Source of the DNA: Promethearchaeota archaeon
GTDB lineage: Archaea > Asgardarchaeota > Lokiarchaeia > Sigyniarchaeales > SOKP01
NCBI GenBank assembly: GCA_011364925.1
Contig: RDOA01000004.1
Span: 66,265 to 130,264 of the forward strand
Direction of reading: 5' to 3'
DNA: 64,000 nt
Shown here: in pieces, positions 1-64,000 of the stretch
Numbering within the stretch: the first letter of the stretch is position 1
Layout: every line of letters begins with the position of its first letter
The notes under the pieces: generated by a model
What the model saw: only the letters and a program-made list of their open reading frames with translations
What the model was told of the DNA's origin: nothing
Databases searched by the model: none
Made by a program: the position numbers and the translations under genes

Positions 1-1
1 T

Positions 2-100
2 TTGGAAAGAGATGTCGAGAATGTATGCAATTTCTTTAAAAAAAAATACAATGTGGAAAGTAACCCTACCAAAATTATTCAATCATTTTATAAAAAATAA
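2..100 (+). CDS. 3' end of a RIO-family Ser/Thr kinase (partial)
   Basis: Frame from position 2 reads LERDVENVCNFFKKKYNVESNPTKIIQSFYKK*, resembling the RIO kinase C-terminal L-x-R-D-x-x-N-x-x-x-F-F-x-K-K-Y motif; not in the ORF track. Confidence 0.7.
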   Translation: MERDVENVCNFFKKKYNVESNPTKIIQSFYKK

Positions 101-108
101 TTAAAAAA

Positions 109-708
109 TTAGTCTTTTTTTAAGTTTCCTTCTATGAACACATCCTCTAAATCTTCTAAAATAATGGTTTTAAGATTGATTGTATGGGAATCAAGAAAAT
201 CAGTCATTTCTTCTAATTCTAATTGTTTTTTAAGAATTGATAATTTCATAATTGTGCTCTTTTTACCTACTCTAAACAGCTCTTTTAATCCTTTATTTAA
301 CACTTGTAAATTCTGTAATGATGTGAAAGACAAAATAAGATTGAATACTCCCTCTCGAAATGGTAGATTTTCAATGTCTCCTAAAATTAGGCTAATTTTA
401 CCAAAGTAATTCCTCTTTTTTAATTTTTTAACAAACTCCTGAAGCATTTTCCATGAGATATCTAAACCTATATACTGTACATCTTTGTGAAAATTTTCAT
501 CGTGTAAATTAGAAATAAATTCAAGTAGAAGGCCTGTACCGCACCCTGCATCTAGTATAGTGATATGCTTAAAATGAATATTTGATAGTTGAAAATTAAA
601 CTTCTCATTTTGGATCCTCCTATATCTCTCATCGTAAAAGCTAGAGGTTGAATTATATTTCTCAATAATTATTTTTTTCTTGTCTGAATCTTCATTTAAA
701 GGTTTCAA
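109..708 (-). CDS. Class I SAM-dependent methyltransferase
   Basis: ILDAGCGTG motif I, GLDIS, GDIENLPF. Confidence 0.9.
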   Translation of the reverse strand: MKPLNEDSDKKKIIIEKYNSTSSFYDERYRRIQNEKFNFQLSNIHFKHITILDAGCGTGLLLEFISNLHDENFHKDVQYIGLDISWKMLQEFVKKLKKRNYFGKISLILGDIENLPFREGVFNLILSFTSLQNLQVLNKGLKELFRVGKKSTIMKLSILKKQLELEEMTDFLDSHTINLKTIILEDLEDVFIEGNLKKD

Positions 709-802
709 TATTCTTAGTAAGGTTTTAATTCGAAAAATGTTTTTCTTTAAATTATCTTTTCAATAATTATAATATTAATGTTTTTTTGATAAAGGTTATA
801 AT

Positions 803-1057
803 ATGTCCAATCAAAACAATAGAAATAAAAACCCATTACATATTTTGCAAGCCGCACAAAACAGTGAAATATTGCTTAGATTAAAGGATGGAACGGAATA
901 TAGAGGATTATTAAAAGAGATTGACGCTTATATGAATATGATTTTGGAAAATGCCACAGAAATAATGGATGGTAGTCCTGTAGCAAAATATAATGAAATC
1001 TTCATTCGTGGTAATAATTTACTATTTATAAAGCCAGATGCTTCTCAAATTACCTAA
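803..1057 (+). CDS. Sm-like (Lsm/SmAP) RNA-binding protein
   Basis: LKDGTEYRGLLKEIDAYMNMILENA (Sm1) and IFIRGNNLLFI (Sm2). Confidence 0.95.
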   Translation: MSNQNNRNKNPLHILQAAQNSEILLRLKDGTEYRGLLKEIDAYMNMILENATEIMDGSPVAKYNEIFIRGNNLLFIKPDASQIT

Positions 1058-1088
1058 ATGAGAACTGTTATTGAAAGCAAGTAACTCA

Positions 1089-1514
1089 ATGAGTTTAAAT
1101 CTCATTCCAATTGTTGGTTATGGCACTTTCATAACTAAAAACCTCTGGATTGATAAAGCTAATATTGAAGTTTGCCTTGTTAAAAATTTTACAAGGATTT
1201 ACCCTAAAGGATCATGGTTTCCATACGCTTTGAGATCAAATGGTTCTTTCAAAGCACTAAAATTCGATGTTAACAAACAAGAACTAAGAACCTTGGATTT
1301 AATTGAGGGAGTTAATGAAGGACTATTTGAAAGAGTATCTACCGAAATATTTCTCAAAAATAATGTAAAATCATCTGCTTTTATTTATATACCCACTCCT
1401 AATACAATCAGATCAGAAAACTTAAGTTTGGAATTAGATACAACAGATCGATGGTTGAAAGAAATTCAAAAGAGTCCTAAAGCCTTAAAAAGATTTCCTG
1501 AATTAATTACATAG
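1089..1514 (+). CDS. Gamma-glutamylcyclotransferase (AIG2/GGCT-like) family protein
   Basis: VGYGT N-terminal motif, LDLIEG, FER, AFIY; start moved to ATG 1089. Confidence 0.75.
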   Translation: MSLNLIPIVGYGTFITKNLWIDKANIEVCLVKNFTRIYPKGSWFPYALRSNGSFKALKFDVNKQELRTLDLIEGVNEGLFERVSTEIFLKNNVKSSAFIYIPTPNTIRSENLSLELDTTDRWLKEIQKSPKALKRFPELIT

Positions 1515-2402
1515 TTAGTCAACTATTTTTGCTTCGACCAAGTCTTTTTTTATTATAGCGTATGATGCTGGATTCGTCGCCCTATAATTATCGGAAGAAA
1601 ATATTGATAGTAATCTCTTGTTGAAAAACCATCTGTAACCTTCTGGAAATACTTCATGCGATCTGATTAAATAATTTAAATTATAATCTTTCATAAAGTC
1701 ATCAAAAACATCTTCACCAAAGAATTTTATTCCAGGTCCTCGAAAACTTTCAGAAAAGCCTTTTAATCCTGATTTAGGGTCATTCCACATAATTTGCATA
1801 AGAATCTTCGCTATAGATTTGAAAGTTAGAGCAATATCTTTTGGTTTCAAACCCTTTAATTTTCTCATAAATTCGATGTCCTCTGGAATACCACCATGTA
1901 AGCATAGAATAGAATTATTCACCAGAGCACAGAAAGGAAGTGCTAGATATAAAGATAAAATTTCATCAAATTTCATTTGACCATAAAATTTTGACATAAA
2001 TACAGAATAAAAACCATAATATTGGTTCATTTCTAATGTCTCGTGATTACCCTTTAATATATAGTATTTATCAGGATATCGAATTTTTAACGCTAGTACC
2101 ATTATTAAGCATTCTAATTGATAGGGACCTCTATCGACAATATCACCTAAAAATATTACAAATCTGGGATTGGTTTGCTCAATAATCTCAACTAATTTTT
2201 GTAAACACCTCAAGTTTCCGTGAATATCTCCAATAACATATACCTCTCTCTCAATTTCCTTAACATTTAATTCCAATAGCAGTGGTTCTTCTTTCAATAT
2301 ATTCACAGCCTGATGGATAATTTGTAAAATACTGTGATATTCTAATTTAGATATTTCATCTGGGTTAGCAATAAGGTCTTTTAAAAACGCTTTATCTATC
2401 AA
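1515..2402 (-). CDS. PPP-family Ser/Thr protein phosphatase (PP1/PP2A-like)
   Basis: GDIHG, GDIVDRG, GNHE, HGGI, WNDP, RSHE, FSSDNY motifs. Confidence 0.95.
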   Translation of the reverse strand: MIDKAFLKDLIANPDEISKLEYHSILQIIHQAVNILKEEPLLLELNVKEIEREVYVIGDIHGNLRCLQKLVEIIEQTNPRFVIFLGDIVDRGPYQLECLIMVLALKIRYPDKYYILKGNHETLEMNQYYGFYSVFMSKFYGQMKFDEILSLYLALPFCALVNNSILCLHGGIPEDIEFMRKLKGLKPKDIALTFKSIAKILMQIMWNDPKSGLKGFSESFRGPGIKFFGEDVFDDFMKDYNLNYLIRSHEVFPEGYRWFFNKRLLSIFSSDNYRATNPASYAIIKKDLVEAKIVD

Positions 2403-2569
2403 TTTTTAATCTTCTTTATATATGAAATTTGTTTTTCATCTGTACTAGTGATACTTTAATTTTTAAATTAGTATGTTATATTTAAATAGAAATAAGATTT
2501 GATTGAAAAAAAAGCGTAAAGTTCTCTAATTTAATTCGATTTTGAATCCTAAAAATAATTTAAATAACG

Positions 2570-4615
2570 TTGAGTTATGTCATGATTTCAGCTTTGGAAA
2601 ACCTAATTATCGCATTTGAAAATCAGAAACTTACAGAGAAAAACTGTAATAAAGATCGGGGCGTAATATATACACCTCAACCGATTGCTGATTTTATGGT
2701 TTTGAATGCTTTTCATATTTTTTTTGATGATTTCCCTCAAATTCAAAAAATCTTTCAAAATGATTACGACGAGACAAAAATGAAACAAATTTTTACAAGT
2801 AATAAAAGTTGTAAAGATCAATTTGAAATTAAAATTAGAAATATTAAAATATTAGATCCTGCTTGTGGTACGGGAAGATATTTAATTGCTATCGCTAATC
2901 TTCTTTTTAAAATTTATAAACTACTAAAGTCAGAGTTCTCGGATCGTGCAATTAAAAAAGAAGTAATTCAGAATCACCTCTACGGAATTGAAATCGATGA
3001 GGCAGCACTAATAGTATCAAAAATTCGTTTAATATCTTGGATTTATTCTGAAGATGATACTCCCCATTTAGATGAAATTATTGATTTAAATTCAAATTTA
3101 AGCGAAATTAATCGCATTATTGATAAATTCAGTGTGAAATTTAATCTATTTAATGTTGATTATCTTATAGATTTTAATTCTGATGATATTGATATTATTA
3201 TAGGAAATCCTCCCTATGTTGAAAATAAAAAGATTTTAGATTTAGAATTCAAAAACAGAATAAAAAAAAAATTCGAGACTGCTTATGGTTTATATGATCT
3301 TAGTATTATTTTCATTGAAAAATCGATCGGATTATTAAAAAATGAAACTGGTTGCTTATCCTTTCTAACAACTAATAAATTCTTATCGGCGGATTATGGT
3401 CTAAAAATCAGACAGATGCTAATGAGAGAAACAGAACTTAAAGAAATTATAAATATCTCATCATTATCTGTTTTTCATAAAACTGCCGCTTATCCTATAA
3501 TAATTACTGCCAAAAAGAGAACGGGAACTAATAATACAGTTATCATAAAGAAGTTTAATCTTATTGAGGATTTTAATCGGTCTAAAAACGAGAAAGTTAT
3601 GGAGTTTGCCCAAGAATCAATTAAAAATCTTCCTTCTTCTGTAATACCCATATCCCATAATGTAAAATTGGTAAACCAATTGTATTCAACTTTCAGACCA
3701 TTGAATCAAGTAATAAGGGACTTAAAAATTCTATATCGTCCTTTTGGATTTATTAATTGGGCAGAAAATGTTAAAAATATTAGTAAAAGTAAAACATCTG
3801 ATAAAGATTTATTGCTAATTGGAACTGGAAATGTTCGGAAGTATCATATTAATTTTAAGAAAAAAATTAAAATTGCAAAAACAAATCACGAAATAACTTA
3901 TTTTAAATTTCATAATGAATATAAACAAGTTTGGACCAACCTTTCCAGTGAAAAATTAATTATTAGGGAAATAGCTAAAGATTTAACTTGTGTATATGAT
4001 CCTGGAGTTTACGCTAATTTAACCGGATTATACTTTATACATGTACCTTCGTTTGAAACTAAGGATTACTTTAATCTATTGACAATACTAAATTCAGATC
4101 TAATTAACTTAGTTTTTAAGACTCTATATGGAACTCTCCATATGTCTGGAGGCTACTTAAGGTTTAACGGAAGTTTCATAAAAAGTCTTCCTCTCCCAGA
4201 GAAAATTCCTCTCGCACTCTCATACATTGGCAAGATACTCCAATTTCTTTATCACCTAAAGTATGAAATGCAACAAAAAGCTGGTTATCATTCACCAAAA
4301 GGATTTGAAATGAAAGACATCCTATATCCCCTCAAATTTTACGAGAAATTATCCAACTCTTTGATAAACCAACTCTATTTATGTTTAAAGCCGTGTGATG
4401 AATTTTTTTCAATTCTAAACTGTTTATCTCCAATCCCTAATATAGAATTTAAGTTCGTGAATCCAAGTTATAAACTACCGAATTATGAAACTTATACAAA
4501 AGAAGAAATAAAAGAACACTTAAACGAAATCAATAAAAGTTTTAATCTTTTAAGAAATGAACAGAAACTGATTAATGGTATGAATAAATACTTAAAGTAT
4601 CTGGTAAAAAATTAA
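2570..4615 (+). CDS. N6-adenine DNA methyltransferase (TaqI/Eco57I-like), orphan
   Basis: GVIYTP, LDPACGTG (motif I), IIGNPPY (motif IV), C-terminal TRD-like region; may start at ATG 2582. Confidence 0.9.
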   Translation: MSYVMISALENLIIAFENQKLTEKNCNKDRGVIYTPQPIADFMVLNAFHIFFDDFPQIQKIFQNDYDETKMKQIFTSNKSCKDQFEIKIRNIKILDPACGTGRYLIAIANLLFKIYKLLKSEFSDRAIKKEVIQNHLYGIEIDEAALIVSKIRLISWIYSEDDTPHLDEIIDLNSNLSEINRIIDKFSVKFNLFNVDYLIDFNSDDIDIIIGNPPYVENKKILDLEFKNRIKKKFETAYGLYDLSIIFIEKSIGLLKNETGCLSFLTTNKFLSADYGLKIRQMLMRETELKEIINISSLSVFHKTAAYPIIITAKKRTGTNNTVIIKKFNLIEDFNRSKNEKVMEFAQESIKNLPSSVIPISHNVKLVNQLYSTFRPLNQVIRDLKILYRPFGFINWAENVKNISKSKTSDKDLLLIGTGNVRKYHINFKKKIKIAKTNHEITYFKFHNEYKQVWTNLSSEKLIIREIAKDLTCVYDPGVYANLTGLYFIHVPSFETKDYFNLLTILNSDLINLVFKTLYGTLHMSGGYLRFNGSFIKSLPLPEKIPLALSYIGKILQFLYHLKYEMQQKAGYHSPKGFEMKDILYPLKFYEKLSNSLINQLYLCLKPCDEFFSILNCLSPIPNIEFKFVNPSYKLPNYETYTKEEIKEHLNEINKSFNLLRNEQKLINGMNKYLKYLVKN

Positions 4616-4701
4616 ATTCTGAAAAATATATAATAATAAAAGCTAAATTTTAGATTATGTTATATTATTTTTAAAAATTAAATAATATTAATGTGAATTC
4701 A

Positions 4702-5019
4702 ATGGCTAAAAAAAAGAATGTACCAGATGAAACTGAAGTGGAAGACGTTCCAGATGGAAAAATGGATGAAGATGGAGACGAGATACTGGATTTATACGAT
4801 GAAAGAGATAATCTTGAGGAAGATCTTGATTACGATCTGAGCGAAATTGAGGATGAAATGTTAGCAGACGAGACTGAAGACGAAGAATTCGGAATGGAAG
4901 TTGATGATGTTGTTAAAATGTTGAGAAGTGTCAAGTGTGATCCATGTCCTGGTTTAAAGAGCAAACCAGGCTGTCAAATTGCTCACGATTATGGTTGTCC
5001 AAAACCAAATAAGCCATAA
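4702..5019 (+). CDS. Small acidic protein with C-terminal Cys4 motif
   Basis: D/E-rich N-terminal two-thirds followed by CDPC-x8-C-x7-C; T-rich tract after the stop. Confidence 0.75.
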   Translation: MAKKKNVPDETEVEDVPDGKMDEDGDEILDLYDERDNLEEDLDYDLSEIEDEMLADETEDEEFGMEVDDVVKMLRSVKCDPCPGLKSKPGCQIAHDYGCPKPNKP

Positions 5020-5026
5020 ATTACAA

Positions 5027-5072
5027 AATTTATTTTCTTTCATTTTTTTTAAAATATTTTTAGTTTTCTTTT
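5027..5072 (+). terminator. Putative oligo-T archaeal terminator
   Basis: Multiple T-runs directly after the stop at 5019. Confidence 0.45.
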
Positions 5073-5101
5073 CCATAAAGGATAATATCTAGGGATATTC
5101 G

Positions 5102-6103
5102 ATGCTAACAAAAACTTATAAACGCGTTATCCTAGTTATTTTTGATGTTTTATTTAGCGCATATATTTGGAATGTAAATGCCTCGTGGGGAAATACATTT
5201 GAAACTTGTTTAATTTTATCAACTACGACATTTTTAATTATATACACGCCATTTGAGATATATTGGAGTTTTAGAGACATATATTTCGACAGATGGGCTG
5301 TAATAAAATTAAACTCGATAGAAACTATTAAAATAAAGATAGATGTTGGTGAAAACAAAAGAGGAAAGAATAGAAAACTGGTAGGCCTTTTAATTACTTC
5401 AAACAATAAGGAGTTCGTTGATTCTAAAAACACTTTAGTTGTTATCTGCCATGGATTTTCAGATTCAAAAGAAACTCTTCAATATTATTACATTCCACTT
5501 GCGCTTCAAGGATATACAATTTTAACATATGACGCTCGAGGAATGGGTGAATCGAAAAAAGTTGGAAGGAGAAGTCAATTTCTTAAAAGAATTGAAGATT
5601 TTAAAATTATTATTGCATGGATTAAGCAACAAGATCAGTTCAAAAATTTTAAAGTAAATGCTGTTGGCTTCAGTATTGGGGCTATCACAGTTCTATGTGG
5701 AGGTTTTTCAAACGATTTTATAAAAAAGATCATAGCTATTTCTGCCATGTCACACTACAAACAAAATATACCAAAATACAATCCAATCATTATGTTTAGT
5801 TACTTACTAAAGGGGGTAAAATTATTTCCAAATAAAGTAGAAAATGATAAATTATCCCCTTATTTGGTGATTAAAAACTCTAAATATTCGCTTTCGGAAG
5901 AAATTTGGAAAAAACTCTCTGAAAGAGTTTTTCTTATTCATGCTAGAAACGATAAAGTTATAAAGATTAAAAATTTTGAAGAAAATGTGAATATTCTGAA
6001 CTTACCAGAACAGAATACTCTCGTGTTGAATGGTGGTGGGCATACTCAAAAAAAAAATGAACTTTTAATAGTCGCAAGCTCTTTAAAGTTTTTAAATTCG
6101 TAA
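5102..6103 (+). CDS. Alpha/beta hydrolase with N-terminal membrane anchor
   Basis: CHGF, YDARGMGES, GFSIG nucleophile elbow, D and H (GGHT) triad candidates; two N-terminal hydrophobic segments. Confidence 0.9.
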   Translation: MLTKTYKRVILVIFDVLFSAYIWNVNASWGNTFETCLILSTTTFLIIYTPFEIYWSFRDIYFDRWAVIKLNSIETIKIKIDVGENKRGKNRKLVGLLITSNNKEFVDSKNTLVVICHGFSDSKETLQYYYIPLALQGYTILTYDARGMGESKKVGRRSQFLKRIEDFKIIIAWIKQQDQFKNFKVNAVGFSIGAITVLCGGFSNDFIKKIIAISAMSHYKQNIPKYNPIIMFSYLLKGVKLFPNKVENDKLSPYLVIKNSKYSLSEEIWKKLSERVFLIHARNDKVIKIKNFEENVNILNLPEQNTLVLNGGGHTQKKNELLIVASSLKFLNS

Positions 6104-6184
6104 TTACTTACTTTCAAAATGTTTTAAGGTTGAGTTTAAATAATTTAGTCTTAAATTATTCTAAATAGTTTCAGGTGAGGATTT

Positions 6185-6370
6185 ATTATAAAATGCCCAA
6201 TATGTAAAGCTGAAATTAAACTTCAAAATCTTGAGAGTCATTATAAAATTACTTTGGGTGATATAGTCAATGGTAAGTTTTTGGGTAAAAACACACTATA
6301 TTACCATAAAAACTGTTTATGTAATAAAACACACTATGATAAACAAATAATATCCCCAATTTCAGAATAG
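6185..6370 (+). CDS. Unannotated ~61 aa zinc-finger protein with ATT/ATA start
   Basis: IIKCPICKAEIK...YYHKNCLCNKTHYDKQIISPISE*; CxxC...HxxC; SD-like AGGTGAGG at 6173-6180; no ATG/GTG/TTG before the CxxC. Confidence 0.65.
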   Translation: MIKCPICKAEIKLQNLESHYKITLGDIVNGKFLGKNTLYYHKNCLCNKTHYDKQIISPISE

Positions 6371-6401
6371 TTAGAAGGATTGATCTATATTATCTGGTTT
6401 T

Positions 6402-7850
6402 CTAACCAAAAAAATCGTCCCAATCAGAAAATTCTACGATTTTATTATAATTTTCTATTATACTCTTGAATATTACACATCCTATGCAAAAAACATTAAC
6501 AAAATCCTTTAGTTTTAGACCCAATAACTTGCTATTTTTTTCTGAAAAACCAACACCTCTGTGAACTTCGATTTTACCATCAAATCCTGATAGATTTACT
6601 ACAAATTCCTGCTTCTCTAAACCTTTAATAAAACTCCCTCTAGCAATTCTTGCTAAACCTCCAATCGGGATTATTTTGTTTTCAGATTGAACTAAATATA
6701 TCCGTAGATCAAACGTGTGCTTCTCACCTTCCCAATCGATAAGGGAAAAATCAGCTTTCTCTTGGATTGTGTAAGGAAAGGGTACCCGGTTTCTTGAAAA
6801 TTTATTATAAAATTCTTCCGTGCTTAAATCCAAGATTTTCTTAATTCCTTTAACATTTTCACTCTTGAGAATTTGAATTACCCCTGCACCACCAGATCCA
6901 CCACTTGGTTTTATTATATAGGATTTGTCATATTTCTTTATCAATTTACTTGCTTTTGAGATTAATTCTTCCTCAGTAAATGCTTTTGTGAATCGTAGAT
7001 ATTTTAAATTATACCTTTTAAGTGTGTTCTTCCTTAAAAAACTAGCAATATATGTGAGAGATTTATCATCAGTAATTCTGAAAATCGGATTAACAATTAT
7101 GGTATTAATTTGCCGAAAATCTTTGCAAACTAACTCGTCAAATCTTTTATTGTGGAATCTCCGCGCTATACCGTCCCCTATCAGGACATTTACAGGCTCA
7201 TTAAGAAACTTGATCCACGAATTAGAAAAAGATAATGCTTGTCTTAGCTGACCATAATCTGCTATAATAAATACGACTTTTGCCTTATGATCCTTGTCAT
7301 AATTATCGAAATTAAAAATTTTTAGTGAAAATCCATCAGATTTAATTCTTTTCCTTAAATATTCAACCATTATTACTTTTTCATGAATTAAACCATCATT
7401 TATTGGAACTCCTACTAACACCAAGATCTTCCTATGTTCTCTGCTATTCTTATTAATTGCCTGAGATATAGCTTCGTAATACCCATCATATAGTAATGAT
7501 TGCTGCTTTTTAGTAAGTATTGATAGCCCTCTATTCGATCCTCCGTTCGTTTCAAGAAGATAAAACTTCTTTTTCTTAGGATCTCTATTCACCATAAAAT
7601 CAATACTTCCTGCATAAAAAGAATATTCGTTATTTACTACATTGTCATTACGCTTTGATAATCTTTTAAGAGCCTTTTTTCTTGCGCAATCGATAAATTC
7701 ATCTTCTTGGGAGGCTCGAAGTTCGGAAAAAGAGATTAAGTCTAACCCTAATGATCTACCTAATGGAACTAATTCTAAATCAGACTCAGATATCTCTTTT
7801 GACATTAATTTTAAGAATTTAGTTAATAAATTCTCTACCAAGGAAACCAC
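6402..7850 (-). CDS. Circularly permuted ATP-grasp peptide ligase (TTL/YheCD-like motifs)
   Basis: C-half: IIKPSGGSGGAGV, YTIQE, FDLRIYLV, GLARIA, VVNLS; the D and ExN motifs (SIDFMV...FYLLETN) lie in the N-terminal part. Confidence 0.8.
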   Translation of the reverse strand: MVSLVENLLTKFLKLMSKEISESDLELVPLGRSLGLDLISFSELRASQEDEFIDCARKKALKRLSKRNDNVVNNEYSFYAGSIDFMVNRDPKKKKFYLLETNGGSNRGLSILTKKQQSLLYDGYYEAISQAINKNSREHRKILVLVGVPINDGLIHEKVIMVEYLRKRIKSDGFSLKIFNFDNYDKDHKAKVVFIIADYGQLRQALSFSNSWIKFLNEPVNVLIGDGIARRFHNKRFDELVCKDFRQINTIIVNPIFRITDDKSLTYIASFLRKNTLKRYNLKYLRFTKAFTEEELISKASKLIKKYDKSYIIKPSGGSGGAGVIQILKSENVKGIKKILDLSTEEFYNKFSRNRVPFPYTIQEKADFSLIDWEGEKHTFDLRIYLVQSENKIIPIGGLARIARGSFIKGLEKQEFVVNLSGFDGKIEVHRGVGFSEKNSKLLGLKLKDFVNVFCIGCVIFKSIIENYNKIVEFSDWDDFFG

Positions 7851-7913
7851 TAAATTGCGGATTTATTAAATAAATCCTCGATTTTCTAATTATTATAATT
7901 ATCTATTAAATAA

Positions 7914-9119
7914 TTATAAATAAAGATATCCTTGGTGATTACCTTTAATGCTTAGTCTTAAGCTTCCAAGTAAAATTTTCTTGATTTGTTTTTGTTCTTT
8001 AAAATTTAAGTCAGAAAATAAAAGAATGTAGTTCTTTTCTGTGTTTATTACGAATAAAAGGCCAATTTTTATAAGTTTAGAATCATTTGTTAATAAAGCA
8101 ACAATGACATAATGATAAGGGAGGTTTACCAGATTGTTAATATTTATCTCTTCTTCTATTATTTTATCATCATCAGCATCATATTCTGCTTTTATAAACT
8201 TAATATCATCTAAAGGTATCGATATTTTTCGAAAATTTTCTAATACTTTAGCAAATTGGCTCTGACGCAAAAATCTTCGTTCATCTTTATCTTTTTCGTA
8301 GAAATACTTATTTTCGTCCTTCAAATATAGTATTTTCCTCTTTTTTGATTTAGACGCATGTTTTTCAATTTTCTCTAATTCTTCGACTTCATCATCATGA
8401 AATATAATTAAGATATCAGGATCAACAGTTTCAATAAAAAAATTCTTATATACAATCCCTGCCTCAGTTTTTATCCATCCATCACTATCGATAAGAACAA
8501 CATCCGTGTCTCTATGGTTTGAACGATAATTTTCAATCAATCCTTTACAGGAGTGTGCTACAATAAATTTAAAATTAGCTTTAGGGAAAGTACTACCTAT
8601 AAATACTGTCTCTTCAGTTTCGACATCAGCGCTAGTAATAATTTTATCTTTTATTTCTCCAATATTTAATGTTGTTGGAAGGTATAACAATTGTTGTCCT
8701 AGATCCGAATCCAAAAATGATGCTTTTAGGCCTTCTTTAAGGATATTGTTGGCTAAATACTTTATAAGAGTTGTTTTACCATTACTTAATCCTAATACCA
8801 TGAGTTTTAGGGGCTTTTTATCTTCGTTTTTTCGAATTACACTAATAACAGTGTCCTTAATCTTTTCCCATTCTTTATTTATGGTGTTTTCTTCGATAAT
8901 TTTAAGGTTGTTTTTATTGTTTGTTAATATTTCTAGCTTTGATGGTTCTAAAGCATACAGAGGATAGTTATTAGCGCTTGGCACTATTATTACATTTTCA
9001 TTCTCGAGTTTTTCTGGGATGAATACTTTACCAAAAACCTCTATTTTTCCCTCTAAAAGTTTAACCCTTGAAGGACCCTTTACTAAGAGAGTGTATTCTT
9101 TTTGAACTTCTTGTATCAT
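7914..9119 (-). CDS. Clp1/Grc3 (Nol9)-family polynucleotide 5'-kinase
   Basis: N-terminal LLVKGPSRV, P-loop GLSNGKTT, DSDLGQ, IDSDGW, ERRFLR lid. Confidence 0.85.
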   Translation of the reverse strand: MIQEVQKEYTLLVKGPSRVKLLEGKIEVFGKVFIPEKLENENVIIVPSANNYPLYALEPSKLEILTNNKNNLKIIEENTINKEWEKIKDTVISVIRKNEDKKPLKLMVLGLSNGKTTLIKYLANNILKEGLKASFLDSDLGQQLLYLPTTLNIGEIKDKIITSADVETEETVFIGSTFPKANFKFIVAHSCKGLIENYRSNHRDTDVVLIDSDGWIKTEAGIVYKNFFIETVDPDILIIFHDDEVEELEKIEKHASKSKKRKILYLKDENKYFYEKDKDERRFLRQSQFAKVLENFRKISIPLDDIKFIKAEYDADDDKIIEEEININNLVNLPYHYVIVALLTNDSKLIKIGLLFVINTEKNYILLFSDLNFKEQKQIKKILLGSLRLSIKGNHQGYLYL

Positions 9120-9239
9120 GTATTTCTCAAATCATCCTTTATAAAAAATAATAACTATTTCTTAACGTACATTTATACTTATTAACTAATAGAAATATAC
9201 TTTTTCTTTCTGATTTTGAAATTTTTGGTTGTGAATAAT

Positions 9240-9767
9240 TTACTGTTTAAATTCTTTATAACACGGGATACACATAAGTTGACCTTGATAGTTCATCATG
9301 CGGCTCTCCATCGTAAGTTCACCACAAATACTACACGGTACTGATTCTTCGATTTGCGCCATTCCGGGAGGATCGTATTCTATTTCTCTTATATCAAAAG
9401 CACTTTCAGGTTCCATATTGAGAAGTTTTTGAATTTTCTCATCCCTTGAGAGTTTTTTATCATTTAGTAACGACTTTTTTAGTGACAACCGTATTCCTTT
9501 TTGATTTTTTCTACTATAGAAGTTATAATTATTTTTTCCATAATCTTTATGGATTAAATTACCTTTACCATAAGTTGTACCGAGTAAAGCTTGAAGCGCA
9601 TCAACGCTACAATTATCTGTTTCGACAACTGCTACTAGTTCTTCGTCTGGGGAGTGCTCATAACCATGTTCTAACGCATATTTGGCAGCTAAAGCACCAA
9701 TAGCTACACCTGGGCAAATATGTCCATGAAACATGGTAGCCTTTTTCATTAACTCTCTTATTTCCAA
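9240..9767 (-). CDS. fwdE: Formylmethanofuran dehydrogenase subunit E family protein
   Basis: FHGHICPG, ETDNCSVDALQ, TYGKGNL, C-terminal CSICGE...CIPC zinc finger. Confidence 0.9.
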   Translation of the reverse strand: MEIRELMKKATMFHGHICPGVAIGALAAKYALEHGYEHSPDEELVAVVETDNCSVDALQALLGTTYGKGNLIHKDYGKNNYNFYSRKNQKGIRLSLKKSLLNDKKLSRDEKIQKLLNMEPESAFDIREIEYDPPGMAQIEESVPCSICGELTMESRMMNYQGQLMCIPCYKEFKQ

Positions 9768-9851
9768 TTTAAATCAGCATTATGTTTTAGATTTAATAAA
9801 AATATCAAATATATTAATTTTTTTAATGACTTAAATATAATTATTATAGGT

Positions 9852-10343
9852 ATGAAATTTCTTACAGATGCAATGTTAGGGAAACTTACGCGATTCTTAA
9901 GAATTTTTGGTTATGATACGATATATGCAAGTGATCTAGTAGATTTTTATAATACAAACCCAGTTCCGGATGAAAAATTAAAGGAATATGCTATGCAAAG
10001 CAATAGAATAATATTAACTAAAGATTTACCCTTCTATAATAGAAGTAAAGAAAATACGATATTACTAGAAGGAAAAGGAGTATATAACTATTTATTCCAG
10101 CTTCAGCAAAAATTAAATTTAATCTATGAATTTAACGTTGAAAACGCAAGGTGTTCTGTTTGCAATGCATCGTTAAAGAAGGTTATTGACAAAGAAACAA
10201 TAAAAAAGTCAGTTAAACACGGTACTTTTAAAACTTATAATGAATTTTTTCAATGTATTAATCCCAATTGTCAACAAATATTCTGGAATGGACCACATAT
10301 AGCGGATATAATTAATAATTTAAAACGTAGGAAGGATTACTGA
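9852..10343 (+). CDS. Mut7-C (PIN-like) RNase domain protein
   Basis: FLTDAMLGKLTRFLRIFGYDT, RCSVCN, C...CQQIFWNGPH. Confidence 0.9.
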   Translation: MKFLTDAMLGKLTRFLRIFGYDTIYASDLVDFYNTNPVPDEKLKEYAMQSNRIILTKDLPFYNRSKENTILLEGKGVYNYLFQLQQKLNLIYEFNVENARCSVCNASLKKVIDKETIKKSVKHGTFKTYNEFFQCINPNCQQIFWNGPHIADIINNLKRRKDY

Positions 10344-10576
10344 TTATTGGTGTTTTTAAAAAATTTCATTTTAATTTCTTCAAATTTTGACTTTACCTTT
10401 TCCGCTTCATCTTTTGCTCCACCTTTTTCAAACATTCCATGTGCTTGAGACAGTAATTCGAGGCATTTCTTATATTCTTTATTCTTGAAATGGTTTTCTG
10501 AAAGTTCAACTAAGTAATGACCCTTTTTAACATAAAATTCAATAAACTGAGCGGAGGTATCAATTTTTCTACTCAT
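10337..10576 (-). CDS. Small helical (TPR-like) hypothetical protein
   Basis: 79 aa ORF with ATG start and amphipathic helices; fills the gap between genes. Confidence 0.65.
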   Translation of the reverse strand: MSRKIDTSAQFIEFYVKKGHYLVELSENHFKNKEYKKCLELLSQAHGMFEKGGAKDEAEKVKSKFEEIKMKFFKNTNNQ

Positions 10577-10638
10577 AATTAATATGATGATTTTTTTGTA
10601 TATTTATCTAATAAAGGTAGAGTAAATAAAAATTTGTA

Positions 10639-12063
10639 TTATTCTAATTTTCGATAGTCATCCATATTAACAACTTTTCCTTGCAATCGTGATTCATTGG
10701 CTGCAAAAGCCATGAGATGGCTTTCTAGACTATCATGAGCGTTCGTTAAAGGCTGAGATTCATTTTGAAGAAGCGTTCCTAAAAACGCATCAACTAAAGC
10801 AAAATCACCTCCACCATGCCCAGAATTGTTAATTGTTAATTTTTGGGAAAAAATTTTGTGTTTCTTTCCAGAAAAATGATCAAATAATGTAATCTCTTGT
10901 CCAGAATCAGAAAATTTTCCTACAAGAGTTGCTTTAGTACCATCAATTCTTAATGTTCTACCTTCACGTTCACTAAATCCGTGCATAATTAAACTAGCAG
11001 TTACATTATTCTCAAATTCTATATTAACAACTTGATGATCGACAACATTGTTGTCACATTTATAGACACATCGACCATAAGGACTTGTCTTGAGAATCCG
11101 CATTTTTGTTTCGTCAGAATAATCTTCACTAATCTCTTCAGGAATTCCAGAATATATTGGCTCTACAGGCCATTCTCTCCAATATCTCAATCGTTGTAAT
11201 ATCTTAACTAGCTTACTTAAGGCAGTTAACAATCTCACATGTTTTTTCCTTAAATTAGCCAAAATTTTAAATCCTAATTGATTGCTTTTTTCTAAAATCT
11301 GGATTATTGGGACGATATCAATATAAATTCTTGGGGCATAATACAAGCAAGTTTTTTCTATCGGACATCCTTCTACACAGAAGTTTGGAGAACCATTAGG
11401 TGCATTGGATGGTATAAAATGTTTTAAACCTCCGAAGGAACTTATCTTTCTTGATTTAGCTCCTATTATCCAAAAGAGTAAATCCAAATCATGACAACAT
11501 TTTTGAAGTATCATAGGAGATGATAACTCCACATTCCTCCAGTTTCCCCGAACAAAGCTGTGTGCTATATGATACCAACTTATATTTTCTCGATGTGAAA
11601 TATTTATGATATCCCCTAAATCTCCTTTTAGAATAGTGTCTTTGATTGTTGAAAAAAAGTTTGTATATCTTAAAACATGACTGATTCCTAATATCTTATT
11701 AGTCTCTTTAACTTTTTGGATTATTTTAATACACCCTTCAAGAGTGTGTGCCATAGGTTTTTCCAATAAAACATTATATCCTTTATCAAGAGCATCTAAA
11801 GTAGGTTCAACATGCATCTGATCTTGAGTGCAAATGAAAGCAACATCAGCAAGTTTATGTTCAGCTAGAATCTCTTCCCAACTATTAAATGTTCGGTTTT
11901 TAGGAATATTGTGAAGGTGTGCAAATTTCTCTTTTCTAAATTTAATAGGCTCTGCAACAGCAACAAATTTTAATTTCTCCGGATATTTGATGGCGTAGTT
12001 CCCATAGACATCCATCCCTCGATTTCCTGCCCCTATTAAAATTGCGGTTATTGCTTTACCCAT
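10639..12063 (-). CDS. Gfo/Idh/MocA family oxidoreductase
   Basis: IGAGNRG, LLEKPMA, CCHDLD, GHGGGD. Confidence 0.9.
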   Translation of the reverse strand: MGKAITAILIGAGNRGMDVYGNYAIKYPEKLKFVAVAEPIKFRKEKFAHLHNIPKNRTFNSWEEILAEHKLADVAFICTQDQMHVEPTLDALDKGYNVLLEKPMAHTLEGCIKIIQKVKETNKILGISHVLRYTNFFSTIKDTILKGDLGDIINISHRENISWYHIAHSFVRGNWRNVELSSPMILQKCCHDLDLLFWIIGAKSRKISSFGGLKHFIPSNAPNGSPNFCVEGCPIEKTCLYYAPRIYIDIVPIIQILEKSNQLGFKILANLRKKHVRLLTALSKLVKILQRLRYWREWPVEPIYSGIPEEISEDYSDETKMRILKTSPYGRCVYKCDNNVVDHQVVNIEFENNVTASLIMHGFSEREGRTLRIDGTKATLVGKFSDSGQEITLFDHFSGKKHKIFSQKLTINNSGHGGGDFALVDAFLGTLLQNESQPLTNAHDSLESHLMAFAANESRLQGKVVNMDDYRKLE

Positions 12064-12078
12064 TTTTAATCCAATCCT

Positions 12079-13188
12079 TCAACTTCCTAAAACACTTGGA
12101 ATTTTTCCCTCAATTAACAAGTAATCTAAAACAACTATAGCTGCAATAGATTCAACAATTACAATGGCTCGAGGAACAATACAAGGATCGTTTCGACCCT
12201 CTATTTTTATCTCTTCTTCTGCCATTGTCTCAATATTGACGGTTTTCTGGATTAATCCTATAGAAGGTGTTGGTTTTACTGCTACTGTGAAAACTATGGG
12301 CATCCCAGTTGATATTCCTCCTATAATTCCACCAGAATCGTTTTTAGAGGTTTTAATTTTACCATTTTTGATTATCCATGGATCATTATGCTCTGAACCT
12401 TTCATTCTTGAAGCACGAAATCCTGCTCCAAACTCAATTCCTTTTATTGCGGGAATAGAAAAAATCCCCTTGCTAATATTAGATTCAAGACCATTAAAAA
12501 TGGGTCCACCAATTCCAGGAGGAACATTATAAATAAAACACCTTATAGTACCCCCTATTGAATCATCCTTTTTCATTACCAAGTCAATCTCTTTTTCCAT
12601 TTGCTTTGAAGCATCTGGATCCAAATTTCTTACTGGAGATTTTTCTCTTAATTGAAAAAGTTGTTCGAAATTCTCTAATGCATAGTTTTTAGTGTCTTCA
12701 GCGTCTCCAATACTTCGGGTATAAGCTAATATTGAAATGTTGAATCTACTTAAAACTTGTTTAGCAATGGCTCCTGCCATTACAAATCCAGCAGTAATTC
12801 TTCCAGAAAACCGTCCAGAACCACGATAATCAGCGAAATCACCAAATTTTTGTTGCATGACATAATCAATATGGGATGGTCTCAATAGATTCTTATATTT
12901 CTCATAATTTGATGAATCTACATCCTGATTCTTAATAATTAGGCAAATAGGAGCACCCGTCGTTTTGTTATTAAAAATTCCCGATAATACTTCAACCTTA
13001 TCTTGTTCTTTACGGGTTGTAGTGAACTTAGACTGTCCCGGTTTTCGTTTATCTAATTCCTTTTGAATATAGTCTATATCAAATTTTAATCCCGCGGGGG
13101 TTCCATCAATAACAACTCCAATAACTTTGCCATGACTTTCCCCAAACGAAGTGATCTTAAATTTAGTACCAAATGTATTATCTCCCAT
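12079..13188 (-). CDS. aroC: Chorismate synthase
   Basis: NTFG, FGESHG, TTGAPI, RPSHID, GGISTG; start trimmed to MGDNTFG. Confidence 0.95.
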   Translation of the reverse strand: MGDNTFGTKFKITSFGESHGKVIGVVIDGTPAGLKFDIDYIQKELDKRKPGQSKFTTTRKEQDKVEVLSGIFNNKTTGAPICLIIKNQDVDSSNYEKYKNLLRPSHIDYVMQQKFGDFADYRGSGRFSGRITAGFVMAGAIAKQVLSRFNISILAYTRSIGDAEDTKNYALENFEQLFQLREKSPVRNLDPDASKQMEKEIDLVMKKDDSIGGTIRCFIYNVPPGIGGPIFNGLESNISKGIFSIPAIKGIEFGAGFRASRMKGSEHNDPWIIKNGKIKTSKNDSGGIIGGISTGMPIVFTVAVKPTPSIGLIQKTVNIETMAEEEIKIEGRNDPCIVPRAIVIVESIAAIVVLDYLLIEGKIPSVLGS

Positions 13189-13405
13189 TTTTTTATATTC
13201 CTCTCTTGAAATTTTAAGCTCTAATCGATCAATAGTTTTAATTACTATATTATGAGTGGTTTTCACTTATTATCTTTTATGAATCTCGAATTTGTCGGGA
13301 TATACCTCTAGGATTGTAATTGCATTGAAATAAAATAAAAATTAAATCGAAGTCTTCTATTATTATATTTTAAGGATTTAATTATTTATTATTGATACCA
13401 ACTCA

Positions 13406-14731
13406 ATGAAACTTAAAATTCTTCCAATAACTAGTCTTCAGGGGGAGATTATTGCTCCACCTTCCAAAAGTTATTCTCATCGTGCTTTTATAGCAGCTAG
13501 TCTTGCTAAAGGTGTGTCTATAATTAAAAATCCTTTAACTTCAGGAGATGTCGGGGTTACTATCGAAATCTTAAAATTATTAGGTCATAAAATTTCAAAA
13601 GTTTCAGAAAATTCTTATATGGTCAAGGGGAACTTCGAAGCAATAAAGAATGTTAAAAATATTCTCGATTGTAAAAATTCTGGAACATCAATTAGGATCT
13701 TTTGTGCTTTAGCAATTTTGATTGATGGTGGACTAAATTTCTCGGGAGAATTTTTAAAAAGGGAACGTCCAATTATTCCACTACTCATAGCATTGGAAAA
13801 TCTGGGTGGTACCTATGAATTATCCAAAGATAAGTTATCCGTTAAACGCAAAGGAAAAAATTGTGATACAATTGAACTTCCAGGAAACATTAGTTCACAA
13901 TTTTTAACAGCATTACTAATGACATGCCCCTTATTAACATGTAAAAAAACCCATTCCCTCGCGATAAATATAACATCTCCTATAATCTCGTATCCTTACA
14001 TTAAAATAACTTTAGATGTGTTAAAATCATTCGGAATTAACATTCAAGAATTCATTAACGATAAAAAAGTTGGCAAATATATTATCTCGTGCGAACAGAA
14101 TTACAGAGCTCAAACATACGAAATACCTGGTGATTTTTCCTCTGCTTCTTTTATTATTGCTGCTGCTGTATTGACTCAAGAGGATTCGAATATTACTATC
14201 TCCAACCTTAATTTTGAGAAACCTCAAGGAGACGTAAAGCTTATTGAAATACTACAAAAGATGGGAGCGAAAATTGAGATTTTTAAAGAAAACAACAAGG
14301 TTACTGTATTTGGAAACTTAAACAAGCATCCTTTAAAGGGTATTCCCATTGACATAGAAGACACACCAGACCTATTCCCAATTTTATCTATTATTGGATC
14401 ATTTGCTAACGGTGAAACAGAACTATATAACGCCTCCAGCATTCGGGGGAAGGAAAGCGATAGATTATCTCTTGTTGCTCAAGGGTTGAAAAGTATGGGT
14501 GTTAAAGTAAAAGAAGAAGAAGATAGGCTTACAGTATACCACTGTGCTCAGTTGAAAGGAATTGAGATAATTCATGAAGATGATCATAGAATTGCTATGG
14601 CATTTTCAATAGCAGCATTATTTGCTAATAGCCCATCATATATCTCCAACATTGAAGTTGTTAAGGATTCTTATCCAAATTTTATAGAAGATATACAAAC
14701 TTTAGGCGCAATAGTTGAAAAATTAGATTAA
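13406..14731 (+). CDS. aroA: EPSP synthase
   Basis: PPSKSYSHR, NSGT, SSQF, KESDR, DHRIAM. Confidence 0.97.
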   Translation: MKLKILPITSLQGEIIAPPSKSYSHRAFIAASLAKGVSIIKNPLTSGDVGVTIEILKLLGHKISKVSENSYMVKGNFEAIKNVKNILDCKNSGTSIRIFCALAILIDGGLNFSGEFLKRERPIIPLLIALENLGGTYELSKDKLSVKRKGKNCDTIELPGNISSQFLTALLMTCPLLTCKKTHSLAINITSPIISYPYIKITLDVLKSFGINIQEFINDKKVGKYIISCEQNYRAQTYEIPGDFSSASFIIAAAVLTQEDSNITISNLNFEKPQGDVKLIEILQKMGAKIEIFKENNKVTVFGNLNKHPLKGIPIDIEDTPDLFPILSIIGSFANGETELYNASSIRGKESDRLSLVAQGLKSMGVKVKEEEDRLTVYHCAQLKGIEIIHEDDHRIAMAFSIAALFANSPSYISNIEVVKDSYPNFIEDIQTLGAIVEKLD

Positions 14732-14748
14732 CATATAATTTGATAAAC

Positions 14749-15165
14749 TTAACGGAATGATTTCTGTCTTCTTGCTCGAGCTTTTTTTCCACCAAAATGT
14801 TTAGGTTCCGTACGTCTCGAATCCCCTGAGAGCAATGATTCATCATATTCCCTAAAGGATTTCTCTATAGCTTTTGTTCCGATAAACTTATTAAGAGATT
14901 TAGCAATTGCAATCCGTACAGCGTCAGTTTGGCCCATTATTCCACCACCCTTCACATGAATATTTATGTCACACTTCTCAATTTTAGGGTGATCGATTAC
15001 CTCTAATACTTCTTGGATTCGCATTCTTTCAATATCTGGTTCGTACTTTTCTAACGGAACATTATTGATTTTGATTTGTCCTTTAGCTGGATATTTCAAA
15101 ACAGCTCGAGCAATTGCTGTTTTTCTTTTCCCTGCAGATTGAATTATTTTTACTTTTTCTGACAA
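14749..15165 (-). CDS. rps9: 30S ribosomal protein uS9
   Basis: GKRKTAIARA, GGGIMGQ, RRQKSFR. Confidence 0.97.
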   Translation of the reverse strand: MSEKVKIIQSAGKRKTAIARAVLKYPAKGQIKINNVPLEKYEPDIERMRIQEVLEVIDHPKIEKCDINIHVKGGGIMGQTDAVRIAIAKSLNKFIGTKAIEKSFREYDESLLSGDSRRTEPKHFGGKKARARRQKSFR

Positions 15166-15170
15166 TAGTA

Positions 15171-15641
15171 TTAAGCCTCAACTTCTAATTTATTCCAACC
15201 AATTCTCGAACAAAGATTTTCTAGTGTAATAAACTTATTATAATAAGAGAGTCGTTTCTTATCTGAGTACAGTATCTCTGTAGGAGTTAACGTTTGATAT
15301 TGCTTTTGAAAACGCTCTGGAATTGCTCCAATGTAAACATGAACGCGTTTTAAAGCTTCTTTGCCTCTTATCTTCTTTGTTGGGAGCATTTTTTTAATAA
15401 TGTTTCTCATAAAAGTATCAGGTCTTCTAGGCCAGAAAGGTCCTCGTCTTGGATTTGTTGCTGTACTAATGTTTAATTTGTTTAGATATTTCTCGTGAAT
15501 ATCACGCTTAGAACCACTAATAATAGCGTCCTTAGCATTAATTATTACTATTTTTTGACCTAATAATGCTCTTTTCGCGACTTGACTACAGAATCTTCCT
15601 AATATTTTATCCTTTGCGTCCAATAAAAGGTATTCTTGCAT
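15171..15641 (-). CDS. rpl13: 50S ribosomal protein uL13
   Basis: ILGRFCSQVAK, NPRRGPFWPRRPD. Confidence 0.96.
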   Translation of the reverse strand: MQEYLLLDAKDKILGRFCSQVAKRALLGQKIVIINAKDAIISGSKRDIHEKYLNKLNISTATNPRRGPFWPRRPDTFMRNIIKKMLPTKKIRGKEALKRVHVYIGAIPERFQKQYQTLTPTEILYSDKKRLSYYNKFITLENLCSRIGWNKLEVEA

Positions 15642-15661
15642 TTAATCTCCTCTCATTCTTG

Positions 15662-16018
15662 TTAATAAAAAACTTTTACATTTTTCCCTTCGGGATTTTG
15701 CTCAAATAGTTCCTCAATTGACATTAACTTGCTTCCTGAAGATTCTATTTTTTTCTGAGCCGCTTTCGAACAATCTAAACAAGCAATAGTTAATTTGTGA
15801 TCGATTAGACCATCACCTAAAACCTTACCGGGGACAACTATTACATCGTTTTGTTTGGTTCGTTTGTTAATTCTATACAGGTTCGCTTCCACTCTATCCC
15901 TCCTAGCACCAGAAAGCTTTTTTGAAACCTTTCTCCATATTCTTCTTTTGGTCTTCCACAATTCCCGAATCAATTTCCGATTGTAATAATTACTTGGTCC
16001 CGTAATTCGATGGCTCAT
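15662..16018 (-). CDS. rpl18e: 50S ribosomal protein eL18
   Basis: IWRKVS, VVPGKVLGDG, position before uL13. Confidence 0.95.
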   Translation of the reverse strand: MSHRITGPSNYYNRKLIRELWKTKRRIWRKVSKKLSGARRDRVEANLYRINKRTKQNDVIVVPGKVLGDGLIDHKLTIACLDCSKAAQKKIESSGSKLMSIEELFEQNPEGKNVKVFY

Positions 16019-16183
16019 TTTGTGTTCAACGGTTTAAATACTAGAAAATTAAACTTTAGAATTGCCCAAAACTTAAATATTTTTTCGATTTGTTTTGGAT
16101 TCATATTCTCTAATCTTTTGAGAGAATCTTGAGAGAATTTGCTATTTTTAAGAATTTGCCTATCTTCACGGGACAATAAGCTT

Positions 16184-17479
16184 TTAACCTAATATTGTAG
16201 TGTAAAGCATCGTATACCCTAATATGATAATAAAATGAAAAGTAGCAAATATAGAACCATTTTTTAGCAAGCGGTTGTAGTTTAAATTTGATACATTGTA
16301 TTTTTTTGCTAAAGTTAGGGTGAGAAGATCACACGCAGAACCTTGTGGTAAAAAATTTCCTGCCATATTAACTCCACTTATGAAAGCAATGATTATTGGG
16401 TTAGGGAAAAAACCTTTTCCTATAAATGCTGAAAAAATTGGGAGAAGAATAATGGTAACAGGGGTTCCTGCAAGGAATGCAGATAAAAGTGAAGAAATTC
16501 CTAATGTTATTAAGACAGCTAAATAGATATTATCATTTAATAAATTAAACAAACTTGATGAAATTAATTCTGAAAACCCAAAAAATGATAATGAGTTCGA
16601 AAGAATAAATAAAATTGCGAATAAGATAATGATTTTCCATACGATTTCATTCTTTAAATCTGAAAAACTAGTGTCCCTATAATGGATTAAAAGTAAAACA
16701 GCCGCAGACATGATCGCAACAACAGCAGGTTTTAAACCTATTATCATTAATATGAAGGTTGTAAGTAAGACAATAACTGTCATTGTAAAGTAGTATTTAC
16801 TTCTAATTACGATTTTAGGGTCAAGCATAGATAGTAATATCTTCTTGTTTCCTTCAGTTGGTTTTTCCTCTTTTTTAAGAATAAACCGATCCATTAAAAA
16901 AATGGTAGATATTAGAGTAATTAAAAATAAAATGCCCATATTAGCAAAATACTCTCCAAAACCCCATCCAAATTCTTTTCCAATTATTAAATTCTTTAAA
17001 CTTGATATCGGAGTAAGAATTGCACCGATATTTATGGTAATAGTCATTCCCATCATATAAGTACCAGCAGGAATCTTCAACGCTTTGCAAGCTCTGTAGA
17101 TCAAAGGAACCAATATCAACGAGAGGGTCAAATCCTCGATGAAAGCAACAATAATTGCTGTAAACACGCAAATAAGATAAAAAAGTAATCGGTTATTACC
17201 TTTCGTAATATGGATTAATTTGATGGCAATATATTCTAGTACCTTATTATTAGTTGCAAAATATACGACAATTTGCATAGCAAAAATGAAAATTAAAGTG
17301 TCAAAGTTGATGAAGTCGAGAATGTCTATCTGACTAACATTCCAAATAGTAGTCATTGAAATTACTGCTATTGTTCCTATGATTAAGGCAATGGGTAAGT
17401 AATCAAATTTATTTTGAGAGAAGAACGCCATTAAAATTGCAAATAAAACTAAAATTAAAATGATAGCTTGAAGGTTCAT
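16184..17479 (-). CDS. ArsB/NhaD/citrate (ion transporter superfamily) permease
   Basis: ~12 hydrophobic segments, NIGAILTPISSLKNLII, NMAGNFLPQGS. Confidence 0.85.
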   Translation of the reverse strand: MNLQAIILILVLFAILMAFFSQNKFDYLPIALIIGTIAVISMTTIWNVSQIDILDFINFDTLIFIFAMQIVVYFATNNKVLEYIAIKLIHITKGNNRLLFYLICVFTAIIVAFIEDLTLSLILVPLIYRACKALKIPAGTYMMGMTITINIGAILTPISSLKNLIIGKEFGWGFGEYFANMGILFLITLISTIFLMDRFILKKEEKPTEGNKKILLSMLDPKIVIRSKYYFTMTVIVLLTTFILMIIGLKPAVVAIMSAAVLLLIHYRDTSFSDLKNEIVWKIIILFAILFILSNSLSFFGFSELISSSLFNLLNDNIYLAVLITLGISSLLSAFLAGTPVTIILLPIFSAFIGKGFFPNPIIIAFISGVNMAGNFLPQGSACDLLTLTLAKKYNVSNLNYNRLLKNGSIFATFHFIIILGYTMLYTTILG

Positions 17480-17608
17480 TCAATTAAGAGAAATGGTTAT
17501 TATTTTAAAAAATATCATATTACATTGAAAATTGAATTCTCCTTTAAAGTTTGATGTTTAAAAATAAGTTTTTTTTAGATAGCCTTTAATCAATTTAAAT
17601 GTAAAAGA

Positions 17609-18460
17609 TTAAGATTCTATCTCAAGATCTTCCAAGTTTGTAATAAATTCATCAATTTTCTCGTTAAAGATTTTGAAAAGTTGACCAAGTAAGGCTTTAA
17701 ATTCTAAAACTCCATCGCTTTCTATTGAAAAAATGTATACATCTTCTTTGGGACTAACTGTTATTTTTCCCTCGGAATTATTTTTACAAGACATACATAA
17801 AGTGCAATATCTCCAGTAATCATCTTTAAGTTTAAGAGTATTATTATTGGACATTGTAAATAATTTCTCAGGGCACATTTTGACTATTAAACTGTTCAAT
17901 TCTGGATTTTTTAACGAAGATTCATCAAATTCAACAAGAGGATAATGTCTATAGGCCACATTTGAAACCGCTTGCCACTTTGCATGCTCTTTCGCTAATC
18001 CTAAGATCGCATAAGCTTCGATAATTACTTTATCATTTTTATCAATCTTGACAATCGGGATATTAGGATCAACAGGATTGATCTTTGGATCATTTGATTT
18101 TAGATCGCGTGAATAAATCATTAAGGGTGCATTAGTAGCGTTAGATACTTCGCAGGTTAGAGATACTTGACATAACGGACAACCAAATCCCCCACATTCA
18201 CATTCTTGCGGTAGTTTATACACATCTAAATCTGTTTTAAGAGGAATTAAACCTAATCTGTGAGAAATTATTTCATCATATAAGGGTGAATCGTTTTTCA
18301 AAATTATAACTTCATCAATCGCCATTACCGGTACTTCTGTAAGCATGATTCGTCTTAGTGCGTTAATCATTTCAAGAGAAATACCCTCAATTACTAATAC
18401 TAATTTATGTTCCGTTTGTTCAAGTACTTCGAGTTTTTGAGGGATCACAGTCCTTAACAC
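17609..18460 (-). CDS. rpoD: DNA-directed RNA polymerase subunit D (Rpo3)
   Basis: NALRRIMLTEVP, DEIISHRLGLIPL, HAKWQ; Zn site CECGGFGCPLC; Fe-S motif CP...CTLCMSC. Confidence 0.96.
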   Translation of the reverse strand: MLRTVIPQKLEVLEQTEHKLVLVIEGISLEMINALRRIMLTEVPVMAIDEVIILKNDSPLYDEIISHRLGLIPLKTDLDVYKLPQECECGGFGCPLCQVSLTCEVSNATNAPLMIYSRDLKSNDPKINPVDPNIPIVKIDKNDKVIIEAYAILGLAKEHAKWQAVSNVAYRHYPLVEFDESSLKNPELNSLIVKMCPEKLFTMSNNNTLKLKDDYWRYCTLCMSCKNNSEGKITVSPKEDVYIFSIESDGVLEFKALLGQLFKIFNEKIDEFITNLEDLEIES

Positions 18461-18554
18461 CTTTTAAAAATATAGATATTGCAGTATTTACATGTAGAAA
18501 TATGTAATTTAAGATAAATTTTACTATTAAAATTAAAAAATATGTGAAAAATGT

Positions 18555-19883
18555 TTAGTAAAATTTAATATACTCATAAGCCTTGTTTGGAGACTGAAAA
18601 CAATAATGAATTTCTTGATATTCCTTTTTAAATTCAGTCACTTCATGTTTAACCTTCTTTGGATCCCTTTTATTGATTAACAAATCAGCGAAAAACCCTG
18701 CTATATCCACCATTTCACTTTTTCCCATCCCAAGACGGGTTATTTCAGAAGTTCCCAACCTTAACCCTCCTGGGTTTTTATAGTGCCTTCCTTGAGCAAT
18801 ATCCCAAGGTAAGAGGTTTCTATTAATTATAATATTTGCTTCTTCTAATAACCTCTCAATATCTCCACCTAAGCCAATAGTTTTTTCGAAATTTGTAATA
18901 TCTACAACAATTTGGTGAGATTCAGTAAAACCTTTATGTTCCATAAGTACATTTATACCTCTTTCGTGTAAAGCCTGACCTAACGCTTTAGCGTTGTTAA
19001 TTACATCTTTATGATATTCTTTACCGAACTCAAGCATTTCTGCTAATGCAATAGTCAAACCTGCTACATTATGCAAATGATGGTTGGACAATAGCGCTGG
19101 AAACATACAAGGTTTTAAAAGTTCTATGAGATCTTCTCTATCTGATACGAGTGCTCCGTGTTGTGGACCCGGAAGTGTTTTATGAGTACTCATTGTCATT
19201 GCGTCTGCTCCTTCTCTAAGTGGATCTTGAAAGTACCCAGATCCTATTAATCCTGCAACATGAGCTGCATCATAACCGACATTAGCTCCTATTTCTTTTG
19301 CTACTTCGCTTAACTCTCTAATAGGATGAGGAAAAAGAAAAACAGAACCACCAAAAAGGACCATTTCTGGTTCAAAATCTCTCATTATTTTTGCTGTTGC
19401 GTCAGGATCTATATTCATTTCATCGTTATCAAATGCCATATACTCTATATTCAATCCCCTTACGGTACCAGCAGTACCGTATATAGCCATTCCGCTCTTC
19501 GTAAATTTTGGAGCATGAGAAATGTGCCCACCTTTTGGAATTGGCATTATTAACATTTTACCATTGTTTTCTGAAGTAAAAGCGTTATACATTGCTAAAT
19601 TTGCTACGACTCCAGAAACAGGCCTTACATCAGCATGCACGCATTTGAAATACTCTTTTGCAAGTTCCATACAGATTTCTTCAATAATATCGATATACTT
19701 GCAACCTGCATAAACGCGCTCTCCAACCCAACCCTCCGCGTATCTATGAGAGAAGTCGCAATTACACGCTTCATCAACTGCAGGGCTTGTAATATTTTCT
19801 GAAGCGATCAATGGGATTGAGTTGCTGAATAATTCATTATGTTCAATTAAGATATTTCTGATTTCTTCTAATTTCTTATTCAA
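18555..19883 (-). CDS. glyA: Serine hydroxymethyltransferase (archaeal type)
   Basis: LIASEN, RYAEG, GGHISH, STHKTLPGPQ, LRLGTSE. Confidence 0.97.
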   Translation of the reverse strand: MNKKLEEIRNILIEHNELFSNSIPLIASENITSPAVDEACNCDFSHRYAEGWVGERVYAGCKYIDIIEEICMELAKEYFKCVHADVRPVSGVVANLAMYNAFTSENNGKMLIMPIPKGGHISHAPKFTKSGMAIYGTAGTVRGLNIEYMAFDNDEMNIDPDATAKIMRDFEPEMVLFGGSVFLFPHPIRELSEVAKEIGANVGYDAAHVAGLIGSGYFQDPLREGADAMTMSTHKTLPGPQHGALVSDREDLIELLKPCMFPALLSNHHLHNVAGLTIALAEMLEFGKEYHKDVINNAKALGQALHERGINVLMEHKGFTESHQIVVDITNFEKTIGLGGDIERLLEEANIIINRNLLPWDIAQGRHYKNPGGLRLGTSEITRLGMGKSEMVDIAGFFADLLINKRDPKKVKHEVTEFKKEYQEIHYCFQSPNKAYEYIKFY

Positions 19884-20083
19884 TTTGAACCAAATCCAAT
19901 TCTATTTTTAATTCTAAATTTAAAAATAATAAAATTCCAATCATTTTAAACCTTTTGACACGTTTGAAAGTCTTTAGAGCGAAATCCACTCAAATTCTAA
20001 GAATTATAGATTAATATTTGTATGTTAGAGTTGTTTAAACATATCAAAAATACTCAGTGAACCGTGTTCATTCTTGCAAAATC

Positions 20084-21013
20084 CTACTCTTTAGAACTTT
20101 CAAGGATTAACCGAGCTTCATAAAGATTCAATTTTTTCCCAGATTTCTGCTTTTCTAAAGCAGCAGCTAGTTTTTCCTGTTTTATCTTCTCTAATTCTTC
20201 ATTCTTAATTGTTCTTTGATGTTTTAGCGCTCTAGGTTTTTTGGGCGTGTAAACGGGACGTTTTCCCTTTGATTCTTTTTTAATCTTACTCATAACGCGT
20301 AAAAATTTTTCGTGGTATTTATCTGCTGCTTTTTTGTTTTCAATTAATTCTTCTTCTAAGGTTTTCTTTTTTTCTCTTAATCCATTAACAATCTGGTAGA
20401 TTTCTTGCATTTTAGCATGGTAATCTTGAGATTTGTTTGACCATTTATTTAATTGTTCGTAAATCTTATTCAAATTCAACTTAACAATCTGGATCTTTCG
20501 TTCTAACTTAAAAAAATCACTGTTCTGTTGTTCAGCTAAGAATTCTTGCTTTATATGTGCTAATTCTCTGATTTTATCAACCATCGCATTTTCTTCGAGA
20601 ATGTCTAAATTCTCGATTTCTATTCTTCGCTCTAAATTTTCAATTTTTTTATCAATTTGTTTAATCGACACGAATTTGCCAGATTCTTTTCCTTTTTGAC
20701 TTTCTTTTAAAAGATCTTTCTTTTCCTCGTTGAATTTATCAAGTGTATTTTTATATTCGATCTTCTTATTTTTTAAATTCTTTACCTTGCTATTCCAATA
20801 ATCTCGCTTTTTCTTATAATCTTCCTTTATTATTGTTAGATTTCTTTCTATTTGAACATCAATTTCTTGTAACTCATTAATGTATTCTTTAGTTTTTTTA
20901 TTTAAATCATCCCGTTTCTGCCTAAATTCTTCGATTTGATTTTGAAGTTCCTTAAAAGAGTTTTTTGAATTTTGGGATGTATTTGTGTTTGCCCTACTCA
21001 TAGATAAATTCAT
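20084..21013 (-). CDS. Archaeal long coiled-coil protein (COG1340-like)
   Basis: Heptad-rich K/E sequence, KRDDLN, ADKYHE, C-terminal KSGKKLNLYE. Confidence 0.75.
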   Translation of the reverse strand: MNLSMSRANTNTSQNSKNSFKELQNQIEEFRQKRDDLNKKTKEYINELQEIDVQIERNLTIIKEDYKKKRDYWNSKVKNLKNKKIEYKNTLDKFNEEKKDLLKESQKGKESGKFVSIKQIDKKIENLERRIEIENLDILEENAMVDKIRELAHIKQEFLAEQQNSDFFKLERKIQIVKLNLNKIYEQLNKWSNKSQDYHAKMQEIYQIVNGLREKKKTLEEELIENKKAADKYHEKFLRVMSKIKKESKGKRPVYTPKKPRALKHQRTIKNEELEKIKQEKLAAALEKQKSGKKLNLYEARLILESSKE

Positions 21014-21214
21014 TAACGAGTATTTATAAAAAAGGTTGCATAAACAATGATTGAGTATTTCAATTTATCATTGATTTAATATTTTTGGTAAAATCTTGAT
21101 TATTTTTTTCTAAAGATAAAGAAAATTTACAGATTTGTATAAATCATCACCCAACAACTTAAGAACAATTCATTCATTAATAGAAGAATTCAGAGTGTAA
21201 AGGTAGAAATAATT

Positions 21215-22093
21215 ATGGGAGAAGATGTTATAAAAAAAGATGATTTGATCTATTTAATCCTCGATAGTCGAAGAAAGTGGCTGGTAACTGTAGAAGAAGG
21301 GGGTGAATTTCAAACTCATAAGGGTATCATAAAATTTGACGATATAATTGGGAAGCCATTCGGTTCTGTTGTCTTTTCCCAACCACATGAGACTCAAGGC
21401 TACAAATTCCATGTTCTTAAACCGTTACCCTCTGATTATGTAATTTACATGAGCCGTAAGACTCAAATCATTTATCCTGAAGATGCGGGATTAATCCTTA
21501 TTTATTCTGGAATTGGACCTGGTAGTAAAGTTATTGAAGCAGGATGTGGTTCTGGAGCGTTAACATGTATTTTAGGGAATTATGTTCGCCCTAATGGGTA
21601 CATCTTTTCTTACGACATTAGAAAAAAAAGCCTTAAAAAAGCATTAAGTAATATTCTCAAGGCTAAACTGCAAGATTTTGTTTCCATTCAATATGGAGAT
21701 ATTCTAACCGAGGACTTTGGACATGAGAATATTGATTCAATAGTTTTAGATATGCCTCAACCTTGGCGAGCAATTGAAAAAATTAAGAAATATCTTAAAC
21801 TTAGTGGAACATTAGTATCATTCTCACCCACAATAGAGCAAGTTAAAAAAACAAGTTCCGCTTTACAAAAAAACGGTTTTTTCGAAATAAACACATACGA
21901 GTTAATTAAGCGGAAGTATCAAGTTAAGGAGAACGCAACCCATCCTGAAGTGCGAATGATTGGGCATACTGGATATATTACATTTGGTAGAAAAATTAAT
22001 GATGTTAAAAATCCTTATCGCGAAAAAAAACCAAGAAAAGAAGAGTTTATCAATTTAACTGGAATGCCTTTACGAAGTGATGAGGAATCGTGA
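21215..22093 (+). CDS. trmI: tRNA (adenine-N1)-methyltransferase
   Basis: QTHKG, RKTQIIYPED, EAGCGSGALT, LDMPQPW, GHTGY. Confidence 0.95.
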   Translation: MGEDVIKKDDLIYLILDSRRKWLVTVEEGGEFQTHKGIIKFDDIIGKPFGSVVFSQPHETQGYKFHVLKPLPSDYVIYMSRKTQIIYPEDAGLILIYSGIGPGSKVIEAGCGSGALTCILGNYVRPNGYIFSYDIRKKSLKKALSNILKAKLQDFVSIQYGDILTEDFGHENIDSIVLDMPQPWRAIEKIKKYLKLSGTLVSFSPTIEQVKKTSSALQKNGFFEINTYELIKRKYQVKENATHPEVRMIGHTGYITFGRKINDVKNPYREKKPRKEEFINLTGMPLRSDEES

Positions 22094-22425
22094 TTGAATA
22101 TCAAGATTTTAAGAAAATTGATCTAAGAGTTGGTCTAATCAAAATATGCGAAATACTCCCAAAATCAAGGCATTTATATCGATTACTCGTAGATTGCGGA
22201 GAAAATCAATTAAGACAAATTATTACCGGCATTTCTGACTTTTATACACCAGAAGAACTAGTAAATAAAAAAATAGTTGTGTTGGTTAATCTTACTCCAA
22301 GAAAAATAATGGGATTAGAAAGTCAAGGAATGCTTCTAGCGGCAGATTTCAAGGGAGAACCCTTTTTGCTTAAAATAGACGAGAGAAAAGGTAAAAATGT
22401 GCCCGTTGGGAGCGTAATAAAATGA
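22090..22425 (+). CDS. Stand-alone tRNA-binding OB-fold protein (Trbp111/CsaA/MetRS C-domain)
   Basis: DFKKIDLRVG, NLTPRKIMGLESQGMLLAA; GTGA overlap with trmI. Confidence 0.9.
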   Translation: MIEYQDFKKIDLRVGLIKICEILPKSRHLYRLLVDCGENQLRQIITGISDFYTPEELVNKKIVVLVNLTPRKIMGLESQGMLLAADFKGEPFLLKIDERKGKNVPVGSVIK

Positions 22426-22845
22426 TTAAAACCCTTTTAATTTAACGCCAGTTTGGAATTCTTTCTTTTTCTTGTATCTTTCCGTTTTAAAATAATGTTT
22501 CTTCTTTCCGGGTAAAATATTGATATATTTTCTTAACACATCTTCTACAAACGCTTTTGTAGCCTTGTTTGGAATTCTTGCTGGATTAGATAAAACTGCG
22601 AGAATTTCCTTATCTTTAGAGTCTGGACTGAGACCAATATTTTTTATAGGGATATGAAATGAATGAATAAAATATCCCTCTCTTTTTTCTTCGTGAGCAA
22701 TGACTCTCAAGATATTTACTTCTTCTTTTTTTATTTTAAAATCAATAACTTTTTTACCAGGGCGTACGATTATTGTAATATAAAGTGGAATCTTATTTTT
22801 TGGGTCGTGAATTTTTTTTAAAAATTCATCCAGTTTGTTAACCAT
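22426..22845 (-). CDS. Basic hypothetical protein
   Basis: ORF trimmed to ATG 22845 (MVNKLDEF); no recognised motif. Confidence 0.65.
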   Translation of the reverse strand: MVNKLDEFLKKIHDPKNKIPLYITIIVRPGKKVIDFKIKKEEVNILRVIAHEEKREGYFIHSFHIPIKNIGLSPDSKDKEILAVLSNPARIPNKATKAFVEDVLRKYINILPGKKKHYFKTERYKKKKEFQTGVKLKGF

Positions 22846-22944
22846 TTTAAAGTATGAAGCTAATAAGTTCTGTAATATAAATAGTTTTAAAGTAGAATAA
22901 TTAATTAAATTTATTATTAGAATTAACTTAATCACGAAAAAATC

Positions 22945-23367
22945 ATGACCGTAGTATTAGAAACATTTGATCTAAAAACTAAAGCGTATTGTGATATAAT
23001 AAATATCACTTCCCAAGTTCAAGAAGCAATTAGAAAAAGCGGATTAATGAATGGCATCGTAAATGTTCATGTTGCAGGCTCAACAGGTGCCATATCAACT
23101 GTCGAATACGAACCCGGATTAGTCCAACACGATATTGAAGAGTTATTAGAAAAAATTACCCCATATAAAAAGGATTATGCGCATCACAAAACATGGCACG
23201 ATTATAATGGAGCTGGCCATCTAAGAAGTTTTCTCCTCAAAACATCCCAAACATTCCCATTTCATAAAGGAAAGTTAATCTTAGGCACGTGGCAACAGAT
23301 TATATTTGTGGAAAACGATGAAAAACCAAGGCATAGAAAAATTTTTATGACAATCATAGCAGAGTAG
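22945..23367 (+). CDS. yjbQ: YjbQ/UPF0047 family protein
   Basis: GSTGAI, YAHH, NGAGHLRS, LGTWQQI. Confidence 0.92.
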   Translation: MTVVLETFDLKTKAYCDIINITSQVQEAIRKSGLMNGIVNVHVAGSTGAISTVEYEPGLVQHDIEELLEKITPYKKDYAHHKTWHDYNGAGHLRSFLLKTSQTFPFHKGKLILGTWQQIIFVENDEKPRHRKIFMTIIAE

Positions 23368-23392
23368 TTCTTTAAAATAAAATGAAAAAGAT

Positions 23393-23614
23393 TTATAATC
23401 TTTTTGCTACATTGTTAAATTCATCTACGAGCATATTATATACTTCACGACGGCGTATATCTTCGAATCTATCTATCATTTTCACAATTGTTTCATGACG
23501 TTCTTGTATCATGCTTTTGAAGATTGGAATTTTTCGGACTAAATGCTCGAATTTATTCTTCTGAATTATTTGGTAGTTTAAAAATTCCAAAAAGTTGTTT
23601 TCTTCTTCGATCAA
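23393..23614 (-). CDS. Small hypothetical protein
   Basis: 73 aa ORF, GAGGA SD-like sequence before the TTG. Confidence 0.55.
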   Translation of the reverse strand: MIEEENNFLEFLNYQIIQKNKFEHLVRKIPIFKSMIQERHETIVKMIDRFEDIRRREVYNMLVDEFNNVAKRL

Positions 23615-23849
23615 TTACATCCTCTTTTTTAAATTGGTATTTTTACCATATTAAAATTAATTTCAATAAAAAATCGTAGTGTCATGTATGTATTTTTCAT
23701 GTAATATTGGAGATTTGCGATATAAGGACGCAAATTAGAAAAAGGCAATAAGGTTATAAAGAATAATTTTCACTTATATCTAAAAAATTTCACTAGAATC
23801 AACGATTAAAAAAGCTTGTAATATATTTGCTAAGAATTGGTGTGAAATC

Positions 23850-24785
23850 ATGGAACAGTTTATAAAGGTCATTATATCGGGATTAGATAATGCTGGTAAA
23901 ACTTCTATACTAACAGCACTAAATAAGAAATACGATTTTCATAAAGATATAATCTCTCTTACTCCAACTATTCGAGTTGAATACCAGGCAACAGAATTTC
24001 TAAAAAATCGAATAGTATTTTGGGATATGGGTGGCCAAGAGAAATATAGAGATATGTATCAAGAGAAACAAGAATTATATTTTTCAGATACAGATTTACT
24101 CATTTATATCATAGATATTCAAGACACGCAAAGAATTGAGACGTCTTTAATGTATTTAGATGCAATTTTGCATTACTTTGAGAAAAACAAAATGGATGTG
24201 CCGCTTATAATAAGCTTTCATAAATTCGACCCCGAACTTAGCGCAAACGAAGGTTTAATTAATGAAATCGAATCTTTAAGAGAACATCTATTAAAAAAAT
24301 ACTACTCCTTTAAAATTCTCTTCCAACAAACATCTATTTACGATGTAATTTCAATTATACAGTTGATATCTTATGGATTATCCGTATTTGACGAAAAGTT
24401 TTTCGATCTTTCTGAGTTATTAGAAAAATATCTTGTCCAATTCGAAAGTGAGTCATTAATTCTATTTGATAAAAACGGCATAATTTTAAGCGAATATTAC
24501 AACAAAATTATTGAACCCGAAGTATATATTGAACTTATAGAATCTATTAAAGAACATCTGTTTTTACTAAAAAGGATGCAAGAAGAATCATACGAAACTA
24601 ATTACGCATTGTCATCAATCGGAGAAGAGTTAATATCTTATCTACATAAAATTGAACTAGAAAGTGAGTCATTATTTATTTCAGTTGTTATTCAAGAAAC
24701 ATTAAAGGAACCCTTTTTAGAAAAATTTTCAGACTTCATGTCTGAATTAAAAGAAATCTTGAAACCTTTACTAACGCGTTCCTAG
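23850..24785 (+). CDS. Small GTPase with C-terminal roadblock/longin-like domain (Rag/Arf-like)
   Basis: G1 GLDNAGKTS, G3 WDMGGQ, G4 HKFD, G5 TSIYD; C-domain LILFDKNGIILSE. Confidence 0.9.
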   Translation: MEQFIKVIISGLDNAGKTSILTALNKKYDFHKDIISLTPTIRVEYQATEFLKNRIVFWDMGGQEKYRDMYQEKQELYFSDTDLLIYIIDIQDTQRIETSLMYLDAILHYFEKNKMDVPLIISFHKFDPELSANEGLINEIESLREHLLKKYYSFKILFQQTSIYDVISIIQLISYGLSVFDEKFFDLSELLEKYLVQFESESLILFDKNGIILSEYYNKIIEPEVYIELIESIKEHLFLLKRMQEESYETNYALSSIGEELISYLHKIELESESLFISVVIQETLKEPFLEKFSDFMSELKEILKPLLTRS

Positions 24786-24792
24786 TCAGCTT

Positions 24793-25890
24793 TTATTCTA
24801 TTTTTAAAAGCTCCCTTGCCTTGTCTATTAATTTTTCTTTCTTCTTCTGATGAGATTCAATAAATTTCAATACTTTTTCAATACATTGGGATTTATGTTC
24901 ACCGCACAGTAGCTCTCCTTTAACACAACGTTCAAATTCATCAGCTAAAACATCATCGTCTTCTTCAAAGTGATACATTAGCATCTTGTAAATCATACAT
25001 TTACCTGGCTCTCCCCCTAACTTTTGTTGTTCTTTCTTATTTTTACGCCCTCCCGTCAAAGCACCCTTCACTTTTTTTTCAATTGAGTCTAATGACTCAT
25101 TAAATGTGAAGGAACTATTAGGATTTCTCTTTGCCATCTTATCCGATCCATCTATGCCAGCTAAAAGATAATGATATGTTGCTCCTGGTAAGAAGAATGT
25201 TTTATAATATCTTCGTGTAAGATCTCGGGTAAGCCTTATATGTGGATCCTGATCAATACCTACTGGCACCACTGTTGGTTGTGGGCTTTCCATAATTTGA
25301 GGAAGAAGTATATCCCCTACCTGAATAAGAGATGCGATATAGAGTCCAAATGTTTTCTCACCATAGATAGCGTTTAACATGTTCTGAGTTACCAATCTAC
25401 TTACTTTAAAGCATACTTCTTGAACTAGCGGTTCTTTAGATTGTCTCCAAATATATGCTTTATCAGGTGATGGATCTAATCCAAATGCTAAAATATCAGC
25501 AACATTATCAATAGCGTGTGATTCCGCTTTTTCGTAAGGTATCCCATTATCTTCCCAAGACTCAATATCAGCAATACCATAATAGACAGTTCCTCCCATC
25601 TTCTGAAATTCAACTATTTCTAAAGCAGTAGTTGAAGTTCCTAAATGATACGGACCAGACGGTTTGATACCGCTCATTACCGCCCATGGCTTATTTTCCT
25701 CAATTGCCTTGAATATAGTTCCTAAATCGCGATGACCAAAAATTATTTTTCTTCTGAAAAATCTATTTTCTCGTAGTTTTTGTCTTAATACTTCGTTAAC
25801 TTCCTCAATTCCAAACTCTTTAATGATTCTTTCATAATCGTCCTCATCTAAAGGGCTCGAAGCTCCCCAAGGATCCAACATTTTTTTCAC
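24793..25890 (-). CDS. trpS: Tryptophan--tRNA ligase (archaeal type)
   Basis: LDPWG, GHRD, VPVGIDQDPHIRLTRD, ALTGGR; HLGT and KMAKR signature variants. Confidence 0.95.
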   Translation of the reverse strand: MKKMLDPWGASSPLDEDDYERIIKEFGIEEVNEVLRQKLRENRFFRRKIIFGHRDLGTIFKAIEENKPWAVMSGIKPSGPYHLGTSTTALEIVEFQKMGGTVYYGIADIESWEDNGIPYEKAESHAIDNVADILAFGLDPSPDKAYIWRQSKEPLVQEVCFKVSRLVTQNMLNAIYGEKTFGLYIASLIQVGDILLPQIMESPQPTVVPVGIDQDPHIRLTRDLTRRYYKTFFLPGATYHYLLAGIDGSDKMAKRNPNSSFTFNESLDSIEKKVKGALTGGRKNKKEQQKLGGEPGKCMIYKMLMYHFEEDDDVLADEFERCVKGELLCGEHKSQCIEKVLKFIESHQKKKEKLIDKARELLKIE

Positions 25891-26101
25891 ACATTACTTC
25901 TTAATAAATAAAAATATATTAGTGAATATAATAAAAATAGAAATCAATAAAAATTTTCATACAATTTTAGTCTATTTAAGGTATTAAATAATATTTTAAA
26001 CTTGTTTTCCCTTTTTTAACTTCAACTCATTCTAGAAATTTGGCATTATTTAAGAGTCTATAAGACCAAAATTAAATAATTTAGATTTTTCTGTTTTTAT
26101 T

Positions 26102-26512
26102 ATGATGACAGAAAATGAACATACAACTGAGGAAGAATGGAAAGAAAAATTAACAGAGGAGCAGTATAAAGTCCTACGATTAAAAGGAACTGAACGACCG
26201 TTTACAGGAAAATATTGGGATAACAAAGAAAAAGGAGTCTATTATTGTGCGGGATGTGGAACACCACTTTTTAATTCAAAATCTAAATTCAAGTCAGGTT
26301 CAGGTTGGCCTAGTTTTACAAACCCAATTGATGAGTCCAATGTTCATGAAGAACAAGACACTAGTCTTAATATGAGAAGAACGGAAGTTTTATGCAGTAA
26401 ATGCGGAGGACACTTAGGACATGTATTTGATGACGGTCCTAAACCAACTGGAATGAGATACTGTATTAATTCGATTTCTTTAGATTTTAAGCCAAAAAAT
26501 AAAGAAGATTAG
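26102..26512 (+). CDS. msrB: Peptide-methionine (R)-S-oxide reductase
   Basis: [29 protein letters not shown]. Confidence 0.97.
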
Positions 26513-26533
26513 AATCGAATAGCTCTATAATTT

Positions 26534-27025
26534 TTATGAAAGAACAGTTGAAGTATTTTTATATTCTTTTAATACCATATTGGAATTAGTTTTAGTCACA
26601 TACTCTTTATCATTTAGTTCTCGAATAAAATTATGAACATCTTGCGCTTCTTTAAATCTACAGATCAGAGCTGCTGATTGCTCTCCTGTTGTATGAAAGA
26701 CAGAACAAACTTCTGGTTTTTTTGTGATTTCTTCAAGAATTTCTTGAGTATGTTTTCCATCAATATTAATTCTTATTAAAAATGTTAATTTATAACCTAA
26801 TATTTCGTTATTAAGCTTGAGCGTATAACCTTCAATAACATTATGTTCTTCTAATTTTGATATTCGGTTGTGAATTGTACCAATTGAGATTTTTAGTTCT
26901 TCTTTAATCTCTCGATATGACGTTTTTGCGTCAGCTTGCAAAGTTTTTATGATCGCTTCGTCGATTTCATCTAGAGTTATTTTTACTTTTTCCTCTCCAT
27001 TAACGATTATTTTTTCCTCTTTCAT
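26534..27025 (-). CDS. Lrp/AsnC family transcriptional regulator
   Basis: LDEIDEAII, HTH SIGTIHNRISKLE, RAM-type C-domain. Confidence 0.92.
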   Translation of the reverse strand: MKEEKIIVNGEEKVKITLDEIDEAIIKTLQADAKTSYREIKEELKISIGTIHNRISKLEEHNVIEGYTLKLNNEILGYKLTFLIRINIDGKHTQEILEEITKKPEVCSVFHTTGEQSAALICRFKEAQDVHNFIRELNDKEYVTKTNSNMVLKEYKNTSTVLS

Positions 27026-27044
27026 TTTTAATAAGCGATTTTTT

Positions 27045-27113
27045 TTGAAATTTTCAAATTTTTTGAAATTTTGTTGAAATTTTGTTCATTCAATAATGAG
27101 AAAAATTATTGAA
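27045..27113. promoter_or_regulatory. Repeat-rich operator candidate between the lrp gene and the thermosome gene
   Basis: TTGAAATTTT three times (27045, 27063, 27074) and inverted repeat TTCAATAAT-N7-ATTATTGAA (27089-27113). Confidence 0.4.
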
Positions 27114-27243
27114 CTAAATATAAAATTTGTGCTCTACATGTTTTTTAATTTTTAAATGATCTCCAAATCATAAAATTCATATAATTGGGGACATTAGAAA
27201 GTGATATAAGTTAAAAATTTAAATTACACGAAATGGTAAAATC

Positions 27244-28833
27244 ATGTCCGTACCCATAATAATTCTCAAAGAAGGAACAGAAGAAACGAAAGAAAAAGAA
27301 GCTCGGATGCAAAACATTAATGCTATTATGGCCATTACTGAAACTGTAAAATCCACTCTTGGACCAAAAGGCATGAATAAAATGCTTGTAGATTCTGTAG
27401 GAGATGTAACAATAACGAACGATGGTGCCGAAATTCTCAAGCAGTTAGATATCGATAATGTCGCTGCAAATATGATGGTAAATATTGCTAAATCTATTGA
27501 TGAAGACATTGGAGATGGCACAACGACAGCTGTAATTTTTTCGGCTGCATTATTGAGCAACGCTCTTGAACTTATAGAGCAAGACATCCATCCAAAACCT
27601 ATTACTCACGGTTATAAATTAGCAGCAGATAAAGCTTTAAAATTAGTAAATGAATTAGCTACAAAAATTACCCGAGATGATGATAAAGTTCTTCTAAATG
27701 TTGCTAAAACTGCCATGAACGCTAAAGATATCGTCGGAGTGAAAGATTATTTCGCTGATTTAACTTTAAAAGCGATAAAACATATAAGAGGAGAAGACGG
27801 TACCACTTTTTCTAAGGTAAATAATGTTAAAATCGTCAAAGCTCCTGGTAAATCCCTTAGAGATTCTGAATTGATAAATGGAGTCTATATTGAAAAAGAG
27901 AAAGTTAATTCTGCTATGCCTGATACCGTGAAAAATGCGAATATTGCAGTTATTAGAAGAAAACTGGATGTTGTCAAAACAGAATTTGACGCTCAAATAA
28001 GGATTTCAAATCCAGCAGATATTCAAAAATTTCTCGATCAGGAAGAAAAAATTCTAATTGATTACTTGAAAATTTTCAAAGATCTCGGTGTAAATATGAT
28101 TGTTAACAATAAGGACGTATCTGATAAATTTGGAGCTTACTTAGCAAAAGAAGGAATTGCAGCCATCAAAAATCTCGGAGATTCTGACATGAAAGCTGTA
28201 GCTAAAGCAGTTGGTGCCAAAGTAATAGACGATCTACATTCATTAACCAAAGAAGATCTAGGGTTCGCAGATCATATAAAATTTGAAAAGATTGGTAGCG
28301 ATGAGTATACTTTATTTACAGGGTGTAAAAATCCAAAATCAGTTTCAATTCTGCTTAAAGGTGGTTTAGAGAAAATTTTAAATTCTGCTGAGATCACCCT
28401 ACACGATGTATTATCAGTAGTAGCAAAAGTCATGGATACCGAAGCTATAGTTGCAGGTGGCGGAGCAATTTATATTGAACTTGCGAAAAGGCTAAGAGAG
28501 TACGCTAACCAAATCAGCGGTAAGGAACAACTTGCAGTAAACGCATTTGCAATTGCCCTCGAAGAAATTCCAAAAACCTTAATTAAAAACGCTGGTTTAG
28601 ACGAAATTGAGAATATGACTGAATTACGTGCTTCCCATAAAACTGAAGGCGATAAATGGAAAGGAATTGATACTATAACTAATGAAATTGGAGATAACTT
28701 TGAGAAGGGAATAATTGAACCCGCGGCTTTAATTAATCACGTAGTAAAAGCTGGAAGCGAATTAGCGAATTTAATTCTAAGAGTAGATAGAATTATTAGT
28801 GCTAAGGGTAGTAAACCTCCTGGATTAGGTTAA
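27244..28833 (+). CDS. Thermosome (group II chaperonin) subunit
   Basis: TLGPKGMNKML, TNDGAEIL, GDGTTT, GGGA. Confidence 0.97.
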   Translation: MSVPIIILKEGTEETKEKEARMQNINAIMAITETVKSTLGPKGMNKMLVDSVGDVTITNDGAEILKQLDIDNVAANMMVNIAKSIDEDIGDGTTTAVIFSAALLSNALELIEQDIHPKPITHGYKLAADKALKLVNELATKITRDDDKVLLNVAKTAMNAKDIVGVKDYFADLTLKAIKHIRGEDGTTFSKVNNVKIVKAPGKSLRDSELINGVYIEKEKVNSAMPDTVKNANIAVIRRKLDVVKTEFDAQIRISNPADIQKFLDQEEKILIDYLKIFKDLGVNMIVNNKDVSDKFGAYLAKEGIAAIKNLGDSDMKAVAKAVGAKVIDDLHSLTKEDLGFADHIKFEKIGSDEYTLFTGCKNPKSVSILLKGGLEKILNSAEITLHDVLSVVAKVMDTEAIVAGGGAIYIELAKRLREYANQISGKEQLAVNAFAIALEEIPKTLIKNAGLDEIENMTELRASHKTEGDKWKGIDTITNEIGDNFEKGIIEPAALINHVVKAGSELANLILRVDRIISAKGSKPPGLG

Positions 28834-28844
28834 ATCAGTATTAA

Positions 28845-28873
28845 TTTCTATTTTTTCTCTATTTTTTTATTTT
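28845..28873 (+). terminator. Putative oligo-T terminator
   Basis: T-runs directly after the thermosome stop. Confidence 0.45.
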
Positions 28874-28966
28874 AAAAAAGTTATAATTCTAAATACAATT
28901 CAATATTTCTCTAAAGCTTTTTAAAATCACTTTCACTCTTAAAGACATAAATTAAAAATTATTGAA

Positions 28967-30859
28967 ATGAATTATAAAGAAGCCTTTTCGGAATATATCG
29001 GAAATGGGTTAATTTCTCAAAAGGATACTGATAAACTATTTGCTTTACGAAATGAGCATGTCTTAGAGATCGTGAAAAAGTTTGTAGATTTGTGTAAACC
29101 TCGCAAAGTTACTGTAATATCAGATTCTAAGGAGGATATTGAGTATGTGAGGCAACATTCAATTCTTAATCGAGAAGAATCTAAACTTCAAATAGCAGGA
29201 CACACAATACATTACGATGGATATTACGATCAAGCAAGAGACAAGAACAACACTAAAGTTTTAGTTCCGAAAGGTGAATATAAAAGTCCATGGATTAACA
29301 CTATGGACAGAGAAGAAGGACTTAAAGATGTTTTCGACATTATGGATGGGTGTATGGAGGGAAAGGAATGTCTAATAAGATTTTTTTGCTTAGGACCTAT
29401 AAATTCAAAGTTCACGATAGGAGCACTACAACTTACAGACTCGTTTTATGTGGCTCATTCTGAAGATCTTCTATATCGAACTGGTTACGAAGAATTCAAG
29501 GAGTTAAATGGTTCTCCAGATTTTTTCTATTTTATCCATTCGGCTGGTGCACTTACAGGAACTCCTCCTGTAACTAAAAATGTAGATAAGCGTCGGATTT
29601 ACATTGATTTGCAAAAAAAAAGAGTCTTGACCGTGAACAATCAGTATGCCGGAAATTCTCTTGGATTAAAGAAATTAGCCTTACGCTTAGCAATACATAA
29701 AGCAAATAACGAAGATTGGCTTACAGAACATTATTTTATTTTAGGAGTTCGTCCGAAAGGAAAAAATCGAGTAACTTATTTTACTGGCGCGTTTCCAAGT
29801 GCTTGTGGGAAAACATCGACTGCGATGCTTCCAGGACAACTTATTGTAGGTGACGATATTGCTTTTTTGCGTTCATGGGAGGATGGTTTTGCTCACGCTG
29901 TTAATATAGAGAAAGGAATTTTTGGAATTATTAAAGATGTAAATGCGAAAGACGATCCTGTGATCTATGAAGCACTCACTACCCCAAGGGAATTAATTTT
30001 TTCTAATGTCCTTGTAAAAGACGGAAAACCTTATTGGATCGGAATGGGTATAGATCATCCTAAAAATGGTTTTAATCATTATGGCAATTGGGTTGAAGGG
30101 ATGAAGGATGAGGATGGAAATGTAATATCTCACGCTCATCCTAACGCTCGTTATACAATTAACCTTAGTGATCTGTCTAATTGCGATCCAAAACTAGAAG
30201 ATCCTAATGGAGTGCCCATCCATGGAATATTTTATGGTGGTAGAGACTCAGATACGATGCCTCCCATAATACAAAGCTTAAATTGGGAGCATGGAATATT
30301 TCTCGGAGCCACAATCGAATCTGAAACAACTTCAGCAACTCTTGGTACTGTAGGAGTTAGGACAGCTAGCCCTATGGCAAATCTCGACTTCTTAGTCGTT
30401 CCATTAGGTAAATATTTAAAAAATCACCAAAAATTTGGAAATCGGCTAAAATATTGTCCCCTTGTATTTGCAACAAATTACTTTCTTAAAGGAAAAGATG
30501 GAAAATATTTAAACGGTATTTTAGATAAAAAGATTTGGGTAATATGGGCAGAAGGAAGAACTAAGGGCGATTTTGATGCTATTAAAACGCCAATTGGCTA
30601 TATTCCCAAATACGATGATTTGAAACAGCTTTTCAAATTAGAATTAGGCAAAGATTATCTACAAGAAGATTATATTGAACAGTTCACTATTAGAATGGAT
30701 TTTCTGCTTGATAAATTAAACCGTGTTGAAGAGATGTATAAAACTGAAATGGAGATTCCAAAATTCTTCTGGGAAATTTTACAGGATCAAAGATCCAAAC
30801 TCATTGATTTAAAAAAACAATCTGGGAAGGAAAAAATCTCGCCCATGGAGTTAAATTAA
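28967..30859 (+). CDS. pckG: Phosphoenolpyruvate carboxykinase (GTP)
   Basis: YAGNSLGLKKLALR, AFPSACGKTSTAM, VGDDIA, HPNARY. Confidence 0.96.
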   Translation: MNYKEAFSEYIGNGLISQKDTDKLFALRNEHVLEIVKKFVDLCKPRKVTVISDSKEDIEYVRQHSILNREESKLQIAGHTIHYDGYYDQARDKNNTKVLVPKGEYKSPWINTMDREEGLKDVFDIMDGCMEGKECLIRFFCLGPINSKFTIGALQLTDSFYVAHSEDLLYRTGYEEFKELNGSPDFFYFIHSAGALTGTPPVTKNVDKRRIYIDLQKKRVLTVNNQYAGNSLGLKKLALRLAIHKANNEDWLTEHYFILGVRPKGKNRVTYFTGAFPSACGKTSTAMLPGQLIVGDDIAFLRSWEDGFAHAVNIEKGIFGIIKDVNAKDDPVIYEALTTPRELIFSNVLVKDGKPYWIGMGIDHPKNGFNHYGNWVEGMKDEDGNVISHAHPNARYTINLSDLSNCDPKLEDPNGVPIHGIFYGGRDSDTMPPIIQSLNWEHGIFLGATIESETTSATLGTVGVRTASPMANLDFLVVPLGKYLKNHQKFGNRLKYCPLVFATNYFLKGKDGKYLNGILDKKIWVIWAEGRTKGDFDAIKTPIGYIPKYDDLKQLFKLELGKDYLQEDYIEQFTIRMDFLLDKLNRVEEMYKTEMEIPKFFWEILQDQRSKLIDLKKQSGKEKISPMELN

Positions 30860-30895
30860 CTTTGATGAAAAAATCTGGTAAATATATTTGTTAAA

Positions 30896-31174
30896 TCAAT
30901 TCCTAATTCGTTTTAATTCGATCTTAACCACATTATATCGATCAGGACATTCTAATTCAACTATATCGGGATCCTGAGACCAAGGGAATGTGCCACCAAA
31001 TTGTAAGGTCAAAATTGTGGGGAATATGTCATGGTAAAAAAAGCCGCACAAACCTCCCGTATTATGGCCGCTCAGTTCGAATACATCTCCAACTTTATGT
31101 TTTGCATTACATCTACCTTTAACACTTTTAATGGTGCCAATTAACTTATAACTTTTTCTGTCGTTTTGACTCAT
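30896..31174 (-). CDS. TIGR04076-like small Cys protein
   Basis: VKGRCNAKHKVGD, GLCG, CPD pattern; start trimmed to ATG 31174. Confidence 0.75.
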   Translation of the reverse strand: MSQNDRKSYKLIGTIKSVKGRCNAKHKVGDVFELSGHNTGGLCGFFYHDIFPTILTLQFGGTFPWSQDPDIVELECPDRYNVVKIELKRIRN

Positions 31175-31189
31175 AAGTATACACATCAA

Positions 31190-32260
31190 TTAATTTGTAA
31201 TTTCTTTTCTTAATTCCTTTAGTATATTTTCTACTTTTTTATCCTTTATCCAATATCTAATTTTAGAACTTTTTAATAACGACTGAACCTTTTCGTTTAA
31301 TTCGTTCAGTTTTTGTTTTTCCTCTGGAGATAATTGTGGGATGTCTTCTTTTTTAGACTTAATAATCTTTTCAATATGTTCTTCAATAGAAGGAATCTCT
31401 ATTTGCTCCTTCCCTTCAATAAGAGCCTTTCTTAATATCTCTTTAATATTTCGTACCCAACCTTTTATCCAGGGATAAGCTCCAGATTTTATTGGATCTT
31501 GGATTTGGATATTCTTCCTCTTTACAACAATTAAATCGTCGGGGCAAGAATTTTCACACGCTCCACAATAGAAACATTCTTTTTCATTACAAGCAATTTT
31601 TCCGTATTTTATTACTTCTTCAGCACTTTCAGGTATGTAAAAAGATTCTACAGGACATATATTTACACATGCTTTACATCCTTGAGGATCACATTTATAA
31701 AGCATATTTTTTTTTATAATGACCTCTCCTTCTATAGGTGTGGCAATAGAAAAACAATCAGCGGGGCACTCCTTTGAGATTCTATAATATTCTTGAATAT
31801 GATTCCTTTTTCTTACATTCAAGCAAATTTGGCAAATTTCGTTATTTTTATCCTCAACACATTTATCAAAATCAATTTCGTAGAATTTTTCTATAGTAGG
31901 GAACTCATCCATGTCGATTTGTCCTTCAGGTTCGATATTTTCGTGAAACGCGTCAGTAGGGCATACAACAGCACATAGCATACAATAACAGCATTTATCA
32001 TGATCAATAAAAAGCTTTGGATTTGAATCGTCTAATAAATTTTGTGCAATTTCTGGAATTGGTCCAAGCTCTATCGCGTCAACTGGACAAACAAGTTTGC
32101 ACAAACTACACCCGATACATTTTTTAACATCGTACGTTAATTTCTTCTTAACATCCTTATATTGCCAGTTTAAAACTAACTTATCTAAAGCGATATCTAA
32201 GGATTTCTCAATTATTTCATTATCTTGTTCTAATTTTTTTTTTTCCGTAGATTCCGTAAT
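31190..32260 (-). CDS. Polyferredoxin (FwdF-like multi-[4Fe-4S] protein), 5' end extended beyond the ORF track
   Basis: Several CxxCxxCxxxCP motifs; the first motif (CIGCSLCKLVCP) begins upstream of the tracked TTG at 32104; frame open to 32290; ATT at 32260 with GGGAGA SD-like sequence. Confidence 0.85.
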   Translation of the reverse strand: MTESTEKKKLEQDNEIIEKSLDIALDKLVLNWQYKDVKKKLTYDVKKCIGCSLCKLVCPVDAIELGPIPEIAQNLLDDSNPKLFIDHDKCCYCMLCAVVCPTDAFHENIEPEGQIDMDEFPTIEKFYEIDFDKCVEDKNNEICQICLNVRKRNHIQEYYRISKECPADCFSIATPIEGEVIIKKNMLYKCDPQGCKACVNICPVESFYIPESAEEVIKYGKIACNEKECFYCGACENSCPDDLIVVKRKNIQIQDPIKSGAYPWIKGWVRNIKEILRKALIEGKEQIEIPSIEEHIEKIIKSKKEDIPQLSPEEKQKLNELNEKVQSLLKSSKIRYWIKDKKVENILKELRKEITN

Positions 32261-32355
32261 TTTGCTTCTCCCAAAAACTATAATATAAGTTTACTAATTA
32301 AATTAAATTGTTCTGATTAAATAATGTTAACTCTTTAATAATTCATTTAAAAAAA

Positions 32356-32886
32356 TTAAGAAAAGTAGGTTTGACTCTCTTTGTCGAATCCGGGAACATA
32401 ATCAATATGCAAACCCCCTGGTCGTACATCAGGAGGAATATAAGTAATTTTTAAGTTAGGGATAAAAGCACCAATACCTTTTTCTGCTAGCACTATTACA
32501 GGATGGTCGGCTTCTTTAAATTTTTCTCTAATAACTTTTAATGTTGCTAATCGACAATTCTCCTCAATGAGTAAATTAACTTTCTTCCCATCTGGATAAT
32601 AAAAACGTAATGAATGGATGTACTCATGGAGAAGAATATGATAAGTATAAGCCCAAACAATTTCATAAGGTTGAGAAGATAAAATGATTTTTAAGGGAGA
32701 TTTATTCATGATAATATCTGTTCCTGGGTGAATATGCATTCCTCCTATAAATCCGCCACCAAACATTCCCATTTCAGCAAGACCTAAACTTAAACCTGCG
32801 CGATGACGACCCAAAGTTTTTTCTACATCTATTTTAACAGTTTTAAATATATCAGGCATTAATTTTGTCAATTGGGTAAGATCCAT
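32356..32886 (-). CDS. Minimal zincin metallopeptidase-like protein (HExxH)
   Basis: YHILLHEYIHSL, RAGLSLGLAE; ATG 32886 with GAGGTGG SD. Confidence 0.75.
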   Translation of the reverse strand: MDLTQLTKLMPDIFKTVKIDVEKTLGRHRAGLSLGLAEMGMFGGGFIGGMHIHPGTDIIMNKSPLKIILSSQPYEIVWAYTYHILLHEYIHSLRFYYPDGKKVNLLIEENCRLATLKVIREKFKEADHPVIVLAEKGIGAFIPNLKITYIPPDVRPGGLHIDYVPGFDKESQTYFS

Positions 32887-32900
32887 TTTCCACCTCAATT

Positions 32901-33680
32901 TTAAATATCAAAAAACCAGTCATCTTCATCTTGTTTAAAGAAATCCATAAGGTTTGAAAGGTCATTAAGTAAGTGTTTAATAGATACTCTATGTTGATCC
33001 CTTCTGATGACATCCATTCTTGAGAAAAATAAATCATCTAAGAGATTGTCAATACTAATTCGTTTATTATATTTTATGGGATTATAGAATATTGTGTAAA
33101 AAATCTCTTTTTCTAGATTTGGCAGCTCCTTTCTAAGATTTTTTTCATATTGTTTTGACATTAGATTTTTTAATTCCACTATCAAACACTCTTTTTTGCG
33201 TAATAATTCTTTTCTCTTCACTTCCAATTGATTAATACTTTTTTCTACATCTGTTATGTTTTCTCCTAAAAACCGTATTTTATTATCGGGTTTTTTAATT
33301 TTATCATAATCTACTTTATAACCTGCCTTTGAAAGTAAACGTACGTCACTTTTATCGATATCTGATATTCTATAATCTACATTATAGTAATCCGGGGTAA
33401 TATCTATTCTCAATGATAAATTACTTTTAATTCGATATTTTTTATCGCGAGGGTCTGATCCAATACTCTCGATAATTCCATCATCTTCAAGACTCTTAAG
33501 TTGGGTATGAATTGCTTGTCTTGAAATTCTAGCACCAAATGACGCAGCTAAATCTGAAGCTCCTAGAGGTACTTTTGCTAGTTTAGATAGGATAATTCTT
33601 CTTGTTGGATTTCCAATTATTTCTAATATATTATCCAAGTTTAATGATTTTTCATTATATTCATTTTCGTTAACTTCCAT
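32901..33680 (-). CDS. ArsR-type wHTH regulator with coiled coil (HSR1/Phr-like heat-shock repressor candidate)
   Basis: ILEIIGNPTRRIILSKL, ISRQAIHTQLKSLE, RKKYRI-like wing, LRIDITP, coiled coil. Confidence 0.85.
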   Translation of the reverse strand: MEVNENEYNEKSLNLDNILEIIGNPTRRIILSKLAKVPLGASDLAASFGARISRQAIHTQLKSLEDDGIIESIGSDPRDKKYRIKSNLSLRIDITPDYYNVDYRISDIDKSDVRLLSKAGYKVDYDKIKKPDNKIRFLGENITDVEKSINQLEVKRKELLRKKECLIVELKNLMSKQYEKNLRKELPNLEKEIFYTIFYNPIKYNKRISIDNLLDDLFFSRMDVIRRDQHRVSIKHLLNDLSNLMDFFKQDEDDWFFDI

Positions 33681-33697
33681 ACTTTTTCACTTCCTTC

Positions 33698-36013
33698 TTA
33701 TCTATACATGTCTTCGGATCCTACTGCGGACTGATCGTGGATCCTCTTGGCTCTATCTGCACCTTTAAGAACTTTTTCGATTGCTTCATTAAATTCTTCT
33801 TGCTTTATCTTTACTTTACTTACGAGATCGTTTTCAACTTTTTTGATTTTTTCTTCAAGTTCCTTGAGTTCTTTACTTGAAGCTTTTTCTAACTGCAGTT
33901 TTTCCAACTCTGCTTGATAATTAAGTAGTGTTTTCTTTTTATCATCAACAATAGGGATGTTTTTACGGATCGTTATAAGTGTAGCTTCTTCACAAATAGC
34001 TTGAATATCAGCTCCAGTATAACCCTCCAATTCTACAGCTAGCTTTTCAAAATCTACATCTGTTGCCAATGGTTTGTGTTTAAGATGAATCTTAAAAATA
34101 TCCTTTCGTGTCTCAAAATCGGGCATCGGAATTTCAATATGCCGTCCAAACCTTCCTGATCGGAGTAAAGCGGGATCAAGCATATCTGGTCTATTTGTAG
34201 CTGCGAGCAATATAACTTTTTCTAAATCTTCTAATCCGTCCATTTCAGTTAATAATTGTGATATTACTTGGTCTGTTACCTCCGAACTTGCAGATCTTCC
34301 CCTCATCCCTGCGATCGCATCGATTTCGTCAAAAAATATGATACACGGAGCTGCAGCTCTTGCTTTCCTAAATGTCTCCCTAACAGCTTTTTCACTTTCA
34401 CCAACCCATTTGGATAAAAATTCTGGTCCTTTTACAGAAATGAAATTTACTTCGCTTTCATGAGCTAATGCTCTTGCCAACAGTGTTTTTCCGGTTCCAG
34501 GAGGTCCATACAATAAGATCCCACTTGGTGGGTGTGAAGCTAAATGATTATATAATTCGGGATATTTTAATGGCCACTCAATGATTTCCCTTAATTGCAT
34601 CTTAGCATCTTCTAATCCTCCTACATCATCCCAAGTTTCTCTCGGTTGAGATATGACTACTTCTCTCAACGCAGAAGGTTCAATACTATTTAGAGCTGTA
34701 GTAAAGTTCTCCATTTTAATCTTAATTGAGTCTAATATTTCAAAGGGAACTGGTTTATCCAAATCTATTTTTGGGATTATTTCTCTAATAGCTAACATTG
34801 CAGCTTCTTTTGCTAGGGCTTCAATGTCAGCGCCAACGAAACCATGAGTCCTTTCTGCAAGTGCTCTTAAATCCACATCCTCTAATAAGGGCATACCTCG
34901 CGTGTGGATTTGAAGTATTTCATACCTTCCGTCCGTATCTGGAACTCCAATTTCGATTTCTTTATCAAATCTACCTGGCCTACGAAGAGCAATATCAATG
35001 TCATTAACTCTATTTGTTGCTCCGATTACAATAATTTCACCCCTCCCTTCCAATCCGTCGAGTAGAGATAAGAGCTGAGCTACAACCCTTCTTTCAACTT
35101 CCCCAGTGACTTCTCCTCTTTTTGGAGCTATAGAATCTAATTCATCGATAAATATTATTGAAGGTGCATTCCTCTTTGCATCCTCAAAAATGTCTCTCAA
35201 ATTTTGTTCGCTTTGCCCGTAAAATTTACTCATAATTTCAGGGCCGCTAATTGTTTTGAAATTAGCTTCAGTTTCAAAGGCTACGGCTCTTGCCAGTAAA
35301 GTTTTTCCTGTTCCAGGAGGTCCGTGTAGTAATACACCCTTCGGAGGTTCTATACCTATTCTTAGAAACAGTTCAGGATGTCTCATAGGCAATTCAATCA
35401 TTTCACGGATTCTTTGAATTTCGTCTGCTAAACCTCCTATATCCTCGTAACTAACTCTAGCTTTTTCTCTCTCTATAAGCTCTTTGTGTGTTTTTTCGCT
35501 TATTCTAATCTCTGTTTCCAAAGCTATTCTCACTGCATCCGTTTTCGGTTCAAAATCAATGACGATCATATCGTATTTTCTATTGTAAGCATAAAAACTT
35601 AAAATATCATCTTTAGTAATAACTCTATTTTCTAAAAGTTTATTCAATTGGTTTGAACTAATAACAATTGATTCAGACAAACTTGCTAGCACAACTTTTT
35701 CAGCTACATCAGCTTTAATTTTGCGTATTTCAACATAATCATCAACTGTAGCATCTATATTCTTCCTTAAAAAAGGATCAAGTCTTACAATTCCAGTTCC
35801 TTTATCATCTGTTTTACCTGGATACAACAATGCTGCAGTTTTTAATTTTGAAATAGGGTGAAATATTTCAATAGCATCACCAGTTTTCAATTTTAGCTGT
35901 TTTATTACATCTGGATCTATTCTTACTCTACCCATCCCCGAATCCTCCTTTAATGCATCCTTTACCCTTAATTTATTATCTCGTCCTTCAAAACCACTCG
36001 AAATTCCGCTCAT
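33698..36013 (-). CDS. cdc48: CDC48/VCP (VAT) family AAA+ ATPase
   Basis: N-domain, two AAA modules (GPPGTGKT twice, FIDELD/FFDEID), RPGRFD, C-terminal HbYX (MYR). Confidence 0.97.
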
Positions 36014-36027
36014 GATTGATACATCCT

Positions 36028-36666
36028 CTATGATTTCTTTTTTCTCATTATTATCGACACGATGCCATTATTCACTTCTAAAATGTGATTTTCCATTGTC
36101 GATTCAAACGGTAATTGAATCACTTTTTCGGTATTAACAAAATTGATTTCTATTGATATCTTAAGTTTTCGACCATCCTCGCTTAAACTTAGAAGGATGT
36201 GTCCTTTTTCTACTCCGGGAGCTTCTACAAGAATATCCGCGTAATCATCGTAAACATTTATTTCATGATAAGGAACTTTTGACTTTGTCATAGATTTGTT
36301 TCCCTCAATTTTTGGTTGTAATGATAATTTTCCTACATTAATGGGTTGTTTTCTTTTTGACGGGTTTAACCGCTTTAATTGGGAAAAGTTGGAAATATTT
36401 AACCTTTTAAAATAATCCTGAAGCTTTTTTTCATCAACCTCGCCCTCAATTCTGATCTCAGGTTTGTCCATTCCCGTCTCAAAATGATATGTAACTTTAA
36501 ATCCTTTCATATTTTTATCTTTTGGACTCACATTTGGATCATAATTTGGTTCGGGTAGAAATAAAAAATCCACATCAAAAATATCTGAGTCTATATTAAG
36601 ATATTTTTTAATACGCTCAATAAAATCATTATAATCGTCATCATAATCGTCAGACAACAATATCAC
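36028..36666 (-). CDS. Hsp20/alpha-crystallin-like protein (divergent)
   Basis: [22 protein letters not shown]; archaeal sHSP-type N-terminus ([16 protein letters not shown]). Confidence 0.75.
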
Positions 36667-36679
36667 CTTTTCAAGAAAT

Positions 36680-36698
36680 TGTCAATCTTTAATTGACA
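36680..36698. promoter_or_regulatory. Palindromic operator candidate TGTCAAT-N5-ATTGACA
   Basis: Perfect 7-5-7 inverted repeat immediately upstream of the hsp20-cdc48-ArsR operon, abutting a TTTAT TATA-like element on the minus strand. Confidence 0.65.
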
Positions 36699-36778
36699 TA
36701 AAGCACTTTACCCTAAAAAATGTATCGTTTTTTAAAAATAAGCCTTTAACTAGGAGAAAATTTTAAAAGAAAATCTAA

Positions 36779-37372
36779 TTATTCAAAGAGCGAAATCAAT
36801 TGTGAATTGTATACTTTTTTCAATACAATCTCTAGCAATTCTTCAAAGGATTCTACGATTCCCTCATCGTGAATAGCAACTGTTTTTTTAGTCTTTAGGT
36901 TGTTGTACTTAAAATAGTTGATGTTCTCGAGAAATTCAGAAGTTTTAAACTTATCTTCCAGATCTTGTTTATTAAAGGCTAGAATTTTTGGAATTTTTTC
37001 AAAGTCTTCTTGAAAATAATTACATAATTCGTTCCACGAGGTTAAATTTCGATAATAGGCTGAAGTTTGCGAATCAGCAACGAAAATGATTCCATCTATT
37101 GCTCGTAGAGTAACAGGTCTAGTTATAATGTAAAAGTCTTGACCAGTTGTAGAATAAAGGTGGAGTTTAAGGAGCCATTGAGAATTTTCAAAGGTTATCG
37201 TACCATAGTCAAAAAATAAGGTTCTTCGTATGCTATTATCTATACTTAATACCTCATCTTCTTTTCCAAAGTGTTTAAACAAGGATTTTAAGGTAGTGGT
37301 TTTACCCGAAAGAGCAGGACCAAAATAACAAATTTTTAATTGAATTGTCTGGCTTAAGTGATCTATTATCAT
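36779..37372 (-). CDS. MglA-like small GTPase
   Basis: KICYFGPALSGKTT, RTLFFDY, LYSTTGQ, DGIIFVADS, NKQDL. Confidence 0.9.
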   Translation of the reverse strand: MIIDHLSQTIQLKICYFGPALSGKTTTLKSLFKHFGKEDEVLSIDNSIRRTLFFDYGTITFENSQWLLKLHLYSTTGQDFYIITRPVTLRAIDGIIFVADSQTSAYYRNLTSWNELCNYFQEDFEKIPKILAFNKQDLEDKFKTSEFLENINYFKYNNLKTKKTVAIHDEGIVESFEELLEIVLKKVYNSQLISLFE

Positions 37373-37455
37373 CTTTGAGATTGCTATATTGGGTTTTATC
37401 TTATATTCTAAGATGAAGTATATTAATCTCGAGTATTTTTCGCTAATTTTTAAAA

Positions 37456-38196
37456 CTAAAAATTACGAGATTCGATTAATCTCTCGATAATTAGCGGGAG
37501 TTCACTCATATTTTCCACATAAAAGGGAAATTGAGGTTTGTGTTGGCCAGTTATACAAGCTTGGATGACATCAGCTCCTACCTCTTGTGCATTTTCAAGG
37601 AATCTAGGCTGATCTTCAATAATTATTGAGTTAGACGGGTTCACACCTGAATGTTTGAAAATTGCTTCATAATAATCTATCCCAGATTTCCAAGTGTTAA
37701 CCAAGTCTGGACCATAAAACTCTTTAAAATAATGGATAACACCCATTCCTTCTAAATACATCTTCATTTCAGTAGAGACAGCTCCTGCTGCTGTGTAAAG
37801 GATAAACCCTCTTGCGGATAATTCTTTGATTGAATCGATAATTCCTGGTATAGCAGATCTGATTTTTGGAATTACGTAATCTCTTGCTGAATTAAATACT
37901 TCTTCAATGTTTATATTTCTGGGGAGTCTCTTTCCCGCTTCTTTAAACATCCCTAGTACCATATTTCTTTTAAAATCGTTATAAAAACTCTGGTAATCAT
38001 CAAAATATTCCTTTCCGTCTTGCCAGAAAATATCAAATAAAGTAGAAATAAGTTTGTAGTTTGCTTCTCCCCAAATATCTGGTTCACCACCAAATCTCTT
38101 TGAGTAATAATCTCCTACAAATTTTTCCCATTGTTGTCCGCGAATCTTGTTATCGTTTAAAACACCACCATCATCAAAGAATATCGTAATCCCCAT
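37456..38196 (-). CDS. HAD-superfamily hydrolase
   Basis: FFDDGGVL motif I, K and IEDQ motifs. Confidence 0.85.
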   Translation of the reverse strand: MGITIFFDDGGVLNDNKIRGQQWEKFVGDYYSKRFGGEPDIWGEANYKLISTLFDIFWQDGKEYFDDYQSFYNDFKRNMVLGMFKEAGKRLPRNINIEEVFNSARDYVIPKIRSAIPGIIDSIKELSARGFILYTAAGAVSTEMKMYLEGMGVIHYFKEFYGPDLVNTWKSGIDYYEAIFKHSGVNPSNSIIIEDQPRFLENAQEVGADVIQACITGQHKPQFPFYVENMSELPLIIERLIESRNF

Positions 38197-38208
38197 TTAT
38201 TATTCACT

Positions 38209-39261
38209 TTACCTTGCATTTTTCACATCCTTTATAACTTCATAAGTTCTTCTTAAAAGTTCATAAGCAACTTGCGGGGGGTTCCAGCCTTTAAGACCAC
38301 AATCAGGTCCCACGAATTTGACGCGATCTCCATAATGTTCGAGAGCAAATAGTAGATTTTTCTTAATGAACTCCTTTGAATCTATTAAGGACATAACTCC
38401 TTCAAAAGTCTTAAATTTATCAAGTGAGATTCCAGCATCTAATTTATCGGCGATAATTCTATTAATATTCGTTTTAGTGATACCAACTCGAATGAATTTA
38501 TCAAATTCTTCTAAATCCTTTTTAGGGATGACATTGGAATGGTCAGAGGCATATTCACACGTGAGTACATCTATACTTTCTGCTTTTATAGGAATTGAGT
38601 ATTTTTGTAAAGTATGAAGGTGAATTTGGATAATACTCTCTACATTCTCTACAGTTTTATTGAAAGTTTTTATTATTGCATCTTCTTCGATATTAAACAT
38701 ATCGACATATCCGAATGAAGGTTCATCAATAGACACAACATTGCTTTGAAGATATTTTGTGTTTTTTATCGATTGTTTCAGAATTGTATTAAGCGATTTA
38801 GCAAAATTTAAAGCTATATCAGGGTATACAGTAAAACCATGCTTTTTTATATATAATTCTATAGGTCCTGTAACACATACTTTTATTTTCAGTGTATTTC
38901 CAGTTCTCTCATAAAAATCTTTTGCAAAACGTTCTAAAATAAAAAGTTCTGGAATGATAGCCTTATTAGGATTTATCAGAGATGGCTCAGTTTCGTGATC
39001 ATTAATTGGTTTTAAAAATTGCGTATACATATCCATATGTTGGGGATAATTTATTATCTCTACGCCCGCATTTAATTTTAACTGGAAAGATTGGAGGAAT
39101 GGATGGATAAAAAAATTATAAATCCCCCTATTATCAAAAATGTCGGCATTATTAACGATTCCATTGTAAGCTGCCCAATAAAACTGAGAGAATTTGTCAA
39201 ACTCAACATAGTCTGGTAATGGAAAACTTCCTACATCGTCAAATAGGGGAAATTCTTTCAT
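38209..39261 (-). CDS. Core methionine synthase, MetE C-domain-like (MesC-like)
   Basis: DDVGSFPLP, NYPQ, VTGPIEL, SIDEPS, IHLH, GPDCGL. Confidence 0.8.
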   Translation of the reverse strand: MKEFPLFDDVGSFPLPDYVEFDKFSQFYWAAYNGIVNNADIFDNRGIYNFFIHPFLQSFQLKLNAGVEIINYPQHMDMYTQFLKPINDHETEPSLINPNKAIIPELFILERFAKDFYERTGNTLKIKVCVTGPIELYIKKHGFTVYPDIALNFAKSLNTILKQSIKNTKYLQSNVVSIDEPSFGYVDMFNIEEDAIIKTFNKTVENVESIIQIHLHTLQKYSIPIKAESIDVLTCEYASDHSNVIPKKDLEEFDKFIRVGITKTNINRIIADKLDAGISLDKFKTFEGVMSLIDSKEFIKKNLLFALEHYGDRVKFVGPDCGLKGWNPPQVAYELLRRTYEVIKDVKNAR

Positions 39262-39328
39262 AAAATGTCATTCAGCCTAATACACTAATTTCGTTAATCA
39301 TAAATAATCCTCTATAACAAATATATGT

Positions 39329-40387
39329 ATGGAACAAGAGTTAATTAATAAACAAATCAAAAAAAAGAAAAAACAACAAATTGCGAACTTAGCGTTAGCA
39401 GCAAAAAGTGCTAAGGAAAATAACGGGAAACCATTTATATTTCACTTTCTAACCACTTTAAGGTGCAATTGCGATTGTGAAACCTGTCTTTGGAAAGATA
39501 ATACAAAAAAGGACGAACTATCTTTTAAAGAAATTAAGCAGATTTATTTAGAAGCTAAAAAAGCAGGATTTCTCGTTACTATTCTTTGGGGTGGAGAGCC
39601 TCTTATTAGAAAAGATGTGACAGATATTATTAAATTCGTTAAGAAGGAACTAAAATTTACAATTGTAGGGATTGTGACAAATGGGTGGTTCCTTCCTGAG
39701 AAAATCGAAGAATTTGGAGAAGATATTGACTTTATTTTAATTTCATTAGATTCTCCTAAGGCTGAAGAACATGATCAAATTAGAAAGTTACCTGGACTGT
39801 ATAATAGGATAATGAATTCTATTACTACAATTAAATCTAAATATCCATTAATTTCTCTTCAATTTAGTTTTTCTATTAGTAAGTATAACATAGACCGCGT
39901 TGAAGAAATGATAATACTATCGGATAAACTAGGAGTTCCTGTAGCTTTTAATGTAATAAATACGGTTCGTCATTATTCATATGAAGAAATCGATGAGAAA
40001 GGTACTCTTTCAGCGAAGGATAGCGAGATTAGTAATGCTTTTGAGAGGATTCTAAGTGCTAAAAAGAAAGGTTCGAAAATTTTGAATTCAGAAATGTATC
40101 TGAACCATTTTATCGGTGGGAAAAAGCAATACAAATGCCATGCTAAAAAGGTCTTTATGTTTGTGAACTATAACGGAGATGTTGAAAATTGCCTTCAGCT
40201 TGATAAACCTATTGCCAATTTGAAACAAATTTCAGTCAGTGAAGTGCTACAACTCCCAGAATTCAAAAAGTTTATTGAAGAAAGCGAAAAGTGTTATAGT
40301 TGTAATTCTCCGACAATGATCGACACAAGTTTTCTATGGGAGGATATAAGCTTATTAACACGATCAGGAGGGATTTCATTTGGTTAA
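39329..40387 (+). CDS. Radical SAM protein with C-terminal SPASM/Twitch-like domain
   Basis: CNCDCETC (CxxxCxxC), WGGEPLIR, TNG, C-terminal C...GDVENC...CYSC. Confidence 0.9.
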   Translation: MEQELINKQIKKKKKQQIANLALAAKSAKENNGKPFIFHFLTTLRCNCDCETCLWKDNTKKDELSFKEIKQIYLEAKKAGFLVTILWGGEPLIRKDVTDIIKFVKKELKFTIVGIVTNGWFLPEKIEEFGEDIDFILISLDSPKAEEHDQIRKLPGLYNRIMNSITTIKSKYPLISLQFSFSISKYNIDRVEEMIILSDKLGVPVAFNVINTVRHYSYEEIDEKGTLSAKDSEISNAFERILSAKKKGSKILNSEMYLNHFIGGKKQYKCHAKKVFMFVNYNGDVENCLQLDKPIANLKQISVSEVLQLPEFKKFIEESEKCYSCNSPTMIDTSFLWEDISLLTRSGGISFG

Positions 40388-40394
40388 AAAGTTA

Positions 40395-42284
40395 TTATCT
40401 CATCAGATAATATTTTTTAGCAAGATTATCTATTAATTTTTCATCTACATCAAAAAGTTTAAGAAAACAGATATCAATTATCCTTTTCGGGTTACTTTCA
40501 TTTTGTATTCTGGAATAAATATCAGGATTTAATTCTTTTAACTTATTTAATTTGATTATGTTTACAGAAACTATATTTTGAGTCAAATTTAGAGTAATAT
40601 CTCGTATTAAATTAATCAATTCTAACTCGTATGGAGATCGAAATAGCGATGTGTTAGGGATTGGTATTTCCTCCTCTAATTTAGTCTTACTCCTTTTTAT
40701 TGTAATATTTTTTGCTTTAAATAAAAAATTCACAATTTTAGAATTTAGATAAGCGAGAAGAAATAAGTAGTCAAAATTGTTTTTCCCTTCGTTTAACCAT
40801 AAAAAATATGTATCAGAAGTAGCATAATACGAATCGTTCGTATATCCAAACACATTTGAGTTGGAAATGTAACTAAAAAAAATTTTAGCTCCTCTCTCAT
40901 AGTAAGGTTCGAGGTTAACTAATTTTCTTTTATGTTTAATGTTATAATGAGTAATCAGGCTTCCTCTTCGTGGAAAATAAATGTCATTGATATTTTCTTT
41001 TGCATTTTTAAGTATCTTTACAAGCTCTTTTTTATATTGGTTTAAATATGCTGTTAAATTAGGGTATTTCTGGTTTAAATATTTATTTCGTTCCATTGCC
41101 TTTTCAGTGCGTAACTCATTTTTACTTAAAAAGATTAGGTACCCTATAAAGTCACTCTTGTCAAAAGAGAAAGGCTTTATCGCTCTACTCTTATATATCT
41201 TTTTTAACCTTTTCTTTTCCTCATTATTTAATTTTACGAAAGTATTATTAATTTTGATATACATCTCTGTTTCGACAATTTTGATGTTCTCATTCTCCTT
41301 TAATATGAAAATTTCGTCCTTTATCAGAATTAATCCATTTCGAATGATAAAAAAATCATTTAAATAGCTTACTTTCCCATTAAATCTACAATATTTTTCA
41401 ATTGTATCAACATAATGTTTAACTTCTAAAGGATACAGTAAAATCCATCCATCATTTTTAGGCAAATCTTTATTTGATATAGCAGAATTGTACTTCAATA
41501 AATGTGTTGACTTCTGGTTATTTAGAATATCCATAAAAGTTTGTTCTAAGAAATTTCCCTCGCAATGTTTATTACTAAGATTAAACTGAATTACTTCGAT
41601 TTTTTTATCGAAATTTTTGTTCTTTTCATTTTCATATTTCTTTTGCAGGATAAAAATGCAGTTATGCTGACCTTTAGCATCTTGGAAAATAGTAATTTTT
41701 GATAGATCAATGTATTGTAACATAAAGCAATCGTTCACTATGTGAGGTTTTAGATATTTTATCCCTGTTTTTTTTGATTTAGTTAACCAATAGTTAGTTG
41801 TGATAAAAGATAATAATCCTCCTGGTCGTAATTTCTCTATTCCTAAATGAATGAAAAAATAGAACAAGTCCATATTCCCAGCAAAATATTTTTTGCATAT
41901 TGGATACATTGCTACCAACTCTTGAAAAATTGGCGCGTTATAATTTTGACCTAAGTAAGGTGGGTTTCCTATAACAATATCGAATTTTTCATTAGTGTTA
42001 GATCCTAAGAAGTTCCCAAATACTAACTTTACTTTCGGGTATTTCTCTAAAAGTGGAGTTTTCAGAGATTGATCTACTTCATATCCAGTTATATTTGTAA
42101 ACCCTTCCCTTAATAAATACTTGAGAAAAATACCTTTTCCTACACAAGGTTCGAGAACCTTAATTTCTTCAATGTCTAATTCATTATGTATCGACAAATA
42201 CCTATTCTTAATGTTTCTAACCATAAAATCTGCGACATAATGGGGAGTAAAAATTTGACTCAACTGATTTCTATTTAGATCCAT
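40395..42284 (-). CDS. N6-adenine DNA methyltransferase (TaqI/Eco57I-like), orphan
   Basis: QIFTP, LEPCVGKGIF, IGNPPY, LAYLNS. Confidence 0.88.
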   Translation of the reverse strand: MDLNRNQLSQIFTPHYVADFMVRNIKNRYLSIHNELDIEEIKVLEPCVGKGIFLKYLLREGFTNITGYEVDQSLKTPLLEKYPKVKLVFGNFLGSNTNEKFDIVIGNPPYLGQNYNAPIFQELVAMYPICKKYFAGNMDLFYFFIHLGIEKLRPGGLLSFITTNYWLTKSKKTGIKYLKPHIVNDCFMLQYIDLSKITIFQDAKGQHNCIFILQKKYENEKNKNFDKKIEVIQFNLSNKHCEGNFLEQTFMDILNNQKSTHLLKYNSAISNKDLPKNDGWILLYPLEVKHYVDTIEKYCRFNGKVSYLNDFFIIRNGLILIKDEIFILKENENIKIVETEMYIKINNTFVKLNNEEKKRLKKIYKSRAIKPFSFDKSDFIGYLIFLSKNELRTEKAMERNKYLNQKYPNLTAYLNQYKKELVKILKNAKENINDIYFPRRGSLITHYNIKHKRKLVNLEPYYERGAKIFFSYISNSNVFGYTNDSYYATSDTYFLWLNEGKNNFDYLFLLAYLNSKIVNFLFKAKNITIKRSKTKLEEEIPIPNTSLFRSPYELELINLIRDITLNLTQNIVSVNIIKLNKLKELNPDIYSRIQNESNPKRIIDICFLKLFDVDEKLIDNLAKKYYLMR

Positions 42285-42377
42285 TGTTTACTAGATTGTT
42301 GAAAGAAGCTAAATATTTGAAGTTTTTAGTTAGTACTTCTTTTAGGTAATAAAAAACGATAAACAAAAAATTCTTTT

Positions 42378-43904
42378 TTAATCCTCGTGATGATGATGGT
42401 GACTGTGAGACTTAATATTTACTGGTTGCATCTTACCAATTGCCCAACCCGTAACTTCGTTAAGAGAAGGATGAATTACCATTGATTTATAAAGAGGCAT
42501 GAAAGATCCAGCCTCAGGACAAGCCCTTCCTAATTTATTGGACCCTGTTCTTCCAGGAAATTCAGGAGAATCGCATGTATATCCAGCATTCATTAAATAA
42601 ACAAAAGGCTGTACAAGCACCGCCGCATGAGGTCCGACAACATGTGCGCCTAATAATTTATAAGATTTATCGATTATTAATTTAACGAAACCATTATCAT
42701 CATCATCATTATTGTAACCCATTGCAAATCCTTTTGCTACATTAGAGTAGTTGTTTATAGCAACAAAAATCTCGTGTCCTTTACCTATTGCTTCTTCTTG
42801 TGTCATACCTGCATGACCAATTTGAGGTGATGTAAATATAGCCCACGGAACTACTGAATAATCTACCTCATGTTTCTCATCTGGAGATCCAAAAATATTA
42901 TTAGCACAAATATCTGCTTCATAATTAGCTTTATGTCGAAATTGGAAAAGACCATTAGCATCACCAAAGCACCAAATATTTGGTTTTGTTGTCTCTAAGT
43001 ATTTATTGGTTTTAATCCACCCCCGCTCATCGGTTTCAACTCCAGTATTTTCAACCGCCAACAAGTCAGCGTTAGAACGACGTCCAGCCGCAATTAAAAT
43101 TTCTTCTGCTTGCAATTCAATTTCTTCTCCATTCTCGACGTTTTGAACCGTAACTGTTTTAAAATTCATCTTTGTGCCGACTTTTATCGCTTTATGATTT
43201 ACTAACACTTTCATATGTTTCTTTAAATTACGCTCTAAAAACTCACTTATTTCTGGTTCCTCGGTCATAACTAAGCGAGGTAACATTTCTACAATTGTTA
43301 CATCTGTTCCAAAAGAAGAGAAAATGTGAGCAAATTCAGCAGCAATAACTCCACCACCTATAATAATTAAACTTTCCCAAGGCTTTTGAGGGAATTTATC
43401 CCCAAAGAAATTTTCGTTCGTGATGTATTCGATCTCATCCAGTCCGTTGATCGGAGGAATAAAAGAACGTGCACCAGACGCTAAAACAAATTTTTTCGCT
43501 TTAAAATGACCTATAACTTTGTCAGTTTCAACAGATTTAATTTGCATCTCATATTCCCCTACAAATTCACCAACTCCTTTATATAGCTTCAAATTTGGTA
43601 CTTGCGACAGTCCCTCTTCCATCTCTTCGCTTTCATTTATTTGACTCCACATTCGATCAGCAATTAAATTCCAATCTATGTTTTCGACTTTAAATTTTAT
43701 TCCTACTTTCGAAGCGTGCTCAGCCTGTCTTATCAAATCTGCCGGATGAACCAACACTTTCGATGGAATACAACCCCGAGTTAAGCAAGTTGCTCCAAGC
43801 TTCGTATTTTCAACGAGAGCGCACTTCAACCCCATTTGAAGCCCATAATTTAGAACGCTTAAACCAGCGCCAGATCCAATCACAACTAAATCGTATTTTT
43901 CCAT
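42378..43904 (-). CDS. Class I pyridine nucleotide-disulfide oxidoreductase (dihydrolipoamide dehydrogenase/mycothione reductase-like)
   Basis: GSGAG, GATCLTRGCIPSK redox disulfide, GGGVIAAE, HPSLNE; His-rich C-terminus. Confidence 0.9.
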   Translation of the reverse strand: MEKYDLVVIGSGAGLSVLNYGLQMGLKCALVENTKLGATCLTRGCIPSKVLVHPADLIRQAEHASKVGIKFKVENIDWNLIADRMWSQINESEEMEEGLSQVPNLKLYKGVGEFVGEYEMQIKSVETDKVIGHFKAKKFVLASGARSFIPPINGLDEIEYITNENFFGDKFPQKPWESLIIIGGGVIAAEFAHIFSSFGTDVTIVEMLPRLVMTEEPEISEFLERNLKKHMKVLVNHKAIKVGTKMNFKTVTVQNVENGEEIELQAEEILIAAGRRSNADLLAVENTGVETDERGWIKTNKYLETTKPNIWCFGDANGLFQFRHKANYEADICANNIFGSPDEKHEVDYSVVPWAIFTSPQIGHAGMTQEEAIGKGHEIFVAINNYSNVAKGFAMGYNNDDDDNGFVKLIIDKSYKLLGAHVVGPHAAVLVQPFVYLMNAGYTCDSPEFPGRTGSNKLGRACPEAGSFMPLYKSMVIHPSLNEVTGWAIGKMQPVNIKSHSHHHHHED

Positions 43905-44012
43905 ACTTTCAATACTCCATCTATCATTTTTAAAGTTTTTACTAATTTTTTAAAGAATGTCGAAAAATAAGATTAACCCGGAAAATTAATTATATTCTGG
44001 TATATTAATTCT

Positions 44013-45203
44013 TTATCTACGCATATTGATGAAACCGCCTGATTTCATTAAATCACATGGTTTAAGAAAATTTTTACTACTTTTTTTAACGAAATCTTCT
44101 AACATCCTAGACCATTTTTCATAGTTCCTTTTACCAGGACTAAAAGGGCCCGACATACTTGTTCCAGCCAACATTACATCGTCAATAATTTTATAACCGG
44201 ATACTATTTTCTCTTCTAATAACTTACATCCTTCATTAAGCATAATAGCCATGATCATTTCTGGATTTAAAACGCCTGCCTTTTTGTCTAAATTTATTTC
44301 TGCTTTCCCTCTTGTCCAGTCGTAAAACCCTTGACCAGATTTTCTCCCAAGGTGACCAGTTTCTACTAGATTTGTAAGAACCTTGCCAGGAGCAAAATCT
44401 TTTGAAAAGATTCTTTCATAACTCTTCATGGAATTGTAAGTAGTATCTACTCCAAGGTAGTCCGTTAATTCACAAGGACCCATGGGAGTTAGTTTTCGTG
44501 CTTCTGCATCAGCATCGATTTGTTCCCAAGGAATACTTCTCTCAAAAGCTTTATCAAAAATCCAGCTAAGATAAATATTAGGAGGAATCAGTAAACGATT
44601 CGCTATAAATCCCGGACTTTCTTTCTCAATTCGAACAGTAAGGCGTTCACCTTTAAGACATGGTAAATTCTTTCCAATCTCGACACCTAAATCTAACGCT
44701 TTATCGCTGGATTCCTCACCTTTCATCACCTCAACACAGCATTGAAGCACAACGGGAAAGAAAAAATGCATTCCTATAACATTTTCTGGTCTATTTGAAT
44801 CTTTTGCAATATCGGTTATTCTAAATGTTGAAGTATTTGAAGCAAAAATACAGTGTGGGGGTGCATTTTTCATGACTACTTTACATACTTGTTTTTTAAC
44901 TTCTAACTTCTCAACGATAGCTTCGAAGACAAAATCGCTCTCTTTAACTGCAGACGAGAGATCGGTTGATTTTTTACATTTTAACATAATATCAGATATA
45001 GAAACGCCTTCCTCTAGCTTGCCTTTTGATTGAGCTTTTTCTAAACCTTGTTCAATTTTGAGTACTCCCTTGTTAACTATTTCCTCTTCAACATCCACCA
45101 CAGTTACGCTGTATCCCGCCATTAATACAACTTGGGCAATACCATAACCCATAGCTCCAGCGCCTAATACAGTAATATTCTTAATTTCGCTAAATTCTGC
45201 CAT
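44013..45203 (-). CDS. 3-hydroxyacyl-CoA dehydrogenase
   Basis: GAGAMG, EAIVE, ASNTS, GMHFF, PGFIANR, PMGP, GRKSGQGFY; duplicated C-domain; start at ATG 45203 (or TTG 45215). Confidence 0.92.
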   Translation of the reverse strand: MAEFSEIKNITVLGAGAMGYGIAQVVLMAGYSVTVVDVEEEIVNKGVLKIEQGLEKAQSKGKLEEGVSISDIMLKCKKSTDLSSAVKESDFVFEAIVEKLEVKKQVCKVVMKNAPPHCIFASNTSTFRITDIAKDSNRPENVIGMHFFFPVVLQCCVEVMKGEESSDKALDLGVEIGKNLPCLKGERLTVRIEKESPGFIANRLLIPPNIYLSWIFDKAFERSIPWEQIDADAEARKLTPMGPCELTDYLGVDTTYNSMKSYERIFSKDFAPGKVLTNLVETGHLGRKSGQGFYDWTRGKAEINLDKKAGVLNPEMIMAIMLNEGCKLLEEKIVSGYKIIDDVMLAGTSMSGPFSPGKRNYEKWSRMLEDFVKKSSKNFLKPCDLMKSGGFINMRR

Positions 45204-45338
45204 CTTAGGCACCAATCATTAAGATTAATTAGTCAATTGATTAAAATTCTTAAATAAAATTACAATTGGAGGAAATAATCGTTAAAAATAAATAAGGCTT
45301 GTTGTATGTATTTTTTACTATTTTCTGAATTATATCAT

Positions 45339-46505
45339 TTATGCTTCTGGTATTATAAAAACAAAACTACTACCTTTCTCAAAATCTCCTTTAATTCTAT
45401 CTTCAATCCAAATTTCTCCACTATAGCTTTCAATTATTTTTTTCACTAACGATAAACCTAGACCCATCCCTTCTGTTTTCTTTTTTAAGTCCTTTCCTCT
45501 TGTAAAAATTTTACTCTTTCTCTCGTCGCTGATTCCGACACCATTATCCTGAAATTCAAATTTTATAGCTTTCTGGTTATTTTTATAAAATTTTGAAGCT
45601 ATAACAAGAATTTGTATCTTGGAACTATTATTATGTCTTATAGAATTAATCAATAGATTTTCAAACACATCAAGTAAGAGATCATTAGCAATAACAAATA
45701 GATTAGTATCTCCTAAATCAATTTTAATGTGAACATTCTTATTTTGGAAACTTTGCTTAACATAATTAATAGCCTCACTTAAGAAATTGCTAACATTAAT
45801 TTTTTTAAGAGAAACTTCACTTTCTTCAATCAAAGATAATTTCCCTACATTAGAAACTAATTGAACTCCTCTAGCTACTTGATTATTGATGATATCATAT
45901 AATTCCTTTAGTACACGTAGGTTTTCAAATGTATTTAATTGGATCGAGCTGAGTTCCATGGCTGATGTAATCACTTGAAAGATGTTATTGATATCATGGA
46001 CTACTAAGTAACTATATAGATTTGCTCTTTCGTAGGCTGAACGATATCTTTCTTCTGAAATTCTTAATTTTTCTTCAGCAATTTTCCTATCAGTTATATC
46101 AACATGGTAGGCAGTAAAATATCTTGGTAATCCCTCTTCATCAAAAATAGTGTTGATTGTTAGGATTACATGGATAAATTCTCCATTTTTTCTTCTATTT
46201 ATTATTTCACCACGCCAAAAACCTATGTTTGCATCTAAAATTGCGTTCCATAATTTTTCAAAAAATAAAGCATCCATTTCTCCTGAATTTAAAATTCTAG
46301 GGTTTTTCCCTAAAGCTTCTTCCTGTGAATATCCATAGTATTTAGTAAATGCTTTGTTGATGTGTAAGATATGAACTTCATTATCTCTATATTCCGCAAT
46401 AACCTGTGAGTTTGGAGATTCCTCAAAACCTTTCCTCAGGAGTTTTAATCCAATCTCTTTATTTTTATTCTCTGGTATAAAATCGAATTGTGAATCTACT
46501 TTCAT
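45339..46505 (-). CDS. PAS-domain sensor histidine kinase (cytoplasmic)
   Basis: PAS (NKAF..YGYS.EE.LGKNPRIL), H-box HDINN, N-box ENLLINSIRH, DNGVG, GLGL. Confidence 0.93.
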   Translation of the reverse strand: MKVDSQFDFIPENKNKEIGLKLLRKGFEESPNSQVIAEYRDNEVHILHINKAFTKYYGYSQEEALGKNPRILNSGEMDALFFEKLWNAILDANIGFWRGEIINRRKNGEFIHVILTINTIFDEEGLPRYFTAYHVDITDRKIAEEKLRISEERYRSAYERANLYSYLVVHDINNIFQVITSAMELSSIQLNTFENLRVLKELYDIINNQVARGVQLVSNVGKLSLIEESEVSLKKINVSNFLSEAINYVKQSFQNKNVHIKIDLGDTNLFVIANDLLLDVFENLLINSIRHNNSSKIQILVIASKFYKNNQKAIKFEFQDNGVGISDERKSKIFTRGKDLKKKTEGMGLGLSLVKKIIESYSGEIWIEDRIKGDFEKGSSFVFIIPEA

Positions 46506-46682
46506 TAATGGTTCCCTATTTTATTACACACTTCTTCAAAAATATATTACTATGATTGAAGTTAATTTTTTTGTTATAACTATAATCTTGCAGACTGATT
46601 TAAATACAAGTTTTATAAAAAATTACAGAAGGAAATTGTAAAAGAATAATTAAAAATGAAAAATAAGAAATTAAAGTAAATA

Positions 46683-47618
46683 TTAGCTCTCGATAATATT
46701 CTTTAATTTAGGGAATATTCGAGGATAGTGTACAGCCATGCAGTGAATTCCTTCCAATAGATTTTTAGCTCGTAATTCTGTTATGAAAGGTTTAAAAAAT
46801 TCGTAATTATATTGGTCATACAATTCTTTCTGTTGCTTTTTATCTGTAATGTCAGTCTTTACACTCTTCCACTTAGCCAGAATTTCTTTAGGCACACTAA
46901 CGCCTGGTACGAAGGTATCAAAACCTTTAGCTATTCCATATGATTTCATAGGAAAGATTCCAAGTAATACCGGTACTTTATATTTCCTAATTTCCGTTAA
47001 AAATTCGATAGTTCTGTCTAGATCGTATACTACTTGAGTTTGTAAAAATTCACAACCTGCTTCTGCTTTTCTACCTATTTTCAAGACTTCTGCACCCATT
47101 GGTTCAGCATTAGGATTTGCAGCTGCACCAACATGTAAAGTTGGGGGAGCTTCGATTTCATTTCCGTTAATACTACCTTTATCCACCATTTCTCTCACTA
47201 GTCTGACGAGGTTTGCAGAATCAAGATCGAAAACTGGTTTTGCTTCCGGTACATCACCCAAAGCTGTATGATCACCAGTTAGAGAAAGAACATTGCGTAT
47301 CCCTAAGGCGTGAGCACCCATAATCATACCAGCTATTCCTAATTTATTAACATCTCTAACGGTCATTTGCCATACGCACTCTAACCCTGCATTTTTTTGT
47401 ATTAGGTGGGTAGCTGCCATCGAATTTATCGTTACTATTCCCAAAGGACTATCTGTAACATTAGCTGCAATTACATAAGGGGCCATTTCTTTAGCTTCTT
47501 GGATAGTGTGAGAGAGATCAGTTGTCTTCTCGGGCTCTAACTCACCCGTTAAAACGAATTCACCCTTAGCAAGAGCTTCCCCTAATTTGGAATAAGTTTT
47601 TATTTCTGTCATTTCCAT
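46683..47618 (-). CDS. metF: Methylenetetrahydrofolate reductase MetF (copy 1)
   Basis: GELEP, NVTDSP, RDVN, LTGDH, FLQTQ; start after GGAGGT SD. Confidence 0.9.
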   Translation of the reverse strand: MEMTEIKTYSKLGEALAKGEFVLTGELEPEKTTDLSHTIQEAKEMAPYVIAANVTDSPLGIVTINSMAATHLIQKNAGLECVWQMTVRDVNKLGIAGMIMGAHALGIRNVLSLTGDHTALGDVPEAKPVFDLDSANLVRLVREMVDKGSINGNEIEAPPTLHVGAAANPNAEPMGAEVLKIGRKAEAGCEFLQTQVVYDLDRTIEFLTEIRKYKVPVLLGIFPMKSYGIAKGFDTFVPGVSVPKEILAKWKSVKTDITDKKQQKELYDQYNYEFFKPFITELRAKNLLEGIHCMAVHYPRIFPKLKNIIES

Positions 47619-47620
47619 TA

Positions 47621-48292
47621 CTACCTCCAAACTACCTCTCTTTGATGTCCAATTTTACTCCAATCTATGGGATCTCTTAATTTCGCAAATAAATCTAAAC
47701 GACCTAACTCTTTTAGACGATTATATATCAATATCCACCCGCAATCCTTCTCGTAATTTCCCACTTCACATTTTCCATCCACCATCCCTCCACATGGACC
47801 ATTCATTAACGATTTGGCGCAAGTTGTTACAGGACAAATCCCACCAGTTTCATTTAACAGACAATCGCCACACCCTCTACACCGCATGTAAAAACGTCCT
47901 ATGCGTTCGGTCATGCCAATAAACTCAGTATTATTAGCTGTGAAAACTGGGATATCTGGGTGATTTTTCGTAAGAACTTCAACGATCGATTGGACACCTA
48001 AACCACAGGATAGGGTTAGAATACCATCAGAATTTTTAACATCTTCTTCGATCTTGCGTAAATCTTTTTTCATTACGCGATTATCACACACATCTTCACT
48101 CACTATTGCATTGGATACATTGAAACCTCTTTCTTTTAGTTTTTCAGACCATTCTTCAGCTCCTTCAGTACCACCAGTTTGACAAAGAGCAGCACAAACT
48201 CCGCAACTTACAATTAATACATTTTTTACTTTATAATTATTCAAGGCCTCAAAAACTTCTTCTTCTGGCTTTTTTGTTGTTATTACAACCAT
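47621..48292 (-). CDS. metV: MetV, Zn/Fe-S small subunit of MTHFR (copy 1)
   Basis: CGVCAALC, LSCGLGVQ, CRGCGDC, CPVTTCAKSLMNGPCGG, CEV, CGW. Confidence 0.88.
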   Translation of the reverse strand: MVVITTKKPEEEVFEALNNYKVKNVLIVSCGVCAALCQTGGTEGAEEWSEKLKERGFNVSNAIVSEDVCDNRVMKKDLRKIEEDVKNSDGILTLSCGLGVQSIVEVLTKNHPDIPVFTANNTEFIGMTERIGRFYMRCRGCGDCLLNETGGICPVTTCAKSLMNGPCGGMVDGKCEVGNYEKDCGWILIYNRLKELGRLDLFAKLRDPIDWSKIGHQREVVWR

Positions 48293-48322
48293 GACTTTTA
48301 ACTCTTCTTTTCTAATTGTTGT

Positions 48323-48362
48323 AGATTAAAATTTTAATCTTATAATTCTACATGGTAGAATT
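48323..48362. promoter_or_regulatory. Tandem palindromes upstream of metV-metF copy 1
   Basis: Perfect 18-bp AGATTAAAATTTTAATCT (48323-48340) and AATTCTAC-ATG-GTAGAATT (48344-48362). Confidence 0.45.
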
Positions 48363-48484
48363 GTTGAAATAATTAAAAATTAATTGTTTTAAAACAAAAG
48401 CGAGATCATAAACCGCAAAACACTTGATCAAAAAATGCAAAAATTATCTAAAAAATTGTAGTATATTTCATAATAGAAATCCAG

Positions 48485-49327
48485 TCAATAAACATGCTTT
48501 CGTGAAAAATAAGAATGATCCACACTGTTTTTTAAAAAATGTTTGTGAAAGACAATCTTCTGTTCTTCTGGGAGATTTGTAATATTTATTTTTAAATAAG
48601 ATATACCTTTCAGTTCGTCGATACTTTCTATTGTTTCTATTGGGTTGTATAATAAATTCAAATCGTGTAAATATCTTAGGTCTTTAAGACCTTTGACTAT
48701 TTTAATCCTATTCCCTAATAAATCAATATCTGACAAATAAGGTTTGTTCTCCAAACCTTTAATTTCGGTAATGCGGTTATTGGTAAGTTCTAGTCGTTCG
48801 AGGTGTTTTAAACTTTCAAGTCCAGTTATTTCCGTTATTTCGTTCATGCTCAAATTGAGATGTTCTAATTCCGTTAAATTCTCTAAGTTCTCGATGGTCT
48901 CAATATAATTTCCTCGCTCCAGATGGAAAGCGTCGCCAAAGATTAAAATCCGCAAGTTCTTAAGGTTTTGAAGACCTTCAATTTTTTCTATTTGGTTGTC
49001 AAAAAGCCGAAGTTCCTTAAGATTTGTCAGATTTTCTAAACCCTCTAGTTTAGTAATATAATTCGAGCTTAAATCTAAAATCTCTAATTTTTTCAAGTTT
49101 TCTAATCCTTCAATCTTAACAATTTGGTTACCGCCTAAATCAAGGTGTCTCAAGTTTACTAGATCGTTGATCCCTTCGATTTTCCTAATCGAAGGTATGT
49201 TCGAACTTAGGTTTAAAGAAGTAATTTCCTCGTTGTCCACATTTTTATAATAAAGGTTTTTGTAAGTCTTTAATGCATTTTCCAGAATATTACTATTTGA
49301 TAAATCGCTCGTATTATCTTCAGGCAT
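48485..49327 (-). CDS. Leucine-rich repeat protein, SDS22-like repeats
   Basis: Repeated 22-aa LxxLxLxxNxIxKIEGLENL units. Confidence 0.93.
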   Translation of the reverse strand: MPEDNTSDLSNSNILENALKTYKNLYYKNVDNEEITSLNLSSNIPSIRKIEGINDLVNLRHLDLGGNQIVKIEGLENLKKLEILDLSSNYITKLEGLENLTNLKELRLFDNQIEKIEGLQNLKNLRILIFGDAFHLERGNYIETIENLENLTELEHLNLSMNEITEITGLESLKHLERLELTNNRITEIKGLENKPYLSDIDLLGNRIKIVKGLKDLRYLHDLNLLYNPIETIESIDELKGISYLKINITNLPEEQKIVFHKHFLKNSVDHSYFSRKHVY

Positions 49328-49501
49328 TATTATCTTAATTTTTTCTTAATTCTTTATATATTTTCTGTATCTATAAATGATATGAGTATTCTAGATTAAA
49401 CGGTACTTCTTAAGTTTCTTTAAATCTTCTTCTGTCTAAAACTCAAGGTTTATAATAAAATTTTACGATAAAATAAAATTAAAAAAGATTACCCTTCATT
49501 C

Positions 49502-50986
49502 TTAGTTTAATTGTTTTCTATTTAGTTTCTGACGATAACGAAATATAAACACTACTGATATTGTCCCAATTATAATTATAACAACAACGATCACTACAAT
49601 TTCAATTGGAAACGGTGACTCAAAAATACCATAGGCGTAATAAATATCCATTTCATTATTTCTTCCATCAGACCAAACGACATGGGGAATTCCATTCGAA
49701 TCTAGCTGAATGCTCATATATTCTCCAGGTCTCGAGAAAAAACTCGGAGTGTCTTCGTCCGCTATAACAATTTCATCAGAAAAATTAGGTACATTTCTCT
49801 GAGCTCCTTGAAAATTAACTGTGCGATAATATGGTCTATAACTATTCCCAATTTCGCTGTAGTAGACAATATGTAATCTTCCTGTTTGATCGATTACCAT
49901 GTCAGGATTCCATTGATCCCCAGCAGTCTTGGAATTCACTCGTAATCGGTCACTCCAACTTGTTCCATAATCGTCAGAATAGCGAAGGTAAACATCGAAT
50001 GTGTGGGTAACTTGATCAAATTTATCTGCCCATAAAATATAGAGTCGATTATGATCGTCAAACTTTATTACGGGTAAAGTAACTTTACTAGCTAACCCAG
50101 TTACTAATTGGAAATACGAATAATTACCATCATCGTTAACAATCTGAGGAGAATCAAAAGTAAGACCTTTATTAAGACTTTTAGATAAAAAGAGATTTCC
50201 ACCGCTTTCAGGAATCCAACTCCAAGCAATAAAAGGGTTTCTAGAACCATTTAATGTGATATAGGGTCCTAAATAAAACTCATCTTCACCTAATGCTGAA
50301 ATTTCTTGGTAAGAATCTCCTCCATCAATAGAGCGGCTAACACGAATAGTCGCATTACCATTGATCTCTAGGTTAACGTCGTCATAAACAACATACACGG
50401 TATTGTTTTCACCAACTACAATCGTTTCCTTATCTGCAAAATAATCACCGTATGAAGCTTTCACAGGAGTCCATGTTACTCCATAATCAATACTTTTGGC
50501 AACCGTGATCTGTGTAAGATACCCACCATTAGGATTGCTGAAGTATTCGGGTTCGCCCTCAAGATAAGCAAAATAAATAGTCCCATTATACCAGTATAAC
50601 CATGGATCGGATTGTCGTGTATTTTTGCCTTCAAACTTTGGCATATCGTAAGGTTGACTCCATGTTTTTCCGTGGTCGAGAGATCTTACAAAGCTCACTC
50701 GTGCTCCGCCACCATTGTATGTCTCAGAATTTTTCCAACCAACAAAAAAACTGTCATTATCGCTTATTGCCATTGATACTTCCACATGGTGAGCGTAACT
50801 AATATCGTTCGTCGATAAGAGTCTATTACTTGAAAATCCCGAAATGACATTGCCCGTATCTTGAGAAAGGTTTAGATTTCCTCGTACAGATAGATTATTA
50901 GAAAGAATAGTTAATTCAGGGAGTATGACTATTAACATAGAAATAACAATTGTTAGAAATATTTTCGATTTTAAAGTTCTAATCAA
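49502..50986 (-). CDS. Membrane-anchored Asp-box (BNR) beta-propeller protein, sialidase-like
   Basis: SLDHGKTW, SIDYGVTW, SIDGGDSY, SLNKGLTF, SDDYGTSW; N-terminal hydrophobic signal; C-terminal TM plus basic tail. Confidence 0.87.
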   Translation of the reverse strand: MIRTLKSKIFLTIVISMLIVILPELTILSNNLSVRGNLNLSQDTGNVISGFSSNRLLSTNDISYAHHVEVSMAISDNDSFFVGWKNSETYNGGGARVSFVRSLDHGKTWSQPYDMPKFEGKNTRQSDPWLYWYNGTIYFAYLEGEPEYFSNPNGGYLTQITVAKSIDYGVTWTPVKASYGDYFADKETIVVGENNTVYVVYDDVNLEINGNATIRVSRSIDGGDSYQEISALGEDEFYLGPYITLNGSRNPFIAWSWIPESGGNLFLSKSLNKGLTFDSPQIVNDDGNYSYFQLVTGLASKVTLPVIKFDDHNRLYILWADKFDQVTHTFDVYLRYSDDYGTSWSDRLRVNSKTAGDQWNPDMVIDQTGRLHIVYYSEIGNSYRPYYRTVNFQGAQRNVPNFSDEIVIADEDTPSFFSRPGEYMSIQLDSNGIPHVVWSDGRNNEMDIYYAYGIFESPFPIEIVVIVVVIIIIGTISVVFIFRYRQKLNRKQLN

Positions 50987-51140
50987 GTTAAACCACTAAT
51001 TCCATTAGTATTCGGTAGTTTTTTTACTATTAATGGTTCATTTATCTCCGTCAACTAATAAACATTAGTATTATTAGAGTTGATTTTTGAGGTTGGATCT
51101 TTAAAAAATTTAAAAGAAAAAAATAGAAAAAAGTATATGT

Positions 51141-52616
51141 TTATTGCATTAAAGCTGGAAGGATTTTCGCTAATGGGACGGCCAATCCACCTAGTAATGA
51201 ACCTAAAGAAGTAAGTTTTTTCAAGTAATCTTTTACATTCTTAGATACTTTAACCGTTTTTGTTTTTCCTTCAATAATAGTACCATCCGATGACATTAAA
51301 AAGATTTGAATGGTCTGTTCTCCTGTTTCTCTTGGTTCTAAGGTTAACCAAGTAGTATCTCCATTCTCTAACATCGTTGATAATACACCAGCAATGTCAG
51401 TTCCCTCAGAAGAAATCAATGGAATTGATTTACGAGGAATTAGAAAGCTTCCTCTCCCTTCAACCTTGATATCCAGCTTTAATTTATCAGGTTCAAATCC
51501 AGGGGCGACTACTTTTATAATGTAGTTTTTATCTTCTGGAGCGTTATTGTAAAGGAAAACCATCACATTTAATTCCGAATTTAGATATACTACTTCTTGT
51601 GCTGAAGTATCCATGTATATTGGATCGTTTGAAAGACGCTCGATATTATCAGAAAGCTCTAATTGAAGTCTGTCAATAATATGAAAAAATCCAGGATTAT
51701 ATTTCTTAATGTAATTGAATAATTTATAAATATTAGATGTAGAGAAATACCACGATCCTTCAATTAACAAACCCTTTTCTATATCAAATGAAGTAGAATC
51801 TACATTAATTACTTCCTTTAATTCACGAGTAAACTGTTCGTCAGTTAAAACGCCTTGATATCGTAGATAGTACAGAAATAATATTGATTCGATTCCGAAA
51901 GTTACTGGTAATTCGTCCTCCTCAGCTTCTTTAACCTTTTGAATAAATGACGGTGTTAATATTTTTTCTATTCCAGCTAAATATTCGTCCCATTTAAGAT
52001 AAGTAACTGGATCTAAATGATCTGAAAAAACCTCAGCAAAAAAGTTATCTAAAAAGATTTTATGAGTTGTAGGTTTATAGAAATCTTGAAGCCCATTGAC
52101 ATCATGTATGTTTAGATTTAAACTCCTAATAATTATTGCCAATCCTAAACCGACCAGTGCAAAACCCGCAGCTGCGAAACCTAAATTCAAATCTCCAAAA
52201 AATAACATTACTAAAAACAAGGCTAACGCTATGAAACAAACCAAAGCAATAATTTTTAATAAATTCACTACCCGTTTGACGCTAGAAAATAGCATTTCAA
52301 ATCCATCAAGGCTATCAATTGGCCTTCCTCGTTTTCTTTCAAATTTTAACCTCATTTTGAGAGAAGAATTTGTGGAATTTGCTCCCAACAATAACATCAC
52401 TGAATTGAAGGCATAAAGTCCGAGTATAACAAAAAATACAATTTTTAAAGTGAAATCCAGTACCGAGAGAAAAGCTAGAATAGTCACTATTAATAGAACA
52501 ATCGGAAGTATGAACAATAGAATTTTACCGACTCCAGAAACATATTTAACTAATTTACCCTGAAATTGCTCCTTTTTAATAATTTTAGACAAGTCTTTTT
52601 CTAATTCACTTTCCAT
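51141..52616 (-). CDS. Multi-pass membrane protein with soluble C-terminal beta-rich domain, function unknown
   Basis: Four N-terminal TM segments and a long soluble region; start trimmed to MESELEK. Confidence 0.75.
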   Translation of the reverse strand: MESELEKDLSKIIKKEQFQGKLVKYVSGVGKILLFILPIVLLIVTILAFLSVLDFTLKIVFFVILGLYAFNSVMLLLGANSTNSSLKMRLKFERKRGRPIDSLDGFEMLFSSVKRVVNLLKIIALVCFIALALFLVMLFFGDLNLGFAAAGFALVGLGLAIIIRSLNLNIHDVNGLQDFYKPTTHKIFLDNFFAEVFSDHLDPVTYLKWDEYLAGIEKILTPSFIQKVKEAEEDELPVTFGIESILFLYYLRYQGVLTDEQFTRELKEVINVDSTSFDIEKGLLIEGSWYFSTSNIYKLFNYIKKYNPGFFHIIDRLQLELSDNIERLSNDPIYMDTSAQEVVYLNSELNVMVFLYNNAPEDKNYIIKVVAPGFEPDKLKLDIKVEGRGSFLIPRKSIPLISSEGTDIAGVLSTMLENGDTTWLTLEPRETGEQTIQIFLMSSDGTIIEGKTKTVKVSKNVKDYLKKLTSLGSLLGGLAVPLAKILPALMQ

Positions 52617-52901
52617 AATAAAAATCAACTATTTAATATCCCTTTTTTTAAAAAGATGTATAGCTATAATAATAGAAATTGTGATTTAAAATTTTAATGA
52701 AACCTGAATTTTGGACGAAAAAATTTTTGGAATTGGTATAGATTTGGTAATTAAGTTGTGAGAATTTTTTCACATTTTCAATGACAGTTTTACGAATTTT
52801 AATGACGAATCAAACATTTTTTTTTCAAATAGTAATTTTTTCGGAAAAAATATTTCCTAAATTTAGTGATCTTGATCATTTTTATAAATTGTATTTCACA
52901 C

Positions 52902-52927
52902 ATAATGGGGATTTTTTTCCCCATTGT
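52902..52927. repeat. Inverted repeat/hairpin ATAATGGGGA-T6-TCCCCATTGT in a long divergent intergenic region
   Basis: 10-bp stem with one G-T pair; a third copy of the motif (TTCCCATTAT) at 53016-53025 next to a TTTATATA box. Confidence 0.55.
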
Positions 52928-53099
52928 AATGGATTCCTTTTTCGTTTATGAAGTATTCAGAAAAAGTCAAAATATTAGAAATTCGCCCAAACTCGCAAAA
53001 AGGGTTAAGGAAACTTTCCCATTATATTTATATAGTTAACTAGTCTAACAATATTTAGAAAAATAAAATAAAAAAACCTGAAAAAAGTGTGATAAAAAA

Positions 53100-53438
53100 A
53101 TGGAGATATTAAAACTTCAAGAAAAAATAATTAACCTTACAGATGAGCAAATACAAGTTATATACTTCTATTGTAGTAAAGTAGATCAAGAGACAATCGA
53201 TGAGTTAACTCCAATCTTATTAGATATTTGTTTAGAAGCCGAAGGGGGAGTATTAAAAAACGAATTAGGCAGGGTGATCTTTCATCTACAAAAAACTGAG
53301 AGATTAAATACTCGAATTGGTTTTGAAAAATTGCTACATGGAGCTTTAAAAGTTGATGTTAAGGAAGCATTTAAAGTTCTTGAATCTGGAGCTTCAGACG
53401 CAAAAATTCTAGTTGATAGAATTAAATCTGTATTATAA
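53100..53438 (+). CDS. Hypothetical helical protein
   Basis: 112 aa ORF, ATG start, GTGTGA SD-like sequence. Confidence 0.75.
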   Translation: MEILKLQEKIINLTDEQIQVIYFYCSKVDQETIDELTPILLDICLEAEGGVLKNELGRVIFHLQKTERLNTRIGFEKLLHGALKVDVKEAFKVLESGASDAKILVDRIKSVL

Positions 53439-53476
53439 GGAAAAAGTTTTTTTTAACTTCTTATTTTATTTATGTA

Positions 53477-53755
53477 ATGGAAGATCGAGATACTCAAACT
53501 GATTTAGATAAGGCTTGGAACTATTACGAGAAAATCCGGGATTCTTTAGAAGGCTTATATGAAATTCTGAATATGAATTTAGACGAAGACAACATTTTTT
53601 ATAAATGTGCTGTTGATAACCTTGAGATTTTAAAAGAAACCATAATAGATCTATTACAAAAAGATTACAATCCTGCCGAAATTAAAATAAAATTACGGGA
53701 TTTAGAATTTGACATGAAGAAAACCCTTTTTTTTGAGAAGAAGGAGAAACAATAA
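53477..53755 (+). CDS. Small acidic helical hypothetical protein
   Basis: 92 aa ORF, ATG start. Confidence 0.75.
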   Translation: MEDRDTQTDLDKAWNYYEKIRDSLEGLYEILNMNLDEDNIFYKCAVDNLEILKETIIDLLQKDYNPAEIKIKLRDLEFDMKKTLFFEKKEKQ

Positions 53756-53924
53756 TAAACTTAATAAGCTAAACTGTATCTTTTAAGCCCAACCAGCTAG
53801 CCGATTCTTTACTTTAGTGATATATTACAATTATCACATTCAAATTTTAATAGAATTAGACGAATTTATATTGAAGTTTTTTTATACAGTTATATGAAAA
53901 ATTAAAATAAATAGGGAAGAAGAA

Positions 53925-54635
53925 GTGTTAATGTTATCCTTATTTGGATGGATAGATGGAATCACGGCCACGGGAGTTGTTGTCTTTGGCTTTATTTTCG
54001 GAATTTTCTTCTTATATAAAGCACGTAAGTCAGGAGCTAAAATTCTCACTATTCTGGGAATAGTAAATATCTTAGCGGGACTAATGTATTTAGGGGTATT
54101 TGTAGACTTTCTGGTCGTTTTAGGGACGCAATATAACCTGGATAATACTTACGGATTAGTTGGGATTTTAAGTTATATTTGGTTTGCGCCTGTAGTAATA
54201 CTCGCCCTCTATATCGGTGCAGAACTAATAATACCAAAAAGAAAATGGTACTTTATGACTGTAATCATAATTATTTGCATTGTATTCGAAATTCTTTTCA
54301 TCATGGATCCTATGGGCACATTTAACTTTGTATATCCTCCGAGCCATGGGTATTTGTTAATTGATTATAATGTGAATATGTTTACTCCAGCAGGAATAAT
54401 AATGGCAATTATGCTACTTGCGATATTAGGAGTTCTTGGCTTTGGTTTTCTAATCAAAAGTTTTCAGTCTTCAGGTGTCTTAAGAAAGAAATTTTTGTTT
54501 TTATCTTTCGGTGCTATATGTTTCTGCATCTTCGGATTATTAGAAGGCTTAACGGAACCTGGGTATATGGTAATTTTCGTTAGGTTAGGTTATTTGGTTA
54601 GTTTTTGGCTAATGTATTATGGATTGAAAGACTAA
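53925..54635 (+). CDS. Seven-TM integral membrane protein of unknown function
   Basis: About seven hydrophobic segments with short loops. Confidence 0.8.
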   Translation: MLMLSLFGWIDGITATGVVVFGFIFGIFFLYKARKSGAKILTILGIVNILAGLMYLGVFVDFLVVLGTQYNLDNTYGLVGILSYIWFAPVVILALYIGAELIIPKRKWYFMTVIIIICIVFEILFIMDPMGTFNFVYPPSHGYLLIDYNVNMFTPAGIIMAIMLLAILGVLGFGFLIKSFQSSGVLRKKFLFLSFGAICFCIFGLLEGLTEPGYMVIFVRLGYLVSFWLMYYGLKD

Positions 54636-54689
54636 AACTATTTTATAATTCTTTTTTTTCATTTTTCTATTCTAAAAGGCAAATTAAAA

Positions 54690-55775
54690 ATGGTTTTAAT
54701 GATTTTTTCAAATAAGCATTATTACTCAATAGCAAGTAGCTCGATTTTGTCTAAATTTAAATCTGAAATTGAAGTAATTGACGGCGTTTATCGCATTAAA
54801 ATTGATGTTCCTTTTCAAGTGAAATTCGTATGTAGTTACCTCTTTAAGAAAGAAGACCAATATATTCTTATCGACGCAGGTTTCAATAGTCCTTCATGGA
54901 AAAAGAAGTTCATACAAGAAATCAACACTATCGGATTAGGCATTGAAGATATAGATGTCTGTATAATAACTCATAACCACTTAGATCATATCGGACTCAT
55001 TAAAGAATTTAAGGAGAAAAATCCTAAAATGAACATCGTTATGCATGATATAACGAATAAAATTTTGAAGTGGGAAACGGATAAGTCAAATACAAAGGAG
55101 ATCGAAAATGAAGCTATCAGGATTTCTATTGAAATGAAGAATTATGGATTAAGCGAAGAGGAGAGACTGCGAATAATAGATTTTTTTACTTACTGGCCAA
55201 AATTTAGGGGTTATCAATCACCAGATGCGATAGTAAATGACAATGATATCCTTTTAAACGATCTAAAAATAATTTGGACTCCTGGACATAGTTTTGGTCA
55301 TATCTGTGTTTTTGATAGTAAGAATAAACATCTCTTCAGTGGGGATCACATATTAAGTCGAATTACACCTCATATAGGTAATTTTATTATACCAGACTTT
55401 CTCGCTGACGAATATGTGCATTACAACTTTAAGAACGTACTTGATCAATACCTTCAGTCTTTAGATAGAATTGATAAATTAAATCCTAGTATAATATTTC
55501 CAGCTCATCAAGAGATCATCTATAACCCACATGAGAGAATTAAAGCCATTAAAGAACACCATGCAGCTAGACTTAAGGATATCTCTGAACTAATTAAAAA
55601 CAATCCTTTAACTCCCAGAAAGATATCAAAAATTCACTTTGGTGAAGATTTAGACGACATTAACTCATATATGGCATTAAGTGAAGTTCTAGGACATTTA
55701 CTTTACCTTGAAGATCTTGGAAAGATAGAAAAGTTTGAGAAAAATGGAAAATATTATTACAGAAGTAAAACTTGA
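54690..55775 (+). CDS. Metallo-beta-lactamase fold hydrolase with C-terminal wHTH
   Basis: THNHLDHIG, TPGHS, FSGDH, PAH. Confidence 0.92.
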   Translation: MVLMIFSNKHYYSIASSSILSKFKSEIEVIDGVYRIKIDVPFQVKFVCSYLFKKEDQYILIDAGFNSPSWKKKFIQEINTIGLGIEDIDVCIITHNHLDHIGLIKEFKEKNPKMNIVMHDITNKILKWETDKSNTKEIENEAIRISIEMKNYGLSEEERLRIIDFFTYWPKFRGYQSPDAIVNDNDILLNDLKIIWTPGHSFGHICVFDSKNKHLFSGDHILSRITPHIGNFIIPDFLADEYVHYNFKNVLDQYLQSLDRIDKLNPSIIFPAHQEIIYNPHERIKAIKEHHAARLKDISELIKNNPLTPRKISKIHFGEDLDDINSYMALSEVLGHLLYLEDLGKIEKFEKNGKYYYRSKT

Positions 55776-55866
55776 CTGTTTTTGGTTTATAGAGTTAGAT
55801 TTTCCTGAAATTGAAAGAAAATAAAGAAAAATAAGAGAAGATTAGAGTACTTTAGTTATGTATGAA

Positions 55867-56328
55867 CTATATTGGGACTTTTCCGTTTTGAGTGGCAGTT
55901 TTAATCGGTTTTAATACAACGCAAACCCGTTCCACGCCTTTAACGTCACTTCTACCTCTAAAATTTTCTATAACCGCATCTAATTCAGTTATTTCTGGAA
56001 CATTTACTTTTACGAGAATGCCACATTCTCCAGCTAAGAAATAAACTTCTTCACATTGAGGTAGTATTTGTGCTTCTCGTAATAACTCCTTTAATTCGGA
56101 TTGACTCCTCGGGATTAATGTGATAAATGCTATAATACAGCGTTCGTCTTCTCGACACACTTTTATCGTAAATTTTTCAATTACATTTTCATCTTGAAGT
56201 TTAATTACCCTTTTTCTAACTGTGGATTCACTCAATCCAATTACATCACCTATTTCTCGGTAAGGTCTTCGCGAATCCTCAATTAACATTTCAAGAATTT
56301 GTTTATCTTTTTCATCAAGATTTTTCAT
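55867..56328 (-). CDS. Lrp/AsnC family transcriptional regulator
   Basis: LDEKDKQIL, DSRRPY, GLSESTVRKRV; start trimmed to MKNLD. Confidence 0.93.
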   Translation of the reverse strand: MKNLDEKDKQILEMLIEDSRRPYREIGDVIGLSESTVRKRVIKLQDENVIEKFTIKVCREDERCIIAFITLIPRSQSELKELLREAQILPQCEEVYFLAGECGILVKVNVPEITELDAVIENFRGRSDVKGVERVCVVLKPIKTATQNGKVPI

Positions 56329-56393
56329 ACTTCTATCACATCCTTCCAATTTATTCCAATGAAATAAAAAAATTGATTAAATCACAATTTTCA

Positions 56394-57332
56394 TTAAAAA
56401 TTTTTTAACAAGGGTTCAAAAAGTCTTTCGTAGTGGACTGCCATGCAATGAATACCAGCAGCTTTGGTAGTTTTCTTAATTTCCATAATAAATGGTTCGA
56501 AAAATTCAATGTTTATTTTGTCGATAACTTCATTGCGCTTTTTCTTATCCTCTTTATATTCCTTCTTTGCTTTTTTAAGTGCACTTAACAAATCTTTAGG
56601 GACTGATACTCCCGGGATATATTCGTCAAAATATGATGCAATTCCATAGTTTTTAAGTGGAAACAGTCCTAATAGCACAGGAACATTGAACTGCTCGAGT
56701 TCTTTAAGAAAATCTTTCGCATCATCAATATCAAACGCGGTTTGTGTTTGAATAAAGTCAGCCCCCAATCTTACTTTTCTCCCTACCTTCAGAATTTCGG
56801 GACCACGAGGGTTCGAATTTGGATTTGCTGCACACCCGACATTAATCTCAATTTTATCTCCCTCAATTTCATTTCCTTCTAAATCAGTTCCATCATCAAC
56901 CATTTTAGAAACAAGATCTATCAATTGTGTAGAATCTAAATCGTAAACTGGTCGTGCATTTTTGTTATCTCCTAAGGCAGAATGATCTCCCGTTAAGGCT
57001 AACAGATTTTTCAAACCTAAAATTGCGCCTCCCAAAATATCTCCGAATAATGCAATTCTATTCCTATCTCGAACTGTCATTTGCCATATTGCTTCTAATC
57101 CTACTTTCTCCTGCACTAAATAGCTAGGTACCATTGAACACGTATATGCGTCTCCTTGAGGTCCATCAGTTACGTTAGCAGCCGTGATCTTGCCCGTTTT
57201 TTTCATTTTTTCAGCAGAATGCAGAATGGAGGAAAGATCTGTCATTTTTCTAGGTTCTAATTCACCAGTAAATAAGAACTTGCCTTCTCTCATGGTTTTT
57301 ACTAAATTACTATATGCCGGTCTTTTTGTCAT
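56394..57332 (-). CDS. metF: Methylenetetrahydrofolate reductase MetF (copy 2)
   Basis: GELEP, NVTDGP, RDRNRIAL, LTGDH, GADFIQTQ. Confidence 0.92.
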   Translation of the reverse strand: MTKRPAYSNLVKTMREGKFLFTGELEPRKMTDLSSILHSAEKMKKTGKITAANVTDGPQGDAYTCSMVPSYLVQEKVGLEAIWQMTVRDRNRIALFGDILGGAILGLKNLLALTGDHSALGDNKNARPVYDLDSTQLIDLVSKMVDDGTDLEGNEIEGDKIEINVGCAANPNSNPRGPEILKVGRKVRLGADFIQTQTAFDIDDAKDFLKELEQFNVPVLLGLFPLKNYGIASYFDEYIPGVSVPKDLLSALKKAKKEYKEDKKKRNEVIDKINIEFFEPFIMEIKKTTKAAGIHCMAVHYERLFEPLLKNF

Positions 57333-57335
57333 CGG

Positions 57336-58031
57336 TTATTTCTCCTCCTCCATTGTTTCTTCTTCATTTGTATAAGTTTTATTGATTTCAGCAAATCGAG
57401 GACTTGACCATTTTCTGTAGTTTCTTGGAGGTCGGTACTTATTAAAAAGATCCAACCTATTAAATTTTCTCAAGCGATCCCATATCTTTACCCAAGCGCA
57501 ATCATGTGTGTATCCACCAACTTCGCATTTACCACCAACAGTTCCTCCACACGGTCCATTACTTAAATTCTTCGCACAACCTGCCATAGGGCATACACCA
57601 CCAGTAACCCCTAATAGACATTCCCCACATGTCTCACAATATTCAGCAAAATAGTTTTCAGCGTTATTTTCAGCTCCTCCAAACAAGCTATTTTGAGCAG
57701 GGTAAGTCAAGATATTTTCAAAGACTTTATTCATCATAACCACCCCTAGTCCACATGATAGCGATACTATCGCATCATAATGTTCAATAAACGGTCGCAC
57801 GGTTGTCGCTGCGATTCTATCGTCACACTGTCTAAGAACTGTTATCGCTTTCCATTTTAATTCCTTTCCTTCACTTCTAGCTTTTAGTTCTAACATTTGT
57901 GCTAACACTTTTGCTTCATTTATCGAACGAGGAGGTTGACAACAACCATCGCATCCAACTATTAAAATTTTCGAGTAGGATTTTATCATATCGTATATTT
58001 CTTCAATATCTTTTTGTTGCGTTATTATCAT
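57336..58031 (-). CDS. metV: MetV, Zn/Fe-S small subunit of MTHFR (copy 2)
   Basis: MIITQQK, GCDGC, RQCD, LSCGLG, CETCGEC, CP...CAK...NGPCGG, CEV, CAW. Confidence 0.9.
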   Translation of the reverse strand: MIITQQKDIEEIYDMIKSYSKILIVGCDGCCQPPRSINEAKVLAQMLELKARSEGKELKWKAITVLRQCDDRIAATTVRPFIEHYDAIVSLSCGLGVVMMNKVFENILTYPAQNSLFGGAENNAENYFAEYCETCGECLLGVTGGVCPMAGCAKNLSNGPCGGTVGGKCEVGGYTHDCAWVKIWDRLRKFNRLDLFNKYRPPRNYRKWSSPRFAEINKTYTNEEETMEEEK

Positions 58032-58060
58032 TCTTTATAACTCCTTTTTCCTAAAATTAT

Positions 58061-61000
58061 TTATTTTGAGACTTTAATTGATTTATTTTTATATTCTGAT
58101 TCAATTGGTCCTAATTTTTTTACTTTATCAACAAATTCTATCATAGTTTCCGAAAAAAGTTTGCCTTCACTAGCGGAAACCCACTTTCGTAAAAATCTTT
58201 CCGGATTTATTCCTATTGATTCCAATTTTGATTCAATATCGCGGGTTCTTCTCAGTGTGTCTTGATTTCCTGCGATATAGTGACAATCTCCTATGTGACA
58301 TCCCCCAACGAAAACTCCATCAGCACCTTCCAAGAATGCTTGTAAAATCAACCTCTTTGGGAGTCCTCCGGAACACATAACTCTAATTGTTCTTACATTT
58401 GGTGGATATTGGTATCTACTCACTCCAGCTAAATCTGCACCAGCATAACTGCACCAATTACACAGAAAAGCTACAATTCTAGGGCGTCCATTACCGAATT
58501 CAACATGTGCTGCTTCGGCAATCATAGGTTCAATCTGTGAGGTTCCGAAATGACTCATAGTAATTGCCTCAGCGGGACATTCAGCTGCGCAATCTCCACA
58601 TCCTTTGCATAATAATGGATTCACTTCAGAAATCATTTTACCTTCTTCATATCTTACTCCGACTGCACCATAATTACATACTTCTGCACATCGATTACAC
58701 CCTATACATAATGCAGGATTGACTTTTGATATAATACCTTCTGTGACAAGTATATCCTTTGATAGAATGGTTGTAGCTCGCGAAGACGCTGATAATGCTT
58801 GGGCAATACTTTCACTAATTGTCGCGCTTCCACGCGCTGTGCCACACAAAAAAATACCATCAGTTGCAAAATCTGAGGGTCTGAGCTTTACATGTGCTTC
58901 TAAGAAAAATTTCTCGCTATTTACTGGGACTTTAAGCATTTTAGCCAATTCTTCGTTTTCTTCTCCATTTGAGACAATTCCGGCGCTTAAAGCAATAAAG
59001 TCAGTATCTATAGAAATCTTGCCTAATTTTGGGGTAACTACATTAACACTTAGGCGACTACCTTTTTTAACGATATCAGGAGGATTTTCTTGATCGAATC
59101 GAATGAAAACAATTCCCTTTTCTCGAGCTAAGTTGTAAAATTTTTCTTTAAATCCATAAGTTCTTATATCTCTATAAAATATTACAATATTCAAGTTTGG
59201 ATTTACTTCTTTTGCTTTTATTGCGTTTTTTATTGCTTCAGAACAACACATTCTGCTACAATAAGGATGTTCTTCGTTTCTAGAACCAACACACTGAATC
59301 ATTACAATTGTTTCTGCTCCGTTGATCTTTTCAGAATTTGTAAAAAGAAGATTCTCTAATTCAGATTGTAAAATCACTCTATCATCGTTCCCATAAAGAA
59401 ATTCGCCTTCTTTTGGTTGATATTCATGAGCACCAGTAGCAACGATTATGATACCGTGTTGAAATTCTTTAAATTCTTTATTTTTGCCCTGTGTTAACCT
59501 AGTTGTAAAATTACAAACATATCCGCCAATTGAATTAATTTTAGCATTAAGAAAAACATTGATTAATTTATGATCATCAACTTTTTTGATTAAATCAGTG
59601 ATTAATCCTTGAACATCATATTTTTCTATGGTTTGATATACATTCTTCGAAAAACCACCTAATTTATCCCCTTTTTCAACAAGATATACTTCAAATCCTT
59701 GGTTTGCTAAATTAAGTGCAGCTGTCATTCCAGCTACACCTCCGCCTATTACCAATCCTTTATGTATGACCGAAACGTGTTGTTCTTGTAAGGGTATTAA
59801 ATTACGAGCCTTTGCAATTGCCATCCTTACTAAATCCTTTGCTTTTTCTGTAGCTTCCTTTGGTTCATGCATGTGTACCCATGAACATTGATCTCGAATA
59901 TTAGCTAAATCAAATAAGTATTTATTTAATCCCGCTTCTCGAATAGTTGCTTGAAATAATGGTTCGTGCGTTCGAGGAGTACAAGAAGCTACGATCACTC
60001 GATTTAAATTATACTCCTTTATTTTTTCCTTAATGTTTGTTTGGGTGTCAGCTGAACAAGTATATAAATTTTTTTCAGCATACGCTACATCTGGTAATTT
60101 ATTAGCATAATCAACTACGTCAGCAACATCAACCACCCCAGCGATATTAATTCCACAGTGACAAACAAAAACGCCTATTCGAGGAGGTTCTCCAATAATA
60201 TCAATTTCTTTTGGAAGCTTTTTCTCTTCGATTAGTGTATTTCTAGCCTCAGACAATAATATATTAACAGCTCCAGCAGCAGCACTCGCTTCTACTACAG
60301 TTTCCGGTATATCTTTTGGTTCAGAAAACATACCACAAACATAGATTCCTTCCTTAGAAGTTTCTACTGGGGAAAAAGGTTTTGTTTTACAGAAGAACTC
60401 TTCATTCAGTTCAACACCTAAAGTTTTTGCTAATTCTTTCGTACTCCTGTTTGGCATCGCTCCTACGGCCAGAATTACTAAATTAAAAACTTCCTCAACA
60501 ATTTCCCCGTTTTCTGTTTCGTAATTAAGGATTAAATCATTTGACTCTGAAATCTCTTTCACTGATGAAATTCTACTTCGGATATATCTAACTCCATATT
60601 CATTTTGGGCACGATCAATATACTTATCGAAATCTTTACCACAAGCTCTGATATCCATAGAAAAAATGGTGGGTTGAACAAGTGGCATATGTTCCTTTGC
60701 AATTACCGCTTCCTTAGCGGTATACATGCAACATACAGAAGAACAATATTCCGCCCCATGTTTTTTATCTCTCGAACCAACACACTGTAAGAACGCAATT
60801 TTCTTAGGAATGATCCCATCTGAAGGTCTAAGTATTAGACCAGAATGAGGACCGCTTGCACTTAATATACGTTCAAATTGAATACTTGTAACTACGTTAG
60901 GAAATTTTCCAAATCCGTAATGATGTGTAGGCTCTGGATCATATTCATCAAATCCAGGTGCTAGGACTACCGCACCTACATTAAGAGAAGTTTTTTTATC

Positions 61001-61522
61001 TTTAAGTGTATAGTCTATAGCTTTGGCTTTACATACACCTTTACAAAAACCACAACCTATACAAACTTCTTGATTAATTGAAAAAACTAAAGGAACTGCT
61101 TGAGGGAATTTTACAGATATAGCTGCTCTTTTCGAAAGTCCCTCGTTAAAAAAGTCAATCGCCTCCACGGGACATTCTTGAGCGCACACTCCGCAACCTG
61201 TGCATGTTTCTTGATCTAGATATAAGGATTTTTGTTTTAAATCGACCTTAAAATTACCCGCTTTCCCTGAAATTTTTTCGAGAGTTGTATTAATTAAAAG
61301 GTTTATATTTTCATGGCGTCCTGCAGCTACTAATTTTGGAGCAAGAATACATATGGCACAGTCATTTGTTGGAAAAGTTTTGTCTAACTGAGACATTACC
61401 CCACCGATACTCATTGTTGATTCTACTAGATAAACTTTATACCCAGAATCACCTAAATCCATCGAAGCTTGTATACCTGCTATTCCGCCTCCTATAACTA
61501 AAACCGAGCCAACTTTTTCCAT
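58061..61522 (-). CDS. hdrA: Tandem HdrA-HdrA-MvhD fusion flavoprotein
   Basis: Two GGGxAG FAD motifs, two CVGSR/YCSxxCC clusters, CHCG domain, ferredoxin motifs, C-terminal MvhD (FLCNWCSYAGAD, VMCSG, GCHIGDCHY). Confidence 0.93.
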   Translation of the reverse strand: MEKVGSVLVIGGGIAGIQASMDLGDSGYKVYLVESTMSIGGVMSQLDKTFPTNDCAICILAPKLVAAGRHENINLLINTTLEKISGKAGNFKVDLKQKSLYLDQETCTGCGVCAQECPVEAIDFFNEGLSKRAAISVKFPQAVPLVFSINQEVCIGCGFCKGVCKAKAIDYTLKDKKTSLNVGAVVLAPGFDEYDPEPTHHYGFGKFPNVVTSIQFERILSASGPHSGLILRPSDGIIPKKIAFLQCVGSRDKKHGAEYCSSVCCMYTAKEAVIAKEHMPLVQPTIFSMDIRACGKDFDKYIDRAQNEYGVRYIRSRISSVKEISESNDLILNYETENGEIVEEVFNLVILAVGAMPNRSTKELAKTLGVELNEEFFCKTKPFSPVETSKEGIYVCGMFSEPKDIPETVVEASAAAGAVNILLSEARNTLIEEKKLPKEIDIIGEPPRIGVFVCHCGINIAGVVDVADVVDYANKLPDVAYAEKNLYTCSADTQTNIKEKIKEYNLNRVIVASCTPRTHEPLFQATIREAGLNKYLFDLANIRDQCSWVHMHEPKEATEKAKDLVRMAIAKARNLIPLQEQHVSVIHKGLVIGGGVAGMTAALNLANQGFEVYLVEKGDKLGGFSKNVYQTIEKYDVQGLITDLIKKVDDHKLINVFLNAKINSIGGYVCNFTTRLTQGKNKEFKEFQHGIIIVATGAHEYQPKEGEFLYGNDDRVILQSELENLLFTNSEKINGAETIVMIQCVGSRNEEHPYCSRMCCSEAIKNAIKAKEVNPNLNIVIFYRDIRTYGFKEKFYNLAREKGIVFIRFDQENPPDIVKKGSRLSVNVVTPKLGKISIDTDFIALSAGIVSNGEENEELAKMLKVPVNSEKFFLEAHVKLRPSDFATDGIFLCGTARGSATISESIAQALSASSRATTILSKDILVTEGIISKVNPALCIGCNRCAEVCNYGAVGVRYEEGKMISEVNPLLCKGCGDCAAECPAEAITMSHFGTSQIEPMIAEAAHVEFGNGRPRIVAFLCNWCSYAGADLAGVSRYQYPPNVRTIRVMCSGGLPKRLILQAFLEGADGVFVGGCHIGDCHYIAGNQDTLRRTRDIESKLESIGINPERFLRKWVSASEGKLFSETMIEFVDKVKKLGPIESEYKNKSIKVSK

Positions 61523-61524
61523 TT

Positions 61525-62295
61525 TTATCCCCCCATAATTGAAATAAAAGTTGGTATTTCTTCGTTAATTTCATCGACATCGACCAAACCTCTTGACCTT
61601 AATACAACTATATGCTCTAACACTTCGCTCGCTTTGACGCCAATTTCATTTGCTATAGTAGGCACAGATTTACCCTTGCTTTTAATTTTTACAATAATTT
61701 TTTGACGAATGAATTCGTTTTGGATAACCTCATCAATTAAATTTTCAAATTTTTCTGCTGAAATTTGCTCTCCGTACACATTTCCATCATTGACTAATTC
61801 TCTTTGTCTAGCAATCAGTCCTCTTAATCTCGAATCTTCTAAAACATTTTTAACAGCTTCCAAATTGTCTCTTATTTCTGAATTCTTTTCTTTATTGTTT
61901 ATTGGAGATGTGCCTAGCTTTTGTATTTGATTAGTAAATTCAGATACGATTTGAGCAAATCTATTTCCTTCCGATGCAGAGACCCAATCCAAACGCATTC
62001 GTTCAGAAAAATTAATTAATTGTAGTAGTTTGTTTAAAGCGTTCATTTTAATTTCAGCTTCATAATTACCAGTTAAGTAATGACAGTCACCTAAGTGACA
62101 ACCTAAAACTAGCACTCCATCAATCCCATGGATGAACGCATCAGCGATAAATGAAGGGTCAACCCTACCAGAACACATAACGCGAATAACTCTTATATTA
62201 GGGGGATACTGAATTCGACTAACACCCGCGAGGTCCGCACCAGCATAAGAGCACCAATTGCATAAAAATCCTAAAATTTTCGGTTCAAATGTCAT
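61525..62295 (-). CDS. mvhD: MvhD [2Fe-2S] subunit with C-terminal winged-helix extension
   Basis: FLCNWCSYAGAD, VMCSGRV, GCHLGDCHY; C-terminal SVPTIANEIG...VLEHIVVLRSRGLV. Confidence 0.9.
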   Translation of the reverse strand: MTFEPKILGFLCNWCSYAGADLAGVSRIQYPPNIRVIRVMCSGRVDPSFIADAFIHGIDGVLVLGCHLGDCHYLTGNYEAEIKMNALNKLLQLINFSERMRLDWVSASEGNRFAQIVSEFTNQIQKLGTSPINNKEKNSEIRDNLEAVKNVLEDSRLRGLIARQRELVNDGNVYGEQISAEKFENLIDEVIQNEFIRQKIIVKIKSKGKSVPTIANEIGVKASEVLEHIVVLRSRGLVDVDEINEEIPTFISIMGG

Positions 62296-63972
62296 TTATG
62301 CTTCTCCTCCGTACGTGAGAATTTCTGCTCGTATTTGATCACCAGTAAAATGATGAATTATTATTGCTTTTTTAGGACAACTTGCTCCGCACACGCCACA
62401 TCCTTTACAAATTACTTTATTTACTCTGGCAGTATCGGTGCTTTCATCTTTGGTAATAGCTTTATACGGACAAATTTTAATACATGCCTCGCATCCTATG
62501 CATAATTCCTCAATTACTTCCGCAGTTGATCCTTCTACTTCTAAAGCGTCTTTCCATAATATTCTAGATGCCCGAGAAGCCGCTGCATTAGCTTGGCTAA
62601 TACTTTCAGCAATATCCGCAGGCCAATGTGCAGAACCACAAACGAAAACTCCATCCGTCGCAAAATCTACGGGTCTTAATTTTACATGAGCTTCTAAAAA
62701 GAAATTGTTTTCTTCAAGCGGGACTTTCAACATTTTTGCAAGCAGCGTTGAATCTTCATTTGCTACGAGAGGTGTAGATAAAACTACTAAATCTTGAGGT
62801 ATTTCAATTTCTTGATTCAATAAATCACTATACACTTTTACTAAATTTTTCTTTATTACAGGAGGCTTTTCGGGTATATATTTTACAAATAAAACACCCA
62901 TTTCTCTAGCTTTTCGATAATACTTTTCATATACCGTTCCATGTGCTTGTATATCCTGGAATAATATCGTAATATGTGCATCTGGATTTTTTTCCATAAC
63001 TAACATAGCATTTTTGATAGTGCTCATACAACAAATATTAGAGCAATATTTTCTTTCTTCATTACGGCAACCGACGCATAATATCATCGTAATATTGTTA
63101 GCAGCAACTTGATTGTTCTTCAGTAAACCTTCTAAATCTAGTTGGCTAATTATATTTTTACCATTGTACCCATAATATCCTTTAGGTGTTAATGGTGTAG
63201 CACCAGTTGCTATAATTATTGTACCAGCTTCGACTTCATTTATTTTATTATTTTGATTAATAGAAACTTTGTAATTTCCAATAAAACCATCAACTTTTTC
63301 GATTACACTCGATTTGTAAACTTTAATTTTCTTATGCGATTCAATTAACTTAATAGAATCCAATAGTTTCGAAGCTTCCTCATTACTCGGATACACTTTA
63401 TTAAGGGATTTGAGGAGTCCTCCTAACTCTGGTTCTTTTTCGATTAGTGAAACTTCAAAACCTTGATTACCTAAATTTAGAGCTGCTGTCATTCCCGAAA
63501 TTCCACCACCTATAACTATAGCTGATTGATTAACTGATACTTTTATTCTTTCTAATGGCTCCAATAAAGCTGCCTTATAAACACTCATCCTAATGAGATC
63601 CTTTGCCTTTTCCAATCCTTTCTCAGGTTCTTTCATATGAACCCAAGAGTCTTGATCTCTAATATTTACCATTTCGAATAAGTAAGGATTTAAACCTGCT
63701 TCTTCGCATATAGCTCTAAACAATGGTTCATGCGTCCTAGGGGAACAAGAAGCCACGATAACGCGATTTAACTTTTGTTCTTTTATATTTTCTTTAATTT
63801 CAGTTAATCCTACTTCGGAACATGTGTAAAGGTTATCTGCGGAGTAAGTTACATGAGGTAAAGTTTTTGCATACTCAGCTAAAGAAGGAACATCTAATAC
63901 ACCACCTATATTCGTCCCACAATGGCACACAAATACTCCAATTCTGATATCTTCTTCTGGCATTCTACTCAC
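62296..63972 (-). CDS. hdrA: Heterodisulfide reductase subunit A-like flavoprotein
   Basis: IGVFVCHCG, CSPRTHE, GGGISG, YCSNICC, C-terminal 2x[4Fe-4S]; may start at ATG 63963. Confidence 0.93.
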   Translation of the reverse strand: MSRMPEEDIRIGVFVCHCGTNIGGVLDVPSLAEYAKTLPHVTYSADNLYTCSEVGLTEIKENIKEQKLNRVIVASCSPRTHEPLFRAICEEAGLNPYLFEMVNIRDQDSWVHMKEPEKGLEKAKDLIRMSVYKAALLEPLERIKVSVNQSAIVIGGGISGMTAALNLGNQGFEVSLIEKEPELGGLLKSLNKVYPSNEEASKLLDSIKLIESHKKIKVYKSSVIEKVDGFIGNYKVSINQNNKINEVEAGTIIIATGATPLTPKGYYGYNGKNIISQLDLEGLLKNNQVAANNITMILCVGCRNEERKYCSNICCMSTIKNAMLVMEKNPDAHITILFQDIQAHGTVYEKYYRKAREMGVLFVKYIPEKPPVIKKNLVKVYSDLLNQEIEIPQDLVVLSTPLVANEDSTLLAKMLKVPLEENNFFLEAHVKLRPVDFATDGVFVCGSAHWPADIAESISQANAAASRASRILWKDALEVEGSTAEVIEELCIGCEACIKICPYKAITKDESTDTARVNKVICKGCGVCGASCPKKAIIIHHFTGDQIRAEILTYGGEA

Positions 63973-63998
63973 ACCTTCATTACTATTTCTGCTGCTTT
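63969..63998 (-). CDS. 3' end of an upstream gene, probably another HdrA module (partial)
   Basis: Reads KAAEIVMKV*; its TGA overlaps the GTG of the next gene; resembles the AAAxKA end of HdrA FAD domains. Confidence 0.5.
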   Translation of the reverse strand, partial: KAAEIVMKV

Positions 63999-64000
63999 AG

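Follow-up and report, generated by a model that had tools for sequence, protein, structure and literature searches.

Among the closest described counterparts of the locus analyzed here is the type IV, or Hdr-type, methylene-THF reductase (MetFV-HdrCBA-MvhD) of Moorella thermoacetica and Sporomusa ovata (Mock et al. 2014, as described in PMC9430772 and PMC9012536). Its biochemical definition has been elusive since 2014, and no reaction has been established even for the bacterial type IV enzymes (PMC9430772). In the methanogen enzyme of known structure, the C-terminal ferredoxin domain and MvhD form the entry branch of the hydrogenase, according to the account in PMC9012536. In PMC9430772, a Glu/Lys pair serves as the marker of bifurcating flavins. 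Related Hdr systems include HdrA2B2C2 of Methanosarcina acetivorans, which is F420H2- and ferredoxin-dependent (PMC5296606), and FlxABCD-HdrABC of Desulfovibrio (Ramos et al. 2015, as cited in PMC9430772). ANME-1 has heterodimeric HdrA paralogues, both tandem and fused, as well as Hdr clusters that contain FrhB, and Ca. Syntrophoarchaeum has MetFV-HdrA-MvhD clusters (Chadwick et al. 2022, PMC9012536).

The DNA analyzed (the window) was a stretch of 64,000 nt from a Promethearchaeota archaeon (GCA_011364925.1, contig RDOA01000004.1, positions 66,265 to 130,264). ORF and domain analysis of positions 55867–64000 confirmed the arrangement that an earlier note had read from the letters: all of the operon genes lie on the minus strand in the order hdrA 3′ end, hdrA555, mvhDx, hdrA′-hdrA″-Fd-mvhD fusion, metV, metF, and lrp (Table 1). 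The intergenic gaps from hdrA555 onward were 0, 2, 29, and 3 nt, in agreement with the close packing reported down to metF, and 44–65 nt before lrp. The partial hdrA gene reported at the edge exists, but it amounts to only nine codons in the window; codons 63998–63972 encode ..KAAEIVMKV, followed by a stop at 63971–63969, and match the C-terminus ..KAAEIVMRV of a 431-aa HdrA in three relatives (G034, G002, and G031). Because the window ends where the contig ends, the adjoining window that was to be read next is absent. The 5′ part of hdrA431 was found on another contig, where C45:363–1 holds its first 120 codons with 93% identity to the G034 orthologue.

Table 1. Features of the operon and of the second metV-metF pair (positions in the window)
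Feature	Positions	Strand	Basis or content
hdrA431 3′ end (last 9 codons + TGA)	63969–64000	−	C-terminus as in 431-aa orthologues
hdrA555	62296–63963	−	HdrA domains, 555 aa from ATG
mvhDx	61525–62295	−	MvhD/FlpD + winged helix, 256 aa
HdrA-HdrA-Fd-MvhD fusion	58061–61522	−	domain search, 1153 aa
Fusion module 1 (aa 1–440)	60203–61522	−	HdrA thioredoxin-reductase domain
Fusion module 2 (aa 441 to ~925)	58748–60202	−	HdrA N-terminal Fe-S + FAD domains
Fusion tail (aa ~926–1153)	58061–58747	−	2×[4Fe-4S] ferredoxin domain + MvhD
metV1	57336–58031	−	DUF5981, Cys-rich Fe-S subunit
metF1	56394–57332	−	MTHFR family
lrp/asnC-family regulator	55867–56349	−	Lrp/AsnC
metV2-metF2, stand-alone second pair	46683–48292	−	outside operon

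As the note had stated, each of the three complete HdrA FAD modules keeps its motif (YCSSVCC..K, YCSRMCC..K, or YCSNICC..K). These three modules and the G034 orthologue of 431 aa carry the FAD GxGxxG and CSxxCC cluster motifs, and the Glu/Lys pair was present in all four. HdrA2 was the top NCBIfam model for hdrA555 and for every other HdrA module of the operon. The modules form complementary pairs, in which m1 has TxDCxxC and no N-terminal domain, and m2 has CxCGxNI and no Cys197; this heterodimer complementarity is strictly conserved. In the split pair, hdrA431 is of the m1 type, lacking the N-terminal domain and keeping the Cys197 motif, and hdrA555 is of the m2 type, with the N-terminal CxCGxNI Fe-S domain, FAD, YCSNICC..K, and a C-terminal 2× CxxCxxCxxxC, and with neither Cys197 nor an inserted ferredoxin domain. 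In the fusion, module 1 has FAD, TNDCAIC (the Cys197 equivalent), an inserted 2×[4Fe-4S] ferredoxin domain, and the E/K signature, with no HdrA N-terminal domain; module 2 keeps E/K and has neither Cys197 nor an inserted ferredoxin. Both of the MvhD domains claimed earlier were found, one at aa 1016–1138 of the fusion (FlpD), after the C-terminal ferredoxin domain, and one in mvhDx. The latter has an MvhD [2Fe-2S]-type domain at aa 1–130 (MvhD/FlpD match at aa 7–128) and a 128-aa extension, in which a helical linker (conserved NVYGE) is followed by a winged helix at the C-terminus (aa ~205–256). Identity between the split and fused units was 44% for 431 and module 1, 49% for 555 and module 2, and 53% for the two MvhD domains. 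The two HdrA′-HdrA″-MvhD units, of which one is spread over three genes and the other fused, are thus paralogous part by part, and the note was right to call this version "expanded".

Comparison with the type IV reductase showed the same placement of metV-metF directly 3′ of mvhD, HdrA with two thioredoxin-reductase/FAD modules (two such pairs in the Loki operon), no inserted ferredoxin domain in the module adjoining MvhD, and a proposed role at the methylene/methyl step. In contrast, the Loki operon lacks hdrCB and the GltD/NAD(P)H insert of Moorella, counts four HdrA modules against two and two MvhD against one, encodes MvhD as a fusion with HdrA, has an FrhB-like neighbor and archaeal-type MetVF, and carries E/K in all flavin modules, whereas only one does in Sporomusa. 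Methanogen MvhAGD-HdrABC (PDB 5ODC, 8RVU, and others) aligned with HdrA over its full length (E 1e-195 to 1e-199) and with MvhD (E 1e-47 to 1e-50), and its N-terminal cluster is likewise completed by Cys197 of the partner subunit. Its homodimer, however, corresponds to obligate heterodimers (split or fused) in the Loki operon, where MvhD is followed by MetVF, not hydrogenase, and there is no HdrBC. The ANME-1 and Ca. Syntrophoarchaeum systems (PMC9012536) share the complementary loss of Cys197 and the N-terminal domain, FrhB-like partners, and archaeal-type MetF replacing Mer. They differ in lineage (Asgard here), in gene order, and in module order, which is reversed in the Loki fusion (Cys197 module first); a history of head swaps at a fixed junction is not described in PMC9012536. 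A Halobacteriota MAG (L107) had the order metV-metF-[NfnB+HdrAA]-[MvhDx]-[HdrAA]. HdrA2B2C2 resembles the Loki modules in its HdrA2 family and in the fusion of MvhD to HdrA, but it has a single HdrA with HdrB2C2, a heterodisulfide acceptor, and no MetVF.

The same genomic slot, thermosome-PEPCK-GTPase ... metV-metF-lrp-MBL, was compared across ~56 related Lokiarchaeial genomes and was found to hold different heads. Variant B (hdrAA/mvhD-hdrC-hdrB-metV-metF-lrp, Moorella-like) occurred in ~40 genomes; variant E, with the double-HdrA set plus hdrC-hdrB, in 6; variant A, the double-HdrA set without hdrCB, in 6 including this one; variant D, with an NfnB-like head, in 2; and hdrAA/mvhD alone in 2. 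Variant B shares orthologous metV, metF, lrp, and Fd-MvhD tail with this operon, but its head is of another lineage (43–47% identical); it has a single HdrA pair, places hdrCB between hdrA and metV, and lacks E/K in its second flavin module. In the synteny check proposed in the note, the MetV-adjacent MvhD was kept in every Lokiarchaeial locus examined. An X-MvhD gene directly 5′ of MetV was also found in Bathyarchaeota, Methanobacteriota, and Dehalococcoidia, and the MvhD-metV order survives three independent head replacements. These comparisons support the view that the HdrA/MvhD genes and metVF are one conserved unit, and the coupling of HdrA/MvhD to MetVF appears well supported. The relatives share a ferredoxin-MvhD-MetVF wire and differ in their flavoprotein heads; the enzyme type is known but biochemically unsolved.

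Searches of the window gave no CCG (HdrB) or [NiFe] hydrogenase matches, as the note had it. Upstream of hdrA431 on C45 there is only a 484-nt intergenic region and then a divergent frhB-like gene. No close orthologue of the variant-E hdrCB was found elsewhere in the assembly (best 55–57%), and the loss of hdrCB in the variant-A subclade is real. Wherever a variant-A locus has sequence upstream (this genome, G034, G002, G031, and G013), the frhB-like gene adjoins hdrA431, and it is also present at one variant-E locus. Its product on C45 has both the N and C FrhB_FdhB Pfam domains, but its NCBIfam scores (169.9 vs 269 bits for the subfamily and 148 vs 331 bits for the equivalog) are below the FrhB/FpoF cut-offs.

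The genome also contains a paralogous cluster, P (C59:24746–37462), in the order hdrC-hdrB-frhB-hdrA438-hdrA563-mvhDx-hdrAA-mvhD, followed by Flx-like C, B, and A. Its parts are each 52–65% identical to their operon counterparts, and its FrhB is only ~35% identical to the FrhB-like protein on C45. The end of the cluster (mvhD, two Fe-S proteins, and a FAD/NAD/[2Fe-2S] protein) has the Flx pattern; the Fd-MvhD branch there runs to a Flx-like NAD(P)H module, which shows what fills the position of MetVF. Cluster P differs from FlxABCD-HdrABC in the addition of FrhB and two HdrA pairs, and the operon has MetVF where the Flx-like genes stand. In trees, the fusion head (aa 1–900) clustered with P-type HdrAA (SH-aLRT 100), apart from variant-B heads, whereas the tail grouped with variant-B tails. 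The MvhD next to MetV in variants A, B, and D all fell in one clade (90/87), and the operon MvhDx grouped with that of cluster P (97/93). MetVF of variants A, E, and D formed a single derived clade (SH-aLRT 100), and the B-type lineages were basal. The 1153-aa protein is thus a chimera, with residues 1 to ~920 from the Hdr/FrhB/Flx cluster type and a Fd + MvhD tail that shares its descent with MetVF. The junction lies at aa ~920–935 (nt ~58720–58760) and defines a minimal construct for expression; variant D joins at aa 931 of the protein in this genome.

The metV and metF genes (PF12225 and PF02219) are adjacent and co-oriented, and AGGAG (SD) lies 9 nt upstream of the metV1 ATG. The MetV1 N-terminus, GCDGCCQPPRS, is typical of Hdr/MvhD-linked MetV, and MetF1 is the catalytic subunit of the archaeal (ANME-1/Bathyarchaeota-type) group. 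The check for mer proposed in the note found none in the genome above the TIGR03555 cut-off (top match 129.6 vs 348.7 bits), and Mtd, Mch, and FolD (H4F) are all present. Lokiarchaeia lack Mer, and the enzyme of the methylene/methyl step therefore sets the energy cost or yield of their one-carbon branch, a figure on which all models of Asgard metabolism and syntrophy draw. No match to the ACS subunit CdhC in the assembly exceeded the cut-off, and the pathway context is therefore not textbook Wood-Ljungdahl. The MetVF tree did not separate H4F from H4MPT specificity; the archaeal-type MetVF of the operon probably acts on H4MPT.

We consider the chances about even that the operon encodes an Hdr-type methylene-/methyl-pterin oxidoreductase of two layers, coupled to ferredoxin and F420. 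The first layer would be a vertically inherited output wire, running from the HdrA C-terminal 2×[4Fe-4S] ferredoxin domain through MvhD [2Fe-2S] and MetV (Fe-S) to MetF (flavin). The second would be an exchangeable flavoprotein head, in the variant-A subclade a duplicated HdrA′-HdrA″-MvhD unit (one copy split, the other fused), recruited from the paralogous cluster type by recombination just 5′ of the C-terminal ferredoxin domain. Each HdrA pair would be a built-in heterodimer, one partner supplying Cys197 and the inserted ferredoxin and the other the N-terminal cluster and the C-terminal ferredoxin. Because the Fd-MvhD tail descends with MetVF, MetVF would sit on the MvhD branch, by which two electrons enter or leave the HdrA flavin, and not in the place of HdrBC. 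The inserted ferredoxin domains would lead to ferredoxin, and another branch to a third partner, most likely F420 via the divergent FrhB-like protein, or HdrBC encoded elsewhere. While the analysis showed the gene content, domain anatomy, conserved synteny, chimeric origin, and lack of Mer directly, we infer the complex, its pterin, its redox partners (ferredoxin and probably F420), and its direction; the net reaction would be a reversible methylene/methyl-H4MPT (or H4F) conversion with flavin-based con- or bifurcation, substituting for Mer. Across the head swaps, the ferredoxin-MvhD-MetV-MetF wire stands out as the constant core, and the swaps supply natural chimeras (HdrABC; double-HdrA with or without HdrBC; NfnB-like) that allow a comparison of their donors.

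A plain electron wire without energy coupling, from a donor through the HdrA flavins and MvhD-MetV to MetF and serving only as a Mer substitute, is unlikely. Its donor would be F420H2 (FrhB-like) or another. The absence of Mer and the FrhB-like neighbor are consistent with it, non-bifurcating HdrA homologues are known (PMC9430772), and in variant D an NfnB/GltD-like NAD(P)H module stands in for the entire HdrA head, so the wire can run on a simple dehydrogenase. With its four HdrA modules, two MvhD, inserted ferredoxins, and conserved E/K, however, the operon far exceeds what a wire would require, and the strict heterodimer complementarity also argues against it.

The note had proposed that methylene-pterin replaces the heterodisulfide as high-potential acceptor. 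In such a model MetVF would assume the role of HdrBC in a bifurcation that also reduces ferredoxin, with H2, F420H2, or NAD(P)H as donor. We regard this as improbable. The hdrC-hdrB genes share an operon with metVF in ~46 of the ~56 genomes (variants B and E), and therefore MetVF does not take the place of HdrBC in this family; its attachment is by the Fd-MvhD tail, in the hydrogenase/Flx position and not in that of HdrBC. The methylene/methyl couple of H4MPT (E0′ ~−320 mV) is not a high-potential acceptor and lies too low for driving the reduction of ferredoxin by F420H2 or NAD(P)H. In favor of the proposal are the variant-A operon without hdrCB, with no close orthologue of the variant-E hdrCB elsewhere in the assembly, the E/K signature in all flavin modules, and the rough energetic balance that H4F (E0′ = −200 mV; PMC9430772) with F420H2 as donor would give. 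That the genes are adjacent without forming a complex, HdrA/MvhD serving HdrBC and hydrogenase elsewhere and MetVF being independent and ferredoxin-dependent like clostridial MetVF, would fit the stand-alone pair but is very improbable, since the MvhD-metV order holds both through the head replacements and across phyla, the tail has followed MetVF in descent where the head was exchanged, metV has an SD and stands 29 nt from the fusion gene, and Sporomusa pull-downs link MetVF, MvhD, and HdrA (PMC9430772).

A bolder form of the two-layer reading, and a doubtful one, is a tandem (double) bifurcation machine without a disulfide branch, in which two serial HdrA heterodimers would couple methyl-/methylene-H4MPT to F420 and ferredoxin. 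If so, the Mer-less methyl branch would either yield or consume low-potential electrons at a step presumed neutral in energy, and the different heads (HdrABC, double HdrA, and NfnB-like) would be lineage-specific tuning of the coupling.

The second pair, metV2-metF2, lies outside the operon yet is relevant to its role; it is 36–39% and ~50% identical to the first pair and has no redox neighbors. The lrp gene comes after metF in variants A, B, and E, and its likely start here is the ATG at 56328, giving 153 aa, the length seen in relatives. Between metF1 and lrp there is a T7 run, and lrp may therefore have a separate transcript.

The putative operon lies at the end of contig C59 in a metagenome-assembled genome (MAG; 3.9 Mb, 33% GC) of a Loki-type Asgard archaeon, and the window (C59:66265-130264) stops where that contig stops. 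The tight minus-strand series described in the earlier note (hdrA, mvhD, a hdrA/hdrA/mvhD fusion, metV, metF and lrp) was confirmed, with gaps of 0, 2, 29, and 3 nt from hdrA555 through metF; AGGAG is located 9 nt upstream of the metV ATG. The partial hdrA noted at the window end is also real: the final 28 nt encode KAAEIVMKV and a stop codon, the C-terminus of the 431-aa HdrA (hdrA431) that precedes hdrA555 in relatives, and codons 1-120 of hdrA431 were found on a second contig (C45:363-1). The predicted operon order is hdrA431-hdrA555-mvhDx-hdrAA/mvhD-metV-metF(-lrp), because both of these pieces match the 431-aa HdrA of the relatives. The assembly gap sits within hdrA431; since both of its edges fall inside that gene, hdrCB genes concealed in the gap were ruled out. 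On C45 the hdrA431 start is followed by a 484-nt AT-rich spacer and then a divergent frhB-like gene, and no hdrCB genes were found ahead of or within the operon in the window and the C45 flank.

Positions of the operon genes and of related genes elsewhere in the genome (window positions unless a contig, C, or locus, L, is named)
Feature	Position	Strand	Description
hdrA555	62296-63963	minus	
mvhDx	61525-62295	minus	MvhD with C-terminal extension, 256 aa
hdrAA/mvhD	58061-61522	minus	HdrA-HdrA-MvhD fusion, 1153 aa
metV	57336-58031	minus	
metF	56394-57332	minus	
lrp	55867-56349	minus	Lrp/AsnC gene
metV2-metF2	46683-48292	minus	second, stand-alone pair
frhB-like gene	C45:847-1968		divergent from hdrA431
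Cluster P	C59:24746-37462 (L042:1746-14462)		11 genes, ~30 kb before the window
MvhD of cluster P	C59:27694-28071		
MvhD copy	C40:431-808		at contig start
MvhD homologues with TGA	C38:176672-177040, C112:75697-76065, C112:15075-15440, C5:1192-1554		two in-frame TGA each

The HdrA modules were typed by alignment to solved HdrA (8RVU, 5ODC) and by motif checks. Modules of type m1 (hdrA431 and aa 1-440 of the fusion) are without the N-terminal Fe-S domain, retain TxDCxxC with the Cys197 ligand, and contain the inserted ferredoxin domain. Those of type m2 (hdrA555 and aa 441-1010 of the fusion) carry a CxCGxNI domain at the N-terminus and a 2x[4Fe-4S] ferredoxin domain at the C-terminus, and are without Cys197 and the inserted ferredoxin. 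Such complementary loss was read as an obligate HdrA heterodimer by Chadwick et al. (PMC9012536). The operon includes two paralogous HdrA'-HdrA''-MvhD units, one split over three genes and the other fused; the identities between them are 44% (hdrA431 vs. m1), 49% (hdrA555 vs. m2), and 53% (MvhDx vs. fused MvhD). The Glu/Lys pair, a flag of bifurcating flavins (PMC9430772), is retained in all four modules. In the predicted fold of MvhDx (pLDDT 80.5), a helical linker connects MvhD to a winged helix; Foldseek similarity to ArsR/SmtB-type domains is weak. Complex prediction with the MetV and MvhD tail alignments scored 0.24 against a mark of 0.32, which counts neither for nor against their pairing, and a PDB sequence search with the MetV profile gave no match.

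A paralogous cluster (cluster P) has the order hdrC-hdrB-frhB-hdrA438-hdrA563-mvhDx-hdrAA(1004 aa)-mvhD-FlxC-like-FlxB-like-FlxA-like, the last three encoding a Flx-like NAD(P)H module in which the first two products are Fe-S proteins and the third is a FAD/NAD/[2Fe-2S] protein. Each of its HdrA and MvhD parts is 52-65% identical to the window counterpart. In cluster P, two HdrA heterodimers are combined with a disulfide site and with modules for F420 and for NAD(P)H. A protein identical to its MvhD is encoded on C40 next to more hdrB/hdrC genes, either as a recent duplication or as an assembly or binning duplicate.

The origin of the fusion was examined by sliding-window identity and separate trees for its head (the flavoprotein part) and its tail (ferredoxin domain plus MvhD). 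Residues 1 to ~920 cluster with P-type HdrAA (SH-aLRT 100), represented by the 1004-aa protein of cluster P and a 1008-aa protein of the relative G060, and cluster P is the apparent source type of this head. Identity of the head to those of variant B, the commonest cassette in relatives, is only 43-47%; the tail (aa ~935-1153) is 65-72% identical to the tails of variant B and clusters with them. A single clade (90/87) of the MvhD tree unites the MetV-adjacent MvhD of variants A, B, and D, and MvhDx pairs with the MvhDx of cluster P (97/93). The NfnB-like head of variant D is joined at the same point, its own aa 931. The two trees, the MvhD clade, and the variant D junction together identify ferredoxin domain-MvhD-MetV-MetF as the constant core, onto which new flavoprotein heads have been exchanged in situ two or more times, always at one junction.

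Inspection of the metV1 locus in 33 genomes from a genome search and in 80 loci from contigs showed that a shared Lokiarchaeial slot (thermosome, PEPCK, small GTPase ... metV-metF-lrp-MBL) is occupied by five cassettes. The counts are approximate, with some partial loci included: variant B, hdrAA/mvhD-hdrC-hdrB-metVF (~40 genomes); variant E, frhB(divergent)-hdrC-hdrB-hdrA431-hdrA555-mvhDx-hdrAA/mvhD-metVF (6, including Loki_b32); variant A, which is E without hdrCB (6, including our genome and one truncated by the end of its contig, which may be E); variant D, a 910-aa NfnB/GltD-like-ferredoxin-MvhD protein followed by metVF (2); and variant C, hdrAA/mvhD-metVF (2). The concatenated MetVF tree has the more distant lineages at its base, first G060 (variant C) and next the two variant-B genomes G059 and G049; a single derived clade (SH-aLRT 100) unites variants A, E, and D. 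Variant E is nested within A in this tree, whereas the two are sister clades in the head tree. The hdrCB genes of variant E, 55-57% identical to those of our cluster P and 31-37% to those of variant B, are P-type. An E-like state, relative to the hdrCB-less A, may be the original one; it is favored in that E's hdrCB and the rest of the head diverge equally (roughly 55%) from cluster P.

The variant D fusion directly precedes metV in G008 (L009:14344-17076) and G004 (L023), with an NfnB/GltD-like FAD/NAD(P)H domain as its head. A fusion of the same make-up (NfnB/GltD-like domain, ferredoxin, MvhD) directly precedes metV in Dehalococcoidia loci L092, L097, and L102, with no metF after metV. Outside the Asgard archaea, many Dehalococcoidia (some with NfnB-like fusions) as well as Bathyarchaeota and Methanobacteriota carry a gene containing MvhD immediately upstream of metV; in a Halobacteriota MAG, metV-metF is followed by NfnB+HdrAA, MvhDx, and HdrAA. 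In G060, of another Lokiarchaeial family, the 1008-aa P-type HdrAA, 61% identical to the window's fusion, adjoins a 546-aa luciferase-like protein (Mer-family fold) at L017:5342-10259, and a hdrAA/mvhD-metV-metF operon is 3 kb away.

The earlier note had proposed that methylene-pterin may replace the heterodisulfide as high-potential acceptor. As PMC9012536 summarizes, HdrBC and the inserted ferredoxin domain of the solved enzyme receive the two bifurcated electrons. This replacement is disfavored, because by position MetVF occupies the hydrogenase place (that of the Flx module in cluster P) and not the HdrBC place, and because hdrCB co-occur with metVF in most relatives. Our preferred reading of the complex, with its pterin, partners, and reaction direction all inferred, is as follows. 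Electron pairs would pass between MetVF and the HdrA flavin via MvhD, and the remaining HdrA branches would lead to ferredoxin and a third partner. This third partner is probably F420, with the FrhB-like protein as its entry point, or perhaps an HdrBC whose genes lie elsewhere. Such a complex would stand in for the missing Mer step; the check for mer proposed earlier found no protein of our genome at the TIGR03555 cut-off. The potential of methylene-H4MPT is about -320 mV. Published values are -200 mV for methylene-THF and -414 mV for H2 (PMC9430772), and about -340 mV for F420 and about -500 mV for ferredoxin-level couples (PMC9012536). At these potentials, only H4F would let F420H2-driven ferredoxin reduction balance. 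If the carrier is H4MPT, the favorable reactions would be methyl oxidation together with reduced ferredoxin to give F420H2, or reduction from H2-level donors.

Our genome encodes Mch and Mtd (H4MPT) as well as FolD (H4F). It also has corrinoid Fe-S protein subunits (CdhD/E family), at scattered places (C70:43604-45058, C45:10593-11744, C24:12296-12865). The best CdhC (ACS subunit) matches reached only 38-49 bits against the TIGR00316 cut-off of 356; therefore a complete acetyl-CoA pathway was not recovered, and these queries did not find a complete CODH/ACS in this MAG, which is rated 100% complete. One [NiFe] hydrogenase large subunit adjoins hdrCB on C67. There are 14 MvhD matches and 48 CCG-domain matches, about two domains per protein. 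Each of four MvhD homologues, all outside the metVF operon, has two in-frame TGA codons, which probably makes them selenocysteine-containing (VhuD-like) proteins.

Among known systems, the type IV MetFV-HdrCBA-MvhD reductase of Moorella and Sporomusa comes closest. It includes HdrB and HdrC, whereas the window's operon has neither gene; the reaction of that enzyme is itself described as unresolved (PMC9430772). Archaeal MetF in place of Mer, the MetFV-HdrA-MvhD clusters of Syntrophoarchaeum, and heterodimeric HdrA have been published (PMC9012536). Among the papers that we searched, none joined MetVF/MetFV with Asgard archaea. What the analysis contributes is the double-HdrA variant without hdrCB, its origin through head replacement at a fixed junction, and the reading of MetVF as sitting on the MvhD branch.

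The motif GCDGCxQPPR[SG] at the MetV N-terminus (window region 57900-58031) is common to the Hdr/MvhD-linked MetV compared (loci L044-L123), from Asgard, Bathyarchaeota, Hadarchaeota, Halobacteriota, Methanobacteriota, and Chloroflexota. It is absent from the stand-alone MetV2, and other residues stand there in archaeal MetV encoded on its own and in the type IV MetV of bacteria. The motif may mark the docking or cluster site, a lead only, as the correlation is confounded by phylogeny. Specificity for H4F or H4MPT could not be read from MetVF phylogeny: both pairs fall in the archaeal MetVF assemblage, with MetVF2 as an unresolved long branch. The metV2-metF2 pair is without redox neighbors; upstream of it lies an LRR protein and downstream a PAS histidine kinase. 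This pair is conserved across the genus, usually 7-20 kb from the operon pair.
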